A stretch of DNA of 64,000 nt from an uncultured Eubacteriales bacterium. GTDB lineage: Bacteria; Bacillota; Clostridia; Oscillospirales; CAG-272. The stretch's first letter is position 1. The number at the start of each line of letters is the position of its first letter. The position numbers and the translations under genes were made by a program. The stretch covers positions 1,271 through 65,270 of the forward strand of contig URDX01000009.1 of the NCBI GenBank assembly GCA_900546695.1, given 5' to 3'. Positions 1-64,000 of this stretch are shown one piece after another. The notes beneath the pieces are model-generated. The model worked only from the letters and a program-made list of their open reading frames with translations. It searched no databases and was not told the DNA's origin.

Positions 1-3
1 ATT

Positions 4-524
4 ATGAATAACGAAACCTTGGATATAATCAAAACACGCCGCAGCATACGTTCGTATAAGAGCGATGCCATCCCTGCGAACTGCTTGACGCCGTGCTTGA
101 AGCGGGAAAGTTTGCCCCGTCGGGTATGGGACGGCAGTCACCTGTTCTTATCGCGGTAGAAAGCAGGAAAAACCGTGACAGGATAGCGGAGCTGAATGCT
201 GCGGCACTCGGCACTGACACCGACCCGTATTACGGTGCGCCCGTTGTGATACTTGTGCTCGCGGACGGCGGCATTCGCACGTGCGTTGAGGACGGCAGCT
301 GCGCGCTTGAGAATATGATGCTCGCCGCGCATTCGCTCGGACTCGGTACCGTGTGGGTGCACCGCGAAAAGGAGATTTTCGAGAGCGAGGCGGGGAAGGA
401 GCTGCTCCGCGAATGGGGTCTGCCGCTTACGCTGCGCGGTGTCGGCAGCATTGCGATAGGGTATCCGGCCGACGGACCCTCGGAGCGTCTGCCGCGTAAG
501 GACGGCTATGTCGTCCGTGTCTGA
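4..524 (+). pseudogene. Nitroreductase-family protein interrupted by an apparent 1-nt frameshift
   Basis: The ATG at 4 opens MNNETLDIIKTRRSIRSYKSDAIP, a typical nitroreductase N-terminus, but this frame hits TAG at 157-159. The conserved continuation ELLDAVLEAGKFAPSGMGRQSPVLIAV... runs in the frame of ORF 93..524. The junction is at about 76-77. Confidence 0.55.
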
Positions 525-657
525 GCTTCATTTTTAAATTTAAAGCTGATATCGCATACGTGAGAGCAATAAAATCGTGTGCAGCTATGTTGTTCACTGA
601 GTATTGTCTCTGCAGATGCGAGGTTTGAGGATATGTTTGTAATGCAGGAGGCGTGAC

Positions 658-1668
658 ATGAGCGATAAAGAAGAAAACCGCCCGATACCGCTTGAGCCGT
701 ACTGCCGCTCCTGCATATGGGGCGGAGACCGACTCGCGCGGCTCTACGGCAAGCGGGCGGATATTCCGACGCTCGGGGAGACATGGGAGTGCTCCGCGCA
801 TCCGGCGGGGCAGTCTGTGGCATCGGACGGGGCTTTTGTCGGTCAGCGGCTCGGTGATATTCTGGCTGCGCACCCGTCGATGCTCGGAGTCAGAGCGGAG
901 CTGCCGATACTGATAAAGCTTATCGACGCGCGCGAGGACCTATCCGTCCAGGTGCATCCCGATAATGAATATGCCGTGCTGCATGAGGGACAGAGCGGAA
1001 AGGCCGAGATGTGGTACATACTTGAAGCGCCCGCCGGCGCTCAGCTGACGCTCGGTCTTAACCGCCCCGTGACCCGTGAGCAGCTGCGTGATGCGGCGCT
1101 CAGCGGCGATATTGACGGATATCTGCGGCATGTGTCGGTCAAGCGCGGTGATGCGTTTCTGATAGAGCCGGGGACGGTTCATGCCATCGGAGCGGGCGTG
1201 CTGCTCGCCGAGATACAGCAGAACTCGGATGTTACCTATCGGCTGTGGGATTACGGACGGGTCGATTCAAGCGGACGGAGGCGCGAGCTGCATCTTGATG
1301 CCGCGCTGGATGTCGCCGTGCTTGACGGCAGACCCGTGTCCGCGCTTACACCGACACCGCTCGCCGACGGTCTTTATGAGCTTTGTACTACCCATGCATT
1401 CCGCGTGCTGCGGCTTGACGTGCACGGCTTCCGTGCCCTTCCGACAGAGCACGGTGCGGCTTCTGCGCTGCTTTGCATTGAAGGGGAAGGGCGGCTTGAA
1501 TTCGGTACTGCGACGGATGATACACGCGGTGCTGCATCGGGTGCAGCGGCAGACGATTTGTGTGCATATTCCGTTTCGCTGCGCAGCGGCAGCTGTGTAT
1601 TCCTGCCTGCGGGATGTGAAAGCCCTGCGCTGACAGGGCGGTGCGCATGCTTGCTTGTCAGTTTCTGA
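658..1668 (+). CDS. manA: Mannose-6-phosphate isomerase, class I (cupin type)
   Basis: 336-aa ORF with AGGAGG 7 nt upstream. Motifs: IWGGDRL, WECSAHP, LSVQVHPDNEYA, GKAEMWYILEA, EPGTVHAIG, IQQNSDVTYRLWDYGR. Confidence 0.8.
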   Translation: MSDKEENRPIPLEPYCRSCIWGGDRLARLYGKRADIPTLGETWECSAHPAGQSVASDGAFVGQRLGDILAAHPSMLGVRAELPILIKLIDAREDLSVQVHPDNEYAVLHEGQSGKAEMWYILEAPAGAQLTLGLNRPVTREQLRDAALSGDIDGYLRHVSVKRGDAFLIEPGTVHAIGAGVLLAEIQQNSDVTYRLWDYGRVDSSGRRRELHLDAALDVAVLDGRPVSALTPTPLADGLYELCTTHAFRVLRLDVHGFRALPTEHGAASALLCIEGEGRLEFGTATDDTRGAASGAAADDLCAYSVSLRSGSCVFLPAGCESPALTGRCACLLVSF

Positions 1669-1730
1669 AAAGCATCTCGAAAAGAACGAATTCCCGACCG
1701 AAAAACGTCTTCTGAGAAAATATTTGACTT

Positions 1731-1820
1731 AAAAAACAAAGCGGCTCCGACCGAGCCACTGAGAACAATTACATCACATTATGCGGTGACATGTTCTCGG
1801 CTCAGTCGGAGTCGTTTTAA
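1731..1820. terminator. Bidirectional intrinsic terminator between convergent manA and the dockerin gene
   Basis: Long imperfect hairpin: CTCCGAC (1745-1751) pairs with GTCGGAG (1805-1811) and GAGAACA (1761-1767) with TGTTCTC (1792-1798). An A-run lies upstream and GTTTT downstream. Confidence 0.6.
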
Positions 1821-1940
1821 TTATTGTTTATTTGTTTTAACGAAAGGTCTGAACAGCTTTATTATTACCTATCGCTTATACCGATATGTCGGAACGGTTT
1901 TATATTGTTTATACTGATAATTGCAAATAACGTCAGGCGA

Positions 1941-3209
1941 TCATAGCCCGAATTCGCTCTCGAGCTTGAGCGATTGAACTACCTCATCAACGTAATCCTT
2001 GCCGTAGAGGTCGCAGAGCTCGGCATATCTTGCATCGAATCCGTCGATCTTCTTGCCGCCGTCGAACATAGCGCGTATTGCTTCTGCGATATCGTCGTAA
2101 GCATCGTACTCGATGAACAAATCAAGATTTTCGGGCTCGCCGATGGAGAGCCTTTCACCGACATTATCAAAGGATACGGAGAGATCAAAGACCATGCTTC
2201 TGGGTCTTGTGTTGGAAGGGTCTATTCGCAGTGTTGCATTAAAGTCGAAGCCGATATTGATGTAGGTTAGATAGCCATCCTTGCTGATACCAAGGTTCAG
2301 CCTTATGTTTGAGGGTGCCATTGGACTTTCGATGGTTTTAAGATGTGACAGACCCTCTGTGCGCAGTGCGATAAGGTCAATCGAGCTTCCGCTCAGCATT
2401 TCTGCAGTTGCATTGACGGTGAGAGATACCGAGCCGTCGTTGTTTTTGTATGCGCTGACATTATTGAGAGCCGATGTATCAAGCCCGGTGGGCAGATAGA
2501 GAGCGGCAGCCTGCTCAAGAGTATAGAGTCCGAGTTTTTTGTTCATGTAGCTCGGGTCTTCAAGCAGCGGCAGATATGCCTTGCCTGCACCGTAAAAGAT
2601 GTAATTCTCGGTCGTTTCAGTGCCCACGGATACCGATTCTCTGAGCTTTGCACGCTCGATTTCGCCCTCGGACGTGCGGAGCTTGAGATTGCCTACCCGC
2701 GCATAGTCGCTTGTGCTGTCGGTCGCGTGAAGGGTGCGGTATGCCTTTATATCGAGCTCATCGAGATTTGCGGTCTTTTCGATGGCGCTGTCAAGCAGCT
2801 CCTTCCAGTTTTCTACCGCCTCGGCGCCGTCCTCTTTTTCAACCTTGCCGACAGTCGCATCTATCTCGCCGAGCGGGATTTCTGTCTCATCCTCGTGTGC
2901 GAGCGTTTCCTCGGTTTCTGGCGGATCGGTCTCGTATGCTCCGGGATTCGAGATGCACTTCATGAGACGGATAAGGTCCTTTGTGTCGACCTTTCCGTCG
3001 CCGTTCAGGTCGGCACCGAATGCTTCGATATCCTTTCCGTCAGCCGAAATATAGCGCATAAGACGGATAAGGTCCTTTGTATCGACCTTTCCGTCGCCGT
3101 TAACGTCGCCGTACTTCGACTGCGCGCCGAAGGATATGACGGCAGTCGCCGCTACTGTAGCTGCGCCGACGATTGCTGCGGTAAACAGCAGATTTTTAAT
3201 TGCTTTCAT
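1941..3209 (-). CDS. Secreted protein with an N-terminal type I dockerin and a C-terminal domain of unknown function
   Basis: Signal peptide MKAIKNLLFTAAIVGAATVAATA. It is followed by the duplicated Ca-binding dockerin repeat GDVNGDGKVDTKDLIRLMRYIS ... ADLNGDGKVDTKDLIRLMKCIS. A GGAG RBS is present. Confidence 0.75.
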   Translation of the reverse strand: MKAIKNLLFTAAIVGAATVAATAVISFGAQSKYGDVNGDGKVDTKDLIRLMRYISADGKDIEAFGADLNGDGKVDTKDLIRLMKCISNPGAYETDPPETEETLAHEDETEIPLGEIDATVGKVEKEDGAEAVENWKELLDSAIEKTANLDELDIKAYRTLHATDSTSDYARVGNLKLRTSEGEIERAKLRESVSVGTETTENYIFYGAGKAYLPLLEDPSYMNKKLGLYTLEQAAALYLPTGLDTSALNNVSAYKNNDGSVSLTVNATAEMLSGSSIDLIALRTEGLSHLKTIESPMAPSNIRLNLGISKDGYLTYINIGFDFNATLRIDPSNTRPRSMVFDLSVSFDNVGERLSIGEPENLDLFIEYDAYDDIAEAIRAMFDGGKKIDGFDARYAELCDLYGKDYVDEVVQSLKLESEFGL

Positions 3210-3404
3210 TTTTTTACTCCGTATTTGTAATTGTTATTTGAGTGAATTAAACTAAAGAAACTGTTTGTGTTTGTTTTATGTGCTGCAGGATATAATATAA
3301 TTTTCGGCACTGTGCGAACATTAACCGGAACACGTATGACGACAGTACGGCGCAGGTGCGTAAAAGAAGGAATACACGCTTCGTTAACCGAGTAATGCTC
3401 ACAG

Positions 3405-3443
3405 ATAAAATGTAAGCGGTGCGGGATGAGCCGCACCGCTTAC
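3405..3443 (-). terminator. Intrinsic terminator downstream of the 3482..5044 gene
   Basis: Perfect 13-bp stem, GTAAGCGGTGCGG (3412-3424) with CCGCACCGCTTAC (3431-3443). On the minus strand it is followed by ATTTTAT. Confidence 0.7.
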
Positions 3444-3481
3444 GGTAAACGATGTTATTAAATTATAACTGTTGTCTGAAT

Positions 3482-5044
3482 TCAAACGAGGTCCTTAGCA
3501 ACAAGCTCAACCTCTGCGCCTGCGATCTTCTTCATAAGTCTGATAAGGTCCTTGGTGCTGATCTCATCATCGCCGTTAAGGTCAGCGTTGAAGATAGCAA
3601 TCGACTGACCGGATACGGACTTCATAAGACGGATAAGGTCCTTTGTGTCGATCACGCCGTCGCCGTTAACGTCGCCTGCGGTAAGAGCAGAAGCGAAGTC
3701 AGCCTTAGTAAAGGTAATAGGGAACTGCTGAGCGGGCATAGCAAGCAGATACCAGTTGGTAGCGCTTCCGCCTGCGAATGTCGGTGTGCCGCCTCTGCCT
3801 GCGTCTGCGTTGCAAACGTTAGAGGAGAAGGATACGGACTTGCCGCTCTCGATATAAGCCTTAGCCCCTTCGGTAAGCGGGATCTCCATCTCAACAGCGT
3901 AGCCCTTATCGGTAGCCTTAGCCTTTACGTGCTCAAGGTTTGCTGCGCGACCTGCGTCTCTTGCTGCGAGCTTTTCAGCGTTGAAGATGTGACGCGAGAG
4001 ATAGGTATGGAAGTCTTTGCTGCAGATGTCAAATGCGAGCTCGCACTTATCCTGATACTCAGCGGGAGCCTTAGAGGGATCGTCAACTACATATCTTTTG
4101 CCATCTTCGCCGTAGTAACAGTACCTCTGTTTTCCTGTCTCGGAGTTAACAACGGGTGTCTTATCAGAGTCGTCGCAGTTATGAGAACGGAACTCCTCTG
4201 CACGCTTGTTGGAATCCTCGAAGCAGCAGTATTCCCACCAGTTGATATTATAGTCGCTGAGCGAGGTGAGGGCACCAGTGTTTGTGAAGGCAGCCTTCTC
4301 GGTATCAAAGTACTCCTCGCCGCTGGTCTTTGAATAGTAAATCTTACCGTCAGCAGAAGCGTTTACGCTGAGCTCACTGTAAGCGGTAGACTGATTTGTA
4401 TCCTCAACTACATTGCCTGTAGCGTCGTCTATCTTGTAGTGCTTGTTAGCAAGCTCGTCAAGGTAGAAGGTAGCGCCGACACAATCGGAGAGCCAAGGTC
4501 TGCCCGACCATCCGGAGGAATAATCCTCAAGGAGCTCCTTCTCGGAAAGGGAATAAATTGCGTTGTCGGTAACATCTGCATAGATGTAGATGTTCTCGCC
4601 GTTATAGAGGAAGTAGAACTCAGCCTCCTTGAAGAACGGGCTCTTGATTCCTGCCTTAGTCCAACGGAAGGTGCAGCCTTCGGGAAGCAGCTGGAAATCA
4701 GACTCATACTTGTCATCAAACTCTGCCTTAGTGATCTCCTTCTTATTTGCATCAAAGATCATGATGTAGGGATCATCCTCTGAAGCATCGTAGACGTCAT
4801 AGAACTGCATCTGCTGAAGCTGGAAGGTGTTCATATCGAGCTTTCCGGAGCTTACGAGGTCCGACAGCTTGAAGGAAAACGACTTCTTATATGCGTTGTC
4901 GAGCTCTCCGTCAAGAGTAGGGGTTGCGAAGCGGACGTAGTTTGTGTTCGTTCCTGCCGCAGAAACGCTCATGACAGTGGGCGCAACTGCAGTAGCAGCG
5001 ATAAGTGCTGCGGAAACAAATGTAAGCAGCTTTTTGTTTTTCAT
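3482..5044 (-). CDS. Secreted CBM9/DOMON-like domain protein with a C-terminal dockerin
   Basis: Start moved to the ATG at 5044 (MKNKKLLTFVSAALIAATAVAPTVMSVSA signal peptide) with AGGAGG 8 nt upstream. C-terminus: GDVNGDGVIDTKDLIRLMK...ADLNGDDEISTKDLIRLMKKI. The motif FATPTLDGELDNAYK resembles CBM9-like modules. Confidence 0.75.
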   Translation of the reverse strand: MKNKKLLTFVSAALIAATAVAPTVMSVSAAGTNTNYVRFATPTLDGELDNAYKKSFSFKLSDLVSSGKLDMNTFQLQQMQFYDVYDASEDDPYIMIFDANKKEITKAEFDDKYESDFQLLPEGCTFRWTKAGIKSPFFKEAEFYFLYNGENIYIYADVTDNAIYSLSEKELLEDYSSGWSGRPWLSDCVGATFYLDELANKHYKIDDATGNVVEDTNQSTAYSELSVNASADGKIYYSKTSGEEYFDTEKAAFTNTGALTSLSDYNINWWEYCCFEDSNKRAEEFRSHNCDDSDKTPVVNSETGKQRYCYYGEDGKRYVVDDPSKAPAEYQDKCELAFDICSKDFHTYLSRHIFNAEKLAARDAGRAANLEHVKAKATDKGYAVEMEIPLTEGAKAYIESGKSVSFSSNVCNADAGRGGTPTFAGGSATNWYLLAMPAQQFPITFTKADFASALTAGDVNGDGVIDTKDLIRLMKSVSGQSIAIFNADLNGDDEISTKDLIRLMKKIAGAEVELVAKDLV

Positions 5045-5125
5045 CTGAATAACCTCCTGATGAACAATGGGAATTTGCCGTCTGTTGTATAACATACAAT
5101 ATACTAACGGCCTCATGCAAGTATG

Positions 5126-5154
5126 ATTATATCATCTATTTTTTTATTTGTCAA
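5126..5154 (-). promoter_or_regulatory. Sigma-A type promoter for the 3482..5044 gene
   Basis: Minus strand reads TTGACA (5154-5149), a 17-nt spacer, then TGaTATAAT (extended -10, 5131-5126). Confidence 0.5.
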
Positions 5155-5476
5155 CAGTAATTTCTGCAAATTGCATAAAAGAATTATGTAAAAGTTTATG
5201 TGACGTTATAATTATGGCAATCTATGACGATTTTCTCCGAAAAAATACTATCCGTCGGGTTGGATGTCGCACTCACGCGGCGACAGATATCAGACGGTGC
5301 GGCGCAGCAAAATGTCGAAAAAACGTCGGCACAAACATCGAGGCGATTCGTAGAATAAGCGTTGCGGACGCTGCTGCATGTAAAAGACGGCATATTAGGT
5401 GACTGTGCATTCTGTCTATGACATCAGCTGAGTGAGCGGTATGTAATTATCGTTTTTGTCTCTTTTGTACTGCCGC

Positions 5477-6796
5477 TCATCGGCTTGACGTTTTCTCGGT
5501 TTGTTTGACGGCAGCCGGTTGAGTGCCCGACTGCGCCGATGTCTTTGTCTCCGCTTCCGCAGGATGCTCGCGTGCGACGGCAAGCATGAGCTTTATACGA
5601 TTTTCCTGATTGACGGCGGTTGCGCCGGGGTCGTAGTCGATGGGGACGATGTTTGCGCGCGGGTATTTTTCGCGCAGCTTGCGTATCATTCCCTTACCTA
5701 CGATGTGGTTAGGCAGACATCCGAACGGCTGAACGCAGATTATATTCTTGTATCCGAGCTCGTAAAGCTCCGCCATCTCTGCGGTAAGCAGCCAGCCCTC
5801 GCCCATATCGCAGCCGCGGCTGATTATACCGTCGACAAGCTTTGTCAGCTGTGTAAAGCTTGACGGAGCGGTAAAGCCGTGCGCTGCGACGGCTGAGATT
5901 ATCCTGCTCTTGACACCTTCAAGGTATCTGCGCGCTATACGGCGGACGTACAGCGGCATCTTCTCGCCGCCGTAGAGGTCGTATGCTTCGATGCCTCCCT
6001 GCACGCAGTATAGCATGAAGTCGAGCAGCCCGGGCACCATGACCTCACAATCCTCTGACGCGAGAAAGCGCTCGAGATTGTTGTTTCCGAGTGCGGAGTA
6101 TTTTATGTAGATCTCGCCGACGATGCCGACCTTAACGCGCGGCTTTGTGTCGCGCTCGACAGCCTCGAATTCAGCCGCTATTTTGTCCATCGTCTTAGCT
6201 ATTGCAGAGCCGTGCAGCTGCCGCCCGTGATTGAATTCCCCGCACAGATAATCGGTCCATTTTGAAACGAGCTTATCGCTGTCGCCCTTGTGTATCTCAT
6301 ACGGCGCGGTCTGATTGCGCAGCAGCATGAGCAGGTCGCCGTAAGCGAGCGCGGACATTGCGCGGGGGAGCATGGGCAGGGTTATCTTAAAGCCGCCGCC
6401 CTCGTTCTTCCAGCCGTTGAAGTTGATTGACAGTATCGGAACATAGTCAAATCCCGCGCGGTCGAGCGCCTTACGCATAAGACAGATATAGTTCGATGCG
6501 CGGCAGCCGCCGCCCGTCTGGAAATAGAGCATAGCGACCTTATGCGGGTCGTATTTTCCGCAGCGCAGCGCGTAAAGATACTGACCTATTACGAGCAGGG
6601 CGGGGTAGCATGTATCGTTGTGGACCGAGCGCAGACCCTCGTCTATTATCGCGCGGTCGGTCGAGTCGATGAATTCGACGTTGTATCCGTAGAAAGAGAA
6701 AATCCGTACTAAAAAGTTCCAGTGGATGGGAAGCATATTCGGGATGAGTATCGTATACTCTTTTCTCATTTCGGGTGTAAATGGAACACTTCTCAT
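5477..6796 (-). CDS. 2-hydroxyacyl-CoA dehydratase D-component-like (DUF2229-type) protein
   Basis: 439-aa ORF lying 25 nt downstream of the activase fusion. Cys-containing motifs: HNDTCYPALL, TGGGCRASNYIC, VQPFGCLPNHIVGKG. These match the dehydratase-like partners of BcrAD/BadFG activases. Confidence 0.7.
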   Translation of the reverse strand: MRSVPFTPEMRKEYTILIPNMLPIHWNFLVRIFSFYGYNVEFIDSTDRAIIDEGLRSVHNDTCYPALLVIGQYLYALRCGKYDPHKVAMLYFQTGGGCRASNYICLMRKALDRAGFDYVPILSINFNGWKNEGGGFKITLPMLPRAMSALAYGDLLMLLRNQTAPYEIHKGDSDKLVSKWTDYLCGEFNHGRQLHGSAIAKTMDKIAAEFEAVERDTKPRVKVGIVGEIYIKYSALGNNNLERFLASEDCEVMVPGLLDFMLYCVQGGIEAYDLYGGEKMPLYVRRIARRYLEGVKSRIISAVAAHGFTAPSSFTQLTKLVDGIISRGCDMGEGWLLTAEMAELYELGYKNIICVQPFGCLPNHIVGKGMIRKLREKYPRANIVPIDYDPGATAVNQENRIKLMLAVAREHPAEAETKTSAQSGTQPAAVKQTEKTSSR

Positions 6797-6821
6797 TGAC
6801 GACCTCTTCTTATGTGCAAAG

Positions 6822-9761
6822 TTACATGGTTGCGAACAGACTGCGGAGCCTGATCTTTACCGTTCCGAGATTCGTTATCTCGTCTATTTTTATCTGCGTG
6901 TATATCTTGCCCGAGCTCTCGAGTATCGAACGTATCTCGTCGGTGGTGATGGCGTCAACGCCGCAGCCGAACGACACGAACTGAACGAGATTCAGCTTCG
7001 GATGCTCGCGCGCGTTTTCGGCAACGTATCGCGCGGCGGCGTACATGCGGCTGTGATACGTCCACTGATTGAGAACGTTTACCTCGAATTTCGGTATTTC
7101 ATCGGCGACCGCATCCTCTGTTATGACCGCCGCACCGAGATCGCATATGAGCTTATCAATGCCGTGGCAGACCTCCGGGTCGGCGTGATACGGGCGGGAA
7201 GCGAGCACGATAACAGGCATGTCCGCAGCGTAAGCCTCGCGCAGCATGCGCTTGCCCTCCGTGCGTATGCGCTCCATATGAGCCCGCTGCTCCGCAAACG
7301 CCGCCCTGCATGCCGCCTTTACCTCGGCGAGCGAAATGCCGTCATAGTAGCGGAGCAGTATAGCGTGCAGCTTTTTCGGCAGTTCACGGCGGTGCAGACC
7401 GACATAGTCGTCTATTACAGTCACATCCTCGGGCAGATGCATATTAGCGCGTATGACCTCGGGGTAATATGCGACGACGGGGCAGTTATAGTGGTTGTCG
7501 CTCTTGCCCTCATCTATGTTATAGGTCATGCAGGGGTAGAATATCGTCTTTATCCCGTCGTCGACAAGCTCGCGGATGTGACCGTGTATGAGCTTTGCTG
7601 GGTAGCAGACGGTATCGGAGGGTATCGTCGTCTGCCCGCGCAGATACGTGTCGCGCGTTGAGGGTGCGGACCGTATCACCTCGAAGCCGAGTGAGGTGAA
7701 AAATGTATGCCAGAACGGGTAGAGCTCATACATATTAAGCCCCATCGGTATGCCTATCCTGCCGCGCGTGCCCTGTGTCGGCTTATATGATGCGAGCAGG
7801 GTGCGCTTGTATTCGAGCATGTTCAGATTGCTGCGCTCCTGCTTTCCGCGTATCATCTTTTCGCAGCGGTTGCCGCCGATAAAGCGGCGGGAGGAGCCTT
7901 CCGTGCCGTCGGAAAGGGTGCTCGTAAAGGTGTTTATAGTCAGCGAGCAATGGTTTTCGCAGCCGTTGCAGGCGGTCATTTTAACGTCGTGCTTCAGCCC
8001 CTTCAGTTCGTCGGGCGAAAGGATGGAGCTCTCGCTGAGCCCCTGCTTGTTTGCGCGCTCCTGAGCGTACAGTGCAGCGCCGAATGCGCCCATGAGTCCT
8101 GCTATCGACGGTCGTACGACATCTCTGCCGACCTCGCGCTCAAAGGCACGGAGCACCGCGTCGTTGAGGAAGGTGCCGCCCTGAACGACGATGCTGCTGC
8201 CGAATTCCTCGGGCGATGCGACGCGGATGACCTTGTAAAGCGCGTTCTTGACGACAGAGATGGAGAGGCCCGCAGAGATGTTACCGACGCTTGCGCCGTC
8301 CTTCTGCGCCTGCTTTACGGACGAATTCATGAACACCGTACATCTCGAGCCGAGGTCTACGGGCGCGGGTGCGAGCAGACCGAGCGCGGAAAAGTCCTCG
8401 ATGGAATAGCCGAGCGCGCTCGCAAAAGCCTGCAGGAACGAGCCGCAGCCCGACGAGCATGCCTCGTTCAGGAATATATTGTCGATAGCGCCCGCATGTA
8501 TCTTGAAGCATTTAATGTCCTGACCGCCGATGTCGATTATAAAGGAAACGTCGGGGCGGAAGCGGTGCGCGGCGGTGAAGTGCGCGACCGTTTCGACTAT
8601 GCCGTAGTCAAGTCTGAACGCGCTGCGTATCATGTCCTCACCGTAGCCCGTGACAGCGGAAGCGCGGATAGAGGCGTGCGGGAAGCGCTCGCGGAAGCTC
8701 GTTATAAACTCGCGCACGAACGGTATCGGGTCGCCGCCGTTCGGCTGATATCTGCTCGTAAGGATGTTGCCGTCCTCATCGGTCGCGACAGCCTTGACGG
8801 TGGTAGAGCCCGCGTCGATGCCTATGTATGCAGCGCCGCTGTAGGACGTATCCTCGGTTACGGGAACGTTCGCACGTGCGTGACGCTCGCGGAACTCGCG
8901 GTAATCCTCCTCGCTCTTAAACAGCGGGGGGCAGGAGAGATAGCCGCCGGTCGGGACAAAGTTTTCGAGCATCTGCGCGGTATCCTCGAGCGAGAGCTCG
9001 GTATGTGCGAGCATCGCAGCGCCTATAGCGACGTAGTAGAGCGAGTGCTCGGGGAGAGTACCGTGCAGACCGAGTGTACGGTCAAACGCCGCGCGCAGCT
9101 CGGAAAAGAAGGTCAGCGGTCCGCCGAGATAGACTATGTTGCCCTCGATGGGTCTGCCCTGAGCGAGACCCGAAACGGTCTGATTGACCACCGCGCCGAG
9201 AATGCTGGCGCATATATCGGGCTTGAGCGCACCCTGATTTATCAGCGGCTGTATATCGCTCTTTGCAAAAACGCCGCAGCGCGATGCGATGGTATACAGC
9301 TTTTTGTGCTCGGTAGCAAGGGTATTCAGCTCGGTTGCGGTTATGCCGAGCAGGGTAGCCATCTGGTCGATGAATGCGCCCGTTCCGCCCGCGCACGAGC
9401 CGTTCATGCGTACCTCGAGCGAGCCGCCCGAGAGGAAGAGTATCTTCGCATCCTCTCCGCCGAGCTCTATGACTACGTCGGTGCCGGGGATGAGCCTGTC
9501 TACCGAGACTTTTGTCGCGTAGACCTCCTGAACGAAGTCGAGCGAGCATTTCTCGGAAAAGCCCATTGCCGCCGAGCCTGTGATGGAAAGGCATGCGCGC
9601 GCCTCTCCGGTCTTCTCGGCGATGCTGCGCAGCATCGCTGCGGACATCTCGGTGATTTTGGACATATGTCGGCGATAATCCTCGAATACTACATTGCCTT
9701 TTTCGTCGAGTGCGACCGCCTTTACGGTGGTCGAGCCGATGTCTAGTCCGATTTTTATCAT
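6822..9761 (-). CDS. Double BcrA/BcrD/BadF/BadG-type ATPase (CoA-substrate-specific enzyme activase) fused to a dehydratase-like domain
   Basis: Start set at the ATG at 9761 (MIKIGLDIGSTTVKAV), with a GGAGA RBS. A second ATPase repeat begins AYIGIDAGSTTVKAVATDEDG. The C-terminal half shows CNGCENHC and TVCYPAKLIHGH, matching the DUF2229/HgdB-like fold. Confidence 0.8.
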   Translation of the reverse strand: MIKIGLDIGSTTVKAVALDEKGNVVFEDYRRHMSKITEMSAAMLRSIAEKTGEARACLSITGSAAMGFSEKCSLDFVQEVYATKVSVDRLIPGTDVVIELGGEDAKILFLSGGSLEVRMNGSCAGGTGAFIDQMATLLGITATELNTLATEHKKLYTIASRCGVFAKSDIQPLINQGALKPDICASILGAVVNQTVSGLAQGRPIEGNIVYLGGPLTFFSELRAAFDRTLGLHGTLPEHSLYYVAIGAAMLAHTELSLEDTAQMLENFVPTGGYLSCPPLFKSEEDYREFRERHARANVPVTEDTSYSGAAYIGIDAGSTTVKAVATDEDGNILTSRYQPNGGDPIPFVREFITSFRERFPHASIRASAVTGYGEDMIRSAFRLDYGIVETVAHFTAAHRFRPDVSFIIDIGGQDIKCFKIHAGAIDNIFLNEACSSGCGSFLQAFASALGYSIEDFSALGLLAPAPVDLGSRCTVFMNSSVKQAQKDGASVGNISAGLSISVVKNALYKVIRVASPEEFGSSIVVQGGTFLNDAVLRAFEREVGRDVVRPSIAGLMGAFGAALYAQERANKQGLSESSILSPDELKGLKHDVKMTACNGCENHCSLTINTFTSTLSDGTEGSSRRFIGGNRCEKMIRGKQERSNLNMLEYKRTLLASYKPTQGTRGRIGIPMGLNMYELYPFWHTFFTSLGFEVIRSAPSTRDTYLRGQTTIPSDTVCYPAKLIHGHIRELVDDGIKTIFYPCMTYNIDEGKSDNHYNCPVVAYYPEVIRANMHLPEDVTVIDDYVGLHRRELPKKLHAILLRYYDGISLAEVKAACRAAFAEQRAHMERIRTEGKRMLREAYAADMPVIVLASRPYHADPEVCHGIDKLICDLGAAVITEDAVADEIPKFEVNVLNQWTYHSRMYAAARYVAENAREHPKLNLVQFVSFGCGVDAITTDEIRSILESSGKIYTQIKIDEITNLGTVKIRLRSLFATM

Positions 9762-9940
9762 AGGATGGGTCTCCTTCTGTTTGCTGATGAGCGGCGATTC
9801 GCCGCAGCTGCACTGCATGCAGTGATGTTGAAGCAGCCGATGCTGCTGCTGAAAATATTCAGCAGATGTCGACGCTGCTGATGTTAAAACTAAAACTGTT
9901 TATGCCAACGTTAACGCTGCTTATGTATATGGTACGGGGC

Positions 9941-11386
9941 TCAAGTACCCCGAGCTGTTTGTCGGAGCCTCGCTGTTATCCGCGCGCCGTCGATGCCATC
10001 TATGTATGCGGTCAGCTCGCGACCGCGCAGACGGCGGAAGTCGGTCTTTTCCGTGCCGCCCGACGGCGACGCCGCTTCTGCATTGACTGAGGTGTCGTCC
10101 GACGGCGCTGCTTTGTCAATCAGCCTTGTCGCTTCGCCCGCCGTCATGCGGACCGATGTCTCGAAAAATTCCTCGCTGTGCCCTGTGAGAACAACGTCGT
10201 CTCCGTCCGTCTGTACTCGCTCGACGAGCAGCCGCACCGCGGTTTTCTCCGCCGCGAGGCGCGATATCTCTCTGCGCTGCCGCTCGCCGCTGTCGTGCAT
10301 AAGAGCGGCTACACGCTCCTTTGCCGTCTGTGACTGTATCTGATTCGGCATGTCTGCCGCCTCTGTGCCTTCGCGGCGCGAGTAGGGAAAAACATGCAGA
10401 TGGAAAAAATCAGCCTCCGCGAGAAAGCTCCGCGTTTGCTCAAAGTCCGCATCGCTCTCACCCGGGAATCCGCAGATGATGTCGGCGGAGAGCCTGAGCG
10501 CGGGTATCCTCTCCCGCATGAGCTGCAGCCGCTCGAGCACCTGCGCGGTGTTGTATCTGCGGCGCATAGCTGCGAGCGTTCGGTCACAGCCGCTCTGCAT
10601 CGAGAGATGAAAATGCGGCATGGTATGCCTGCAGGCAGCATAGGCATCGACAAAATCCGCGCGTATGAACGACGGATCGAGCGAACCGAGCCTGATTCGA
10701 AGTATACCGTCTATCGCGTCAAGCCGCTTGATGAGCTCGGCGAGCCCGTACGAATATGCGCTAAGCTCTATGCCCGTAAGCACTATCTCGGGACTGCCTC
10801 CGCGGACAAGCGCTCCCGCCTCCGCCGTAACATCGTCGGGTGCTTTGCATCGGATATCACCGCGCAGCTTCGGTATGATGCAGTATGCGCAGTTTGAGCG
10901 GCAGCCGTCCTCTATCTTTATATACGAGCGCAGACGACCGAAGGACGATACGCTCATGCTCTCGAACGGTGCGCCCGAAAGATCGGTACCCGTCGGCTTA
11001 TCCGTGCCCGCATCCGATGCCGCAAGCAGCGCCGCTTCAAGCTTGCTGCGATTTCCGACGACCGCGCGCACGCCCGGCAGACCCGCATACGCCTGCGGAT
11101 GATTCTGAGCCGAGCAGCCCGTGACGTAGAACGCTGCATCGGGGTTATTCTTTATCGCTCTGTGCACCGTCTGACGTGACTTGAGGTCGGACATCGCGGT
11201 GACCGAGCAGGTATTTACTATGACGGTATCGCAGCCGCCGACCGATGCATCCTCCGACAATGAAACGGAAAAGCCCGCCTCGCGCAGCTTTGCTGCGATA
11301 GCCTCGCTCTCGTAGTGATTCACGCGGCAGCCGAGGGTTAGTATCAGTGCCGAGCGGCGTTTTTTTGCGCCCGCATATTCACTCAT
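9941..11386 (-). CDS. mtaB: tRNA t6A37 methylthiotransferase (radical SAM, MiaB-like)
   Basis: Start at 11386 (MSEYAGAKK) with a GGAGGG RBS. Motifs: TLGCRVNHYESE, VNTCSVT, and radical-SAM CRSNCAYC. The C-terminal TRAM-like region carries a low-complexity insertion. Confidence 0.75.
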   Translation of the reverse strand: MSEYAGAKKRRSALILTLGCRVNHYESEAIAAKLREAGFSVSLSEDASVGGCDTVIVNTCSVTAMSDLKSRQTVHRAIKNNPDAAFYVTGCSAQNHPQAYAGLPGVRAVVGNRSKLEAALLAASDAGTDKPTGTDLSGAPFESMSVSSFGRLRSYIKIEDGCRSNCAYCIIPKLRGDIRCKAPDDVTAEAGALVRGGSPEIVLTGIELSAYSYGLAELIKRLDAIDGILRIRLGSLDPSFIRADFVDAYAACRHTMPHFHLSMQSGCDRTLAAMRRRYNTAQVLERLQLMRERIPALRLSADIICGFPGESDADFEQTRSFLAEADFFHLHVFPYSRREGTEAADMPNQIQSQTAKERVAALMHDSGERQRREISRLAAEKTAVRLLVERVQTDGDDVVLTGHSEEFFETSVRMTAGEATRLIDKAAPSDDTSVNAEAASPSGGTEKTDFRRLRGRELTAYIDGIDGARITARLRQTARGT

Positions 11387-11607
11387 GCCGTGCCCTCCGT
11401 TTATTTTCACCGCGTTTTGTCGGCAATAATACACGATCGCAGACGACTGACAGCCGCCCCGACCGTGCCTTGTCCGAGATGCAATTAATATTACATATTA
11501 TATCATGACTCGCTCTTTTTGTCAACAACGGCGGACCGCACAAAGCTCTCCCTGAAACACCAAAAAAAACAAAAGAAAACGACTATAGGTGACTTTGTTT
11601 GTCATTG

Positions 11608-11636
11608 TTGACAAATGAGAAGGATGTGTGTATAAT
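11608..11636 (+). promoter_or_regulatory. Sigma-A type promoter for the CHAP-dockerin gene
   Basis: TTGACA (11608-11613), a 17-nt spacer, then TATAAT (11631-11636). Confidence 0.55.
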
Positions 11637-11691
11637 TGTGTCGTAAACTGCGGCACTCGTGTGAACGTATTGTCGAACGGAGGAGATACAG

Positions 11692-14406
11692 ATGCATAAA
11701 AAGCGCATATCACGGGTGATCTCGATGCTTCTTGCGGCGGCGATGCTGTTATCTTTTCAGGGACTGACGGTATCTGCTACGCAGAACAGGGATTCCTACT
11801 TTTCAAAGAACTACACTCTGACCGGAAATATCCGTGACGACATTGTTGCGGTTGCAGCAGCGCAGAACGGCAAGACAAAGGCGCAGCTCGGCTTTACCGA
11901 GGCATGGTGCGCGAACTTCGTCTGCGGCTGCGCAGCGCTTGCGGGTATACCGAATTTCCCGCGCAACGGCAGCTGCGATCAGCTTATCGTTCTGCTTAAA
12001 AAATGGGGCGGAAAATGGTATGCTTATAATTCGGATTATGTTCCGAAGAAGGGTGATATCGTATTCTTCTCAAGTAAAGGAAATACCTCCGACGATTCGA
12101 CGCATGTCGGCATCATATATCAGGACGGCTTTGCAGCGAAAAATACGGTAAAGACGGTTGAGGGCAACACGAGCGGCGTTACAAGCTCGTGCGTCAATAT
12201 CAAAAACCGCGCGGTCTACGGCTCGCTGCCGATAATGGGCTACATATCGCTGACGGGAGAGGGAAGCGGTTCGACCGCAAGCACCGACCCCGCCGATTAT
12301 ACCGTTCCGACGAGAACGCTCTACTACGTTTCGGGCTCGCTTATGAACGGCTCGGATGTTTCGTGGCTGCAGGCGATACTCACCCAGCTCGGCTATAAGC
12401 TCGATATTGACGGCTGGTTCGGCAGCGGAACCGACAGCGCCGTTCGCGCTTTTCAGACCGATGCGGGGCTTGATGTCGACGGTAAGGTCGGACCCGCTAC
12501 CCGCGCCGAGCTCATCTCGCGTTATGAAGCGCTCTCGCACACGCATGATTACGCCGAGATAGTTTTCGATGAATACAATCACGGATGGCGCTGCTCCTGC
12601 GGCACGACGACGCAGCCGTATCCGCACACGTTTTCGGGATGGTCGGTAACGACCGAGCCGACAAAGACCGAGGCGGGCGCTCAGAAGCGCGCATGCACCG
12701 TCTGCGGCTTTGAGGAGACGCAGATACTGCCCGCAAAGGGCGAGGACGGTAGGACGGAGGTGTCGTCGAGCGTTGTAAAGCGCTTCACCCCGACCCTTGA
12801 CGGTCTGCTCGACCCCGAATATCTCGACAGTGCGAGTCTGACGCTGACGGGCGGTTCGATTTCGGTCACAACGTACGTTACATGGGACGACGGCTGCATG
12901 TACATCTGCTCGGTCGTTACCGACGACGATGTAGTGTCTGCGGGACCGCAGTTCTACGGAAAGCTCAGCGGCTATTCGCAGACGATGCTCTGGACCGATG
13001 CGCTTGCGTATGACATCAATTACAGAGGTTGGATAGGAACCGACGCAAACGGCTATGCGCTGTTTGCGGGCGACGGCACGACGGGCACGGGGATACTTGC
13101 GCCGAAGGACGGCGATATCACCGTAAATAAGAAATATGTGCGCGCGACAAGAACGTCCGTCGGCTATATATCGGAGGTCTGCATCCCGCTGACCGACGGC
13201 TCGCTCGTCGCGGGCGCGGAGCAGAGCTTTAAGCTGTATGCGTTTGACGCTGCGGCGGGCTCTGCCTTCACGGCGGACGGCGTTGCCTCCGCGTTCTCGT
13301 CGTTTGATACCACCGTTTCGCTGACGCTCGACAACTCCGCGCCTGTGCTGAAAAGCTCGAATCCCGCGCTTTACGGCGGTACGGGCAGCGCGCTCACGAC
13401 CGACGGCGGCAGCAGCTATACAAGCACGGGCGAGGCGATAATCCTTAAGCGTCCTGAAGGGCTTGAGGCGGGCAATGCTGCGCTTGATGCGGCATACCGT
13501 TCGTCGTACAGCCTTTCGTTCACCGAGACGCAGTACGGCAGAACGCTTTCGGGCACTGCATACTATCTGTGGGATGCAAGCTATCTGTATATCTACGCTC
13601 AGATAAACGACCCCGACCGCTTCGCGCAGATATACAGTCTCGACGACCCGATAAAGAACGACCTTGCGGTGTTCCGTGTTTTCCCGTCGGACGGCAGCTC
13701 ATGGGCGCGTATCGGAGTTAATGCTACCAATACGGTCGCCCCACAAAATAATCCCGTGACCTCGCAGGACGGTTATGCATATGTAATTCAGCAGAGCGGT
13801 ACTGCTGCGGGCGCGTGCTCGAGCAACGCTTCAGGAAAGTCAATGAGCAGCTCTATAAAGGAGAACAACGAATTCTATATGACCCGTCTCGGAGCGGCGG
13901 ATGAGGGATACTTTGTTGAGCTCAAGGTTCCCATGAACAGCTCTACGCTTAAAAAGGATGCTTCTATCCTTCTTTCGTTCGGTGCGATAGACGTTAACGG
14001 CGCTAATGTATATGAGTACGGCGCGAGCGGAACATATGACCCCGTTGTTACGGTCAAGCTCTCGTCGACCGTTGCGTGCGGACACCGCTTCACGCAGAAG
14101 GTGACGGCTGAGCCGTCTGAAGGCGTTGCGGGCAGCAGAGCTTTTGTCTGTGACGGCTGCGGAGAAACGCTCTCGAGCGTTGAGCTACCCGCGCTTCCGC
14201 TTCCTATGGCGGGAGACGTTAACGGCGACGGCGTTGTGGACAGCGACGACGCGATATATCTGCTGCGCTACACCTTCAATCCCGATTCGTATCCGCTTCA
14301 CGCCTCGGGCGACGTCGACGGCAGCGGCAGCATAGACAGCGACGACGCAATATATCTGCTTCGCTATACCTTCGATTCGGAACTTTTCCCGATAATGTCG
14401 GATTGA
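11692..14406 (+). CDS. Secreted CHAP-domain peptidoglycan hydrolase with a PG-binding domain, CBM9-like modules and a C-terminal dockerin
   Basis: Signal peptide MHKKRISRVISMLLAAAMLLSFQGLTVSA. CHAP-like segment: TEAWCANFVCGC...GDIVFF...THVGIIY...EGNTS. PG_binding_1 segment: WLQAILTQLGYKLDIDGWFGSGTDSAVRAFQTDAGLDVDGKVGPATR. C-terminal dockerin: GDVNGDGVVDSDDAIYLLRYTF...GDVDGSGSIDSDDAIYLLRYTF. Confidence 0.75.
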   Translation: MHKKRISRVISMLLAAAMLLSFQGLTVSATQNRDSYFSKNYTLTGNIRDDIVAVAAAQNGKTKAQLGFTEAWCANFVCGCAALAGIPNFPRNGSCDQLIVLLKKWGGKWYAYNSDYVPKKGDIVFFSSKGNTSDDSTHVGIIYQDGFAAKNTVKTVEGNTSGVTSSCVNIKNRAVYGSLPIMGYISLTGEGSGSTASTDPADYTVPTRTLYYVSGSLMNGSDVSWLQAILTQLGYKLDIDGWFGSGTDSAVRAFQTDAGLDVDGKVGPATRAELISRYEALSHTHDYAEIVFDEYNHGWRCSCGTTTQPYPHTFSGWSVTTEPTKTEAGAQKRACTVCGFEETQILPAKGEDGRTEVSSSVVKRFTPTLDGLLDPEYLDSASLTLTGGSISVTTYVTWDDGCMYICSVVTDDDVVSAGPQFYGKLSGYSQTMLWTDALAYDINYRGWIGTDANGYALFAGDGTTGTGILAPKDGDITVNKKYVRATRTSVGYISEVCIPLTDGSLVAGAEQSFKLYAFDAAAGSAFTADGVASAFSSFDTTVSLTLDNSAPVLKSSNPALYGGTGSALTTDGGSSYTSTGEAIILKRPEGLEAGNAALDAAYRSSYSLSFTETQYGRTLSGTAYYLWDASYLYIYAQINDPDRFAQIYSLDDPIKNDLAVFRVFPSDGSSWARIGVNATNTVAPQNNPVTSQDGYAYVIQQSGTAAGACSSNASGKSMSSSIKENNEFYMTRLGAADEGYFVELKVPMNSSTLKKDASILLSFGAIDVNGANVYEYGASGTYDPVVTVKLSSTVACGHRFTQKVTAEPSEGVAGSRAFVCDGCGETLSSVELPALPLPMAGDVNGDGVVDSDDAIYLLRYTFNPDSYPLHASGDVDGSGSIDSDDAIYLLRYTFDSELFPIMSD

Positions 14407-14426
14407 TAATGCCCGGATAAAAAAAT

Positions 14427-14467
14427 AAGACCGATGAGCAGCCTGTTCGGTTATGCTCATCGGTCTT
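14427..14467. terminator. Bidirectional intrinsic terminator between convergent genes
   Basis: Perfect 14-bp stem, AAGACCGATGAGCA (14427-14440) with TGCTCATCGGTCTT (14454-14467). AAAAAAAT lies upstream and a T-rich stretch downstream. Confidence 0.75.
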
Positions 14468-14568
14468 ATCTTACTATTTGTATATTATTTGTTGCCCGTC
14501 ACATGAGTTGATTCTGCTCGGCGGCGGACGCAGATTTCGTCGGCACGGCTCGTGCTCGCAGACCGTGC

Positions 14569-16758
14569 TCAGACGGTCACACCCGATGCGGGCAGCTTTG
14601 TCTTACGCAGACGCTTTGCGTCGGGAACGGTCGTCAGATCGGTTGTTGCGGATATCACGCGATCGCCCTTTTTAAGATTGATGACAATCGCGCCGCGGCT
14701 CGTGCGGGTCGTCTTGAACGCGACAGCCGAGCTGTCGAACACGATGCCCTTGCCCGATTCGGTGCGCAGCAGCAGCTCTATCGGCTCGGTCACGTAGAAG
14801 ACAGCGACAAGCGGCGAATGGTCGGAATAGCCTCCCGTGAGCTTTCTGCGGTTTGATTTTGTGCTGTATGCGAAGGCGGGGATACGCACGCATGCGCCGT
14901 TCTCGTACACAAGAACGATGCTGTGCGACTCGCAGTCGCGCTCGAGACGGCACATCGCAACGGCGCGTTCACCGCTGTCAAAGCCGAGCTTTGCGGGAAC
15001 ATAATCGCCGAGCTCGCCCGAACGCAGCAGATCAAAGTCGCGCACATGCGCCTTGTATACCTGCGCGCGGTCGGAGAAGAACAGCAGCTCGTCAGAGTCG
15101 GTCGCGTCGAATTCGCGCTCTATCTCGTCGCCCTCCTTGAGCTTCTGCGAGTCGGTCGCCTTGAGCGAGCGCATGCTTACCTTCTTGAAGTAGCCCTCAC
15201 GTGTGAACATGACGTGATTTACCGTCGTATCCTCGGGCTCGACGAGCACGGGCTCTACCAGCTCATCCTCGTAGATTAGCTGCGTCTGACGCGGCTTTGC
15301 GTATTTCGACTTTATCTCGCGCAGCTGCTTTGCGATATAACTCTTGAGCTTGCGCTCGCTCGAGATTATCTCCTCGGTCGATGCAATCTTTTCCTCAAGG
15401 TCGCGTATATCCTTCATGCGCAGCAGCAGATATTCGCGGTTGATATTGCGCAGCTTTATCTCTGCGACGAATTCCGCCTGATCCTCGTCAATGTCAAAGC
15501 CCGAGCAGAGATTCGGTATGACGTCCGCATCGCGCTCCGTGCCGCGGATTATCTTTATCGCCTTGTCGATATCGAGGATAATTTTGCCCAGACCCTGCAG
15601 CAGATGCAGCTTTGCTTTCATTTTTGAAAGGTTGTAGCTAAGCTCGCGACGTACGCAGTTCATGCGGAAGCGTATCCACTCGGTCAGTATCTCGCCTACG
15701 CCGAGCAGACGCGGTGCGCCGTCTATCAGAACGTTGAAATTGCAGTCAAAGCTATCCTCGAGCGGAGTCGCCTTGTACAGCTTTGCCATCAGCTTGTCGG
15801 GGTCTGTGCCGCGACGCAGATCCAGCGTCAGACGGAAGCCGCTGATATCGGTCTCGTCACGGAAGTCGGTTATCTCCTTTATCCTGCCTTCCTTTATCAG
15901 CTGCGTCAGCTTTGCGCTGATAAGCTCAACGGTCGTCGAATACGGTATCTGAACGATGTCTATGCAGTTCTGATCCTTGTCGTATCTCCATCTTGCGCGC
16001 AGGCGGATGCTGCCGTGACCCGTGCGGTATATCTCGCGGAGCGTTTCGCGGTTGTAGATGATGTACCCGCCGCCCTGAAAATCGGGGGCAATGAGTATGT
16101 CGAGCAGCTGATCCACCGTTGTCTCGGGATTTATCAGCATCTGCACGGTCGCGTCGCAGAGCTCTGCAAGATTGAAGGAGCAGATGGAGCTCGACATCGC
16201 GACGGCGATACCCTTATTCGGCGAGAGCAGAATATTAGGAAACGAGGTAGGGAACAGCACGGGCTCAAGCATTGTGCCGTCGTAGTTATCGCACATATCC
16301 ACCGCATCATGCTCTATGCCGCCGAATATCTCGGCGCAGAACGGGTCGAGCTTACACTCGGTATAACGCGATGCCGCGTATACCATGCTCGACGAATAGT
16401 GCTTTCCGAACGAACCCTTTGAGTCGATGAAGGGGTGCAGCAGCGTCTCGTTACCGCGCGTCAGTCGAACGAGCGTTTCGTATATCGCCGCGTCGCCGTG
16501 TGGGTTCAGCCGCATCGTCTGTCCGACGACGTTCGCACTCTTTGTCTTAGCGCCCGTGAGCAGCCCCATCTTGTACATGGTGTAGAGCAGCTTTCGGTGT
16601 GCGGGCTTGAAGCCGTCTATCTCGGGTATCGCACGGGAGACTATGACGCTCATCGCATACGGCATGAAGTTTTTCTCGACCGTTTCGGTGATAGGCTGCT
16701 GCCTGACCTCTGCCGCGGGCTGTGTTTCCGTCGGAGCCGTTGTTTTTTTCTTAGGCAT
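14569..16758 (-). CDS. parC: Type IIA DNA topoisomerase subunit A (topoisomerase IV ParC or a GyrA paralog)
   Basis: 729-aa ORF. Motifs: MPYAMSVIVSRAIPEIDGFKPAHRKLLY, RLNPHGDAAIYE, and the active-site region AASRYTECKL. Confidence 0.75.
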   Translation of the reverse strand: MPKKKTTAPTETQPAAEVRQQPITETVEKNFMPYAMSVIVSRAIPEIDGFKPAHRKLLYTMYKMGLLTGAKTKSANVVGQTMRLNPHGDAAIYETLVRLTRGNETLLHPFIDSKGSFGKHYSSSMVYAASRYTECKLDPFCAEIFGGIEHDAVDMCDNYDGTMLEPVLFPTSFPNILLSPNKGIAVAMSSSICSFNLAELCDATVQMLINPETTVDQLLDILIAPDFQGGGYIIYNRETLREIYRTGHGSIRLRARWRYDKDQNCIDIVQIPYSTTVELISAKLTQLIKEGRIKEITDFRDETDISGFRLTLDLRRGTDPDKLMAKLYKATPLEDSFDCNFNVLIDGAPRLLGVGEILTEWIRFRMNCVRRELSYNLSKMKAKLHLLQGLGKIILDIDKAIKIIRGTERDADVIPNLCSGFDIDEDQAEFVAEIKLRNINREYLLLRMKDIRDLEEKIASTEEIISSERKLKSYIAKQLREIKSKYAKPRQTQLIYEDELVEPVLVEPEDTTVNHVMFTREGYFKKVSMRSLKATDSQKLKEGDEIEREFDATDSDELLFFSDRAQVYKAHVRDFDLLRSGELGDYVPAKLGFDSGERAVAMCRLERDCESHSIVLVYENGACVRIPAFAYSTKSNRRKLTGGYSDHSPLVAVFYVTEPIELLLRTESGKGIVFDSSAVAFKTTRTSRGAIVINLKKGDRVISATTDLTTVPDAKRLRKTKLPASGVTV

Positions 16759-16873
16759 AATTCGTTCTACCTTTTCTCGTTAGTTTGTCCGCAGAAGCGC
16801 GGGAATGAGCGTTCCGACCTGCCTTTTCGGGTGATGTCCGATTGTCGGATGCAAATGCACTCTCCTCCGCTCT

Positions 16874-16906
16874 GCGCAAAAGGGCTGTAAAACGGTTTTA
16901 CAGCCC
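16874..16906 (-). terminator. Intrinsic terminator on the minus strand, about 185 nt downstream of the HEAT-repeat gene
   Basis: Stem GGGCTGTAAAA (16882-16892) with TTTTACAGCCC (16896-16906). On the minus strand it is followed by TTTTGCGC. Confidence 0.6.
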
Positions 16907-17089
16907 ATGGGTCCTATGAGATTTTACGCTGAAAATTTCGTGCCGCAGCGTCGGCGGTATGCCTGCATCGACGTGCTTTTGTCGGAATGCTTACGCCGCA
17001 GCGTCGGAATGCTCGCGCCTACATGCTTACATCGGTTCGTATGCGTCGATATGCTTGCATCGACAACGATTTTTCAGACCTGCCGGTGT

Positions 17090-17473
17090 TTAAATGAATC
17101 TCGGTGTGCGCTCCTTGGAGGCGACGGCAGCGTCGAGCAGTGCGCGCTTAACATCAGCCTCGGTCTCGTTTGTCTCAACGAAGTACAGGCGGTCTACCTC
17201 GCGCTTTGTGCCGATGACCTTAAGCGCCTCACATGCAGCGAGACGAATAGCCTTGTCGTCGTCTGTTATCAGCTTCATGCAGGTGTTAACTGCGGTCTCA
17301 TCGCGCTTAATCTCGCCGAGTGCGGAGATTGCAAGCAGACGCAGCGCCTGCTCGTAGCCCTCGTCGGTGAAGTCGGCAATTTTCTCGGAGTTGCCGTCAT
17401 CCTTCCACTTAGCTATCTTTTCCTCGTCGGTCTTGGAGGCGAATATTCCCTTAATTCCGTCAAAAAGTCCCAT
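17090..17473 (-). CDS. Small HEAT-repeat protein
   Basis: 127-aa ORF with an AAAGGAA RBS. HEAT-like repeats: ALRLLAISALGEI and DKAIRLAACEALKVIG. Confidence 0.55.
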   Translation of the reverse strand: MGLFDGIKGIFASKTDEEKIAKWKDDGNSEKIADFTDEGYEQALRLLAISALGEIKRDETAVNTCMKLITDDDKAIRLAACEALKVIGTKREVDRLYFVETNETEADVKRALLDAAVASKERTPRFI

Positions 17474-17568
17474 GATAATATTCCTTTCGTGTCGGTTATT
17501 GTTTGAATCGGTACGGGCGGCGCAGCTGCACTGCCCGCAGAAGTGTGCGTGATACGCTTACTCGGCAA

Positions 17569-18432
17569 TCATACTCCCGAGTAAGCGGCAAAGCCGCCGT
17601 CGACGGGCAGAACAACGCCGTTGACGAATGCGGATGCATCGGCGTCGCAGAGGAAGAGCAGCGGTCCGCGCAGGTCCTCAACCTCGCCGAAGCGACCCAT
17701 AGGAGTTGCAGAGAGAATCTTCTCGGAGCGGGGGGTAAGCGAGCCGTCTTCGTTCATCAAAAGCCCCCTGTTCTGGTTGGTGACAAAGAATCCGGGTGCG
17801 ATGGCGTTAACGCGGATGCCCACCTTAGAGAAGTGAACCGCGAGCCACTGCGTGAAGTTGGAAACGGCAGCCTTTGCGCCCGAATATGCGGGTATCTTGG
17901 TCAGCGGGCGGAATGCGTTCATGCTCGAGATATTGATTATCGTCGGAGCCTCTCTGCCTATCATCTCGCGCGCAAATACCTGCGTCGGGAGCAGCACGCC
18001 CATAAAGTTGAGGTCGAAAACGAAGGAAACGCCCTTGGGATCAAGGTCAAAGAAGGTCTTGATGCTCTCTGCCTCCTCACTGTTTTCGAGGTCCTCGGGG
18101 AAGAGATATTCCTTGTCGGTGGTGCCGCGCGGATTATTTCCGCCCGCGCCGTTTATAAGGATGTCGGGATAGCCGATCTCTGCATATATCTTCTCTCTTG
18201 CAGCCTCAAGACTTGTGCGGTCGAGAACGTTTGCTTCTACCGCTATCGCAACGCCGCCCGAGATATTTATCTCATCTGCTACCGCCTGAGCTGCTTCAAG
18301 ACGCAGGTCGCAGACAGCGACCGAAGCGCCGCATGCAGCAAGCTCCTTTGCAAAGCCGGAGCAGAGAACTCCGCCGCCTCCCGTAACTATCGCGTTCTTT
18401 CCGCTCAGGTCTACATATGTTCTTTTTGCCAT
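17569..18432 (-). CDS. SDR-family oxidoreductase of the YjmF/UxuB-like mannonate/fructuronate reductase type
   Basis: Start moved to the ATG at 18432 (MAKRTYVDLSGK), preceded by AGGAG. Motifs: TGGGGVLC cofactor motif, NGAGGN, the catalytic YSGAK, and IRVNAIAPGFF. Confidence 0.7.
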   Translation of the reverse strand: MAKRTYVDLSGKNAIVTGGGGVLCSGFAKELAACGASVAVCDLRLEAAQAVADEINISGGVAIAVEANVLDRTSLEAAREKIYAEIGYPDILINGAGGNNPRGTTDKEYLFPEDLENSEEAESIKTFFDLDPKGVSFVFDLNFMGVLLPTQVFAREMIGREAPTIINISSMNAFRPLTKIPAYSGAKAAVSNFTQWLAVHFSKVGIRVNAIAPGFFVTNQNRGLLMNEDGSLTPRSEKILSATPMGRFGEVEDLRGPLLFLCDADASAFVNGVVLPVDGGFAAYSGV

Positions 18433-18476
18433 TTCACTCACTCCTGTAATTATCGTTATGTCGTGCGCCGTCGGGC

Positions 18477-18851
18477 TTACTCGACTGCGTAGGCTATCGT
18501 TGTCATCAGCGCCATGCTCGTGCTCGATGTGTCGAGACGGCTGTACTGTACCACTATCGGTTCGTCGCTCTCAAGCAGCACAGAGTAGGGAACATCGCGC
18601 TGTATCGGCTCTCCGTCGTCGCTGAGCAGACGGTCAAGCCTTATATGGTGCGTACGTCTCGCGCCGCACTCCGCGTGATATCCGTCGAGCTCGGGCTTAT
18701 CCTCATAAAGCAGCGTCAGACCGATGTGCGCAGCGCGCTCGCCCGTATTTGTGACGCATATCGCCTCATGGCTTACCTGCTCACCCTCGCCCGAAACAGA
18801 GCTGAGAAATGTGTCGGGTATCAGCCAGACCTTTTTTCCGTATGCCTTCAT
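18477..18851 (-). CDS. ASRT-like protein (sensory rhodopsin transducer family)
   Basis: 124 aa. The pattern W.IP...SHEAICVTNTGERAAHIGLTLLYEDK...ARRTHHIRLD...PYSVLLESDEPIVVQYSRLD...TTIAYA parallels my recollection of the Anabaena ASRT sequence along its whole length. Confidence 0.6.
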   Translation of the reverse strand: MKAYGKKVWLIPDTFLSSVSGEGEQVSHEAICVTNTGERAAHIGLTLLYEDKPELDGYHAECGARRTHHIRLDRLLSDDGEPIQRDVPYSVLLESDEPIVVQYSRLDTSSTSMALMTTIAYAVE

Positions 18852-18967
18852 CTCATATCTCCCGAAAAATATTGTGAAAAATCCGAAAATCGGAGAAATC
18901 CGAAATTTAGGGAAAATCCGATAAACTCCGAATACCTCCGGGCTGCTCGGAGAATTCCAAGCCGCGC

Positions 18968-19879
18968 TTACTTCAGGCGCCTGCCCTGATATCCGCGATA
19001 TTCGGTAGGCCCGTCAAAGAAGGTAACACCGCCGCGGCAGCGCTTGAGATATTCAAGCGATGTCAGCTGCGAGGTCCATTCCATATCGTCGTAGTGAACG
19101 GGATCATGATAGCCCTCGATATCGATACTGCCCTTGAAGCCGCACTGAATAAGTACGGTGCAGATATCAGCCCAGTTCGTATCGCCGAAGCCGGGTGTGC
19201 GGTTCCAAGCGTAGCCGTGAATGCCGCGCAGACCGTACTCGCGGATAACGTCGTATGCTACCGTCGCATCCTTACCGTGAACGTGTACTATCTTGCTGCC
19301 CCAGCGTCTGACCTGCTGAATGGGGTCCATCAGCTGCATGACGGCATGGCATGGCTCCCACTCGAGACCGAGCGCGTCGCTCGATATCTCGTTAAAGATA
19401 AGCTCCCATGCCTCGGGGCAGAATGCAATATTGTGGCTTCCGCGGTCCCAGCCGTCGCCGCAGCCCTCGAGACCAATCTTTACACCCTTGTTCTCCGCAA
19501 ACTCGATAAGGGGACTGAATACCTTGACGAAATCGGGGATAGTCTCGCGTACGCTGAGTGCGGGGTGTCCGCCCGCAAACGTACCTATGCGGTCGCAGTC
19601 GAAGTACTCTGCGTTTGCAATGAGGTTTTCAACTCCGCGGCGGGTGTCCTCGTCCTCGATGGTGTTTGCGTATATGCCGAGTGCGGAGATCTTACGTCCG
19701 TCGAGCACGTCAAGAACGCGCTTTCCGTATTCTTTAAGGTCTCCCTCGCTGCCGTTTGCGAGCGCGCAGCAGTCGTTGAAGTTCAGCTCATAGCTCTCAA
19801 AGCCTACGGCATTGAGCTGCGGTATCATCGTAAGTGCGCTCTGCGCGGGAATAAGTGTGCCTATCTTGATATCAAACAT
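18968..19879 (-). CDS. Sugar phosphate isomerase/epimerase (xylose isomerase-like TIM barrel)
   Basis: Start at the ATG at 19879 (MFDIKIGTLIP) with an AGAGGAA RBS. AP_endonuc_2-like layout: GLEGCGDGWD, LEWEPCH, HVHGKD. Confidence 0.7.
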   Translation of the reverse strand: MFDIKIGTLIPAQSALTMIPQLNAVGFESYELNFNDCCALANGSEGDLKEYGKRVLDVLDGRKISALGIYANTIEDEDTRRGVENLIANAEYFDCDRIGTFAGGHPALSVRETIPDFVKVFSPLIEFAENKGVKIGLEGCGDGWDRGSHNIAFCPEAWELIFNEISSDALGLEWEPCHAVMQLMDPIQQVRRWGSKIVHVHGKDATVAYDVIREYGLRGIHGYAWNRTPGFGDTNWADICTVLIQCGFKGSIDIEGYHDPVHYDDMEWTSQLTSLEYLKRCRGGVTFFDGPTEYRGYQGRRLK

Positions 19880-19958
19880 TTCGGTTCCTCTTATATGGAC
19901 TAAATTTATGAATATTCGCATGCCTCATGCGGCACTGCCGGCACGGCGAACGCTGCGA

Positions 19959-20420
19959 TTATCCGAACATGGATTTATAGCTGCGGCAATCCTCCGCCTG
20001 CTTTTTGCGCTTGTCGTGAATTATCGACACGACAGCGCCGCCTATCCAGTACAGAACGCTGAGCAGCGCGGTGAGAAGCAGCCCGCCGCGGGTATTCTTT
20101 CCGTCACTTGCTATCAGCACGAATATCAGAACGAAGCTGACAGCCGAGCCGAGATAGTGCAGCAGCAGTGCGAGACCGAACGGCAGACGGGGCAGTCTGA
20201 ACAGCAGACCGAGCAGCGAAACGATAAGCGAGAAAACAAAAACCGATACCAGCGTAACAAACGACGGCGCATAGCTCGTAAAGAAGGATGCCGCCGCGGT
20301 CAGCAAAAGCGTTATGACGGTATACATTATGCACGCCATGCATAGGACTCTGCCGAGCATCGCTGCCGTGCCGCTCTGACGGGGGCTCTGCCGCTGTGCC
20401 GAATTTTCGCTGTTTTTCAT
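19959..20420 (-). CDS. Small integral membrane protein of unknown function
   Basis: Start at 20420 (MKNSENS). Four hydrophobic segments and no recognisable family motif. Confidence 0.45.
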   Translation of the reverse strand: MKNSENSAQRQSPRQSGTAAMLGRVLCMACIMYTVITLLLTAAASFFTSYAPSFVTLVSVFVFSLIVSLLGLLFRLPRLPFGLALLLHYLGSAVSFVLIFVLIASDGKNTRGGLLLTALLSVLYWIGGAVVSIIHDKRKKQAEDCRSYKSMFG

Positions 20421-20729
20421 GCTTTTTCTCCGATCGAATCGTGTTAATGCCGACCCTCGTCGGCGATACGGTCGGATACGCTCCGACACACAAATACATA
20501 CTGATTAACTATATCACTAATGTATTAATTTTTTGTGTTGATTTTGATAATATATTCAAAAATATGCGCTCGCACCCGCCGCCTGCGGCATTTTCCTGCC
20601 GATTCCGGGTGAAAACGGTCGATCTGCGGTGCTGCTGCGCGTGTTCTGACTGCGGTGCATTTTGTTTGACAAACCGAACTTGCTGTGTTATAATAAAATT
20701 TGTATGAAAATATATACGGAGGCGCAGAC

Positions 20730-21740
20730 TTGTTCGATTCGGTTGTTGCAAACAGGAATACGGTGGATATGCTTACCCGTGCCGTCGGTGTTGGCAGGCT
20801 GCCGCACGCGCTGATAATCGAGGGCGCGTCGGGCAGCGGTCGGCATACCATTGCATTTTCGACCGCTGCCGCGCTTGCGGGCGGCGATGCGGATACCGAG
20901 CGGAGAATGCGTGAGGGGCTTTGCCCCGACGTGCGGCTCATCGGCTGCGCGGAAGGTCGCAAGACCATCGGTGTCGAGACCGTTCGCGAGCTGACTCGCG
21001 CCGCGTACATTACGTCGAACGAGTTCAACTTTCGTATGTTTATAATCGAGGATGCGGAGACTATGACGGTGTCCGCGCAGAATGCATTTCTTAAGCTTTT
21101 TGAGGAGCCGCCTCAGGGGGTATACTTTGTGCTGCTCTGTCTTTCTGCGTCGATGCTGCTGCCTACCGTACGTTCGCGCGCACAGCTGCTGCGTACCGAG
21201 CGCTGTCGTGACGAGGATGTAAGGGAATATCTGATAAAGTCGAGCCCGCGCGCCGCAGCGCTTGCGCGTGACGGCGGAGTCGAGCTTGACAGGATAATCA
21301 CCGCCGCCGACGGCTCGATAGGTGAGGCGCTGCGTCTGCTTGCCCGCTCGGGCGGCGCGGATCGCGTTCGCTTGGCATCGGAGGGCATAATAAACGCGAT
21401 AGCGTCCCGCTCGGGCGCTGCGGTTATGCTTTCGGTGTCGAAGCTTTCTTCCGACCGCTCCGACGCATCCGACATTCTCGAAATGACGCTTGACGGACTG
21501 CGCGAGCTGCTTTATCGCCGCTGCGCGGGCACGGAGACGGACGGCGCTGCCGAGCTGCCGCTGTATGATGCTGCATCGGACGCGAGTGCCGACGACGGCC
21601 TTGCCGATTCCATGAGCACGCGGGAGATATGCGACTGCATCACCGCGCTGTGCGATGCCCGTGACCGTATCCTGCACAATGCAAACGTTCGTCTTGCGCT
21701 TACCTCCGCTGCGCTGCGGCTGAGGTCTGTAATCGGCTGA
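20730..21740 (+). CDS. holB: DNA polymerase III subunit delta-prime
   Basis: LPHALIIEGASGSGRH, FIIEDAETM and NAFLKLFEEPP. The likely start is the TTG at 20730, 7 nt after GGAGG; the ORF track start at 20700 precedes the RBS. Lies next to yaaT, as in other Firmicutes. Confidence 0.7.
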   Translation: MFDSVVANRNTVDMLTRAVGVGRLPHALIIEGASGSGRHTIAFSTAAALAGGDADTERRMREGLCPDVRLIGCAEGRKTIGVETVRELTRAAYITSNEFNFRMFIIEDAETMTVSAQNAFLKLFEEPPQGVYFVLLCLSASMLLPTVRSRAQLLRTERCRDEDVREYLIKSSPRAAALARDGGVELDRIITAADGSIGEALRLLARSGGADRVRLASEGIINAIASRSGAAVMLSVSKLSSDRSDASDILEMTLDGLRELLYRRCAGTETDGAAELPLYDAASDASADDGLADSMSTREICDCITALCDARDRILHNANVRLALTSAALRLRSVIG

Positions 21741-21823
21741 CGGGGACGAATATTTCGCGCCGCCGACCGACATGCGGCAGTGCCGCACAAAAGCTAATAT
21801 GCCTGTAACCGAAAGGAAATAAT

Positions 21824-23614
21824 ATGGATAATACCGAATTTAACGGAGAACTTTCCGCGCGCGACGCGGAGGAATTTGACGCGCTGCCCGATGAGGATAT
21901 CGAGCTCGAGGTCGACGCTGAGATGACTGTCGAGACTGACGATGCGGATGTGTGTGACGAGCCGACAGATGCAGATGACGCTATGGATGATTCAGAGGCA
22001 ATCGGTGCGGACGACGATATGCCGGCAGCGCCCGTCGGCGCTGAGGATGCCGCATTCTATGCTGCAGATGAAAGTGATGCGGAAGATGATATCGAGCCTG
22101 ACATCGACGTAGACGGTTATGCCGATTCCGACGGCTGTGTCATTGATGCCGAAACGGATAATAACAGCAGCGAGAGTCCCGCCGACGAAAACGGGAACGA
22201 CGCTGCGGGTGCGGCTGAGGATAAAGCAGCCGAGGGCGACGCAGGGCGCGTTTACGATGTCGTTTCTGTCAGCTTCAAAAAGTCGGGAAAGGGCTACTAT
22301 TTTGATGCTGCGGGCGAGAGCTATTCGCGCGGTGACAATGTTATAGTTGAGACATCGCGCGGGACGGAGTACGGCTCCGTAATCTGCGGAAACCGCGCCG
22401 TGACCGAGCGCGAGATTGTACAGCCGCTGCGCCCCGTTCTCCGTCGCGCGACAGATGCGGACGAGCAGATACATCGCGACAATCTCAGAAAAGAGATAGA
22501 CGCGTACAATGCCTGCGTTGAAAAGATAGCTAAGCACGGGCTCGATATGAAGCTCGTCGATGTTGAGTATACGTTTGACAACAGCAAGCTCATCTTCTAT
22601 TTCACCGCTGAGGGCAGGGTCGATTTCCGCGAGCTCGTCAAGGACCTTGCGGCTATGTTCAGAACGCGCATCGAGCTGCGTCAGATAGGCATACGCGACG
22701 AGGCTAAGCTTATGGGCGGTCTCGGTATCTGCGGTCGCCCGTTCTGTTGTCATTCCTTCCTTTCCGACTTCGTTCAGGTGTCGATAAAGATGGCAAAGGA
22801 GCAGAATCTCTCGCTCAATTCGAGCAAGACGAGCGGCGCGTGCGGCAGACTCATGTGCTGTCTGCGTTACGAGTACGACGTTTATTGCGAGGAGATAAAG
22901 AAAACGCCTAAGCTCGACGCGGTCGTTGAGACCCCCGACGGTGAGGGTATTGTCAAGGAGACCATGCCGCTGACGGGCAAGGTCAGAGTTGAGGTAAGAA
23001 AGAAGCACGATACGTCGGTCAAGGTGTACAGTCGCGATGATGTTACAGTCGTTCAGGGTAAGAGTGCGAAGGAGTATATCGCGGAGAAGAATGCCGAGCT
23101 TGAACGGCTCGAGGCATCCCGCCCCGAGCGTCACGAGCGACCCGAGCGCAAGCCGATGTCGAAGCCGGATAAGGCTGCAACCATAGAGGAGGCAGAGACC
23201 CGCCGCGCAGAGCGCGCAGCGCAGGCGCGCGCCTGCATCGGACTTGAGACTGCCGCTGTGGCTGAGACCGACGGCGGACAGGGTGAACCGCGTGACGGCG
23301 AACGCCGCCGCGACGGCAGACCGCCGCGTGACCGCAGAGGCGGTCGCGGCAGGGACGGTCGCAATAACCGCGAGCCGCGCGAAAGTCGCGAAAATCGTGA
23401 ACAGCGTGAAAGCCGTGACAATCGCGAACCCCGCGAAAACAGAGAGCCCCGTGAAAATCGTGACAGCCGTGAAACACGTGAGGGGAGAGAATCCCGTGAT
23501 AATCACGACAACCGTGAACAGCGCGAAGGCAGAGACCGCCGTAGGGGCGGGCGCGGCAGACGCGGACGCCGCGGGTCGGGCGGCTCGAATAATTCGGGCG
23601 GTCAGGGCAATTAA
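21824..23614 (+). CDS. ricT: PSP1/YaaT (RicT) family protein with a long acidic N-terminal extension and a basic RE/RGG-rich C-terminal extension
   Basis: The core (about aa 145-430) matches YaaT: GNRAVTEREIVQPLRPVLRRAT, LIFYFTAEGRVDFRELVKDLA, IELRQIGIRDEAK, CGRPFCC, CGRLMCCLRYE. An AAAGGAA RBS is present. Confidence 0.8.
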   Translation: MDNTEFNGELSARDAEEFDALPDEDIELEVDAEMTVETDDADVCDEPTDADDAMDDSEAIGADDDMPAAPVGAEDAAFYAADESDAEDDIEPDIDVDGYADSDGCVIDAETDNNSSESPADENGNDAAGAAEDKAAEGDAGRVYDVVSVSFKKSGKGYYFDAAGESYSRGDNVIVETSRGTEYGSVICGNRAVTEREIVQPLRPVLRRATDADEQIHRDNLRKEIDAYNACVEKIAKHGLDMKLVDVEYTFDNSKLIFYFTAEGRVDFRELVKDLAAMFRTRIELRQIGIRDEAKLMGGLGICGRPFCCHSFLSDFVQVSIKMAKEQNLSLNSSKTSGACGRLMCCLRYEYDVYCEEIKKTPKLDAVVETPDGEGIVKETMPLTGKVRVEVRKKHDTSVKVYSRDDVTVVQGKSAKEYIAEKNAELERLEASRPERHERPERKPMSKPDKAATIEEAETRRAERAAQARACIGLETAAVAETDGGQGEPRDGERRRDGRPPRDRRGGRGRDGRNNREPRESRENREQRESRDNREPRENREPRENRDSRETREGRESRDNHDNREQREGRDRRRGGRGRRGRRGSGGSNNSGGQGN

Positions 23615-23674
23615 AGCACGGGTAAAAAACAAATAAAGATTCGACAAAATTAGCAGCGCTGCCGTTAAATGCTG

Positions 23675-23703
23675 TTGACATAACTGAACCTGTGTGATAT
23701 AAT
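23675..23703 (+). promoter_or_regulatory. Sigma-A type promoter for the ferredoxin gene
   Basis: TTGACA (23675-23680), a 17-nt spacer, then TGaTATAAT (23695-23703). Confidence 0.6.
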
Positions 23704-23767
23704 AGCACCGTCCCGAGGGCGATGCGCCCGAAGGAAGACGATATAGAATACATGGAGGTATTTTACG

Positions 23768-23938
23768 ATGGCATACAAAATTTCCGATGAGTGCATTTCC
23801 TGCGGCGCATGCGCAGGCGAGTGCCCTGTAAGTGCTATTTCCGAGGGTGACGGAAAGTACGAAATCAACGCTGATGAGTGCCTGAGCTGCGGTGCATGTG
23901 CAGAGGTTTGCCCCGTAGGCGCACCTGCTGCTGAGTGA
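23768..23938 (+). CDS. Clostridial-type 2x[4Fe-4S] ferredoxin (56 aa, below the ORF-track cutoff)
   Basis: Manual translation gives MAYKISDECISCGACAGECPVSAISEGDGKYEINADECLSCGACAEVCPVGAPAAE, with two CxxCxxCxxxCP motifs. GGAGG lies 9 nt upstream. Confidence 0.85.
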   Translation: MAYKISDECISCGACAGECPVSAISEGDGKYEINADECLSCGACAEVCPVGAPAAE

Positions 23939-24159
23939 TTTTAAACCATCAGGTTGGGACGCTGAAAAAGTCCGGACCGAAAAAGTGAATAAGCAGCTAC
24001 TCCGATTTTGCATTGCAGAAGAGCTAAGCGAAATCAGAAGAAATCCTACCGGTTTTTTCGGGAATAATGAAATTTACTTTTTCTGCGAGCGCTTTTGCCC
24101 CTTGACGTACGCCTGACGGGGCAAAATCACTCACTCCGAACATTTTTATCTGTCCCCAA

Positions 24160-24200
24160 GGGGCTGTTAAAAAGTTGTTTTTTAACAACCCCTTTTCTTT
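24160..24200 (+). terminator. Intrinsic terminator
   Basis: Stem GGGGCTGTTAAAAA with TTTTTAACAaCCCC (one mismatch), followed by TTTTCTTTT. Confidence 0.65.
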
Positions 24201-24338
24201 TACGTGAGGATTAAAAAGCTTGAGCAGGAAACGGTTCGAATATAATTAGGAAATCGGTCGCTGCTGCGCAGAAAGCAGACTGACATTATGCAGCTCAATC
24301 CGAACGCGCAGACGTGCAAATTAAAAGGAGGCGGAGAG

Positions 24339-25079
24339 ATGGACGATATATGTTTGCCGGGGGAATCGGTCATTGACATAAATCTCGGTATGCGTATGAT
24401 ACGCACCGACGGCGGTTTTACCTACGGCACAGACGCACTGCTGCTCGCCGCCTTTGCGCGCGGGGGAGGCGCGGGGCGCTGCGCTGATCTCGGCAGCGGT
24501 GCGGGCTCGATATCGCTGCTGCTTGCTGCGGCGGGAAAGTATGAGCATGTTACCGCAGTTGAGGCGCAACCCGACTATGCGGCGCTTGCCCGTCGCAATG
24601 TTCTGCTGAACGGTATTTCCGACCGCGTTGATGTTCTTGAGAGCGACATACGCGAGCTGCCGCGCGGAATGCGATTTGACGCAGTGGTGTCAAATCCGCC
24701 GTATATGAAGGTAAGCTCGGGAAAGGCTGCTGCCGACGGAGGGCGTAACCGTTCACGGCACGAGACGCGCGGCGGGATATCCGAATTTTGTGCTGTGGCG
24801 GCGCAACTGCTCGAATGGGGCAGCCCGTTCTACGTTGTTTATCGCCCCGACAGGCTATGTGACCTTATCTGCGCTATGCGCGATGTCGGCATAGAGCCGA
24901 AGCGCATGTGCTACGTGCAGTACGACGCTTTGCACGAGCCGTCGCTTGTGCTTGCAGAGGGGGTGCGCGGTGGCTCTGCTGCGCTGCGTCTGCTGCCTGC
25001 GCTTCTTTTGCGCGATGCATCGGGCTGTGAGAGCGAGAGATACCGCGAGATAATCGGGAGCATGAGCTTTGGCGGCTGA
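24339..25079 (+). CDS. SAM-dependent methyltransferase, TrmN6/YfiC (YabB)-like tRNA adenine-N6 methyltransferase
   Basis: Start at the ATG at 24339 after AGGAGG. DLGSGAGSISLLLA is the SAM motif and VVSNPPYM the N6-adenine motif. Its position between yaaT and rsmI matches the Bacillus yabB locus. Confidence 0.65.
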   Translation: MDDICLPGESVIDINLGMRMIRTDGGFTYGTDALLLAAFARGGGAGRCADLGSGAGSISLLLAAAGKYEHVTAVEAQPDYAALARRNVLLNGISDRVDVLESDIRELPRGMRFDAVVSNPPYMKVSSGKAAADGGRNRSRHETRGGISEFCAVAAQLLEWGSPFYVVYRPDRLCDLICAMRDVGIEPKRMCYVQYDALHEPSLVLAEGVRGGSAALRLLPALLLRDASGCESERYREIIGSMSFGG

Positions 25080-25227
25080 TACGGCTTTTGTCTGGTGCCG
25101 ATTTTGAAACATGCGGGCGCGGAAATGCATGATGCACCCGGCGAGCGATACGGATATTGAACGAAAACACACGCGATATGATTACAGAAAGGCAGCTTTC
25201 GCCGTGCGGAAGCGATGGTTATATACA

Positions 25228-26112
25228 ATGAGCGGATTTTCCGATAACGGTGCGGAAATAAGAGAGAAGAACAGAACAGAGGCGGGCACGCTCTACCTTC
25301 TCGCGTCGCCGATAGGCAATCTTGCGGATATTTCGGAGCGCACGGTAAAGGTGCTGTCCGAATGCAGCTTTGTTGCGGCGGAGGATACCCGCGTCAGCGG
25401 AAAGCTGCTCTCGTCGCTCGGCATTTCAAAGCCGATGATGCCGTATCATGAGCACAACAAGCAGCAGGCGGGCGCGGAGATTGTGCGCAGACTGCGCGGC
25501 GGCGAGACGTGCGCACTTATGACCGATGCAGGCACGCCCGGTATTTCCGACCCCGGCAGCGATATCGTCCGCGCATGTATCGACGGCGGCATTCCCGTAA
25601 CGTCGGCGCCCGGCTGCTGTGCGGCAATAAATGCGCTTATACTTTCGGGCTTTGATACGCGCAGATTCTGCTTTGAGGGCTTTTTGCCCGAGAAAAAGAA
25701 GGAGCTTGATGAGCGTCTTTCCTTTCTGCGCGGCGAGCGGAGAACGATGATATTCTATTCCTCGCCGCACGATCTGCGCCGCGTGCTTGCGTCGCTTTCC
25801 GAATATTTCGGGGCGGAGCGCCGCGTCGCTCTGTGCAGAGAGATGACAAAGCTGAACGAGGAAATCGAGCGCACAACGCTCGGTGCTGCGACAGAGAGCT
25901 ACACAGAGCGGGCACCGCGCGGGGAGTATGTGCTTGTTCTCGAGGGTGCGCGGGGAGATTCGGATGCTTTCTGGCATGAGCTTAGCGTGCCGCAGCACGT
26001 CGCGTACTATGAGGAAAAAGGCATGAAGCACATGGATGCGGTAAAGGCGGTCGCAGCCGACCGCGGTGTTGCAAAGAACATTATATACAAAGCGGTGCTT
26101 GACGAAAAATAA
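25228..26112 (+). CDS. rsmI: 16S rRNA (cytidine1402-2'-O)-methyltransferase
   Basis: GTLYLLASPIGNLADIS, VAAEDTR, DAGTPGISDPG and REMTKLNEE. Start set at the ATG at 25228. Confidence 0.85.
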   Translation: MSGFSDNGAEIREKNRTEAGTLYLLASPIGNLADISERTVKVLSECSFVAAEDTRVSGKLLSSLGISKPMMPYHEHNKQQAGAEIVRRLRGGETCALMTDAGTPGISDPGSDIVRACIDGGIPVTSAPGCCAAINALILSGFDTRRFCFEGFLPEKKKELDERLSFLRGERRTMIFYSSPHDLRRVLASLSEYFGAERRVALCREMTKLNEEIERTTLGAATESYTERAPRGEYVLVLEGARGDSDAFWHELSVPQHVAYYEEKGMKHMDAVKAVAADRGVAKNIIYKAVLDEK

Positions 26113-26212
26113 TGAATTCTGCCCCTGCTATGCTGAATCCGTGCAGCCGGACTGCCTTTGAACAAAATGAGATTGCCTGACAAAACAAAGCGAAATATCA
26201 CAGCATAAGAAA

Positions 26213-26246
26213 AAGCCTTGCCCGAGCAGCTGCTCGGGCAAGGCTT
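26213..26246. terminator. Bidirectional terminator hairpin between convergent rsmI and the ABC operon
   Basis: Perfect 34-nt palindrome, AAGCCTTGCCCGAGCAG/CTGCTCGGGCAAGGCTT, flanked by A- and T-rich sequence. Confidence 0.75.
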
Positions 26247-26280
26247 TATATTCGCTGCATATTTTGCTTAGACGAGTTTG

Positions 26281-27069
26281 TCAGGACAGCATCGCCTTGT
26301 CGGAGAGCTCTCCGCCTGCGGTAGAGAAGAGCTTAACGAGCTCTTCGGGCGTGAGCTTTTTCTTCTCTTCGCCCTTGATATCTACGACAACTCTGCCTTC
26401 GTGCATCATGATAAGGCGGTTGCCGTGCGTGATGGCATCGTGCATGTTATGCGTTATCATGAGAGCGGTGAGCGAGTTTTCCTGTATTATCTTCTCGGAG
26501 AGGTCGAGCACCTTAGCTGCGGTTTTGGGGTCAAGTGCGGCGGTGTGCTCATCGAGCAGAAGCACCTTCGGCTTCTTGAGCGATGCCATGAGCAGGGTCA
26601 GCGCCTGACGCTGACCGCCCGACAGCAGTCCGACGCGGCTCGACATTCTGTCCTCAAGACCGAGGTCAAGGTCACGCAGCAGCTCGCGGTAGTGCTCGCG
26701 CTCGGCTCTCGTGATGCCCCATCCGAGTCCGCGGAATTTGCCCCTGCGCGCGGCGAGTGCAAGGTTCTCGTCTATCTGCATGGTCGGAGCGGTGCCCAGC
26801 ATGGGGTCCTGAAATACACGTCCGATATAGATCGCGCGTTTATATTCGGGGAGGCGGGTGACATCCTTTCCGTCGATGAGTATCTTTCCCGAATCGACAC
26901 GATAGGTTCCCGCAATCGTATTGAGCATGGTGGATTTTCCTGCGCCGTTTCCGCCGATGACGGTTACGAACTCGCCCTCGTTTATTGTCAGGTTAAGTCC
27001 GCAGAGTGCATGCTTTGCGTTGACGGTGCCGGGATTGAAGGTGAGGTGTATATCATGAAGCTCAACCAT
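26281..27069 (-). CDS. ABC transporter ATP-binding protein (putative Trp/Tyr uptake family)
   Basis: Walker A GGNGAGKST, signature LSGGQRQAL, Walker B LLLDEHT. Overlaps the permease gene by 8 nt. Confidence 0.8.
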   Translation of the reverse strand: MVELHDIHLTFNPGTVNAKHALCGLNLTINEGEFVTVIGGNGAGKSTMLNTIAGTYRVDSGKILIDGKDVTRLPEYKRAIYIGRVFQDPMLGTAPTMQIDENLALAARRGKFRGLGWGITRAEREHYRELLRDLDLGLEDRMSSRVGLLSGGQRQALTLLMASLKKPKVLLLDEHTAALDPKTAAKVLDLSEKIIQENSLTALMITHNMHDAITHGNRLIMMHEGRVVVDIKGEEKKKLTPEELVKLFSTAGGELSDKAMLS

Positions 27070-28042
27070 TTATTTTGCCTCCCTCTGCTGCGACGGCAGC
27101 GGTCTTGCCTACCTTTCTCTTGCTTGCCTTTGCCTTAAAATACGGAAGAGCGAGGAAGAGCGCGACTATAATAGCGGTGAAGAGCTTAAGGTCATCGGTG
27201 TTAAGACCGAGCTTAAGCACGACGGTCATTGCAAGGTAGTAGATGATAGCGCCGATAACGACCGACAGCAGCTTGAGTGCAAAGTTCTTGAATACCTTAG
27301 AGAGCAGCACTTCGCCGACGATGACCGCAGCGAGTCCGATTACTATCGCACCTCTGCCCATATTGATATCGGCAAAGTTCTGATACTGCGAGAGCATTCC
27401 GCCGCAGAGCGCGACGAGACCGTTCGAGAGCATGAGACCGAGAACGATATTCGTGCTTGTGTTGATGCCCTGTGCGCGTGCCATGTTCTGATTTGCGCCC
27501 GTTGCACGGATGGAGCAGCCGCGTTCCGTTCCGAAGAACCAGTACAGCAGAGCGATTATTCCGATAATAAACGCAAGCAGAATGAGCGCGGATTTTAAGA
27601 TGGTCGAGGTCGACTCGCCGAGGGTGAAGTTAGAGGACGAGAGGACGCTTGACATATTGAAGGGGAGAGGGATATTTGATCTTGTCGAGACAAAGCCTCC
27701 CATGATACGGAGATTTATCGAGTAGAGGGCGAACTGTGTAAGAATTCCCGCAAGGATAGCGGGTATTCCGCATGCGGTGTGCAGCAGACCCGTGACGAGA
27801 CCCGCGAGCAGACCGCTGAGAAACGAGCAGAGCAGGGCGAGCCATGGGTTGACACCCGAGGAAATCAGGATAACGCAGACCGCGCCGCCCGTAGCGAGCG
27901 AGCCGTCGACCGTAAGGTCGGCGATATCGAGAATACGGAAGGTTATGTAAACTCCGATAGCCATTACGCCCCATATCAGACCCTGCGCTGCAACGCTCGG
28001 CAGCGAGCCGGCGAGGGATGAAAAGAAGTTTAAAATTGCCAT
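27062..28042 (-). CDS. ABC transporter permease (BPD_transp_2 type)
   Basis: 326-aa polytopic membrane ORF located between the SBP and ATPase genes. Confidence 0.8.
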   Translation of the reverse strand: MAILNFFSSLAGSLPSVAAQGLIWGVMAIGVYITFRILDIADLTVDGSLATGGAVCVILISSGVNPWLALLCSFLSGLLAGLVTGLLHTACGIPAILAGILTQFALYSINLRIMGGFVSTRSNIPLPFNMSSVLSSSNFTLGESTSTILKSALILLAFIIGIIALLYWFFGTERGCSIRATGANQNMARAQGINTSTNIVLGLMLSNGLVALCGGMLSQYQNFADINMGRGAIVIGLAAVIVGEVLLSKVFKNFALKLLSVVIGAIIYYLAMTVVLKLGLNTDDLKLFTAIIVALFLALPYFKAKASKRKVGKTAAVAAEGGKING

Positions 28043-28223
28043 AGCTTATTTTCCTTTTACGGTTAATACGGTGATTCGTTTATTCTTGTCGCTGAAGGGA
28101 ACGGGCAATACACAATCATCATATGCGGCGATATCCGCACCGAGTAGAATGAATAAATATCAATCCGCGGTGAAAAATGCTCCGCTCTGAGCGACGTTCT
28201 TTGTCTATCCTTAAAACCGAGCT

Positions 28224-28249
28224 ATGGGAAAGGTGTAAACCTTTCCCAT
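28224..28249 (-). other. Intra-operon stem-loop between the SBP and permease genes
   Basis: Perfect 11-bp stem, ATGGGAAAGGT-gtaa-ACCTTTCCCAT, inside a 327-nt spacer. The downstream U-tract on the minus strand is weak. Confidence 0.4.
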
Positions 28250-28369
28250 ATTTGCATATTTACATTGTCGGCTGCATGCACCGCCGGGCGGCACGCGCGG
28301 TTGTCGATTGCTTAGGTCGGCGAAATGCGCCGCGCTGATGCACTGTGATGCGGCTTCCGACTGCTTTTA

Positions 28370-29374
28370 TCAGCCCTCGGTACTGAGAGCGGTATACTCG
28401 TCGGACGGAACCTTAATTCCGAGCTGCTCGCAGATCTCGGGATTGTAGTACTTAACAAAGCTATTGCTGTACTCGATAGGCATTTCGGATACCTTGGATT
28501 CACCCTTGAGTATCTTTACAGCCATTTTACCGGTGGTCTCGCCGAGCGACTTATAGTCGATGGAGAGGGTAGCAACACCGCAGTTGGAGCAGATACCCTG
28601 CTCACCTGCTACTACGGGGACCTTTGCCGGAACGGTTACGTTCGCGATAGCCTTGCCGTTGGAAGCAGCGGTGTTATCGGTCGGGATATAGATTACGTCG
28701 CTCTCGTCGCATGCTGTCTTGGTTACCGATGCAACGTCGTTAGTGTCGGTAAAGGAGTAGGGCTTAACGGTGTAGCCGAGGTCCTTAAGGTAGGGGGTGA
28801 TGGTGTCTATCTGATACTTGCTGTTAGGCTCTGCGGAGCAGTAGAGAAGACCGACATTCTTTGCATCGGGGAACCACTCCTTGATCATAGCAGCCTGCTG
28901 ATCGAGCGGAGCAAGGTCGGATGCGCCGGAGATGTTTCCGCCGACGGTGCCTGTCCAGTTGCTTATCTGGAGCGCGGTTGCGTAATCGGTGATGGAGGTA
29001 CCGAGAACGGGTATGGTCTTAGTTGCGCTTGCCGCTGCCTGAAGCGGTGCGGTAGCGTTTGCGAGAATGAGGTCAACGCCGTCCGAAACGAAGCCAGAAA
29101 TGATGGTGGTGCAGTTGTTCGATTCGCCCGATGCGTTCTGATTGATTATCTCAACGTTGTCCTTGCCGAGACCTGCCTCGACAGCCTCGATAAAGCCCTC
29201 GGTAGCAGCGTCAAGAGCGGGGTGCTGTGCGAGCTGGCATATACCTATCTTGTACTTGCCGTTCGACGCAGACGCGCCGCTTGCCGTAGTCTCTGTTGTT
29301 CCTGTGTCGGAGCTGCATGCACACATCGTTCCGAGTGTTGTGACTGCAAGCAGTGCCAAAAGAAATCTCTTCAT
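28370..29374 (-). CDS. ABC transporter substrate-binding lipoprotein (ABC_sub_bind/PF04392 type; putative Trp/Tyr transporter family)
   Basis: Start at the ATG at 29374 (MKRFLLALLAVTTLGTMCACSS, a lipoprotein signal) with a GGAGGG RBS. KIGICQLAQHPALDAA and the overall layout fit this SBP family. Confidence 0.8.
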   Translation of the reverse strand: MKRFLLALLAVTTLGTMCACSSDTGTTETTASGASASNGKYKIGICQLAQHPALDAATEGFIEAVEAGLGKDNVEIINQNASGESNNCTTIISGFVSDGVDLILANATAPLQAAASATKTIPVLGTSITDYATALQISNWTGTVGGNISGASDLAPLDQQAAMIKEWFPDAKNVGLLYCSAEPNSKYQIDTITPYLKDLGYTVKPYSFTDTNDVASVTKTACDESDVIYIPTDNTAASNGKAIANVTVPAKVPVVAGEQGICSNCGVATLSIDYKSLGETTGKMAVKILKGESKVSEMPIEYSNSFVKYYNPEICEQLGIKVPSDEYTALSTEG

Positions 29375-29487
29375 GATCGAATCCCTCCGTATAAAAATGT
29401 TCATGAATATTTATGTGTATCGGGCGATGCCCGTTACAACCTCTCTCATGCCGCATACGCGGCGCAGCTCGCGCTCAGCCGAACGCG

Positions 29488-29540
29488 AAAAATGATAAAA
29501 ATGATAAAAATATAAGCGGCTGCGTCTTATGACGAGCCGC
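29488..29540 (-). terminator. Intrinsic terminator inside the 5' leader of the ABC operon (candidate attenuator)
   Basis: Minus strand: GCGGCTCGTC-ataa-GACGcAGCCGC (29540-29516), followed by TTATATTTTTATCATTTTTATCATTTTT. It lies about 140 nt upstream of the SBP start. Confidence 0.6.
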
Positions 29541-29563
29541 TCTGCCTTAACCGTGTGAAGGTA

Positions 29564-29665
29564 TTATGCGGCCCTGTGAAAATAATAATATCGGTAAGCC
29601 TCAAAACGCGCATAGGTATAGACCGAGCCGACAAAATTTCTCTGTGCGAAAAACGCTCCTGCCAT
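29564..29665 (-). CDS. Candidate 33-aa Tyr/Phe-rich leader peptide
   Basis: Manual translation gives MAGAFFAQRNFVGSVYTYARFEAYRYYYFHRAA. AGGAGG lies 9 nt upstream of the ATG at 29665. The TAA stop (29566-29564) is 23 nt upstream of the terminator stem. 11 of 33 residues are Tyr or Phe. Confidence 0.45.
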   Translation of the reverse strand: MAGAFFAQRNFVGSVYTYARFEAYRYYYFHRAA

Positions 29666-29749
29666 TTCAGTCCGCCTCCTGTCGTATTTTTTCGGGCTCC
29701 GAAAAGCCGCATCGGAAAGGAAGAAAGTTCCTATCCCTTACGATTGCAT

Positions 29750-29778
29750 ATTTTATCACTTTATCCTGCAAAAGTCAA
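29750..29778 (-). promoter_or_regulatory. Sigma-A type promoter for the ABC importer operon
   Basis: Minus strand reads TTGACT (29778-29773), a 17-nt spacer, then TGaTAAAAT (29758-29750). Confidence 0.55.
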
Positions 29779-29921
29779 TATATTTTTTCAATTTTTTAAT
29801 ATTTCCTGCAAAAATAATCTTCCGACGCGTCAGATAACATAGCAGACGGCATATCACCTCACGTCATAAGATTCGCAACACTCTGCATCAGTTGCTCACA
29901 TATCTTGTAAATGCCGTTACA

Positions 29922-30743
29922 TCACGCCTGCATCAAGCGCTCGCATATCGCGCGAAAGCCGGGGTTATCCGAAGTTGTGATATACTCTATCCCGCCCTGT
30001 GCGCGCGTGTCGGTACACATGCCGAGCGATTCGAGTCGGCGCGCCGCTTCAGCCGCCGTTCCGCGGCAGCCGTCGTAAAACCTCGCATGCGTGAAAAATT
30101 CCGCGATGGCTTTTCCTGCATGCGGATAGTGCGTACAGCCGAGCACGACCGCATCAAAGCTCTCGCACGGCTCGTTCATCGAAGCAAACAGCGAGCGGAG
30201 ATACCCCCGCAGCAGCTCTCCGTCGGTGTGACCCTCTTCTATCAGCTCCATAAGCCCTGGGCAGGGGAGCAGAGTTACGGCTGCGCCGGATTCGTAGCGC
30301 GAGAGCAGCGCGCGGAATTTCGGCTGACGCAGCGTCAGCGACGTTGCCATGATAAGCACGCGGGGCGTACCCGGTAGCGCGCAGGCGGATTTGATTTCCG
30401 GCTCGATGCCTATTATCGGTATGTCGGGATGCAGCTCGCGAAGACGCTTTGCCGCCGCGCCCGTCGCCGTGTTGCATGCGATGACAAGCTCCTTGATATG
30501 GTATCTGTCGATTAAAAAATCGACGTTTTCCTCGGTAATCCGTCTGACCGCCTCGCGCGTCTTTGTGCCGTACGGTGCGTTTGCTTCATCGCCGAAGAAA
30601 ACATAGCTCTCATTCGGCATTACCCGCACGAGCTCGCGCAGCACGGATATCCCGCCGACGCCCGAATCGATTACCGCTATCGGTGTGCGGCGCGCGGTTT
30701 CCCGTGCGGAATCCTCATTTATGGTTATACATTCATCAGTCAT
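29922..30743 (-). CDS. murI: Glutamate racemase
   Basis: IAVIDSGVGGISVLRE, FGDEANAPYG, VIACNTA and VLGCTHYP. Confidence 0.85.
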   Translation of the reverse strand: MTDECITINEDSARETARRTPIAVIDSGVGGISVLRELVRVMPNESYVFFGDEANAPYGTKTREAVRRITEENVDFLIDRYHIKELVIACNTATGAAAKRLRELHPDIPIIGIEPEIKSACALPGTPRVLIMATSLTLRQPKFRALLSRYESGAAVTLLPCPGLMELIEEGHTDGELLRGYLRSLFASMNEPCESFDAVVLGCTHYPHAGKAIAEFFTHARFYDGCRGTAAEAARRLESLGMCTDTRAQGGIEYITTSDNPGFRAICERLMQA

Positions 30744-30913
30744 TACAGTGTCCGTTTAAAGCCCCGACGGGCTGTATTTTCTCCCGTATTCTATCATTAT
30801 ATGTATTGTTTGTCAAGGGCGCGACGGGCGGTGGCGGCATGAGCGTGCGGGCGGGGAGCGGGCGTGCGGATAATTTTATAATAAAAATATGTGTGATAAA
30901 ATCGCCGAGATTG

Positions 30914-30943
30914 TTGACAGGCACGGAAGGGATGTGCTATACT
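30914..30943 (+). promoter_or_regulatory. Candidate promoter for the GH95 gene
   Basis: TTGACA (30914-30919), an 18-nt spacer, then TGcTATACT (30935-30943). Confidence 0.45.
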
Positions 30944-31003
30944 GACAGCAACATTTCATTTTTGAAAGGATTGCCCCCGTCGCGGCGGGCAAAGGTCATG
31001 GTT

Positions 31004-33646
31004 ATGAAAAAACTGAGAACGCTGTATTTCTCACCCGCAGAGGACAGCTATTACGGCTGGGAGACCTATTCCATACCGATAGGAAACGGCTACCTCGGCG
31101 CAAATATCTTCGGCAGGACCGATCGCGAGCGCATTCAGATAACACAGAACAAGTTCGTCGATAAGGATTCGCTCGGACTTACCGATTTTGCCGATCTATA
31201 TTTCGAGCTCGGACATGAGGATGTCAGCGGCTACCGTCGCTGGCTCGATATCGACAATTCGCTCTCGGGCGTTGAGTACGACTGCGCAGGCGTTCATTAT
31301 ACCCGCGAGACCTTCGCGTCCTATATCGACCGCGTCATCGTAACGCGCCTTGAGGCATCCCGCAGCGGAGCGCTCAGCTTAACATATAAGCCCGAGTTCC
31401 TGTACGTGCGCGATTATTCGAGAGAGCCCGGCGACGGCTGCGGAAGAACCGCAGAGATAAGATGGGACGGCAGCAGAATGATTGCAAAGGGTCAGATAAA
31501 CTACTACCGCATTCAGTATGCGGCGATATCCGACCTTGAGACCGACGGTACCGTTACTGCGGTCGACGGCGGCATCAGAGTTGACGGCGCAAGCTATGCG
31601 GTCGTTCGCTTCTGCACCGACACTAACCTTGACCTTCGCCCCGAGGTATTCCTTGAGGATGACCCGTCAAAGAAGCTTATTTACCGTGACATGGAGTCCG
31701 AGGTCACCGCTATGGCGGATCACGCCGCATCCGTCTCTTACGATGAGCTGCGCAGCCGTCACATCGCCGACTATCGCACCATCTACTCCCGCGCGGAGTT
31801 CGAGCTCGATTCTCCCGACGACGTTTACGAGGCAGAGACGACCGAGCTTATCCGCCGCTATCTTGCGGGCGAGAAGATACCGTATCTTGAGATGGTATAC
31901 TTCCAGTTCGGACGTTATCTGCTCATCTCCTGCTCGCGCCCGGGCTGTCTGCCCGCAAACCTTCAGGGTGTGTGGAACGGCGCAGAGAACGCTCCGTGGG
32001 GCGCAGGCTATTGGTTCAATATCAATGTTCAGATGAACTACTGGCCCGTGTTCAATACGAATATGGCAGAGCTTTTCGGCGCGTTTGCCGACTATTTCGA
32101 GGCGACCGTTCCGAACGGTCACCGCAAGGCGAGCGAGTTCGTTCTCGAGAACAATCCCTCTCAGTATGAGGAGGGCGAGGGCGCATGCGGGTGGGCTATC
32201 GGTACGAATAACTGGGCGCTTGAGACGTCGGGTCCCGACCGCTGCGGCGGTCCCGGAAACGGCGGTCTTGCGTCTAAGCTGATGTGGGACTACTGGGACT
32301 TCACACGCGACAAGACTGTGCTTGAGAGATATACCTACCCAACGCTCAAGGATGTAAGTAAGTTCTCGGTAAAGGCTGTGCGCAAGTACGGCGACGAATA
32401 CCTCGTAGCACCCTCCGTATCGCCCGAGCAGGTCATCAACGGCGCATGGGTCGGCGGCTCCTTCCCGTATGTTACGGTCGGCTGCGCATACGACCAGGAG
32501 ATGGTGCATGAGAACGGCAAGGACTTTCTCCGCGCGGCGGAGCTTCTCGGTAAGGACGGTCCCGAAGAGAAGCTTCAGCGCGAGCAGATAGACCATTATT
32601 CCCCCGTTCTTGTCGGATGGTCGGGACAGGTCAAGGAGTTCCAGGAGGAGAATTTCTACGGCGAGATAGGCGAGTGGTGGCATAAGCACCTTTCGCACAT
32701 GATGGCTATCTATCCCGGAAACACCATCAGCGCTGCTACCCCCGTATGGAGAGATGCCGCTGCCGTTTCGCTCCATTATCGCTCCGAGAAGAACATGCAG
32801 ACCGGCTGGTCGGTCGCTCACCGCGTCAACGCATGGGCGAGAACGGGCGAGGGAGAGGAGTGCTACCATTGTCTGCGCTTCCTTATCGGCAGACGTACAT
32901 ACCCCAACCTCTTTGACGCTCACCCGCCGTTCCAGATAGACGGTAACTTCGGCGGCACCGCAGGTATCGCAGAGATGCTGCTCCAGAGCCATGACGGCTA
33001 TATCAATATCTGCCCCTGCCTGCCCGATGATTGGAGCAAGGGACGCTTCAAGGGACTTGTTGCAAGAGGCAACTTCGTTATCGACGCAGAGTGGAAGGAT
33101 TCCACCCCGCACACCGTCAGCGTTCTTTCGCGCGTAGGCGGCAAGGCGGTCATTCACTCGGGTAATATTTCGCTCGCACGAGTAACCGTTGACGGCAAGC
33201 CCGTCGAGACCGAGAGCGACGGTATTGATTTCATTTCCTTCGATACCGAGGCAGGAAAGACCTATCTGCTCGAGGGCATTCCCGCAAAGCACAGAATTAC
33301 CCGCCCGACCGATCTCCGCATCGACCGCGATACGCTTACCATGACATGGAACGGCGCAGATGAGGACGTTACATATACCGTCTACCGCGCATGCGATCAG
33401 TCTAAGACCTATGAGAAGATCGCAGATGGTCTTACCGAGCGCAGCTACACCGATACGGGCATTGTTTTTGCCGATCACGATATCGTTATCTATAAGATAA
33501 CCGCAGTATCCGCAGACGGAACTACCGAGAGTATGGGTGTTCACGACGTTATCAATCACGCTACGCAGAAGCAGATTGACCGTTGGCAGCTTATGCACGA
33601 GGAAAAGGACGTTGCACCGTACTACGATCAGTGGATAAAGTATTGA
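31004..33646 (+). CDS. Glycoside hydrolase family 95 (alpha-L-fucosidase type), no signal peptide
   Basis: Start set at the ATG at 31004 (MKKLRTLYF); 30998 is an alternative. The ORF-track extension back to 30563 overlaps murI and is rejected. The N-terminal segment IPIGNGYLGANIFGRTDRERIQITQNKF and the later NLQGVWN and WHSDYHININVQMNYWP-like segment (WFNINVQMNYWP) fit GH95. Confidence 0.8.
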   Translation: MKKLRTLYFSPAEDSYYGWETYSIPIGNGYLGANIFGRTDRERIQITQNKFVDKDSLGLTDFADLYFELGHEDVSGYRRWLDIDNSLSGVEYDCAGVHYTRETFASYIDRVIVTRLEASRSGALSLTYKPEFLYVRDYSREPGDGCGRTAEIRWDGSRMIAKGQINYYRIQYAAISDLETDGTVTAVDGGIRVDGASYAVVRFCTDTNLDLRPEVFLEDDPSKKLIYRDMESEVTAMADHAASVSYDELRSRHIADYRTIYSRAEFELDSPDDVYEAETTELIRRYLAGEKIPYLEMVYFQFGRYLLISCSRPGCLPANLQGVWNGAENAPWGAGYWFNINVQMNYWPVFNTNMAELFGAFADYFEATVPNGHRKASEFVLENNPSQYEEGEGACGWAIGTNNWALETSGPDRCGGPGNGGLASKLMWDYWDFTRDKTVLERYTYPTLKDVSKFSVKAVRKYGDEYLVAPSVSPEQVINGAWVGGSFPYVTVGCAYDQEMVHENGKDFLRAAELLGKDGPEEKLQREQIDHYSPVLVGWSGQVKEFQEENFYGEIGEWWHKHLSHMMAIYPGNTISAATPVWRDAAAVSLHYRSEKNMQTGWSVAHRVNAWARTGEGEECYHCLRFLIGRRTYPNLFDAHPPFQIDGNFGGTAGIAEMLLQSHDGYINICPCLPDDWSKGRFKGLVARGNFVIDAEWKDSTPHTVSVLSRVGGKAVIHSGNISLARVTVDGKPVETESDGIDFISFDTEAGKTYLLEGIPAKHRITRPTDLRIDRDTLTMTWNGADEDVTYTVYRACDQSKTYEKIADGLTERSYTDTGIVFADHDIVIYKITAVSADGTTESMGVHDVINHATQKQIDRWQLMHEEKDVAPYYDQWIKY

Positions 33647-33711
33647 TTGTATATCGCGCGACCGCTGCTTGGTTTGTGCTTGAAATTTAATAACGCGACT
33701 CCTTGATAAGT

Positions 33712-33760
33712 ACGACCGCCCGAATCACATTTTACGGTGATTCGGGCGGTCGTTATTTTA
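33712..33760. terminator. Bidirectional intrinsic terminator
   Basis: Perfect 17-bp stem, ACGACCGCCCGAATCAC (33712-33728) with GTGATTCGGGCGGTCGT (33737-33753), followed by TATTTTA. Confidence 0.75.
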
Positions 33761-33781
33761 GTTATTGGGTGGATTCAACCT

Positions 33782-35464
33782 TCAGTCCGCGCTGTACAGA
33801 TAGATGCGTGTGCCGTCGCGGATGATGTGTGCGACCGTGTGTGTGTCGTCGCGGAGCGTGTCGCCGACGAGGGTAAGCGGGTGCAGAGAGGAGTCGGTGT
33901 CACTATATAGGTAGTAGAGGTCATACGAGTATATCGCTTCGGCATCGGTGCTGCGCAGTGCTGCAACGGGTGCTTCTTCGGTGCACAGGTCCATCGGGGT
34001 CACTGTATAGCCGCGCGGTGCGCGATAGCGTGTTGTGAGCGAGCCTGCAAGCGACCAAACGGATGCGGCGATAGTCTGAACATGCTCGTGATAAAGGTAG
34101 TTTTGCGATTCTGTCGCGCTGTGTGTGCCGACAACGGCAATTTTCAGCTTACCGTCCGGCGCATTTGCGGCAGCTGCCGACCATTCGCTGTCCATCGCTG
34201 TCAGCGTATCGGTCAGGCGCTCGCCGTAAAGATAGCTCTCGCGGTAATCGTGCAGCTCGGAGAGCGAGCCGAACAGGAACACAAGCGACATCAGACCGCA
34301 AACTGCGCCGTACGCAATCCGTCTGCCGCGAGCGGGCAGCGGGCGGCAGAGCAGCCGCAGCACGGCATCGCCGAGCAGACAGAGACCGGGCAGCGACGGC
34401 GTTATTGCGCGCATCGAGAACCACGGTTCGCCGACTATCAGATGCACCGACATCGGCGCAAGTGTCAGCAGTACACCGACCGCAGCCGTCAGCAGAGCGG
34501 GGCGGCGCGAACTATCGGGCTGCTTATCGCTGCAGCGGTACGCGAGGCTGCCGAGAAGTGCGGAGAGCACGACCGCGCAGACGGTAAACAGCAGCTTTCC
34601 GTCCGACAGTGCGAGCTGCACGCCGCGTAAAAATCCGCGGTAGATTATGCGCGGTGATGCGTCGAGTATTGCTTCCTTCATCTGACCGAGCAGTGTCGGA
34701 AAGACATAGGTATGCCACCAGCTGTTCGTCGGCAGCACCATCGAAACTCTTGAGCCTGTTGCGCTGTCGGGCGCGGCAAAGTGAGCGCAGACTGCGAAAT
34801 ACAGCATGACAGCAGGGATAAACGCAAGACCGAGCAGGGCGCGCGGTGTGCGTTTCTTTCCGATAAGGTGCGATGCGGCGATCAGAACCGTCACCGTCAC
34901 CGAGAGGGCGAGCAGCTGCTCGTAAAAGCCGACGGATAGCAGCAGTGCGACACAGTACAGCGGCGCGTAGTACCACTTGCCCGTTTCGATGAAGCGGAGC
35001 AGCAGGAGCGCGGAGAGGGCGGTGAACAGCATTGCCGTTACGATGCGGTTTGACGACGATATCCAGTAGGTGCCCTCAAAATTAACGGGGATGAGTATCA
35101 GCGCGGCGGAAAAGGCGATGCCAACGCGAAAATATCTGCCCATGACCGCGCGGAAAAGCTCCGCCGTCAGTGCGAGCATCAGGGCGGTAACGAGCATCGG
35201 CAGCAGCGGACGCATGATGAGCTTTCCCCAGACAAAGATATCGCCGAGTGCGGCAAGCGGACGGGTCGACAGCAAGCCGTTTGCGGTGACGGTGAGCCAC
35301 GGGGATTCGCTCTGCGAGTACAGTATCAGCTGAATGTAATCGTCGAGCTGGAGAAAATACTGTGTGCCGTATGCGGTAAAGCGCAGCAGCGCCGCAAAAA
35401 AGAGCGCAAGGAAAGAATAGATGCGCTCTTTCCGCGTATATTTGCGTGAGATCAGATCTTCCAT
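33782..35464 (-). CDS. Polytopic membrane protein with a C-terminal extracytoplasmic domain (possible GT-C/GtrII-like glycosyltransferase)
   Basis: Start at the ATG at 35464 (MEDLISRKY); the longer ORF-track version overlaps the upstream gene. About 11 hydrophobic segments. The functional call is tentative. Confidence 0.45.
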   Translation of the reverse strand: MEDLISRKYTRKERIYSFLALFFAALLRFTAYGTQYFLQLDDYIQLILYSQSESPWLTVTANGLLSTRPLAALGDIFVWGKLIMRPLLPMLVTALMLALTAELFRAVMGRYFRVGIAFSAALILIPVNFEGTYWISSSNRIVTAMLFTALSALLLLRFIETGKWYYAPLYCVALLLSVGFYEQLLALSVTVTVLIAASHLIGKKRTPRALLGLAFIPAVMLYFAVCAHFAAPDSATGSRVSMVLPTNSWWHTYVFPTLLGQMKEAILDASPRIIYRGFLRGVQLALSDGKLLFTVCAVVLSALLGSLAYRCSDKQPDSSRRPALLTAAVGVLLTLAPMSVHLIVGEPWFSMRAITPSLPGLCLLGDAVLRLLCRPLPARGRRIAYGAVCGLMSLVFLFGSLSELHDYRESYLYGERLTDTLTAMDSEWSAAAANAPDGKLKIAVVGTHSATESQNYLYHEHVQTIAASVWSLAGSLTTRYRAPRGYTVTPMDLCTEEAPVAALRSTDAEAIYSYDLYYLYSDTDSSLHPLTLVGDTLRDDTHTVAHIIRDGTRIYLYSAD

Positions 35465-35585
35465 AATAAATACATTACAGGGCGCTGCCGATGCAGCGGT
35501 CGATGCACTTGCTTCGGTCGGCGCTGAGGGGATAATTTTTTTATGATCTGTCGGTGTCGGATAACCGCAGGTGCATGTGTGACCG

Positions 35586-36434
35586 TCAGTTCTTCGCACT
35601 TGTCAGCTCTTTGACAGCGTCGTCCATATAGTCGACGTTATGTGCTTCAATTCTTCCGCTGTCGCAGAGCGCAGCAAGCTGCGGATCAAACGGCATGCGT
35701 GCGAGCACGGGGATACCGTACTGTGCGGCGAGGCTGTCTATCTTGCTCTTGCCGTACAGCTCGATGTGCTTTCCGCAGTCGGGGCAGACGGCGTAGCTCA
35801 TGTTTTCGACTATGCCGAGCACGGGAATATCCATCATCTCAGCCATGCGGACCGCCTTTCCGACTATCATCGAGACGAGCTCCTGCGGGCTTGTCACGAT
35901 AACGATGCCGTCGAGCGGGAGCGACTGGAATACGGTGAGCGGCACATCGCCCGTTCCGGGCGGCATATCAACGTACATATAGTCAACGTCGCCCCAACGG
36001 ACATCGGTCCAGAACTGCTTTACCGTGCCCGCAATGACGGGACCGCGCCATACGACGGGAGCAGTCTCCTCCTGCAGCAGCAGATTTATCGACATGATCG
36101 GGATGCCGGATGCGGTGCGGGGTGCGTCCATTCCGCTGTCATCGCCCGTTATGCGGATGTCGTGCATGCCGAATATCTGCGGGATAGAAGGGCCTGTAAT
36201 GTCGGCATCGAGAACAGCCGTGCTATATCCGAGACGCTTTGTACCGACCGCGAACAGACTTGTTACGAGCGATTTGCCCACGCCGCCCTTGCCGCTGACA
36301 ACTCCGATAACATGACTGACGTTCGAGCCTGCGTTTGCGGGCGCAAGCAGCGATTCGGGCGCATTCTTAGAGGGGCAATCGGCTCCGCAGGACGAGCAGT
36401 CGTGCGTACATTCGTTATTCTTTTCGTTTTCCAT
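35586..36434 (-). CDS. Mrp/NBP35 (ApbC) family Fe-S cluster carrier ATPase
   Basis: Deviant Walker A GKGGVGKS, an N-terminal CxxC-rich segment CTHDCSSCGADC, and CPDCG later in the protein. Confidence 0.8.
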   Translation of the reverse strand: MENEKNNECTHDCSSCGADCPSKNAPESLLAPANAGSNVSHVIGVVSGKGGVGKSLVTSLFAVGTKRLGYSTAVLDADITGPSIPQIFGMHDIRITGDDSGMDAPRTASGIPIMSINLLLQEETAPVVWRGPVIAGTVKQFWTDVRWGDVDYMYVDMPPGTGDVPLTVFQSLPLDGIVIVTSPQELVSMIVGKAVRMAEMMDIPVLGIVENMSYAVCPDCGKHIELYGKSKIDSLAAQYGIPVLARMPFDPQLAALCDSGRIEAHNVDYMDDAVKELTSAKN

Positions 36435-36511
36435 GACATTTCCTTTCGGCAAATGAAATAATAATGATAGGAGTATTATATACCAAGTGTGCGGATTTTA
36501 CAAGCCCCGCA

Positions 36512-37453
36512 TTACGATTCGAGCCACAATTTTGCAACGCCCATGTATTCGCGCAGGGTGTAGATGAGGGTGCTGCCTATGTTTTCGTCATATGCGGGAT
36601 ATGTTTCTATCTCCCGGCCGAGCGCGCGGGAGAGCATGCGTATTCGCGGCAGATGGTATTCGCTCGATACGCCGACGAGCCGTCTGCCGTCTGTGCCGCT
36701 GCTCTGTGCGGGGGCTGTACTGCCGTCCGATGCTGCGTCATTCGCTGCCGCTCCCGTCTCCGAGCCGCCCGATGTTGATGCGGTCGAGCTGTCCGATTCC
36801 GAGCTGCCAGACGTTGACGCAGCCGCGCCGTCTGATTCCGAGCCCGTCAGGATGGCAAAGGTATATTCAAGGTTTTCGCTTGTGTTTGTCGATCTGTCCT
36901 CGAGCGTTATGCGCTCTTCGGCTATTCCGTGTGAGACAAGATAACGCCGCATCGCTTCCGCTTCGCTTATCGCTTCATTCGAGCCCTGACCGCCCGACAC
37001 GACGCAGTCGGCATCGGGGTAGCGCTCGAGCAGCGACAGCGCGGCATCGAGGCGTGTAGTGAGCGTGCGCCCGGGCTTCTCTCCGCGCACATAGCAGCCG
37101 AAAACGACAACGGTCATCTGCTCGTTCTCGGGAAGAGAATCAAGCCTTGCTTTGCTCGCCGCCGCAGTCGAAAGCGAGTAGGTGAGAAACGCGATATACG
37201 TCGCGAGAAAAAGCGACATTCCCGCAAAAAGCACGCGCCGCAGCCATCGCGGCAGTACCTTATATCCGAACAGCGCAACGCATGCGAGCGTAAAGGCGCA
37301 GAACGGCATGACGAACGCCATTGCCGAGAATCTTGTAACAAAAGTATTGATAAGATATGCACCGAGCAGCAGGGCGGTAATTGCCGAAACGATGAGGTAT
37401 AGATATTTCGGCAGCTGCGGTGCGGTTTTGTCGGTGCTTTTTTCGGTATTCAT
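36512..37453 (-). CDS. YdcF/DUF218-family protein with an N-terminal membrane anchor and a Ser/Thr/Gly-rich insertion
   Basis: VVFGCYVRGEKPG...LDAAL.LL...VVSGGQG.NE.ISEAEAMRRYL...GI.EERI..EDRSTNTSENL. The insertion reads GSESDGAAASTSGSSESDSSTASTSGGSETG. Confidence 0.65.
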   Translation of the reverse strand: MNTEKSTDKTAPQLPKYLYLIVSAITALLLGAYLINTFVTRFSAMAFVMPFCAFTLACVALFGYKVLPRWLRRVLFAGMSLFLATYIAFLTYSLSTAAASKARLDSLPENEQMTVVVFGCYVRGEKPGRTLTTRLDAALSLLERYPDADCVVSGGQGSNEAISEAEAMRRYLVSHGIAEERITLEDRSTNTSENLEYTFAILTGSESDGAAASTSGSSESDSSTASTSGGSETGAAANDAASDGSTAPAQSSGTDGRRLVGVSSEYHLPRIRMLSRALGREIETYPAYDENIGSTLIYTLREYMGVAKLWLES

Positions 37454-37550
37454 GCTGTCTGCCTCCCATTTTTTATTATATTATAGCATGTTTCGCCCCC
37501 GAAATCAAGTCCGGCGGGGTGTGCAGGTGCAACCGACCGCCGATTTTCGC

Positions 37551-37579
37551 TTGATTTATTGCTCGGGATATGATATAAT
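37551..37579 (+). promoter_or_regulatory. Sigma-A type promoter for the EIIC-like gene
   Basis: TTGATT (37551-37556), a 17-nt spacer, then TGaTATAAT (37571-37579). Confidence 0.5.
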
Positions 37580-37641
37580 GGCGCAAATTAACATTTTTAC
37601 CGCGACACGCGGATACCGCGCTCACGGAGAAAGGCACCGTA

Positions 37642-38703
37642 ATGGCAGAACAAGCAAAACAGGGCAGAGTCAAGAGACTGCTCCATCGGTATTTCATTGA
37701 CGCTATGGGGGCGATGGCGCTCGGACTGTTCGCAACGCTCCTCCTCTCCACCATCCTCTCCACCGTCGCAAAGTACATTTCGCTCGGGTGGCTGTCGGAC
37801 GCACTGAACGAGATGGCAGGGTACGCAAGCAAGGCTACGGGTATGGCTATCGGCGTTGCCGTCGCGCAGGCGCTCGGCGCGCATCCGTTCGTGCTCTTTG
37901 CATGCACAGCGGTCGGCGGAGCAAGCTACGCGATGGGTACGACCATCTCCACCACTGCGGGTGAAATAGCATATTCCGCAGGACCTGCGGGCGTATTCTT
38001 TGCGGTGATCGTCGCCGCAGAGGTCGGAATGCTGGTATCTAAGAAAACGAAGATAGACATTCTCGTCACCCCGATTGTAACGCTTGTATCGGGCTACACA
38101 GTCGCCCGTCTTATCTGCCCCGCAGTCGCGTACGTTATGTACTGGCTCGGCGACTTTATCAACACCGCTACCGAGCTGCAGCCGCTGCTTATGGGCATTG
38201 TTATCGCCGTAGTCGTCGGTATTATTCTGACGCTGCCGATATCGAGCGCCGCTATCTGCGCGATGATAGGTATATCGGGTCTTGCCGGCGGTGCGGCTGC
38301 GGTCGGCTGCTGCGCACAGATGGTCGGCTTTGCTGCAATTTCGTTCCGTGAGAACCGCTGGGGCGGCGTTGTCGCTCAGGGTCTGGGAACAAGTATGCTG
38401 CAGATGGGCAACATCTGCAAAAAGCCGCAGATATGGATACCGCCTACACTCGCCGCCGCCGTCTGCGGACCGCTTTCTACTCTTGTTTTCGGTCTGCGCT
38501 GCGAGGGCGTGAGCGCGGGAATGGGTACATGCGGACTTGTCGGACCGCTCGGTATCATCTCCGCTACAGAGCATACGCCGCTCATGTGGGTCGGCATTCT
38601 GCTGCTCTGCATCGTGCTCCCCGCGCTGCTATCTATCGCATTTAATGAGATACTGCGCGCTCTCGGACTTGTCAAGACGGGCGATATGAAGCTCGATCTT
38701 TGA
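37642..38703 (+). CDS. Polytopic membrane protein, PTS EIIC_2-like permease family
   Basis: 353 aa with about 10 TM segments. The family assignment is from memory of PF13303-like proteins. No EIIA or EIIB genes are nearby. Confidence 0.45.
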   Translation: MAEQAKQGRVKRLLHRYFIDAMGAMALGLFATLLLSTILSTVAKYISLGWLSDALNEMAGYASKATGMAIGVAVAQALGAHPFVLFACTAVGGASYAMGTTISTTAGEIAYSAGPAGVFFAVIVAAEVGMLVSKKTKIDILVTPIVTLVSGYTVARLICPAVAYVMYWLGDFINTATELQPLLMGIVIAVVVGIILTLPISSAAICAMIGISGLAGGAAAVGCCAQMVGFAAISFRENRWGGVVAQGLGTSMLQMGNICKKPQIWIPPTLAAAVCGPLSTLVFGLRCEGVSAGMGTCGLVGPLGIISATEHTPLMWVGILLLCIVLPALLSIAFNEILRALGLVKTGDMKLDL

Positions 38704-38856
38704 TGGTTGCGCCTCTCGGCTGTCTGCGCAAAGTGCTGTATGGCTGTCGGGCGGCGTTTGCGCACTGTCCGCACGATGCTGTGCGGCGTAATGCCTGTCG
38801 GATTCGGTCGAAAGATTAATAATTTGAAAACAAATTATAATATGCCGTATTAGCTC

Positions 38857-38885
38857 TTGACAAGCGTGTATAATTGTGCTACAAT
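38857..38885 (+). promoter_or_regulatory. Consensus sigma-A promoter of the ilv-leu operon
   Basis: TTGACA (38857-38862), exactly 17 nt, then TACAAT (38880-38885). Confidence 0.7.
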
Positions 38886-38910
38886 GCAGAAAAATTAAAT
38901 ATTTTACAAT

Positions 38911-39094
38911 GGCTGAGACGAAGAATGGACTCTGAGAAGAACGGCGTAGAGAATCGGTGGGTGGTGAAAACCGATGTGTTGAATATCCCAGTCCTCTCAC
39001 TTCCGAGCCGGGAGCCTGAAGCCGAAAAGGTGTGTAGGGCGCTCCGTGTATGCTACGTCAGTGCATAGAGGTTAATAGACTTCGATCGAGCAAA
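38911..39094 (+). promoter_or_regulatory. T-box-like module 1: Stem I plus Stem II/IIA-B with a putative Leu (CUC) specifier and no antiterminator or terminator of its own
   Basis: - Base pairing GGCU/AGCC and GAAG/CUUC, with a K-turn-like GAGAC.
- AG bulge AGAGA (38948-38952) and distal loop GGUGAAA (38963-38969).
- CUC-A (38996-38999) sits immediately 5' of the closing CUUCCGAGCC.
- Stem II pairs GGAGC (39011-39015) with GCUCC (39041-39045). Confidence 0.55.
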
Positions 39095-39378
39095 GGCTGC
39101 GACGAAGACGGAGTCTGCAGAGTTGTTTTCCGAGCGAGTCGGGGACGGTGTGAGCCCGACGAAACACAGCAGTTCTTCCCATCACTTCCGAGCCGGAGAC
39201 CCGAAGGGCATCGCCCGTAGATATCTCCCGTGAATGCTACGTCAGTGCATAGAAGTTGATTGACTTCGAAGAGGTGGCGGACCGTGTCCGCAATTTGAGT
39301 GGTACCGCGAGTGCTGTACTTTGTATCATCACCCGTCTCAAAGCAATTTTTAACGGCTTTGAGGCGGGTTTTTGCTTT
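39095..39378 (+). promoter_or_regulatory. T-box riboswitch (module 2) with a putative Ile (AUC) specifier, Stem III, T-box motif and terminator
   Basis: - Same architecture as module 1: AG bulge AGCGA (39133-39137) and distal loop GGUGUGA (39147-39153).
- AUC-A (39181-39184) precedes CUUCCGAGCC.
- Stem II pairs GGAGA with UCUCC.
- Stem III is GCGGAC-cgt-GUCCGC (39277-39291).
- The T-box motif is AAUUUGAGUGGUACCGCG (39292-39309).
- UUUGAG can pair with CUCAAA in the 5' arm of the terminator. Confidence 0.8.
39332..39378 (+). terminator. T-box-controlled intrinsic terminator
   Basis: 13-bp stem, CCCGTCTCAAAGC (39332-39344) with GCTTTGAGGCGGG (39356-39368), followed by TTTTTGCTTT. Confidence 0.8.
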
Positions 39379-39421
39379 GTCGCGGAGCCGACATTTCGTA
39401 AAAAAGAAAGGCGGAATAACG

Positions 39422-40612
39422 ATGTTATCTCTCGACAAGGTTTTTAATGCTCAGATGGTGCTTAAGAGCATCATCCGCGAAACGAATGTGGTCAGAGCAT
39501 ACGGAATTGCTCCCGAGTGCGAGCTGTATCTAAAGCCCGAAAACCTACAGATCACGGGCTCCTTCAAGGTAAGAGGCTCTGCCTACAAGATAGCCATGCT
39601 GTCCGAGGAGGAAAAGGCGCGCGGCGTTATCGCATGCTCTGCGGGAAACCACGCACAGGGTGTTGCGCTTGCTGCGACAAAGAACGGTATAAAATCGCTT
39701 ATCTGCCTGCCCGATACCGCACCGATATCAAAGGTCGAGGCTACAAAGGGCTTCGGCGCGGATGTATGTCTTGTCGAGGGCTGCTATGACGATGCTTATA
39801 GGAAGGCTATCGAGCTTCGCGACAGCGATGGCTATACCTTCGTTCATCCGTTCGATGATGAGAACGTTATCGCGGGTCAGGGAACCATCGCGCTTGAGAT
39901 ACTCAGCGACCTTGACAACATTGATGCTATCGTCGTTCCGATAGGAGGCGGCGGACTTATCTCGGGCATCGCGTATACCGCAAAGCAGATACGCCCGTCT
40001 ATCAAGATATACGGCGTTCAGGCGGCGGGCGCACCCAGCATGTATAACTCGGTAAAGGACGGCGAGATAGAGTGTCTGCCGTCGGTCTCCACCATCGCAG
40101 ACGGCATCGCGGTAAAGCAGCCGGGCGATAATACCTTTACACTTGTCAGTGAATATGTCGACGAGATAGCGCTTGTCACCGACGATGAGATATCGAGTGC
40201 TATCCTCGCGCTTATCGAGAAGCAAAAGATGATAGCTGAGGGCGCGGGCGCGACGGCGGTCGCTGCCGTGATGGCGGGTAAGTTCGATCTGCGCGGCAAG
40301 CGCGTCGTCGCCGTCGTGTCGGGCGGCAATATCGACGTCACGAGTCTGTCGCGCGTTATCGACCGCGGTCTGCGCAATTCGGGACGCTCCTCAAGCATGC
40401 TGATAGAGCTGCTTGACAAGCCCGGTCAGCTCAAGGAGATATCTAGCATCATCGCCGACTGCGGCGCAAACGTCACGGGCGTTCATTACGAGAAGGGCAA
40501 CACCGAAAGCGTCAACGGCTGCTTCCTGCGCGTCGAGATGGAGACGAGGAATTTTGACCATCTGCATGCCATCACAAAGCGGCTGCGCGACGAGGGCTTT
40601 AAGATAGTATAA
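39422..40612 (+). CDS. ilvA: Threonine ammonia-lyase (threonine dehydratase) with a C-terminal ACT-like domain
   Basis: Start at the ATG at 39422, downstream of the terminator. PLP-lysine motif ITGSFKVRGS, plus SAGNHAQGVALAA and GGGGLISG. Confidence 0.85.
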   Translation: MLSLDKVFNAQMVLKSIIRETNVVRAYGIAPECELYLKPENLQITGSFKVRGSAYKIAMLSEEEKARGVIACSAGNHAQGVALAATKNGIKSLICLPDTAPISKVEATKGFGADVCLVEGCYDDAYRKAIELRDSDGYTFVHPFDDENVIAGQGTIALEILSDLDNIDAIVVPIGGGGLISGIAYTAKQIRPSIKIYGVQAAGAPSMYNSVKDGEIECLPSVSTIADGIAVKQPGDNTFTLVSEYVDEIALVTDDEISSAILALIEKQKMIAEGAGATAVAAVMAGKFDLRGKRVVAVVSGGNIDVTSLSRVIDRGLRNSGRSSSMLIELLDKPGQLKEISSIIADCGANVTGVHYEKGNTESVNGCFLRVEMETRNFDHLHAITKRLRDEGFKIV

Positions 40613-40695
40613 GGAATTTACAAGTCAAAACGGCATAGGGCGAAGCCTTTAAGACAAGCTTTAAGAAATATAACTTTTTGACGGAGGATATAACA

Positions 40696-41073
40696 ATGAG
40701 CAACAAGATACACACAAACGACGCACCCGCAGCGATAGGGCCGTATTCTCAGGCTGTATCGGTCGGAAACCTTGTATTTACATCGGGTCAGATCGCGCTT
40801 GACCCCGCGACGGGAGCGATGGTCGAGGGCGGTATCGCAGAGCAGACACACCGCATCTGCCGCAATCTCGAGGCGGTGCTTGCAGCGGCCGGAGCATCCA
40901 CCCGCAGCGCAGTAAAAACGGTCTGCTTCCTCGCAGATATGGCTGATTTTGCAGTCTTCAACGAGGTCTACGGACAGTATTTCTCCGAGAAGCCCGCGCG
41001 CTCCTGCGTTGCGGTAAAAGCCCTACCGAAAGGAGCACTTGCAGAGGTAGAAGTAATCGCGGAGAAGGAGTAA
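40696..41073 (+). CDS. ridA: RidA/YjgF-family reactive enamine/imine deaminase
   Basis: Start at the ATG at 40696 after [28 protein letters not shown] and [23 protein letters not shown]. Confidence 0.85.
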
Positions 41074-41080
41074 ACACAAA

Positions 41081-42751
41081 ATGATGGATTCAAGCAAATA
41101 TCATATCGGATATTTCCCGGTCGATAAGAAATATAACAAATGGGTAGAGCGCGACCGTGTCGAAAAGCCTCCCGTGTGGTGCAGCGTCGACATGCGTGAC
41201 GGCAATCAGAGCCTTGTTATTCCGATGAGCCTTGAAGAAAAGCTCGAGTATTATAAGGTGCTGCTTTCGGTCGGCTTTAAGGAGATAGAGGTCGGATTTC
41301 CCGCAGCGAGCGAGACGGAGTACGAATTCCTGCGCACGCTGATAGATAACGACATGATACCGTCCGATGTGACTGTGCAGGTACTCACACAGTGCCGCGA
41401 GCACATTATCCGTCGCACGTTTGAGGCATGCAAGGGCGCACCGAGCGCTATCATCCATTTCTACAATTCGACAAGCGTTGCTCAGCGCGAGCAGGTGTTC
41501 AAGAAGTCGAAGGAGGAGATAAAGCAGATAGCCGTCGACGGCGCAAAGCTCGTAAAGCGCCTTGCATCCGAGTATGAGGGCAATTTCCGATTCGAGTATT
41601 CGCCCGAGTCGTTCACGGGAACCGAGCCCGAATATGCGCTCGAGGTATGCAACGCGGTGCTTGACGTGCTCGAGCCGAGCGAGGATAACAACGTTATAAT
41701 CAATCTCCCCGTGACCGTTGAGATGAGCATGCCGCATGTGTACGCATCGCAGATAGAATATATGTGTGAGAATCTGCACTACCGCGAGCATGTGACCGTA
41801 TCGCTCCACCCGCACAACGACAGAGGTACGGGCGTTGCGGATGCAGAGCTTGCACTGCTTGCGGGTGCTGACAGGGTCGAGGGAACGCTGTTCGGAAACG
41901 GTGAGCGCACGGGCAACGTCGATATTATCACGCTTGCCATGAATATGTATTCTCACGGTGTCGATCCCGGGCTTGATTTTTCGGACATGCCGTCGCTCGT
42001 CGAAAAGTACGAGAACTGCACACGGATGCATGTCTATGAGAGAGCACCGTACGCGGGCGCGCTGGTGTTTGCCGCGTTCTCGGGCTCGCATCAGGATGCC
42101 ATCGCAAAGGGCATGAAATACCGCGCGAAGAAGCAGCTGCACGAGTGGACGGTTCCGTATATTCCGATAGACCCGAAGGATATCGGCAGGACGTACGATG
42201 CGGATGTTATACGCGTAAATTCCCAGTCGGGCAAGGGCGGCATCGGCTATCTGCTCGAGCAGAGCTACGGCTACAATCTGCCCGCTAAGATGCGCGAGGA
42301 TTTCAGCTATCTGTGTAAGGAGATATCCGACCGGGAGCACAAGGAGCTCAAGCCCGACGAGGTGCTTGAGATTTTCACCGAGCATTATCTGAATCTCCGC
42401 GGCGATATCGAGGTCACCGATTTCGATTTCGAGCGCGTGAACGATGCGGTAAAGATAGACGTGACCTTCCGTCGGGGCGATACCGAGACCGAGCTTGAGG
42501 CTGAGGGCAACGGAACGCTCAGCGCAGTCAACAATGCGCTCAGCGAGCTGACGGGCGAGCAGTACACGCTGCAGGTATACACGCAGCACAGCATGCAGGG
42601 CGAGGGTTCGCGCAGTGTTGCGGCGTCGTATATCGGACTCGAGCGCGAGGACGGCAGAATGTTCTGGGGCGCGGGCACCGATACCGACGTTATCAAGGCT
42701 AATACAAACGCGCTGCTCAGCGCATTCTATAATATGACAAGGGAGGCGTGA
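41081..42751 (+). CDS. leuA: 2-isopropylmalate synthase, long (LeuA type 2) form
   Basis: 556 aa. [35 protein letters not shown], and a C-terminal regulatory domain. Confidence 0.9.
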
Positions 42752-42755
42752 GACG

Positions 42756-44015
42756 ATGGGAATGACTATGACACAGAAGATCCTCGCCGCACACTCAGGA
42801 CTTGACAGAGTAACCGCGGGGCAGCTGATAAGCGCGCGCCTCGACATAGTACTCGGCAACGACATCACAACGCCCGTTGCCGTAAACGAATTCCGCAAGG
42901 CGGGCTTTGACTCGGTTTTCGATAAGAACCGCGTTGCGATAGTGCTCGACCATTTTGTACCTAACAAGGATATAAAGGCTGCGGAGCAGTCAAAGACCTG
43001 CCGCGAGTTTGCATGCGAGCACTGCGTCAGTCACTTTTACGACGTAGGAAAGATGGGTATCGAGCACGCGCTGCTCCCCGAGCAGGGGGTAGTCACCGCG
43101 GGCGACTGTATCATCGGCGCAGACAGCCATACCTGCACTTACGGCGCGCTCGGCGCGTTCTCTACGGGCGTAGGCTCTACCGATATGGCGGCGGGAATGG
43201 CGACGGGTACGGCATGGTTCAAGGTCCCGTCGGCGATAAAACTCGTACTGCACGGCAAGCTTCCCGCAGGCTGCAGCGGAAAGGATGTTATCCTGACCGT
43301 TATCGGCATGATAGGCGTAGACGGCGCACTGTACAAGAGCATGGAATTTGTCGGCGACGGCGTTGCCGCACTCTCGATGGACGACCGCCTCTGCATCTGC
43401 AATATGGCTATAGAGGCAGGCGCAAAGAACGGAATATTCCCCGTTGACGACGTTACGCTCGGATATCTGCGCGGCAGAAGCGAGCGCGAGCCCGTTATAT
43501 ACACAGCAGACCCCGACGCAGAGTATGAGCGTGTTATCGACATTGATCTCGCATCGATAAAGCCGACCGTAGCATGCCCGCATCTGCCCGAGAACACCCG
43601 CCCCGCAAGCGAGCTGCACGATATAAGGATAGATCAGGTCGTTATCGGCTCGTGCACTAACGGGCGTCTCGAGGATATGGAGGCTGCCTATAACATTCTG
43701 AGGGGCGGGCACATTGCGGACGGCGTTCGCTGCATCATAATTCCCGCAACGATGAAGATACTGCGCGAGTGCGTCGAGCGCGGATGGTATACCGCATTTA
43801 TCGACGCGGGCGCGGTCGTTTCGACACCGACCTGCGGACCGTGTCTCGGCGGCTACATGGGAATTCTCGCGGCGGGAGAGCGCTGCATCGCGACAACCAA
43901 CCGCAATTTCGTAGGGCGCATGGGTCATGTCGACAGCGAGGTTTATCTTGCATCCCCGCAGACCGCTGCGGCAAGTGCGCTCGCAGGTTATATCACCGAG
44001 TATAAGGAGGCGTGA
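42756..44015 (+). CDS. leuC: 3-isopropylmalate dehydratase large subunit
   Basis: Aconitase-type motifs [14 protein letters not shown] and CGPCLG. Located in the leu gene context. Confidence 0.9.
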
Positions 44016-44018
44016 GCG

Positions 44019-44513
44019 ATGAATACACAGGGCAAGGTTTTTAAGTATCCCGACAACGTCGATACCGATGTTATCATTCCCGCGCGCTACCTTAACACCT
44101 CCGATGCTGCGGAGCTTGCACAGCACTGCATGGAGGATATCGACCCGTCGTTTGTCGGCAGGGTCAGCGCGGGCGACGTTATGGTCGCGGGCTGGAACTT
44201 CGGCTGCGGCTCGTCGCGTGAGCACGCACCTCTCGTTATCAAGACATGCGGCACGGGCTGCGTTATTGCTAAGAGCTTTGCGCGCATCTTCTATCGCAAC
44301 GCGATAAACATCGGTCTGCCCATTCTCGAATGCGAGCAGGCTGCGGAGGAGATTTCAGCGGGCGATGAGATCAGGGTCGATTTCGACACGGGAGAGATAA
44401 GCGACATCACCACCGGTAAAACATATAAGGCACAGCCGTTCCCTCCGTTTATTCAGAACATAATCAGGTGCGGCGGACTGCTTAAATCGCTGAAGGAGAA
44501 GGGCAATGAATAA
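44019..44513 (+). CDS. leuD: 3-isopropylmalate dehydratase small subunit
   Basis: 164 aa. [13 protein letters not shown] and [12 protein letters not shown]. Confidence 0.9.
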
Positions 44514-45573
44514 GAATATAGCGGTAATCCGCGGCGACGGCATAGGTCCCGAGACAGTCGGTCAAGCGCTGCGCGTGCTCGACCGCGTAGCCGAGCTTTA
44601 CGGGCATAGCTTTACGTATACGGATGTTGACATGGGCGGCTGCGCAATTGATAAGTTCGGCGACCCGCTCCCCGATTCGGAACTTGAAAAATGCGTCGGC
44701 TCAGACAGCGTTCTGCTCGGCGCCGTCGGCGGCAGCAAGTGGAACGGTCTGCCGGGCGAGAAGCGCCCCGAGAAGGGTCTGCTGCGCCTGAGAGCCGGCA
44801 TGGGTGTTTACTCGAACAACCGTCCTGCTAAGATATGGCATCAGCTTGCAGAGGCATCGCCGCTGAAAAGCTCTATCGTCGACCGCGGCATAGACTTTAT
44901 TATCGTGCGCGAGCTCATCGGCGGTATCTATTTCGGTGAGCATATCACAGAAGGGGATACGGCTACCGACGTGCTCAGATACCGCGTGCCCGAGATAGAA
45001 CGTGTCGGAAGAATAGGCTTTGAGACCGCGCGCCGCCGCTCGCACCGTCTCTGCTCGGTAGAAAAGAGCAACGTTCTTGATTCGAGCCGTTTGTGGAAGA
45101 AGGTCATGCACCGTCTCGCTGGGGAGTATCCCGATGTTGAGCTTTCGGATATGCTCGTAGACAACTGCGCTATGCAGATAGTAAAGAATCCATCGCAGTT
45201 CGACGTTATAGTGACCGAGAACATGTTCGGTGATATTCTCTCCGATGAGGCTTCCATGATAACGGGCTCTATCGGAATGATTCCGTCGTCGAGTCTCGGC
45301 GCGACCTCCTGCGGACTTTACGAGCCGATACATGGCTCTGCGCCCGATATCGCGGGCAAGGATATCGCAAACCCGATTGGCACAATCCTCTCGGCTGCAA
45401 TGATGCTGCACTACAGCTTCGACATGCCGCAGGAGGCGGATGCCATCGAGCGCGCGGTGTCCGATTTCCTCGACGCAGGCTACCGCACGGCGGATATTAT
45501 GAGCAAGGGCAAGACCGAGGTGGGCTGCAGCCGCTGCGGTGAGCTCATCACGGGTTATCTCAGAAAGGAGTGA
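44506..45573 (+). CDS. leuB: 3-isopropylmalate dehydrogenase
   Basis: [43 protein letters not shown] and [10 protein letters not shown]. Overlaps leuD by 8 nt. Confidence 0.9.
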
Positions 45574-45578
45574 TGTAA

Positions 45579-47249
45579 ATGCGGCTTTCCGGCGCAGATA
45601 TCATTGTCAAAGTAATAATAGAGCAGGGCTGCGATACCGTTTTCGGCTATCCCGGCGGACAGATACTCAATGTATACGACAGTCTCTACGCACATCAGAA
45701 CGAAATAAATCATATACTCACGGCGCATGAGCAGGGCGCGGCACACGCCGCAGACGGCTATGCGAGAACTACGGGCAAGGTCGGCGTTGTTATCTCAACG
45801 TCGGGTCCCGGCGCTACGAATCTTGTCACGGGCATCGCTACCGCATGCCTTGACTCCATCCCGATGGTCGCTATCTGCGGAAACGTTCCTACGACGCAGA
45901 TAGGCACAGACAGCTTTCAGGAGATAGACATCACGGGCGTCACGCTCCCGATAACAAAGCATAACTATTTTGTAGGCAGCGTTGAGGAGCTTGCCGACAC
46001 GATACGTGAGGCTTTCGCGCTTGCAGCGTCGGGCAGACCGGGTCCCGTGCTTATCGACGTGCCGAAGGATGTTCAGGTCGCGTGCTGCGAATATGAGCCG
46101 CAGCCGCCCGCAAAGCCCGAACCCCCGAAGGCGGCGAAGGAGATACGCATAAAGGAGGCAGCCGGGTATATCAACGCTGCGCGTCGACCCTATATCTATT
46201 TCGGCGGCGGTCTGATAACCGCAGGCGCGCAGGAGCAGATGCTCCGTCTCGCCGATGCCATCGACGCACCGATAGGCTGTTCTCTCATGGGCATATCGGG
46301 CATCCCGACCGACCATCCGCGTTTTCTCGGAATGCAGGGTATGCACGGTCACTATGCATCCTCGATGGCGATGCACCATGCCGACCTTATTATCTCGCTC
46401 GGCGTTCGCTTCAACGACCGTGTAACGGGCAACAGACAGAAGTTTGCAACGGGAGCTAAGATAGTGCACATCGATGTTGACGGCTCCGAGCTTTCAAAGA
46501 CGGTCAGTGCCGTATGCGGTCTGCGCGGCGATGTCAGGCTTACGCTTGATGCGCTGCTCCCGCTCATCACTGCGGGCGAAAAGTCCGAATGGAGAGCGGA
46601 GGTCGACGGCTTCCGCGCAAAGGAGGACGAATATCTCGACCGCAGAGAGGGCATGACCCCGAGAAAAGCCATAATTACGCTTAATCGCCATCTCGGTGAG
46701 AATACCGCCGTTTGTACCGACGTCGGTCAGCATCAAATGTGGGCTGCGCAGAATCTTTCGTTCCGCACTCCCCGCAGATTCGTATCGAGCGGCGGCCTCG
46801 GAACGATGGGCTTCGGCTTAGGCGCGGCTATCGGCGCAGCTTTCGGAACGCGCGAGCGCAGCGTACTCATAACGGGCGACGGCAGCTTCGGCATGTGTCT
46901 GCAGGAGCTCGCGACCGCCGTTACCTACAATATTCCGATTGTCATTCTTATCCTCAATAATGGCGTGCTCGGAATGGTACGTCAGTGGCAGACGCTGTTC
47001 TTCAACAAGCATTATTCGAATACCGTACTTAACCGCAAGACCGACTTTCCCGCGTTTGCCCGCTCGTTCGGTGCAGACGGCGAGACGGTCTGTACGCCCG
47101 AAGAGCTCGACGCAGCTCTCACGCGCGCATTCGACGCGGAGGAACCGTACATCGTCGACTGCCGCATAGACAAGGACGAGCTTGTGCTTCCGATGCTCCC
47201 GCCGGGCGGCAGCATGGATGATATTATCGTAAAGGCGGAGGTGCAGTGA
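45579..47249 (+). CDS. ilvB: Acetolactate synthase large subunit
   Basis: ThDP-enzyme motifs GYPGGQILNVYD, TSGPGATN and GLGTMGFGLGAAIGA...GDGSF. Confidence 0.9.
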   Translation: MRLSGADIIVKVIIEQGCDTVFGYPGGQILNVYDSLYAHQNEINHILTAHEQGAAHAADGYARTTGKVGVVISTSGPGATNLVTGIATACLDSIPMVAICGNVPTTQIGTDSFQEIDITGVTLPITKHNYFVGSVEELADTIREAFALAASGRPGPVLIDVPKDVQVACCEYEPQPPAKPEPPKAAKEIRIKEAAGYINAARRPYIYFGGGLITAGAQEQMLRLADAIDAPIGCSLMGISGIPTDHPRFLGMQGMHGHYASSMAMHHADLIISLGVRFNDRVTGNRQKFATGAKIVHIDVDGSELSKTVSAVCGLRGDVRLTLDALLPLITAGEKSEWRAEVDGFRAKEDEYLDRREGMTPRKAIITLNRHLGENTAVCTDVGQHQMWAAQNLSFRTPRRFVSSGGLGTMGFGLGAAIGAAFGTRERSVLITGDGSFGMCLQELATAVTYNIPIVILILNNGVLGMVRQWQTLFFNKHYSNTVLNRKTDFPAFARSFGADGETVCTPEELDAALTRAFDAEEPYIVDCRIDKDELVLPMLPPGGSMDDIIVKAEVQ

Positions 47250-47755
47250 TGAACAAGTATACGGTAGCCGTACTCGTACGGAATCAGTTCGGTGTGCTCA
47301 ACCGCGTAACAAGTCTTTTCCGCCGCCGTCAGTTCAACATCAGCGCGCTGACGGTCAGCGAGACCGAGACGAGCGATCTCTCGCGCATCACCGTCGTTTT
47401 CGACGGCGAGGAGACCTCAAAGCAGCAGCTCATCAATCAGCTCTATAAGCTGCCCGATGTTTGCTCCATCAAGGAATTCAGCGAGGATAACTCGGTCAGC
47501 TGCGAGCTTCTGCTCATAAAGATGCTGAACGAGCCCGAGTCGCGGGACGATATTCAGCGCGCGGCGGACGCTTTCGGCGCAGTCACCGTTGACTATTCAA
47601 AGGATTATATAACCTTCCGCCTGACCGACAGCTCGAGGAGGATTGACGATTTTATCAACATTCTCCGCGATTATACCATTCTCGAGATATGCCGCACGGG
47701 CAGCGTCTCGCTCGAAAAGGGCAGCACCACTATCCGTCAGGTAATCAACCTTTAA
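47246..47755 (+). CDS. ilvN: Acetolactate synthase small (regulatory) subunit
   Basis: ACT-domain N-terminus VLVRNQFGVLNRVTSLFRRRQFNISALTV. Overlaps ilvB by 4 nt. Confidence 0.85.
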   Translation: MMNKYTVAVLVRNQFGVLNRVTSLFRRRQFNISALTVSETETSDLSRITVVFDGEETSKQQLINQLYKLPDVCSIKEFSEDNSVSCELLLIKMLNEPESRDDIQRAADAFGAVTVDYSKDYITFRLTDSSRRIDDFINILRDYTILEICRTGSVSLEKGSTTIRQVINL

Positions 47756-47768
47756 TTTTACGCATTAA

Positions 47769-48818
<1,050 letters not shown>

Positions 48819-48831
48819 TCGGAGGCATTTT

Positions 48832-50487
48832 ATGTCGAGAGAAAACATTGTCGACGGGGTGCAGAACGCGCCCCATCGCAGTCTGTTTCACGCGCTCGGT
48901 CTGACCGAGGAGGAGCAGGCGAGACCGCTCGTCGGTATTGTCAGCTCGTATAATGAGATAGTTCCCGGACATATGAACATCGACAAGATAGTCGAGGCTG
49001 TCAAGCTCGGCGTTGCAATGGCGGGCGGTACGCCTATCGTTTTCCCCGCCATCGCCGTCTGCGACGGTATCGCGATGGGTCATACGGGAATGAAGTATTC
49101 GCTCGTCACCCGCGACCTTATCGCCGACTCGACCGAGGCTATGGTGCTCGCTCACGGCTTTGACGCTCTTGTCATGGTGCCTAACTGCGATAAGAACGTT
49201 CCGGGTTTGCTTATGGCGGCGGCGCGCGTCAACGTGCCCACTGTATTTGTCAGCGGCGGTCCGATGCTTGCAGGCAGGGTTGAAGGCAAAAAGACGAGCC
49301 TTTCGAGCATGTTCGAGGCGGTCGGCGCGTATAACGCGGGAAAAATTGACGACAAAAAGCTGCTCGAGTACGAATGCAAGACCTGCCCGTCGTGCGGCTC
49401 ATGCTCGGGCATGTATACGGCTAACTCTATGAACTGTCTGACCGAAGCACTCGGTATGGGTCTGCGCGGCAACGGTACGATTCCCGCCGTCTATTCCGCC
49501 CGCATCGAGCTTGCAAAGCATGCCGGCATGGCTGTAACGGAGCTGCTGCGCCGCAATATCAGACCGCGTGACATTATGACGCGCGGAGCGCTTATGAATG
49601 CGCTTACCGTCGATATGGCGCTCGGCTGCTCTACGAACAGCATGCTGCACCTGCCCGCTATTGCGCATGAGTGCGGTGTTGAGCTGAATCTTGATATAGC
49701 AAACGATATCAGCGCAAAAACGCCTAATCTCTGCCATCTTGCTCCCGCGGGCAGGACCTATATGGAGGACCTGAACGAGGCGGGCGGCGTATACGCAGTG
49801 ATGCACGAGCTGACAAAGCGCGGACTGCTGAATACCGACTGCATGACCGTTACGGGGCATACGATAGGCGAGAACATCGAGGGCTGTGAGATTCTTGATA
49901 CCGACACCATCCGCCCGATAGACAACCCGTTCAGCGAGACGGGCGGTATTGCGGTGCTCAAGGGCAATCTTGCGCCCGAGGGCAGCGTAGTAAAGCGCTC
50001 CGCCGTGCTTCCCGAGATGCTTGTGCATGAGGGTCCCGCGCGCGTGTTCGACTCCGAGGAGGAGGCGCAGGCGGCTATCAATGCGGGCAAGATAAAGGCG
50101 GGTGATGTCGTCGTTATCCGCTATGAGGGTCCGAAGGGCGGACCCGGTATGCGCGAGATGCTGAACCCCACTTCCGCTATTATGGGAATGGGACTCGGCA
50201 GCAGCGTTGCGCTCATCACCGACGGACGCTTCAGCGGCGCTACACGCGGCGCATGCATCGGTCACGTCAGCCCCGAAGCAGCTTCGGGCGGCATGATAGG
50301 CGTTGTCGAGGAGGGCGACATTATCAGCATCAATATCCCCGATAACCGCATCGAGCTCAAGGTTGACGCGGCTGTGCTTGAGGAGAGAATGAAGAATTTC
50401 GTGCCTAAGAAGAAGGAACTGTCGGGATATCTGCGCCGCTATGCCGCGCTTGTCTCGAGCGGTGCTTCTGGCGCGATACTCAACTGA
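48832..50487 (+). CDS. ilvD: Dihydroxy-acid dehydratase
   Basis: [33 protein letters not shown] and TDGRFSG. Confidence 0.9.
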
Positions 50488-50572
50488 TTATGATGCTGTA
50501 AGCGGTCGACCGATATGCAGAAGGCTGCGGACGGTCAAACTTTATGAGAGTAACTACGGATGATAAATCGAG

Positions 50573-51769
50573 ATGAGTATGATTATGGACGGACAAAAAA
50601 CAAAATCGGAGCTGCTTGCGGGGCTTGATACACTGTGTATCTTCCGCTCGCTGCTCCGCGACCCCGTGATATCGGCGCTGCGTGAATATCTCGCGTCGCC
50701 CTCCGCTCCCGCATATGCTGAATTTGTCTCCGTGCTTTATGAGCGCGGCGGCGATATCGGCGAGCATGTGCGCACGCTGTGCGAGAACGACGGTAACATA
50801 TACGTCAGAACGGCGGCAGCGGGCGGCGAGGTGCCGAATTTCATGTTTGAGGCACTCGTCGCGGAGCTGCAGCTGCTCAGCCGCATTGCGGCGCTGACGC
50901 CCGATGCTCTGTGTGACGGGCTCGGATACGGTGGCTTTCTGCCTGCGTTTACAAGTTCCGCACCGTCTCTGTGCGAGCTCTATCTGCATCGCGTAGATAA
51001 TATCGGCAGATTCGGCTACGGCATATATGCCGAGCATCATATGTTCTACCTTGCCGACGACGGCAGCATAACCGCGGTGCTTCATCCCGACCGTACCGAG
51101 CTCTCCGATCTTATCGGCTACGAGCGGCAGCGCGAGGCAATTATGAACAATACCCGCGCGCTGCTTGACGGTAAGCCCGCCGCGAATATCCTGCTCTCCG
51201 GCGATGCGGGCACGGGAAAATCGTCTACCGTCAAGGCGGTGGCGAACGCACTGTGGCAGGAGGGACTGCGCATTATCGAGCTGCGCAAGGATCAGCTGCG
51301 CGAGATACCGCGCGTGCTTGACGAGCTGTCGGGCAACCCGCTTAAATTCGTGCTGTTTATCGACGACCTTTCGTTCAGCGGAGACGACGATAATTTCAGC
51401 TCGCTCAAGGCGGTGCTTGAAGGCTCTGTTGCCGCGCGCTCGTCAAACGTTGTTATCTATGCGACGAGCAACCGCAGACATATCGTAAAGGAGCGGTTCT
51501 CCGACCGTGAGGGCGACGATATCCATCGCAACGATACCATGCAGGAGCTTGTTTCGCTCTCCGAGCGATTCGGGCTGCACATTACCTTCTCAAAGCCCGA
51601 TAAGCAGACATATCTGCATATCGTTCACCGTCTTGCGGCACAGCAGGGCATTGATATGCCTGAGGATAAACTCGATCTGCTCGCCGAGCGCTTTGCGCTT
51701 GAACGCGGAAACCGTTCCGCGCGGCTTGCGCGTCAACTTGTCGACGGTCTGCTTTCGGGCAGGGAATGA
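50573..51769 (+). CDS. DUF815-family AAA-type ATPase
   Basis: NTRALLDGKPAANILLSGDAGTGKSSTVKAV (Walker A), FVLFIDDLSF (Walker B), and IYATSNRRH. No clear terminator separates it from ilvD. Confidence 0.65.
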   Translation: MSMIMDGQKTKSELLAGLDTLCIFRSLLRDPVISALREYLASPSAPAYAEFVSVLYERGGDIGEHVRTLCENDGNIYVRTAAAGGEVPNFMFEALVAELQLLSRIAALTPDALCDGLGYGGFLPAFTSSAPSLCELYLHRVDNIGRFGYGIYAEHHMFYLADDGSITAVLHPDRTELSDLIGYERQREAIMNNTRALLDGKPAANILLSGDAGTGKSSTVKAVANALWQEGLRIIELRKDQLREIPRVLDELSGNPLKFVLFIDDLSFSGDDDNFSSLKAVLEGSVAARSSNVVIYATSNRRHIVKERFSDREGDDIHRNDTMQELVSLSERFGLHITFSKPDKQTYLHIVHRLAAQQGIDMPEDKLDLLAERFALERGNRSARLARQLVDGLLSGRE

Positions 51770-51874
51770 TGCGGTACGGCGGCGGGGCGGTGTGAAAGGC
51801 TTAAAAGCCTGTCGCCGAAGCCGAGCGATATTTTGGGCTGTAGCATAAGCGATATTTCGGACCGTAACATTAAA

Positions 51875-51917
51875 AGCAGTACCATCCGACCGACCGTCGG
51901 GTGATACTGCTTTTTTC
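51875..51917. terminator. Terminator hairpin between convergent genes
   Basis: AGCAGTA...TACTGCT closes an imperfect GC-rich stem and is followed by TTTTTTC. AAAA lies upstream. Confidence 0.6.
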
Positions 51918-52007
51918 TTTGTTAATTAGTTTGTGTACCCTGCCATACCGCGGCATGCCGTGCATACCGTAGGTCTGTCTGCATACTCGCATTTCTGCGG
52001 TATCCGC

Positions 52008-53009
52008 TTATGCGACGAACTGGAATACGCAGAATGCGGCGTAAATCGCGAGCAGCAGAATGCCCTGAAAGCGCGAGAGCTTTCCGCGTATGAGCGCGGG
52101 CAGGGTCATTATAGCCATGACGGCGAACATCAGCGGGATGTCGACGACGAGCGAGGCGTTCATGCCGCCTACCGTCTTTTCGCACGGGACAGCAAACGGT
52201 GAGAGCGTTACGGAAACGCCCGACACGAGCACGAGATTGAACAGGTTAGCGCCGACGATATTGCCGAGCGAGAGCGAGCCGTGACCCTTGACAAGCGAGG
52301 TTATCGCGGTGACAAGCTCGGGCAGCGAGGTGCCGAGCGCAACGAAGGTGAGCGCTATGACCGATTCGGGCACGCCGAGCGCGGCGGCTATCTTTGTACC
52401 GTTATCTACGAGCAGATTAGCGCCTACGGCGATGAGCGCAGCACCGATTATCAGCAGTATGACTGCACGCAGCATAGGTATTTCTGTCTCGGCTTCTGCA
52501 CTGTCGTCGCCCGCGCCCGGCTGCGCATCAGGCAGATCTGCGGGTGTTGCTTTGCGCGCACTCAGCGCGGAGCGCACCGTCAGAACGATGTATGCGACGA
52601 ATATGAGCAAAAGTCCGATTCCGACGGGGCGTGTAAACTCGCCCGAAGCGTATGCGACGACCGAATATATCACCGCAGCCGCAAAGAAGAAAGCAACGGG
52701 CAGCCAGAGCGAGCGGCGCTCTACCTTACCGGGGCGCACGGCTATTGTGATAGCGGCGATAAGCGCCGTATTGCAGATGACCGAGCCGATGGCGTTGCCG
52801 TAGGCAATCTCACCGTGACCGCTGACGGCACTTGTAGCGGATACCATGACCTCGGGCAGTGTCGTGCCTATCGAGACGACGGTCGCGCCGATAAGCAGCT
52901 CGGGCAGACGGAAGCGGTGCGCGACGGCAACCGCGCCGTCGACAAACCAGTCTCCGCCCTTGATGAGCATAACGAGACCGAGAATAAACAGAAGAATCGG
53001 AACAAGCAT
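52008..53009 (-). CDS. CaCA-family cation/Ca2+ antiporter (YrbG-like)
   Basis: Two alpha-repeats: GATVVSIGTTLPE and ALTFVALGTSLPELVTA. Polytopic membrane protein. Confidence 0.8.
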   Translation of the reverse strand: MLVPILLFILGLVMLIKGGDWFVDGAVAVAHRFRLPELLIGATVVSIGTTLPEVMVSATSAVSGHGEIAYGNAIGSVICNTALIAAITIAVRPGKVERRSLWLPVAFFFAAAVIYSVVAYASGEFTRPVGIGLLLIFVAYIVLTVRSALSARKATPADLPDAQPGAGDDSAEAETEIPMLRAVILLIIGAALIAVGANLLVDNGTKIAAALGVPESVIALTFVALGTSLPELVTAITSLVKGHGSLSLGNIVGANLFNLVLVSGVSVTLSPFAVPCEKTVGGMNASLVVDIPLMFAVMAIMTLPALIRGKLSRFQGILLLAIYAAFCVFQFVA

Positions 53010-53282
53010 ACAGTGACCTTTTGCTCACGCAGTGCGGGAGCGTCCTTTCGTTTCGGTGTTTTGCGGTTGGCGATGTAAACACTATGCAAATGCGGACAGC
53101 GCTCAAAGCATGAGATTTTCACGCAGGATTTTTTGTGTTACAGGCGGTGTTTATCGCCCTTGCATTATAATCATTACCTGCAGCATCCGCCGCTTTGACA
53201 TTTTCATGCATTATAGCATATTTTTCGCGCTTTGTCTACCCCATGGAACGGGTCAGACGTTCCGAAAAATCCCTCTCTGCGG

Positions 53283-55031
53283 TCACGCCGACGGTGCAAA
53301 CTGACTGTTATAGAGCTTTGCGTAGTAGCTTCCGGGGCGTGCAAGCAGCTCGTCATGACTGCCTTGCTCTATGACTCTGCCGTCACGCATTACGAGAATG
53401 GTATCCGCATCGCGTACGGTGGAGAGTCTGTGTGCTACGATAAAGCTTGTTCTGCCGCGCATCAGTCGGTCAAAGGCGCTTTGAATCTTAACCTCGGTAT
53501 TGGTATCAATGCTTGATGTAGCCTCGTCGAGTATCAGCATCGGCGGCAGGCAGAGCATTACACGAGCGATGCAGAGCAGCTGCTTTTGACCCTGACTCAA
53601 GCCGTTGTCGGATATGACGGTGTCGAGCCCCTGCGGCAGACGGCGGATAAATCCGAGACAGTGTGCCGCCTCTGCGGCACTCAGAATCTCCTCGTCGGTC
53701 GCGTCGGGCTTGCCGAATGCGATATTCTCGCGCACTGTGCCGCTCTTGAGCCATGTATCCTGCAGCACCATGCCGAAGCTGCGGCGCAGCGAATGCCGCG
53801 TTATGCTGCGAATGTCGTGCTCGTCGACCGATATCATGCCGCCATCTACGTCGTAGAAGCGCATGAGCAGATTGATAAGCGTCGTTTTGCCGCAGCCGGT
53901 AGGACCAACTATCGCAATGCGCCGCCCGGGCTCTGCATGCAGACAAAGATCGCGGATAAGCGGGCACTCGGGGTCATATGAGAATGTGACATTGTTCAGC
54001 TCGATGCGTCCCGTCGGCGCTTCAAGCTCTGCGGGTGCATCCGGTGATTCGGTCTCGGCGCCGAGCAGCTCAAATACGCGGTCGGCGCACGCGAGCGCAT
54101 TCTGGAGCTCGGTGACTACCGAACTGATATCGTTAAAGGGCTTCATATACCTGTTTGCGTATGCAAGCAGCGCGGAGAGCCCGCCGACCGTCAGACTGCC
54201 GCCCGGGATGAGCAGCACGCCCGCAAGCGCGACACCCGCATAGACAAGATTGTTTACAAAGCGGGTGGAGGGGTTTGTAAGGCTGCTGTAGAACACCGCC
54301 TGAGTGCTGCATTCGGTCAGCTCGTCGCTCAGCGCGTCAAAGCTCTGCTGCGCGCGCTTTTCATAGCCGAATGCACGTATAACCTTCTGTCCGCCGACCG
54401 CCTCATCTATCAGCGTCGTCTGCCGTCCGCGTATCTCGCTCTGACGGATGAAAAGCCGATACGAACGCGAGGAAACAAACCGCGCGACAAGGAAGGAGAG
54501 CGGAGTGAGCAGCACGACGATGAGCGAAACGAGGATGTTCCGTGAGAACATGAACACGAGCGTTACAACGATGGTGATAACACCCGAGAACAGCTGAGTA
54601 AAGCCGAGCAGCAGACCGTCAGAGAGGATGTCTACATCGCTCGTCACGCGACTGAGTGTGTCGCCTGTGCCGTGCGAGTCGAGATATGAGAGCGGGATGC
54701 GCTGCAGATGTCTGACGGCATCCGAGCGCAGATCTTCAACTACGCGGAAGGTTATACTGTTGTTAAGCAGATTCATAAGAAAGGTGCACACGCCCGAGCC
54801 CGCAGCGAGCGCCGCCGCGAGTGCGAGACTGCGACCCATAGCCGCATAGTCGACCCCGCCCGTCAGCGCGTCTATCGCCGAGCCGAACAGCACGGGAACA
54901 TACAGCTGCAGCACGACCGAAGCCGCCGCAAGCAGCAGGGTGAGCAGCAGGGAAATGCGCCTGCGCCCGAGATACGGCATCAGCTGCTTTAATGTTGCAA
55001 GACCGCCTGTTTTTTTCTTCTGACCTTTCAT
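53283..55031 (-). CDS. ABC exporter, fused permease/ATPase (half of a heterodimeric multidrug-type pair)
   Basis: Six-TM N-terminal domain, Walker A GPTGCGKTT, signature LSQGQKQLL, Walker B LILDEATS. Confidence 0.85.
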   Translation of the reverse strand: MKGQKKKTGGLATLKQLMPYLGRRRISLLLTLLLAAASVVLQLYVPVLFGSAIDALTGGVDYAAMGRSLALAAALAAGSGVCTFLMNLLNNSITFRVVEDLRSDAVRHLQRIPLSYLDSHGTGDTLSRVTSDVDILSDGLLLGFTQLFSGVITIVVTLVFMFSRNILVSLIVVLLTPLSFLVARFVSSRSYRLFIRQSEIRGRQTTLIDEAVGGQKVIRAFGYEKRAQQSFDALSDELTECSTQAVFYSSLTNPSTRFVNNLVYAGVALAGVLLIPGGSLTVGGLSALLAYANRYMKPFNDISSVVTELQNALACADRVFELLGAETESPDAPAELEAPTGRIELNNVTFSYDPECPLIRDLCLHAEPGRRIAIVGPTGCGKTTLINLLMRFYDVDGGMISVDEHDIRSITRHSLRRSFGMVLQDTWLKSGTVRENIAFGKPDATDEEILSAAEAAHCLGFIRRLPQGLDTVISDNGLSQGQKQLLCIARVMLCLPPMLILDEATSSIDTNTEVKIQSAFDRLMRGRTSFIVAHRLSTVRDADTILVMRDGRVIEQGSHDELLARPGSYYAKLYNSQFAPSA

Positions 55032-56821
55032 GCCTGTACCCCCTCTCCGTTTGTTTCGGTATCCGAGATGTCTTTATCCGTTACGCTTTTGCACGCTGCA
55101 CGGCGCTTGATGCTCTCCCTTTCTTCGGGAAACTGAGAGCAATAGATGTCGCGGTAGACCTCACAGCCTTCAAGCAGCTGCTCATGAGTGCCCCTGCCGA
55201 CGAGTCTTCCGTTATCGAGCACAAGTATCATATCCGAATCGCGAACGCATGCGATGCGCTGCGAGACGATGAACGTAGTTGAGCCGCGGCGCGCACGCAG
55301 TGCGCGGCGGAGCGCAGCGTCGGTCGCGTAGTCGAGTGCGCTTGAGCTGTCGTCAAGAACAAGAATCTTCGGCTGCTTGACGAGCGCGCGTGCAACCGTC
55401 AGCCGCTGACGCTGACCGCCCGAGAAGTTCCGCCCGTTCTGCTCAACAGTGCTGTCGAGCCCGCCGGGCTTGCCCTCTACTATCTCTTTTGCCTGTGCGG
55501 TCGCGAGCGCATCCCACAGCTGCTCATCGGTCGCCTTTTCGTCGCCGAACAACAGATTTTCGCGTATCGTGCCGCTGAACAGCATCGCCTTCTGCGGAAC
55601 GACTCCGACGGCATCCGCAAGCGCGGCACGCGAATATTCGCACGCATTACGCCCGCCTATTGTGACGCTGCCGTCCGTCGCGTCGTAAAAGCGCGGTATC
55701 AGATTGACAAGCGTCGTTTTACCGCTGCCCGTACCGCCGATAATGCCGACGGTCGAGCCGTCGGGGGCGCTGAAGCTTATGCCGTCAAGGCTCGGTGCGC
55801 CCGCACCGCGATAGGTAAACGAAACATTGTCAAACACAACGTCTCCGCTCGATATCCTGTCTGCGGGTGAATCGCTGTATTTCATGTCCGGCTCGACCGC
55901 AAGCACATCGGCAACTCTGCCCGCGCATGCGAGCGAGCGGTTAAGCGTTATGATAAGCGATGCGAGCTTGATTAGCTCGACGATTATCTGCAGCATGTAG
56001 TTGTACAGTGCAACGACCTCGCCCTGTGCGAGCGAGCCGAGCTCTACACGCACAGCCGCCTCACGGATGAGAAAGACGGCAGCAAGGTTGATAAGAACAT
56101 ATGTCACGGGATTGAGCAGGGCGGAGAGCCTTCCGACAAAGAGATTAAGCGCTGTAAGATCACGGTTGCTCTTGTCGAACTCTGCGATCTCGCTCTCCTC
56201 ACGACAGAATGCACGTATAACGCGCACACCCGAAAGATTTTCGCGGGTCAGCCGCGTAACACGGTCAAGTCCCGACTGAGCACGCCCGAAAAGCGGTATG
56301 CTGACCTTCATAATAAGGAAGGTAACGGTGAACAGCACGGGCACGGTAACCGCAAATATCAGCGCGCAGCGGACATTTATGGTAAACGCCATAACCGTGC
56401 AGCCGAGCACGATAAACGGGCTGCGCAGCAGCAGACGCAGACCCATATTCAGACCGTTCTGCACCTGATTGATGTCGCCCGAAAGACGGGTTATCAGCGT
56501 ATCGCTGCCTGCGGTATCGAGGTCGGAATATGAAAATTTCTGAATGTGCGAGAAGAGCGCGCAGCGCAGCTTTCCCGCAAAGCCGACGCTCGCCCGCGCA
56601 GAGAAAAACTGCGCAACGACGGTGCATGTCAGCCCGATTACCGCCATTGCGATAAGCACGCCGAAATAGATAAACACGGTGCGCTTGCTGTCGCCGCCGT
56701 CTATCATACGTGCAACGGCGAGCGGAACGAGCAGGTCGAATATTGCTTCAAGCAGCTTGAAGAGCGGGGCGAGAATACTTTCCTTTCGGTATTCGCGCAG
56801 ATACGGCAGCAGTCGTTTCAT
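55028..56821 (-). CDS. ABC exporter, fused permease/ATPase (partner half-transporter)
   Basis: Walker A GGTGSGKTT, signature FSGGQRQRL, Walker B LVLDDSSS. Overlaps the downstream partner by 4 nt. Confidence 0.85.
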   Translation of the reverse strand: MKRLLPYLREYRKESILAPLFKLLEAIFDLLVPLAVARMIDGGDSKRTVFIYFGVLIAMAVIGLTCTVVAQFFSARASVGFAGKLRCALFSHIQKFSYSDLDTAGSDTLITRLSGDINQVQNGLNMGLRLLLRSPFIVLGCTVMAFTINVRCALIFAVTVPVLFTVTFLIMKVSIPLFGRAQSGLDRVTRLTRENLSGVRVIRAFCREESEIAEFDKSNRDLTALNLFVGRLSALLNPVTYVLINLAAVFLIREAAVRVELGSLAQGEVVALYNYMLQIIVELIKLASLIITLNRSLACAGRVADVLAVEPDMKYSDSPADRISSGDVVFDNVSFTYRGAGAPSLDGISFSAPDGSTVGIIGGTGSGKTTLVNLIPRFYDATDGSVTIGGRNACEYSRAALADAVGVVPQKAMLFSGTIRENLLFGDEKATDEQLWDALATAQAKEIVEGKPGGLDSTVEQNGRNFSGGQRQRLTVARALVKQPKILVLDDSSSALDYATDAALRRALRARRGSTTFIVSQRIACVRDSDMILVLDNGRLVGRGTHEQLLEGCEVYRDIYCSQFPEERESIKRRAACKSVTDKDISDTETNGEGVQA

Positions 56822-56974
56822 GTCATAGCCTTTCCGTGTTGCCCATACGGCAGCCGCGCCGACGGGTCGATTTTGATTTAAGTATTGACAAATTCATTAT
56901 AACACATTATACTCAATACAGATAATATTGTTTTTGTTTATTAGAAATATAATTTATATATAACGAGGTGCGGT

Positions 56975-57850
56975 ATGGAGCTCAGGCAGCTGGAATATTT
57001 CGTAAAGATAGCCGATACGGGCAGCATAAACGAGGCGGCGCGCAAGCTGAACATGTCGCAGCCGCCGCTCAGCTATTCGCTGCGTCAGCTCGAGGGTGAG
57101 CTCGGTGCGGAGCTGTTCACACGGAGCGCAAAGGGGGTAGAGCTTACCGCTGCGGGCAGGCTGCTGTACGAGCGGGCAGAAAATCTGCTCGAGTTTGCGC
57201 ATTCGACAAAGCGCGAGGTGAGCGAAGCGGGGAAACGGCGGGTGCTGCGGATAGGTATAACGTCGTCGACAGTGCCTACGGTGCTGCCGTTTATATCCGA
57301 ATTTGTGCGCCGCAGCCCCGATGTCAGCTTTGAGGTGCACGACGGCTCAAGCTACACTTTGCTGCAGCTGCTGCTCGACGGCATAATAGATATATCGGTC
57401 GCGCGCACCCCACTGCGGCTCGATGCTGTCGACGTGCTGACCCTATCGCATGAGCCGATGCTTGCAGTTTCACCCACAGGCTCTCCGCTGAGCTGCGGTG
57501 CGGAATGTTGTCTGCCCGACCTTATCGGCAGACCGCTGATAATCTATCGCCGCTACGAGGAGCTTATAATGTCGGCTTTTGCCGCACGCGGGCTCTCGCC
57601 CGAGGTATTTTGCGTCTGCGACGATGCGCGCGACGCTATGCTGTGGGTCGGCGCGGGACTTGCTACCGCGGTATTTCCCGCATCCATGCGCAGCATGTGC
57701 CGTGGGCTTGATATAAAAACGCTCTACGAGCCGTCGCTTGAGACCGAAACGCTGCTTATAACAAAGCGCGGCGGCACGACCGCACCGCTTGCGCGCGATC
57801 TGCTTGCCGTTTGCTGCGATATGCTTGAACGGAGCGGGGCACGTCGGTGA
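56975..57850 (+). CDS. LysR-family transcriptional regulator, divergent from the ABC exporter pair
   Basis: N-terminal HTH MELRQLEYFVKIADTGSINEAARKLNMSQPPLSYSLRQLE. Confidence 0.85.
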   Translation: MELRQLEYFVKIADTGSINEAARKLNMSQPPLSYSLRQLEGELGAELFTRSAKGVELTAAGRLLYERAENLLEFAHSTKREVSEAGKRRVLRIGITSSTVPTVLPFISEFVRRSPDVSFEVHDGSSYTLLQLLLDGIIDISVARTPLRLDAVDVLTLSHEPMLAVSPTGSPLSCGAECCLPDLIGRPLIIYRRYEELIMSAFAARGLSPEVFCVCDDARDAMLWVGAGLATAVFPASMRSMCRGLDIKTLYEPSLETETLLITKRGGTTAPLARDLLAVCCDMLERSGARR

Positions 57851-58191
57851 TTTTGAGACGTCTCGCGGCGATGATATTCAGCGTGTCGACTCCAAGCGCA
57901 GTGCACGGTGATGCTCCGAGCGGAGCGCATGGCGATACGCTGAGCATAGTAGTGCGAAACTCCGTGCAGAGGACTTTCGGCGCTTTTATGCAGTGTGCGG
58001 TAATGCCTTAAAACAGTGAGCGGCGCAGCTGCTTCTGTAACCGAGCGCATTATTTCCCGGGAAATACCCGAAAAAGGAAGCTTTCCCGATATCGGAAATT
58101 ACCCGCACGGTGTGCGTGTTCGCAGCATACGCGACATTGCGGGCGGAATTATTAATATTTCTTTTTTTGACACAAAAATCGGGCAAAGGGC

Positions 58192-58220
58192 TTGCATCGA
58201 CGGAGCAAATGATATATAAT
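58192..58220 (+). promoter_or_regulatory. Candidate promoter for the acyltransferase-ligase pair
   Basis: TTGCAT (58192-58197), a 17-nt spacer, then TATAAT (58215-58220). Confidence 0.45.
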
Positions 58221-58342
58221 AACACAGGATTGGGCGCTTGCGCGGTACTGTCTGCCGCGACACGCTCGGTCAGTCCGTCACTGTAATTTATGATACATAT
58301 TTATATGAGAGGATTTCGCTGTACGGCGAAAACGGGATTCTA

Positions 58343-59215
58343 ATGTCAGCTAAGAGATTCGGCGATCGCAAGGACGGAAGACTGCTCCGCGATCTTGATT
58401 CGATGCACATCATAGTGCCGCATATCCTGCCAAACCGCGCGGATAACGAGGCATTCATCTCCGAACAGCTAGATCTGAGCGCTGCGGAGGAATATCTTGC
58501 ACGGCGAAACGAGGGAAACGAGGGCTACAAATACAACATATTTCAGCTGATAGTTACGGCTATGCTTCGCACCGTCATGCTGCGCCCGAAAATGAACCGC
58601 TTTATCGTAAACAACAATATCTACGAGCGCAACGAGCTCACGGCGGCATTCGTCGTAAAGAAGCAGTTCTCGGATGCATCGGGTGAGGCGCTTGCATTTA
58701 TTCACGCGCATCCCGATGATACACTTGATACCGTTCATTCGGAGATAGAGCGTATCGTTACCGAGTGCAGAGACGTGAAGAAGAACGATGCATCTACCGA
58801 GAGCATGAACATCATATCTAAGATACCGCGCCCCGTTATGCGGATATTGCTCAGCTTTATGAGATTTCTCGACCGTCACGGTTGGGTACCGAAGGGGCTC
58901 ATCGCGAGCGACCCGCAGTATTCGACGGTAATGCTGTCGAATCTCGGCTCGATAAAGCTCCATGCGGGCTATCACCACCTGACAAACTGGGGTACGAATT
59001 CGTTTTTCGTCGTTATAGGCGAAAAGAAAAAGCGCCCGTTTTACGATGACGAAGGAAACGTCGAGATGCGCATGAGCATTGACCTCGGGCTTACTGTCGA
59101 CGAACGTATAGCCGACGGCTATTATTTCTCGCGCTCGGTGCGTCTGATGCGCCATCTGCTTGAAAACCCCGAGCTGCTTGAACAGCCGCTCTCGAAGGAG
59201 GTCGATTATCAATGA
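58343..59215 (+). CDS. Stand-alone 2-oxoacid dehydrogenase E2/CAT-like acyltransferase domain protein without a lipoyl domain
   Basis: Start set at the ATG at 58343 (MSAKRFGDRKDGRLL). The C-terminal LTVDERIADGYYFSRSVRLMRHLLENPELL aligns with the E2 motif DHRxxDG...LLE.P..LL, but with Glu in place of His. Confidence 0.6.
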   Translation: MSAKRFGDRKDGRLLRDLDSMHIIVPHILPNRADNEAFISEQLDLSAAEEYLARRNEGNEGYKYNIFQLIVTAMLRTVMLRPKMNRFIVNNNIYERNELTAAFVVKKQFSDASGEALAFIHAHPDDTLDTVHSEIERIVTECRDVKKNDASTESMNIISKIPRPVMRILLSFMRFLDRHGWVPKGLIASDPQYSTVMLSNLGSIKLHAGYHHLTNWGTNSFFVVIGEKKKRPFYDDEGNVEMRMSIDLGLTVDERIADGYYFSRSVRLMRHLLENPELLEQPLSKEVDYQ

Positions 59216-61311
59216 AGTTTGAGATACCTCAGGCACCCATTGCCGTAAGGACTCCGTGGAAGGGGCATCTCGGCGGAGTTCCGATGCATCTTGACTATTT
59301 CGCGGGTTCGATGTTCGAGGCTGTTGAGGCGATAGCACGTAAGTATCCGCGCGCGATTGCATTTGATTTTATGGGTAGGGGTCAGACCTACTCGCATCTT
59401 GTCGAGATGGTGCACTCATGCGCGCGTTCGCTGCGCACCATAGGCGTACGCGAAGGCGACAGGGTAACTATCGCCATGCCGAACTGCCCGCAGGCGATAT
59501 ACATGTTCTATGCCGTCAACCTTATCGGCGGTATTGCTAACATGGTACATCCGCTCTCTGCGGAAAAGGAGATAGAGTTCTATCTGTGCGAGTCGGGCAG
59601 CGTTACTGCGGTAACGCTCGACCAGTTTTACGGAAAGTTCGAGCGTATCAGACAGAACACCCCGCTCGTCAACATCGTTATTGCAAGCATAAAGGATGAG
59701 CTCTCCAATCCTCTCCGTACAGGCTACATGCTCACGGAGGGCAGAAAGATTGCAAAGATACCCGACGACGCACCCATCATCCGTTGGAAGGAATTTATGC
59801 GCCTCGGTAAGAGCTGCTTCTATAACTACCGTGTCAAGCGCAAGGCGACCGACCCCGCCGTCATCCTTTATTCGGGCGGCACGACGGGAACGACAAAGGG
59901 CATCGTGCTGACGAATCTTAACTTCAACGCGCTCGGACAGCAGGTCATCGCCGCAAATCCGATGTTTCGCCCCGGCGATACCATGCTCGCAGCGATGCCG
60001 CTTTTCCACGGCTTCGGTCTCGGCGTGTGCATACACACTATGCTCTCGCAGGGCGGCAGATGCCTGCTTGTCCCCCGCTTTACCGCAAAGAGCTATGCAA
60101 AGCTGCTGATAAAGTACAGATGTAATTTTATCGCGGGCGTTCCTACGCTCTATGAAGCGCTGCTGCGTCTGCCGACAATGGACGGCGCGGACCTGTCCTG
60201 TCTCAAGGGTGTTTTCTCGGGCGGCGACTCGCTCTCCGTCGAGCTTAAAAAGAAGCTTGACCGCTTCCTCTACGACCACAAGAGCGTTATTCAGGTGCGT
60301 GAGGGCTACGGCACGACCGAAACGGTCACCGCATGCTGCCTGACCCCGCCGCATATGTTCAAGGAGGGAAGCATCGGAGTACCGTTCCCCGATACGTATA
60401 TCAAGATAGTCGACCGCGAGAGCGGCGATGAGGTACCGTACGGCGAGGAGGGCGAGATACTGCTCGCGGGTCCTACCGTTATGAAGGAATATATGAACCA
60501 TCCCGACGAGACCGTGCAGACGCTCCGCGTGGGCGAAGACGGTCTGACATGGGTCCACACAGGCGACCTCGGTATAATGGATTCGGAGGGCTTTGTCTAC
60601 TTTCGCGGCAGAGCAAAGAGAATGATAATCACGTCGGGCTATAACGTTTATCCCGGTCAGATAGAGAACATTCTCGACGCGCATGACAGCGTACAGATGA
60701 GCTGTGTTATCGGCGTGCCCGATCCGTATAAAATGCAGAAGGTAAAGGCATTCGTTAAACTCGCTGCGGGCGTACCCGCAAACGATGAGACAAAGCAGAT
60801 GCTGCTCTCCTACTGCCGCAAGAACATCGCAAAGTACGCTATGCCGTACGATATCGAGTTCCGCGAGGATATGCCGAAAACGCTTGTCGGTAAGGTCGCA
60901 TATCGCAAGCTCGAGGAGGAAGAGACGGCTCGCATCGCCGCAGCGGCGAATGCAGATGCAGCCGCTTCCGCCGCCGTGCCCGCCGCGAAGGATAATAACG
61001 GCGGAAAGGGCAAAAACAGCGCAAAGGGCAAAAACAGCGCAAAGGACAAGAACGGCGCAAAGAACAAAAAGGACGGAAAGAGCAAGCACCGTTTTTTTGA
61101 TAAGACTGCGTCCGACAGCGCTGCGCCCACGTCCGAGAAGCCCGCATCCGATGCCGCATCTGCACACGAGCAGCCTGCCGTGACATTTGTCGCGTCTGAG
61201 CAGCCCGCAGAGGCTTCCGACCGCGAGACAGTACACACGGACGGAGAGACAGCAGGCACCGACAGGAGCGAGACCGCACATGCGAGCGGCGATGCTGACG
61301 GCAAAAAATAA
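59212..61311 (+). CDS. AMP-dependent acyl-CoA synthetase/ligase with a roughly 130-aa low-complexity Lys/Ala-rich tail
   Basis: ILYSGGTTGTTKGIVLT, EGYGTTE, TGDLG and PKTLVGKV. The ATGA overlap with the upstream gene indicates translational coupling. Confidence 0.8.
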   Translation: MKFEIPQAPIAVRTPWKGHLGGVPMHLDYFAGSMFEAVEAIARKYPRAIAFDFMGRGQTYSHLVEMVHSCARSLRTIGVREGDRVTIAMPNCPQAIYMFYAVNLIGGIANMVHPLSAEKEIEFYLCESGSVTAVTLDQFYGKFERIRQNTPLVNIVIASIKDELSNPLRTGYMLTEGRKIAKIPDDAPIIRWKEFMRLGKSCFYNYRVKRKATDPAVILYSGGTTGTTKGIVLTNLNFNALGQQVIAANPMFRPGDTMLAAMPLFHGFGLGVCIHTMLSQGGRCLLVPRFTAKSYAKLLIKYRCNFIAGVPTLYEALLRLPTMDGADLSCLKGVFSGGDSLSVELKKKLDRFLYDHKSVIQVREGYGTTETVTACCLTPPHMFKEGSIGVPFPDTYIKIVDRESGDEVPYGEEGEILLAGPTVMKEYMNHPDETVQTLRVGEDGLTWVHTGDLGIMDSEGFVYFRGRAKRMIITSGYNVYPGQIENILDAHDSVQMSCVIGVPDPYKMQKVKAFVKLAAGVPANDETKQMLLSYCRKNIAKYAMPYDIEFREDMPKTLVGKVAYRKLEEEETARIAAAANADAAASAAVPAAKDNNGGKGKNSAKGKNSAKDKNGAKNKKDGKSKHRFFDKTASDSAAPTSEKPASDAASAHEQPAVTFVASEQPAEASDRETVHTDGETAGTDRSETAHASGDADGKK
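61009..61080 (+). repeat. Four tandem 18-nt repeats inside the ligase tail (GKNSAK-type hexapeptides)
   Basis: GGCAAAAACAGCGCAAAG occurs twice exactly (61009-61044), followed by two degenerate copies (61045-61080). Confidence 0.7.
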
Positions 61312-61393
61312 ATAACGTTTATATCCGAGCGCTGTCGCCGGTTATAATATAAAAAGGCAATACTATTGCAGTATAAGAAAGGATATTTTCATT

Positions 61394-62467
61394 ATGGAAA
61401 GACTCAGAGTAGGTATCGTCGGACTCGGCGGTATGGGTAACGTACACTCCGACTCCTGGAGGGAGAACCCCCGTGCCGACATTATCGCAATGTGTGATAT
61501 CAAGCCCGAGAAGTGCGACGAGTACATCAAGCGCACCCACATCGAGGATCAGGGTATCAAGGTATACATTGACTTCAAGGAGATGATCGAGAAGGAGCAA
61601 CTCGACGTTGTCGACATCGCAACCCCTAACGATATGCACTCCGTTATCGCCGTTTACGCTCTCGAGCACGGCATCAATGTATTCTGTGAGAAGCCCGACG
61701 CTATCAACGCTGCCGAGCAGAAGAAGATGAAGGATGCTTCCGAAAAGAACGGCAAGCTCCTTATGTGCATGCGCAACAACCGTTACTACCCCAACTCGCA
61801 GTTCCTCAAGAAGTACATCGCCGACGGCAAGTGCGGCGAGATCTACTGCGGACGCTGCGGATGGATCCGTCGCCGCGGTATCCCCGGAAAGGGCGGCTGG
61901 TTCACCACTAAGGCTCGTTCGGGCGGCGGTCCTCTGATCGACCTCGGCGTTCACATGATCGACCTCTCCATCTGGCTCATGGGTAACCCCACTCCCGTTG
62001 CCGTTTCGGGCTGCACCTACACCAAGTTTGCAAACGATGAGGCTGAGAGCGATTCCGAGCACTCTAAGTTCGGTGAAGCTGTTGCAGACGGTACCTTCGA
62101 CGTTGAGGACCTTGCAATGGGCTTCATCCGCTTTGACAACGGCTCCTGCCTCCAGTTCGAGTTCAGCTGGGCATCGAACATCGAGGAGGAGAAGCGTTTC
62201 GTAGAGCTCCGCGGTACAAAGGCAGGCTTTACATGGGGCGACGACGGCTCTGTTAAGATCTTCGGCGAGGAAGAGGGTCAGCTCGTTGACGAGAAGCCCG
62301 AGCTCCCCGAAATGGGCAACGGTCACGACCGCGCTATCCGTCACTTTTCCGAGATTCTGCTTGACGGCAGAGCTCCCGACTATGTACCTCAGCAGGGTCT
62401 TAACATGATTAAGATTCTCGACGGTATCTACGAGTCCGCAAGAACAGGCAAGGAAGTTCTTCTTTGA
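61394..62467 (+). CDS. Gfo/Idh/MocA-family NAD(P)-dependent oxidoreductase
   Basis: Rossmann N-terminus LRVGIVGLGGMG. EKP motif FCEKPDA. Confidence 0.85.
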   Translation: MERLRVGIVGLGGMGNVHSDSWRENPRADIIAMCDIKPEKCDEYIKRTHIEDQGIKVYIDFKEMIEKEQLDVVDIATPNDMHSVIAVYALEHGINVFCEKPDAINAAEQKKMKDASEKNGKLLMCMRNNRYYPNSQFLKKYIADGKCGEIYCGRCGWIRRRGIPGKGGWFTTKARSGGGPLIDLGVHMIDLSIWLMGNPTPVAVSGCTYTKFANDEAESDSEHSKFGEAVADGTFDVEDLAMGFIRFDNGSCLQFEFSWASNIEEEKRFVELRGTKAGFTWGDDGSVKIFGEEEGQLVDEKPELPEMGNGHDRAIRHFSEILLDGRAPDYVPQQGLNMIKILDGIYESARTGKEVLL

Positions 62468-62493
62468 TTTGCGACAGTTTTCGCTGACAATAT

Positions 62494-62530
62494 GCGGCAG
62501 TGCGATTTTTCGCACTGCCGTGTTTATTTC
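62494..62530 (+). terminator. Intrinsic terminator after the oxidoreductase gene
   Basis: Stem GCGGCAGTGCGA with TCGCACTGCCG, followed by TGTTTATTT. Confidence 0.7.
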
Positions 62531-62574
62531 AGGCGGAGCGACGTACTTCCGCCCGGATGAACGGCACCATACCG

Positions 62575-62616
62575 CGATAAAGATAAAACCGAGACAGCTC
62601 ATGACCGTCTCGGTTT
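62575..62616 (-). terminator. Intrinsic terminator on the minus strand, downstream of the DtxR-family gene
   Basis: Minus strand: AAACCGAGAC-ggtcatgagct-GTCTCGGTTT, followed by TATCTTTATC. Confidence 0.55.
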
Positions 62617-62773
62617 CTTAGTACTATTTTATTGCATGTAATGCGCACGGCTATATCGTGTGTTATCACTGCATATCTTTTTTGTGCGGTATTGCTGCGC
62701 ACCTCTGTTGTACGTTATTGTCATACGTTTTAATTGTGCGTTATTGCCGAATGTTTTCTGCTCAAAGCGCGGC

Positions 62774-63271
62774 TTACTTTGCTTTTCCCGCACGCTTAGC
62801 CTTTGCAGTCGTTACCGTGCCGTGATGCTCGGGCTCGCTCTCGTGTGCGGCTGCATCGTCATTTTCATCCGCAACCTCATCGTGCGGCAGGGCGGGGAGT
62901 GTCACGCCGTTTTCGGTCAGATGACGCTTGATAGCGTTAAAGCTCTTATCGCTTATGTAGTGCTCCATGCGGCATGCGTCGTTTGCGGCGGTCCCCTTGT
63001 CAACGCCGAGACCGAGCAGCATTTCGGTAAGCACGGTATGACGCTCATAGATATGCTCTGCGGTTGCCCTGCCGCTTGCCGTCAGGGTGATAAAGCCGTT
63101 TTCGTCTACAGTAATATATCCGCCGCGGCGGAGAATACCTATCGCGCGGCTTACAGAGGGCTTTGAAAAGCCCATATAGTCAACAATGTTTACCGCTCTG
63201 AGCTTGGATGTCTTGTGTGAGAGGATGAATATCGTCTCAAGATACATCTCTCTTGATTCATGAATGGGCAT
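62774..63271 (-). CDS. DtxR/IdeR-family metal-dependent transcriptional repressor (iron-type metal site)
   Basis: Start at the ATG at 63271 (MPIHESREMYLETI). HTH segment VNIVDYMGFSKPSVSRAIGIL. The metal-site segment NDACRMEH parallels DtxR EACRWEH (Cys102/Glu105/His106). Confidence 0.8.
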   Translation of the reverse strand: MPIHESREMYLETIFILSHKTSKLRAVNIVDYMGFSKPSVSRAIGILRRGGYITVDENGFITLTASGRATAEHIYERHTVLTEMLLGLGVDKGTAANDACRMEHYISDKSFNAIKRHLTENGVTLPALPHDEVADENDDAAAHESEPEHHGTVTTAKAKRAGKAK

Positions 63272-63397
63272 TGCGGTACCAACCTTTCTTCGGAGTACGG
63301 CAGCCCGCCTCCGTCTTTGTATAATCATAACACAAACGGGCGGATAAATCAAGAACGATTCGTAAAAAATTATTCCTACAAAAAAATCACAAAACCC

Positions 63398-63426
63398 TTG
63401 ACAAGTTAGCCATAGACAACTATAAT
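63398..63426 (+). promoter_or_regulatory. Sigma-A type promoter for feoA-feoA
   Basis: TTGACA (63398-63403), a 17-nt spacer, then TATAAT (63421-63426). Confidence 0.65.
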
Positions 63427-63433
63427 ATAGTAC

Positions 63434-63451
63434 GGTTAGTCGGGACTAACC
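63434..63451. promoter_or_regulatory. IdeR/DtxR-like palindromic operator
   Basis: GGTTAGTC-GG-GACTAACC has perfect 8-bp arms and resembles the core of the iron box TTAGGTTAGGCTAACCTAA. It lies just downstream of the -10 element. Confidence 0.55.
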
Positions 63452-63469
63452 ATACTTTTATGATGCAAT

Positions 63470-63485
63470 GTTAGCCTCAGCTAAC
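63470..63485. promoter_or_regulatory. Second IdeR/DtxR-like palindromic operator
   Basis: GTTAGC-CTCA-GCTAAC has perfect 6-bp arms. A third half-matching copy, AGTTAGCCATAGACAACT, fills the promoter spacer at 63404-63421. Confidence 0.5.
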
Positions 63486-63514
63486 GCAGCAATCGTCGCG
63501 AGGTGAAGAAATTA

Positions 63515-63727
63515 ATGATGCCACTCAATCTTGCCGATATGGGCGAGCCTCAGATTGTAAAGAAGATAGGCGGGACGCCTGAGGTGAAGAAGCACCTTAC
63601 CGATCTCGGCTTTACGGTCGGCGGTGAGGTAAGCCTTGTAAGCATGCTCGGCGGAAACGTTATAGTCAAGGTCAAGGAATCGCGCGTAGCGATAAGCGAC
63701 GAGCTTGCCCGAAAGATAATGGTTTAA
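63515..63727 (+). CDS. feoA: FeoA-family ferrous iron transport protein
   Basis: Start at the ATG at 63515, 8 nt after GAGGTGA. SH3-like FeoA pattern: L.DLGF..G.EV..V....GG.VIVKV..SRVAIS.ELA..I.V. Confidence 0.8.
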   Translation: MMPLNLADMGEPQIVKKIGGTPEVKKHLTDLGFTVGGEVSLVSMLGGNVIVKVKESRVAISDELARKIMV

Positions 63728-63759
63728 ATTTATATTTACATATAGGAGGAACACAAGCA

Positions 63760-63984
63760 ATGACACTGCGTGAACTGCCGCTCGGAAAGAGCGCGAAGGT
63801 CGTAAAGCTCACCGGAGAGGGAGCTATCAAGCGTAGGATTATGGACATGGGTATTACAAAGGGGACAGAGCTTATCGTCCGTAAGGTCGCACCGCTCGGA
63901 GATCCGATCGAGATCACCGTCCGCGGCTATGAGCTTTCGCTGCGCAAGGCAGATGCCGAGCGTATCGAGGTCGAGCTGCTGTAA
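63760..63984 (+). CDS. feoA: FeoA-family ferrous iron transport protein (second copy)
   Basis: AGGAGG RBS. LRELPLGKSAKVVKL...RRIMDMGITKGTELIVRKVAPLGDPIEITVRGYELSLRKADAERIEV. Confidence 0.8.
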   Translation: MTLRELPLGKSAKVVKLTGEGAIKRRIMDMGITKGTELIVRKVAPLGDPIEITVRGYELSLRKADAERIEVELL

Positions 63985-64000
63985 TTCATGCCCTGCGCAA

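Follow-up and report, generated by a model that had tools for sequence, protein, structure and literature searches.

The 64-kb stretch of DNA analyzed here (64,000 nucleotides; hereafter, the window) carries on its minus strand a three-gene operon for an ABC importer and, upstream of it, a leader with a promoter, a short open reading frame (ORF), and an intrinsic terminator; all coordinates given below are on this strand. The host belongs to an uncultured lineage of gut Clostridia. The operon encodes a substrate-binding protein (SBP; 28370 to 29374), which is a PF04392 lipoprotein of the tyrosine-binding type (E value for PF04392, 2e-58), a BPD_transp_2 permease (27062 to 28042), and an ABC ATPase (26281 to 27069); these family matches confirm the assignment of the operon to the PF04392 type in a preliminary description of this DNA. 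Among proteins of solved structure, the nearest homologue of the SBP is the tyrosine-binding protein CD0873 of C. difficile (PDB 6HNI; E value, 2.7e-54), the tyrosine specificity of which is set by Glu-263 and Tyr-279 (PMC6816091). E258 and Y274 of the window SBP match these two residues, and both are found in all 159 orthologues. All parts that make up an aromatic importer of the PF04392 family (SBP, BPD_transp_2 permease, ABC ATPase, and aromatic pocket) are present. Judged by homology, the transporter is a tyrosine-type PF04392 ABC importer; the importer had previously been placed in a Trp/Tyr family, and this holds for the family, but the pocket residues (PMC6816091) indicate the tyrosine type rather than one that is ambiguous between Trp and Tyr.

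The leader begins with a sigma-70 promoter (29750 to 29778), in which the -35 element TTGACT (29778 to 29773) is separated by a 17-nt spacer from the -10 element TAAAAT (29755 to 29750) and which has 10 of 12 matches together with a TG extension (29758 to 29757); the transcript presumably starts near 29743. The Shine-Dalgarno sequence AGGAGG (29675 to 29680) lies 9 nt upstream of the ATG at 29665 of an ORF of 33 codons plus TAA (29564 to 29665), which encodes MAGAFFAQRNFVGSVYTYARFEAYRYYYFHRAA. With six Tyr, five Phe, and no Trp, 11 of its 33 residues are aromatic, and the densest window of six codons holds five aromatic residues. The codon run for Y24-R25-Y26-Y27-Y28-F29 (UAC CGA UAU UAU UAU UUU; 29579 to 29596) is the proposed stall site, and it is followed by four codons (H-R-A-A) before the stop codon; the aromatic run noticed earlier is thus present, but its distance to the stop codon is four and not five codons. 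The intrinsic terminator hairpin (29514 to 29542; -20 kcal/mol) consists of the 5' arm GAGCGGCUCGUC (region 3; 29542 to 29531), the loop AUAA, and the 3' arm GACGcAGCCGCUU (region 4; 29526 to 29514), and it is followed on its 3' side by the U-rich tract AUAUUUUUAUCAUUUUUAUCAUUUUU (29488 to 29513). The GCGGCU core of the terminator starts 23 nt past the stop codon of the leader ORF, and the terminator is absent from a simple terminator scan because one C is bulged. The promoter, the ribosome-binding site (RBS) with its ORF, and the terminator recognized in the preliminary description are therefore all in place, each at its minus-strand position.

Known regulatory RNAs were not found at this locus. 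The whole window had no Rfam match at the gathering score; at an E value of ≤10, the leader gave only two chance matches, neither a T-box (RF00230) nor a riboswitch, and the Rfam families of Phe, Trp, His, Leu, and Thr leaders and of the leu/phe leader did not match it even at this threshold. The earlier statement that the leader lacks a T-box is borne out. The T-box core motif was not found upstream of the orthologous genes at 80 loci, where the single match is distant and on the opposite strand, and Rfam searches of 20 loci found no T-box upstream of the SBP gene. In Rfam searches of 29 related loci, T-boxes lie only elsewhere: in L026 and L065 they are downstream, and in L171, a Clostridium sp., a T-box precedes a PF04392 homologue with a Val/Tyr pocket. 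TRAP-type attenuation would be expected to involve nine to eleven (G/U)AG triplets spaced 2 to 3 nt apart; the leader holds seven of these triplets, which are scattered and nowhere form a run of three or more. At the CD0873 locus, the upstream region is short and AT-rich, with neither a leader ORF nor a T-box.

Orthologous leaders share a layout and not a sequence

Leaders were searched for an RBS and a start codon, an ORF of 8 to 60 codons with at least four aromatic residues in six, and a terminator within 90 nt. On both strands of the whole window (128 kb), the leader ORF is the sole match to this criterion, and among dinucleotide-preserving shuffles of the 201-nt leader, 5 of 3,000 give an RBS-bearing ORF of equal aromatic density (p ~0.002). 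The ORF is short and no more than two different sequences of the leader type seen in the window were found, which would be compatible with an ORF and a hairpin that occur together by chance in an AT-rich leader; however, the criterion is matched by 34 of 147 orthologous leaders and by none of their 147 reverse complements, and at 78 species-level loci there are 10 matches within 450 nt upstream of the SBP gene versus 2 in the other ~960 kb, i.e., matches are ~140-fold denser before SBP genes. These comparative counts make a chance origin very unlikely, and we give it hardly any weight.

In the nearest relative, L001, the SBP is 93% identical, the leader is 83% identical, and the promoter is identical. 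The leader ORF of L001 also has 33 codons and encodes MARAFSSERNFVASVYTYAHFEAYRYYFMHRAA; 8 of the 33 residues are changed, among them 2 of the 11 aromatic positions, which is roughly neutral. The distance from the stop codon to the terminator is kept (20 nt against 21 nt), though the spacer is rewritten, and in the terminator the base of the stem is conserved while its top is rebuilt, GCA/UGC replacing CGUC/GACG. A metagenome search for this leader type returned only the L001 species again (L081 and L083 to L085) and L087. The leader ORF is kept in L001, L081, L083, and L085; the homopolymer indels of L084 resemble sequencing errors. L087, with an SBP identity of 83%, has neither the leader ORF nor the terminator.

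With this type included, the same layout, i.e., a Shine-Dalgarno sequence with a start codon, a short Tyr/Phe-rich ORF without Trp, and a terminator, precedes orthologous SBP genes in leaders of Oscillospirales-type genomes that form at least 14 clusters with little or no detectable DNA similarity; based on relaxed inspection, these leaders are found in at least 18 of 80 species. In the clusters other than that of the window, the terminator lies 20 to 60 nt from the SBP start. About three quarters of the orthologues are without such a leader. A comparison of orthologous leaders had been suggested in the preliminary description, and in it the aromatic ORF and its spacing to the terminator prove to be conserved while the sequence drifts (L001 and at least 13 further clusters). 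Across leader types, the stop codon lies 12 to 59 nt upstream of the terminator, a start codon is present in every type, and an RBS is present in all except the L018 group.

These data also bear on the idea that the ORF encodes a small protein in its own right, as a separate gene equipped with a promoter and a terminator, and that the transporter genes are transcribed from another promoter without any attenuation. In the window, the 138 nt between the terminator and the SBP start would provide room for this promoter, and they include a 67-nt block directly 5' of the SBP start (29375 to 29441), with the hairpin CGGGC-AUC-GCCCG and the SBP RBS GGAGGG, that is 91% identical to L001 and thus better conserved than the rest of the leader. 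However, promoter prediction in this gap gave no promoter-like site, and elsewhere the gap is narrow: the distance from the terminator end to the SBP start is 18 to 60 nt in most other leader types, and 18 to 79 nt in most leaders of the relaxed inspection, so that a further promoter would have little or no space. Moreover, the peptides show no conservation at the protein level, and four leader peptides compared with Pfam and NCBIfam had no match. A separate small-protein gene is, therefore, decidedly improbable.

Reading frame and codon use of the leader ORFs

In a representative set of leaders, partly picked for aromatic richness, the ORF frame has 11.9% Tyr, 11.3% Phe, 0% Trp, and no stops, while the other two frames of the same leaders have 0.9 to 3.9% Tyr, 4.8 to 5.9% Phe, and 16 to 17 stops. 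Phe codons are as frequent in the leaders as Tyr codons, despite the tyrosine-type pocket of the SBP. The leaders favor the wobble-read codons TAT and TTT, while the adjacent SBP genes favor TAC and TTC: in leaders of a set partly picked for aromatic richness, TAT:TAC is 36:20 versus 39:118 in the SBP genes (Fisher p 2e-7), and TTT:TTC is 43:10 versus 27:71 (Fisher p 2e-10). This bias points to sensing at the codon level and argues against an arrest peptide of the TnaC/SpeFL type, which would stall the ribosome when free tyrosine is abundant and make the importer substrate-induced. Arrest peptides require a conserved peptide sequence; by contrast, only the aromatic composition is common to the leader clusters, the length and sequence of which differ completely, and Tyr and Phe interchange freely. 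The geometry of a stall followed by antitermination would be compatible with either direction of the response, and substrate induction is physiologically conceivable, given that gut Clostridia can ferment tyrosine (the use of Tyr by C. difficile is discussed in PMC6816091). On balance, we see only a slim chance that an arrest peptide operates here.

The leader could also be a translation-independent RNA element, in which a protein or a small ligand bound to the structured, U/A-rich leader selects between terminator and antiterminator and the ORF is incidental. The leader folds far better than its shuffles (z-score of -3.7 to -4.7), and the preference for U-ending codons could reflect a need for U-rich loops at the RNA level. 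In the L009-type subgroup, compensatory changes (CGA/UCG in L130 and UGC/GCA in L096 and L015) preserve an ORF-internal hairpin, GCUCGC-loop-GCGGGC, and alter amino acids in doing so; because this hairpin covaries at the expense of the peptide, RNA structure accounts for some of the peptide pattern. Nevertheless, the near-universal translation signals and the open frame, with other frames that are interrupted by stops and lack Tyr enrichment, speak against an incidental ORF, and the leader clusters have no nucleotide motif in common, in addition to the lack of Rfam matches and TRAP-like triplet repeats. Altogether, an RNA element of this kind is unlikely.

Predicted alternative structures of the leader

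Region 2, GGGCCGC (29568 to 29574), overlaps codons 31 to 33 just before the stop codon and is the 5' strand of a candidate antiterminator, in which GGGCCGC (29574 to 29568) pairs with GCGGCUC (29540 to 29534) of the terminator 5' arm; the spacer hairpin CCUU-CACACGGUU-AAGG (29545 to 29561), which in L001 differs (ACCU-UUGUAU-AGGU), stacks inside it. In constrained folds, the 2:3 pairing is present with the ribosomal A site at Tyr24, Tyr26, or Tyr27, and it is gone once the ribosome is placed at Tyr28, Phe29, or the stop codon. The previously proposed pairing of GGCCGC with GCGGCU is, therefore, reproduced at Tyr24, Tyr26, and Tyr27 and lost at the stop codon in these folds, but a copy of GCGGCU in the 5' untranslated region (UTR) competes for it.

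The support for this duplex varies among leaders. In the window, the 2:3 duplex has -14.9 kcal/mol versus -8.5 ± 2.3 for shuffles (p ~0.02), and cognate pairs of region 2 and terminator arm beat noncognate pairs in the window and L001; in L002 (-29.5) and L004 (-22.7), they do so strongly. Among 19 leaders, the region 2 duplex alone is not significant in 15, and it is four leaders that account for the combined p of 0.001. In a general test, an antiterminator between the aromatic run and the 5' arm of the terminator reaches significance in the window, L001, L002, and L004 only; it is not significant for L009-type and L018-type leaders. In addition, the candidate antiterminator, with 7 bp and a 4-bp hairpin, is short compared with a terminator of -20 kcal/mol, and the thermodynamic optimum of the full-length leader with a stalled ribosome still contains the terminator.

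Upstream of the ORF, minimum-free-energy folds place a hairpin, GGGAUAGGAAC-UUUC-UUCCUUUCC, near the 5' end of the transcript (29714 to 29736), followed by region 1, GAUGCGGCUUUUCGG (29699 to 29713), which contains the second copy of the terminator 5'-arm sequence GCGGCU. In the minimum-free-energy fold, region 1 pairs with the 3' end of the ORF (CCGA...GGGCCGCAU), and in L001 an A-to-G change in region 1 retains the pair as G-U. Based on these folds, region 1 is a possible anti-antiterminator. This long-range pairing of the 5' UTR with the 3' end of the ORF was rejected as a simple classical region 1:2 helix, since it would stay unmasked when a ribosome stalls. Region 2 can also pair with the copy in the 5' UTR (29713 to 29699), which a stalled ribosome leaves unmasked, and because the terminator is thermodynamically favored as well, the model requires either a kinetic switch or a 5' UTR that is kept folded in a local hairpin. 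An antiterminator that depends on ribosome position is thus the weakest step of the model, and the identity of the antiterminator is suggested by folding.

The promoter spacer contains the near-palindrome ACTTTTGCAGGATAAAGT (ACTTTW-N6-TAAAGT; 29758 to 29775), and 74 of 147 orthologous leaders have a related palindrome, RCTTT-N5-7-AAAGY, at their promoter, against a rough chance expectation of ~0.02 per 450-nt leader. This sequence pattern suggests a candidate operator for a transcription factor and, with it, a second layer of control by an additional repressor.

Discussion

Here, we present a computational analysis supporting that the leader is a ribosome-mediated (leader-peptide) transcription attenuator that gates a tyrosine-type importer and senses the charging of tRNA-Tyr and probably that of tRNA-Phe; we assign this reading a probability of roughly three in four. 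We infer that the leader ORF is translated and that ribosomes stall at the aromatic run when tRNA-Tyr or tRNA-Phe is poorly charged. According to this model, transcription would begin at the promoter at 29778 to 29750, and a ribosome would load at AGGAGG/AUG (29680/29665) and translate the 33-codon leader. With ample Tyr and Phe, the ribosome would reach the stop codon (29566 to 29564) with its footprint over GGGCCGC (29574 to 29568); with this sequence covered, the terminator (29542 to 29514) would fold and transcription would end in the U tract (29513 to 29488). A shortage of charged tRNA-Tyr or tRNA-Phe would stall the ribosome in UAC-CGA-UAU-UAU-UAU-UUU (29596 to 29579) and leave GGGCCGC free to pair with GCGGCUC (29540 to 29534), stacked on the CCUU/AAGG hairpin; the 5' arm of the terminator would thereby be sequestered before the 3' arm is made, and RNA polymerase would read into the SBP, permease, and ATPase genes. 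The importer is, thus, most likely on when Tyr is short.

We also considered a different class of mechanism, in which the aromatic codons, read by wobble, are displayed in hairpin loops and the Tyr/Phe-rich nascent peptide or the RNA senses tyrosine directly, together with a repressor at the promoter operator, the importer being substrate-induced in tyrosine-fermenting gut Clostridia. We regard this combination as quite unlikely.

An attenuator of the proposed kind resembles the trpL, pheL/pheA, pheM/pheST, and hisL systems of Proteobacteria in that a short ORF with a run of cognate codons and a terminator precede the structural genes, a competing antiterminator is set by the position of the ribosome, and expression is induced by a shortage of charged tRNA. 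It differs from them in several respects: the classical leaders are found in Proteobacteria and the window leader in Clostridia; its codons are those for Tyr and Phe; it controls an ABC transporter for uptake rather than a biosynthetic operon or an aminoacyl-tRNA synthetase; and its candidate anti-antiterminator lies in the 5' UTR and not over the regulatory codons. To our knowledge, no Tyr leader peptide has been described so far, and a literature search found no description of Tyr/Phe leader peptides or of the control of this importer.

This type of control had been called rare in Firmicutes; leader-peptide attenuators are indeed rare there, but precedents exist. One is the leu/phe leader motif of Lactococcus. 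Others are a His leader that precedes hisS/hisZ paralogues in bacilli (PMC2965389), a Leu-rich attenuator peptide of ilv in S. aureus (PMC5794164), and the ilv leader of Listeria, also a Firmicutes leader-peptide attenuator (PMC5864092). These precedents have ribosome-mediated attenuation in Gram-positives in common with the window leader and indicate that the mechanism is feasible in the phylum; they differ in that they concern other amino acids, other targets, and Bacilli, and they have no sequence relationship to it.

In Gram-positives, T-boxes usually do this job. The Trp T-box of S. suis trpX has been put to an experimental test, and the trpXYZ transporter (PMC9382623) as well as the PF04392 homologue of L171 share with the window locus the transporter family, the charging of an aromatic tRNA as the signal, and a terminator/antiterminator output. 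However, these T-box systems sense by means of a tRNA-binding RNA, while the proposed sensor in the window is the translating ribosome. C. difficile CD0873 shares the Tyr-specifying residues with the window SBP but is without a leader ORF.

If this model is correct, tyrosine, together with phenylalanine, would join the amino acids that are sensed through leader peptides, and the locus would represent a clear case of sensor replacement, as other Firmicutes use T-boxes there. The leader would also provide a regulatory argument, independent of the binding pocket, that a poorly annotated "Trp/Tyr" transporter imports tyrosine. The leaders may serve as compact amino-acid-responsive parts for the engineering of anaerobes, and their many dissimilar versions would constitute a natural series on how attenuators arise, drift, and vanish. 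Moreover, ribosome-mediated attenuation would then be a mechanism that is used repeatedly in gut Clostridia (Oscillospirales).

Results

The promoter, ribosome-binding site (RBS) and ORF, terminator, and SBP-permease-ATPase operon named in the preliminary description were all found on the minus strand of the window, and the feature is real. The leader of the importer starts at a sigma-70 promoter (29778-29750) with TTGACT and TAAAAT separated by 17 nt and a TG extension, and the operon consists of the genes for the PF04392 substrate-binding protein (SBP; 29374-28370), a BPD_transp_2 permease (28042-27062), and an ABC ATPase (27069-26281). An AGGAGG RBS (29680-29675), ∼78 nt past the presumed transcript start, lies 9 nt from the ATG (29665) of a 33-codon ORF that ends in TAA (29566-29564) and encodes MAGAFFAQRNFVGSVYTYARFEAYRYYYFHRAA. 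On translation, this peptide has six Tyr, five Phe, and no Trp, and includes the aromatic run Y24-R-Y-Y-Y-F29 (29596-29579). The GCGGCU core of the terminator hairpin GAGCGGCUCGUC-AUAA-GACGcAGCCGCUU (29542-29514; −20 kcal/mol) begins 23 nt past the stop codon, and a long U-rich tract (29513-29488) follows the hairpin; a simple terminator scan overlooked it solely because of a bulged C. Over the complete 64-kb window, on either strand, the leader ORF is the sole match to an objective criterion, and only 5 of 3,000 dinucleotide-preserving shuffles of the leader yielded an RBS-ORF with five aromatics per six codons. It is unlikely that this ORF is a product of chance.

Based on Rfam, there was no match at the gathering score across the whole window, and searching the leader at E ≤ 10 gave two chance matches only; in agreement with the initial impression, no T-box was found in the leader, and no known riboswitch either. 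A T-box, a TRAP site, a curated Rfam leader family, and a conserved arrest peptide were each ruled out for the window element.

For comparison, we used 160 orthologous SBP loci (80 from species-level genomes and 80 from metagenome contigs), nearly all from gut Oscillospiraceae, Acutalibacteraceae, Lachnospiraceae, and unnamed Clostridia. The nearest relative, locus L001 from an uncultured Clostridiales bacterium (SBP identity 93%, leader identity 83%), retains a 33-codon ORF (MARAFSSERNFVASVYTYAHFEAYRYYFMHRAA) and, with the intervening distance preserved, the terminator, despite eight changed ORF residues, a rewritten spacer, and a rebuilt upper terminator stem. Many other orthologous leaders, whose DNA shows little or no detectable resemblance to the window or to one another, nevertheless share a common plan of RBS and ATG, short Tyr/Phe-rich ORF, and terminator, with 18-79 nt from the terminator end to the SBP start codon. 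Examples of their aromatic peptides are MARFTRYYYAENVDCPTPQQVRGGC, MRAYRYYFIGQTGLFVMDTRTA, MARLTRRFFYYYRNEQ..., ...DYYYGFIARYFAGFFCC..., MKKISCHNFYFAFTYRFSFGYCGC, MYYSYYYGGLRASA, ...FTYAYSYYYFYFSRFS..., and ...SYRVYAAFYYEGYFCC..., none of which contains Trp. In L001 the ORF and its spacing to the terminator, and in the dissimilar leaders the overall plan, are kept while the sequence varies, as asked for by the comparative test that the preliminary description had proposed. A fixed criterion picked out 34 of the 147 leaders (one of them, L045, falsely, within a gene lying upstream) compared with none of the 147 reverse complements; at the genome loci, 10 matches fell within the 450 nt preceding SBP genes and 2 within the other ∼960 kb. 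Relaxed inspection revealed such leaders in at least 18 of the 80 species and at least 14 clusters, and 13 of 16 leaders chosen solely for a terminator near the SBP start also contain an aromatic ORF.

The frame and codon figures, which suggest that the ORFs are read as codons, derive from 14 nonredundant leaders. Because aromatic richness had played a part in choosing this set, the unbiased figures are those from the reverse-complement and genome-background controls. In these 14 leaders, Tyr makes up 11.9% and Phe 11.3% of the ORF frame, which is free of stops; the two other frames contain 16-17 stops, with Tyr at 0.9-3.9% and Phe at 4.8-5.9%. In the adjacent SBP genes, Tyr stands at 3.4% and Phe at 2.1%. 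The leader ORFs favor the wobble-read codons (TAT:TAC 36:20; TTT:TTC 43:10), whereas the SBP genes favor TAC and TTC (39:118 and 27:71, respectively; Fisher p 2e-7 for Tyr and 2e-10 for Phe). This bias fits sensor codons selected for slowness; alternatively, the same U-ending codons could reflect a preference for U at the RNA level. Tyr and Phe swap freely among related leaders (e.g., DYYYGFIARYFAGFF versus GFYYGFMARFYAGYF).

Directly 5' of the aromatic run, we observed the Arg codon CGA in the window (29593-29591) and likewise in L002, L003, L004, L007, L031, and L130 (e.g., CGA UAU UAU UAU, CGA UAU UAC UUU, and CGA UUU UUU UAC), suggesting either that these leaders are related by descent or that a codon read slowly plays a part. 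In L018, L023, and L033, a Tyr/Phe-rich ORF (e.g., MKKISCHNFYFAFTYRFSFGYCGC) lies ∼180-220 nt upstream of the SBP start and begins ∼10 nt past a TATAAT box without an RBS; translation may here use a leaderless or near-leaderless transcript. In L084 (VOFK01000650.1), single-base homopolymer insertions put the leader ORF out of frame; this contig has similar indels in other places, which suggests long-read sequencing errors and not biology.

In a classical attenuation model, the position of the ribosome on the leader ORF would set the outcome. We therefore folded the RNA with 28 nt masked around the ribosome A site and cut before the terminator 3' arm emerges. The GGCCGC:GCGGCU antiterminator of the preliminary description stood in part. 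When the A site is placed at Y24, Y26, or Y27, GGGCCGC (29574-29568) pairs with GCGGCUC (29540-29534) in the terminator 5' arm and stacks on a CCUU/AAGG hairpin; moving the A site on to Y28, F29, or the stop codon abolishes this pairing. The duplex has −14.9 kcal/mol compared with −8.5 ± 2.3 in shuffled controls (p about 0.02). However, the candidate antiterminator is short, and the full-length thermodynamic optimum keeps the terminator, even with a stalled ribosome, because GGGCCGC can pair with a second copy of GCGGCU in the 5' UTR (29713-29699) that the ribosome does not cover. The decision would therefore have to be kinetic, or this copy would have to be trapped in a local hairpin; by inspection, UUUUCGG-AGC-CCGAAAA is possible. 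Cognate pairing exceeds noncognate pairing for the window and L001 and is strongly ahead in L002 (−29.5) and L004 (−22.7), where the segment just past the Tyr run has co-changed with the terminator arm and the peptide is wholly different. No convincing antiterminator was identified in the L009-type and L018-type leaders. Formation of the antiterminator and the direction in which the operon would respond are both inferred.

The apparent peptide motif A-R-[YF]-x-A-G of the L009-type leaders is really a GCUCGC-loop-GCGGGC hairpin with the aromatic codons in the loop, and hairpins of this type lie within the ORFs of L009, L017, L065, L077, L130, L096, and L015. Double compensatory changes that alter amino acids (CGA/UCG in L130; UGC/GCA in L096 and L015) show that RNA structure and coding jointly constrain these leaders. 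The Tyr run of the window is likewise in an unpaired internal loop in the minimum-free-energy fold. This ORF-internal hairpin may be a pause hairpin or a hairpin of the region 1:2 type. We also noticed that the L009 5' UTR repeats the terminator 5' arm sequence GCCGCUCUG.

The 67 nt immediately upstream of the SBP start codon (29375-29441, minus strand) are 91% identical to L001, exceeding the conservation of the attenuator, and contain the hairpin CGGGC-AUC-GCCCG; the stretch of ∼70 nt that separates this block from the terminator is indel-rich. In the 327-nt SBP-permease gap, a hairpin AUAUGGGAAAGGUUUACACCUUUCCCAUAG followed by CUCGGUUUU (28223-28250, minus strand) is near-identical in L001 despite diverged flanks and is probably a partial terminator or stabilizer giving an excess of SBP transcript.

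Discussion

The window element would operate in the manner of the trp, phe, and his leader-peptide attenuators. All defining features of such attenuators that can be tested here were found, except that the position-dependent antiterminator is only partially supported. Leader-peptide attenuators are uncommon in Firmicutes and include a His leader in bacilli (PMC2965389), the Staphylococcus aureus ilv leader (PMC5794164), and a Listeria leader (PMC5864092), and in streptococci the PF04392 transporter family is under T-box control (PMC9382623). A full-text literature search brought up no published Tyr or Tyr/Phe leader peptide and no account of leader-peptide regulation of PF04392 transporters.

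The attenuator is patchy and absent from approximately three-fourths of the orthologues. A similar promoter is present in L087 (upstream of position 648 on metagenome contig ERZ773114.20141), a relative at 83% SBP identity, and its short leader (∼70 nt) has neither ORF nor terminator, arguing that the attenuator was recently gained or lost. The promoter spacer of the window contains the near-palindrome ACTTTTGCAGGATAAAGT (ACTTTW-N6-TAAAGT; 29775-29758, minus strand), and RCTTT-N5-7-AAAGY palindromes lie over the promoters of 74 of the 147 orthologous leaders (including L009, L016, L017, L037, L040, L063, and L065), both among those that carry a leader ORF and among those that lack one. This points to a candidate operator of a dedicated transcription factor as a second control layer. 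L002-L005, L007, and L031 have another type of promoter, in which the palindrome GGTGTATAATACACC lies across the −10 box.

The closest solved structure to the window SBP is Clostridium difficile CD0873 (6HNI; E 2.7e-54), which binds tyrosine, a specificity ascribed to Glu-263 bonding the hydroxyl and Tyr-279 excluding Trp (PMC6816091). At the Glu-263 position, Ala is present both in VC_1101, which binds Phe, and in SP1069, which binds Trp; SP1069 has Gln at the Tyr-279 position. The window SBP has E258 and Y274 at these specificity positions, and Glu and Tyr are present in 159 of 159 orthologues. The CD0873 locus lacks a leader ORF as well as a T-box. Two homologues served to cross-check the pocket assignment: a Tetragenococcus homologue has the Val/Gln pocket of the Trp-type pattern, and the Clostridium sp. 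homologue L171 has a Val/Tyr pocket and an upstream T-box (541-867) with, probably, a UUC (Phe) specifier. In L026 (5845-6095) and L065 (6206-6450), the T-box sits downstream of the operon for the transporter and serves a different gene. The Phe codon share of the leaders equals the Tyr share, and the pocket leaves the Phe share unexplained.

The comparative evidence supports the attenuator interpretation of the preliminary description and, from these computational analyses, we put the chance that the mechanism is leader-peptide attenuation at roughly three in four. Given the tyrosine-type pocket residues, a Tyr-rich leader before a tyrosine-type importer is coherent.

Follow-up and report, generated by a model that had tools for sequence, protein, structure and literature searches.

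Two T-box decoding modules share one antiterminator upstream of an ilv-leu operon in gut Oscillospirales: a candidate two-input tRNA sensor

Introduction

In the prevailing view a T-box is one tRNA and one switch, and tandem T-boxes are two switches in series that must both open. The leader described here resembles the Bacillus subtilis T-box leader in switch family, kind of operon and Leu codon, as well as in the tRNA-dependent choice between antiterminator and terminator through a UGGN bulge. In B. subtilis, however, a single decoder responds to leucine alone, whereas the RNA described here also carries a further decoder, specific for a different branched-chain amino acid. The B. subtilis response to isoleucine and valine runs through the protein CodY (PMC12452182).

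Fully tandem T-boxes also have two Stem I domains per leader, and one relative of the present locus (L054, below) is exactly such a case, but there every unit comes with an antiterminator and a terminator and read-through needs both, whereas the present leader has one discriminator, and the modules leave no space between them for a second. The thrZ leader is a fully tandem example. Further cases are known from trp operons, thrS and the ilv/leu operons of Bacillota (PMC12452182). An initial annotation of this locus had stated that the tandem T-boxes known to it duplicate the riboswitch in full, which holds for the well-known cases, and that it knew of no description of two decoders sharing one platform. 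To call the layout never described would be too strong: a 2020 review names 'partially tandem T-boxes', giving no detail and calling their mode of action unknown (PMC7583486). The likeness is that part of the T-box is duplicated while the rest is single.

Two other arrangements come close. Vitreschak et al. (2008) reportedly defined a class with duplicated terminator-antiterminator elements; in that class the expression platform and not the decoder would be duplicated, the opposite of the layout described here. Saad et al. (2013) are said to have described a two-codon 'NT-box' in Clostridium acetobutylicum, with one discriminator proposed for two tRNAs. The NT-box has overlapping codons in the single specifier loop of one Stem I, whereas here two separate domains carry one codon each, in canonical register and 185 nt apart.

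Outside the T-box family, the guanine-PRPP pair, the source of the IMPLY gate, also joins tandem aptamers to one platform. Adjacent sensor domains, no terminator-like site between them and a single platform are features that the present leader has in common with glycine riboswitches, whose tandem aptamers serve one expression platform (PMC12452182; PMC9481103). The glycine aptamers, however, bind the same ligand cooperatively, whereas two different tRNAs, both ON signals, are proposed here. A 2022 review of tandem riboswitches counts OR with the functions 'not naturally observed' and gives IMPLY as the sole logic gate of this sort known from nature (PMC9481103). A full-text literature search, which covered sources other than Vitreschak 2008, Gutierrez-Preciado 2009 and Kreuzer & Henkin 2018, returned no account of two Stem I domains with one antiterminator.

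Results

Layout of the ilvA leader

The window (the whole 64-kb stretch of DNA that was analysed) contains a leader in which a single promoter is followed by two T-box decoding modules of ~184 nt, one antiterminator/terminator and the operon. The upstream module (U) and the downstream module (D) have the same content, namely Stem I, Stem II, a IIA/B pseudoknot and an extra hairpin. The features are as follows.

38857..38885, + strand, promoter, sigma-70-like: TTGACA, 17-nt spacer, extended -10 TG-TACAAT, 11/12 matches
38906..39089, + strand, module U (Leu): Stem I, Stem II, IIA/B pseudoknot and extra hairpin, from partial Rfam match, repeats, orthologues and covariation
38911..39009, + strand, U Stem I: GGC/GCC base helix with K-turn (GA motif), helix GAAG/CUUC
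38948..38952, + strand, U AG bulge AGAGA, from sequence and model alignment
38953..38975, + strand, U distal helix and loop GGGUGGUGAAA, from sequence and model alignment
38996..38998, + strand, U specifier CUC (Leu), then A 38999 and closing helix CUUC, from covariance-model alignment
39010..39044, + strand, U Stem II with GAA / GUA S-turn motif (helix 6, five pairs changed on both sides)
39045..39066, + strand, U Stem IIA/B pseudoknot: IIA CGU...ACG, IIB AUGC with GCAU
39068..39083, + strand, U lineage-specific hairpin after IIA/B, GAGGUU...GACUUC (helix 10, 99% paired)
39090..39273, + strand, module D (Ile): full-length Rfam match 39090-39343, canonical MFE fold
39095..39194, + strand, D Stem I
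39133..39137, + strand, D AG bulge AGCGA (distal loop of D, ACGGUGUGA)
39181..39183, + strand, D specifier AUC (Ile), then A 39184, from covariance-model alignment
39195..39228, + strand, D Stem II with GAA / GUA S-turn motif
39229..39250, + strand, D IIA/B
39252..39267, + strand, D extra hairpin
39277..39291, + strand, Stem III, GCGGAC...GUCCGC, single copy after D, from Rfam alignment and sequence
39292..39343, + strand, sole discriminator/antiterminator with T-box sequence AAUUUGAGUGGUACCGCG, from Rfam alignment
39300..39303, + strand, predicted tRNA-acceptor-binding UGGU bulge within the T-box sequence
39331..39379, + strand, intrinsic terminator: 14-bp hairpin (inverted repeat with 93% complementarity), then UUUUUGCUUUG
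39422..50487, + strand, operon ilvA-ridA-leuA-leuC-leuD-leuB-ilvB-ilvN-ilvC-ilvD, from ORFs and NCBIfam

Apart from the promoter listed, no promoter-like site was found ahead of the leader on the same strand, and operon proteins were assigned by the best NCBIfam model for each, at or above its curated cut-off. Three collinear direct-repeat blocks with an offset of 184-185 nt relate U to D (lengths 42, 30 and 18 nt, with identities of 90%, 80% and 89% respectively), and in both modules the K-turn strands read GC / loop UGAGAC or UGCGAC / GAAG on the 5' side and CUUC / CGA / GC on the 3' side. Stem III, the T-box sequence and a terminator are all missing from module U. A terminator scan flagged no terminator-like site between U and D, and nhmmer found one antiterminator/terminator region in the leader; the window does not have the antiterminator and terminator for each Stem I that mark a fully tandem T-box. 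The terminator arms (39331-39344 and 39356-39369) enclose an 11-nt loop and precede a U-run, and the antiterminator 3' strand CCCGUCUCA is common to the terminator. Module D has no spacer between Stem I and Stem II, nor between Stem II and IIA, which argues that it is a closed domain whose 5' and 3' ends probably lie together. Its linker to Stem III, CGAAGAGGU, is nearly invariant, and U has no equivalent connector.

Most of this layout had been proposed in the initial annotation and was recovered by the later analysis. The consensus promoter that it placed at 38857-38885 is the 11/12 match of our site scan, TG included, and its module limits (38911-39094 and 39095-39270) lie a few bases from ours. 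CUC (Leu) and AUC (Ile), named there as specifiers, both fall at the specifier position in the Rfam model alignment, while Stem III, the T-box motif and the terminator, said to follow the second module alone, are indeed present once, after D. The K-turn-like base noted in both modules has 5' and 3' strands that align to the RF00230 K-turn. Also present in the sequence are the AG bulges it gave (AGAGA in the first module, AGCGA in the second), the compensatory change in Stem II (GGAGC/GCUCC versus GGAGA/UCUCC) and the distal loops, which we read as GGUGGUGAAA in U and ACGGUGUGA in D; the IIA/B regions that it called near-identical lie within the 42-nt repeat. It had also named a cryptic terminator/antiterminator in the stretch joining the modules as a finding that would speak against it; none is there, and this linker is short and A-rich.

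AGAGA is the near-invariant form of the AG bulge among relatives. The AGCGA bulge in D of the window is private to this genome, the relatives all having AGAGA.

Matches to the Rfam T-box model

A default scan of the whole window with RF00230 gave no match, both leader matches being below the gathering score of 93 bits. At a permissive threshold D gave a full-length match (39090-39343, 47.9 bits, E=2e-9) and U a second match (38906-39074, 32.7 bits, E=1.7e-5) in which 57 model positions, those of Stem III and the antiterminator, are deleted. The alignments place CUC-A (38996-38999) and AUC-A (39181-39184) at the specifier position. Two Stem I matches with one antiterminator were what the initial annotation had anticipated from such a scan, and they were obtained, though both under the gathering score; its concern that the upstream module might fail to score as a Stem I proved unfounded, as that module matches the Rfam T-box model. 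The gathering threshold is an operational and not a biological feature, and all structural T-box features are present.

Orthologous upstream modules score 47-63 bits. In one relative Infernal took U and the common antiterminator as a single T-box of 65 bits and handled D as an insertion. Two-decoder leaders are common in gut Oscillospirales, and since their upstream modules are invisible at the Rfam gathering threshold they are under-counted in surveys.

Conservation in close relatives

The same layout occurs in 18 further species-representative genomes of clade A, to which the genome of the window also belongs, and in all 35 metagenome contigs retrieved with the junction pattern. Among the 19 clade A genomes identity is 0.70 for U and 0.80 for D, against 0.36 at ilvA four-fold sites and 0.33 in the 150 nt upstream of the leader, and by this comparison both modules are under purifying selection. 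U and D are about as similar within a genome (0.57) as between genomes (0.55), which argues for an old duplication without homogenisation. The linker between them is a single strand of 9-12 nt, rich in A.

The specifier of U is CUC in 18/19 genomes and CUG in the remaining one, and in the 35 metagenome contigs it is CUC in 31 and GUC (Val) in 4, so that overall only branched-chain codons are found (CUC 49, CUG 1, GUC 4). The specifier of D is AUC in 54/54 (19 genomes and 35 contigs). The signature motifs of U are intact in both sets. Clade A specifier loops have no usual S-turn (AGUA/GAA), and the base 3' of the codon, A in the window, is often C and not a purine in clade A relatives; the S-turn and the purine after the codon are typical, not universal, T-box features. 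An apparent agreement between U and D in the base after the codon (16/18 genomes) was dropped, about a dozen metagenome contigs being discordant.

Many close relatives, about half, have a single module left, so some lineages can do without a second input. In the Leu-only leader L014, a U-type module is the sole decoder. The relative L054 has two complete T-boxes upstream of ilvA, Leu then Ile, and its module starts are 494 nt apart as in a true tandem, versus 184 nt in the window.

A second, independent duplication

Two decoders with one antiterminator were also found in 8 genomes of a distant clade, clade B, where the order is reversed, with AUC (Ile) upstream and CUC (Leu) downstream. Identity is 0.69 among clade B modules and 0.43-0.50 between these and clade A modules, and it reaches 0.86 between the clade B downstream module and the sister single-Leu leader. 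These comparisons indicate that the layout arose at least twice via decoder duplication, independently in clade B. The downstream T-boxes of clade B score 93.4-95.7 bits with RF00230 and the upstream modules 51-63 bits; an equivalent promoter site lies just 5' of the first module. The linker between the modules is ~30 nt and holds a small covarying hairpin. In some clade B linkers UUUUUU follows a 4-bp hairpin, and we rejected this as a cryptic terminator because it is absent in L063, L070, L072 and L077 and was not flagged by the terminator scan.

Covariation and folding

Covariation was assessed on a hand-drawn canonical structure and a MAFFT alignment, with slid-partner and shuffle controls. 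The canonical structure of U pairs 85.4% of cells, versus 33-46% with partners slid, and 20 of its pairs are changed on both sides, a count reached in 0/500 shuffles. For 38 D and single-Ile modules 96.7% of cells are paired and 24 pairs are changed on both sides. In U the Stem I base helix, the GAAG/CUUC helix and the distal helix have 95-100% of cells paired, with compensatory changes, and IIA/B helices 8 and 9 are 98-100% paired; across U and D alignments IIA and IIB pair at 97-100%. The extra hairpin shows compensatory change at four pairs in D and single modules. The interior helices of U Stem I have 63-69% of cells paired, partly because the MAFFT alignment slips there. The initial annotation had proposed aligning ilvA leaders to look for covariation in its first module, which it held to be maintained and not decaying; the 20 two-sided pairs unequalled in 500 shuffles, the 85% pairing and an identity far above that of neutral sites all agree with it.

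Free-energy folding gave a different picture. Folded alone, U has a canonical nested structure at -34.3 kcal/mol versus an MFE of -51.2, and the canonical Stem I was not returned; the MFE structure of the whole leader mixes U and D. Folding z-scores were not significant for U alone, D alone or the whole leader. For T-box stems, rich in motifs as they are, we take free-energy folding to be uninformative. In mixed or D-type alignments RNAalifold paired the 5' K-turn strand over a long range with IIA/B, an alternative that was rejected because none of its pairs changes on both sides.

One discriminator for two specificities

The discriminator motif TGAGTGGTACCGCG is invariant across Leu-only, Ile-only and double-decoder leaders, sister species having a Leu-only or Ile-only decoder with the identical motif. 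No tRNA genes were found within the window; near related leaders tRNA-Leu(UAG) alone was found, and the gene adjoining three of them has A73. For tRNA-Leu(GAG), tRNA-Ile(GAU) and tRNA-Val(GAC) of this organism we assume A73 as the discriminator base. The idea in the initial annotation that one UGGU bulge could suit both tRNAs gains support from these natural Leu-only and Ile-only variants.

Discussion

Sequence and comparison show the layout and the selection on both modules, whereas we infer that both decoders act on the antiterminator. The reading that we favour, with a probability of roughly 0.55, is an OR-like T-box with two inputs: each tRNA, when uncharged, would be able to stabilise the common antiterminator. 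Transcription from the single promoter yields U with its CUC first, D with its AUC ten to twelve nucleotides later, and only after that Stem III, the UGGU bulge and the mutually exclusive antiterminator and terminator. The elements that clamp a tRNA (K-turn, specifier, AG bulge, distal T-loops, Stem II S-turn and IIA/B) are kept in both modules, and each module would bind its own tRNA. A bound tRNA that is uncharged would pair its NCCA end with the sole T-box bulge, A73 opposite the bulge U, and this pairing would stabilise the antiterminator and allow read-through into the operon, so that a shortage of leucine (valine in some relatives) or of isoleucine would turn the operon on. Seen from U, D may act as an insertion in a flexible linker to Stem III that leaves the discriminator within reach. 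A 2025 single-molecule study reports that a T-box decoding domain does not need the discriminator in order to fold (PMC12647780). New inputs could arise through decoder duplication and one specifier nucleotide change, as CUC, AUC and GUC differ at one position.

If this reading is right, the decoding and discriminating halves of the T-box are separable modules in nature, and one RNA integrates the charging states of two different tRNAs. An operon that combines ilv and leu genes has to answer a shortage of any one product, which the layout would permit. The design lends itself directly to the engineering of multi-input tRNA sensors. The layout could also fill the place of the OR gate so far missing among natural riboswitches; that either uncharged tRNA alone turns the operon on, as a two-input OR gate within one riboswitch demands, we rate at a little short of even odds.

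Several observations weigh against an OR reading. The discriminator lies ~190 nt downstream of U, and a clash with D or with a tRNA bound to D is possible; the nearly invariant connector of D is missing from U, the second input is dispensable in some relatives, and U alone folds non-canonically by free energy. We also count here the incomplete pairing (63-69%) in the interior of U Stem I, the missing S-turn of the specifier loop and the private AGCGA of D.

An alternative that we consider unlikely, yet worth weighing, is that U binds tRNA without ever bringing its acceptor end to the discriminator and acts indirectly, by chaperoning or gating the folding of D, by a steric effect on tRNA-Ile binding, by holding a charged tRNA-Leu that blocks the discriminator or by setting the kinetic window through pausing. 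In that case a simple OR would not apply, and the logic could be cooperative, hierarchical or inhibitory. The CGAAGAGGU connector before Stem III, which only D has, fits such a role, as does the short clade A linker, across which the bound tRNAs could touch. The covarying hairpin between the clade B modules resembles an insulator, and tandem glycine aptamers with one platform are cooperative and not a logic gate (PMC12452182). The upstream codon, however, is kept within the products of the operon (Leu, Val, Ile), as expected if tRNA charging matters, and charging can be read by the discriminator alone. Moreover, either specificity is found upstream, Leu in clade A and Ile in clade B, and a U-type module serves as the lone decoder in Leu-only relatives such as L014.

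It is improbable that the repeats are not two independent decoders at all, the 5' strand of U pairing with the near-identical 3' strand of D in a strand-swapped fold, or U serving as a tRNA-independent 5' stabiliser or K-turn-protein site. The K-turn strands of the two modules are near-identical (the 18-nt and 30-nt repeats), making a swap possible on paper, and both the mixed MFE of the whole leader and the RNAalifold alternative point the same way. Two-sided changes, however, occur in the canonical within-module helices and in none of the alternative pairings, co-transcriptional folding favours local helices, and a tRNA-independent role would not confine the specifier to branched-chain codons.

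That U is a non-functional relic of a decoder duplication, or of a full T-box minus its antiterminator, in an otherwise ordinary Ile T-box could be suggested by the two complete T-boxes of L054, the single module of about half the close relatives, the lower conservation of U than of D (0.70 vs 0.80) and its non-canonical fold by free energy alone in the window, but this reading is very improbable and, on the sequence comparisons, already contradicted by the conservation data: U is 0.70 identical versus 0.33-0.36 for neutral sequence and has compensatory change at 20 base pairs, all its signature motifs have survived in the 19 genomes and the 35 contigs with a specifier that is always Leu or Val, and the layout evolved again in clade B.

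Two decoders precede a single antiterminator at ilvA

The ilvA leader is ~490 nt long and begins at a sigma-70-type promoter. Direct repeats within it fall into three collinear blocks at an offset of 184-185 nt, indicating one unit in two copies: an upstream T-box decoding module (U, specifier CUC, Leu) and a downstream module (D, specifier AUC, Ile). The expression platform follows the second copy only, and the 3' strand of its antiterminator is the 5' strand of the terminator hairpin. A terminator scan and a profile search found neither a terminator-like site nor another T-box motif between the two copies. The leader has one promoter, two intact decoders of unlike specificity and one discriminator. 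The initial annotation had described a promoter, two ~180-nt repeats and a single platform before the ilv-leu operon, with the first module running straight into the second, and every detail was borne out.

Features of the ilvA leader (window positions)
38857-38885, sigma-70-type promoter: TTGACA, 17-nt spacer, TG-TACAAT
38906-39089, module U; specifier CUC-A at 38996-38999; extra hairpin at 39068-39083
39090-39273, module D; AG bulge at 39133-39137; specifier AUC-A at 39181-39184; extra hairpin at 39252-39267
Repeat block 1, 42 nt, 90% identity between copies
Repeat block 2, 30 nt, 80% identity between copies
Repeat block 3, 18 nt, 89% identity between copies
39277-39291, Stem III, after the second copy only
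39300-39303, UGGU of the T-box sequence, after the second copy only
39331-39369, terminator hairpin, 14 bp, with U-run, after the second copy only
39422, start of ilvA, followed by ridA, leuA, leuC, leuD, leuB, ilvB, ilvN, ilvC, ilvD

At a permissive threshold, the Rfam T-box model (RF00230) matched twice, once along its full length at 39090-39343 (47.9 bits, E=2e-9) and once at 38906-39074 with its Stem III and antiterminator section deleted (32.7 bits, E=1.7e-5), in agreement with the proposal of two decoder copies and one antiterminator. The proposed leucine and isoleucine codons both fell at the specifier position of these alignments. Both matches lie below the gathering score of 93, and a default Rfam scan of the window returned no match. 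T-boxes of the window's own group (clade A) score only 33-87 bits, so default annotation overlooks those in the window entirely; the element has all the structural features of a transcriptional T-box and falls short only of the Rfam score threshold, in this lineage.

Clade A T-boxes (window 38906-39343 and the leaders of loci L002-L052) have a specifier loop without the usual S-turn (AGUA/GAA), and the base 3' of the codon is often C, not a purine. In every module of the lineage, an additional 6-bp hairpin also separates the IIA/B pseudoknot from the following element. This hairpin is absent from the Rfam consensus, and four of its pairs show compensatory changes in D and single modules (GAAGCU/GGCUUC and GAUGCU/GGCAUC, for example). 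The AG bulge of the window's D reads AGCGA; the other 37 D and single-Ile modules aligned all have A at its third position (AGAGA), and AGAGA also occurs in human-gut contigs whose leader is 92.6% identical to the window's. AGCGA could be a substitution unique to this genome, in a tRNA-elbow motif that hardly varies, or else a sequencing error.

The upstream decoder is conserved

We compared the ilvA loci of 80 species-representative genomes (IlvA 72-91% identical), all from gut bacteria of Oscillospirales type that are uncultured or were recently named, locating modules and antiterminators by profile searches. In clade A, 18 genomes besides the window's place two decoders ahead of one antiterminator. 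Upstream they all read CUC, save L024 with CUG, and AUC is the downstream specifier in every genome. Averaged over these 19 genomes, identity was 0.70 for U and 0.80 for D, against 0.36 at ilvA four-fold degenerate sites and 0.33 in the 150 nt 5' of the leader. Identity between U and D was 0.57 within a genome and 0.55 between genomes, indicating that the duplication is older than the species split and that the copies were not homogenised.

Base pairs were counted on a hand-drawn canonical T-box structure, with slid partners and 500 shuffles as controls. U modules had standard pairs in 85.4% of cells, compared to 33-46% with slid partners, and 20 pairs changed on both sides, which 0 of 500 shuffles matched. 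D and single-Ile modules were 96.7% paired, with 24 pairs changed on both sides. Pairing in U is weaker in the two interior Stem I helices, where the MAFFT alignment slips by one base in some sequences. Together, the identity of U far above four-fold and upstream levels, its pairing and its two-sided changes show that it is no decaying remnant, upholding the earlier claim that this module is maintained, and comparative sequence data show purifying selection on both decoders, with covariation.

Free energy alone did not return the canonical fold for the window's U. RNAalifold prefers a helix between the 5' strand of the K-turn and the IIA/B region (columns 11-22 with 176-187 of alignment A1; window 39096-39107 with 39237-39248) over the canonical Stem I base. 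Since this pairing has no compensatory changes in alignment A1, it probably arises as a side effect of sequence conservation; a folding intermediate is also conceivable.

The layout arose at least twice

A distant group, clade B (L063, L065, L069-L072, L077, L080; IlvA ~76% identical), likewise combines two decoders with one antiterminator, with the order reversed in the covariance-model alignment (upstream AUC, downstream CUC). Its T-boxes are more canonical, at 86-96 bits for the downstream unit and 51-63 bits for the upstream partial unit. Identity among clade B modules is 0.69, but only 0.43-0.50 between them and those of clade A, and L055, a sister leader with a single Leu module, shares 0.86 identity with the clade B downstream module and 0.72 with the upstream module, which suggests that a Leu decoder was duplicated independently within clade B and that the new upstream copy turned Ile. 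In a neighbour-joining tree of IlvA, clade B doubles are monophyletic and clade A doubles are mixed among single-module leaders. Ile singles are D-like and Leu singles U-like, fitting repeated loss of one module via recombination between repeats.

A DNA pattern for the junction (the post-IIA/B hairpin, then a new K-turn strand within 4-16 nt) retrieved 35 metagenome contigs, four of them the human-gut contigs with the 92.6% identical leader, and each of the 35 combines two decoders with a single antiterminator. All 35 read AUC at the downstream specifier. Upstream, 31 read CUC, and L088, L096, L100 and L102, whose closest relative, L097, carries CUC, read GUC (valine). A single base distinguishes CUC, AUC and GUC. 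In L088, Infernal fitted the upstream module together with the common antiterminator as one T-box (65 bits), with GUC at the specifier position and the entire downstream module as an insertion. The layout has at least two origins, dozens of carriers and three specifier pairs (Leu-Ile, Val-Ile and Ile-Leu), comparative data that strengthen the initial annotation on anatomy and upkeep.

Several loci showed further variation. The clade B inter-decoder linker (e.g. L069 2654-2678) contains a small hairpin, GUAGU..ACUAC, kept by compensatory change in L072 (UACG..CGUA) and preceded by a U-run in some members only; occupying the place of Stem III, it may be a remnant or insulator. In the upstream module of L024 (2513-2700), the CUG specifier occurs with a Stem II region resembling that of D, suggesting that the repeats underwent gene conversion. 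The two modules of L043 (224-593), which share 0.67 identity, each resemble U in Stem I and may represent a third, separate duplication. In L100, unrelated sequence and a different hairpin after GGUACCGCG replace the usual terminator and ilvA, which could reflect an assembly chimera or rearrangement. The lineage of the Val-Ile and Leu-Ile variants carries a tRNA-Leu(UAG) gene close to the double leader (L088 878-961, ~0.9 kb 5' of the leader; L096 5912-5995, minus strand; L097 1145-1227).

Either tRNA most likely opens one common switch

The best-supported proposal is that either tRNA would open one common switch. Each decoder would bind its own tRNA, and an uncharged tRNA bound at either would pair its NCCA end with the sole UGGU bulge (U opposite A73), stabilising the antiterminator and making the leader an OR-like, two-input switch. 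We take A73 to be present in tRNA-Leu(GAG), tRNA-Ile and tRNA-Val; the tRNA-Leu(UAG) beside three related leaders, including L088, has it. The discriminator TGAGTGGTACCGCG is identical in Leu-only, Ile-only and double leaders, and specifiers are limited to the three amino acids made by the operon. Such amino-acid-level selection is expected only if tRNA charging matters, and charging is read by the discriminator alone, which favours OR-like control, as does an upstream place open to either specificity. In D, Stem I runs straight into Stem II and Stem II straight into IIA, so that its two ends should lie together and D can be a closed insertion in the linker from the upstream decoder to Stem III, again favouring this mechanism.

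Counting against it, U lacks the near-invariant connector CGAAGAGGU found 5' of Stem III, a steric clash with D or its bound tRNA is possible, and the IlvA tree shows that the second decoder was lost many times. An upstream tRNA complex acting indirectly, by gating, cooperativity or blocking, is the less probable but serious alternative. The non-canonical free-energy fold of the window's U also counts against OR-like control; that U adopts an alternative fold, or has a tRNA-independent role, is unlikely. That U is a neutral relic is contradicted by its conservation and highly improbable.

A 2025 survey assigns 'T-box T-box' control to the ilv and leu operons of Bacillota and regards contiguous T-boxes as complete units requiring two uncharged tRNAs (PMC12452182); a 2022 review of tandem riboswitches places OR among logic functions not observed in nature (PMC9481103). 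A full-text literature search, whose reach excluded two classic comparative papers, found no account of a two-decoder, one-antiterminator layout. With only one discriminator the double leader is no full tandem, and with its codons in separate Stem I domains it is no two-codon single-Stem-I T-box. In architecture it resembles glycine riboswitches, in which tandem sensor domains share one expression platform. In L054 (219-965), a complete Leu T-box (CUC) and, after it, a complete Ile T-box (AUC) precede ilvA, with separate antiterminators and terminators (89.8 and 94.2 bits). Here the two switches stand in series before the same operon, which makes L054 the natural comparator of the common-switch layout.
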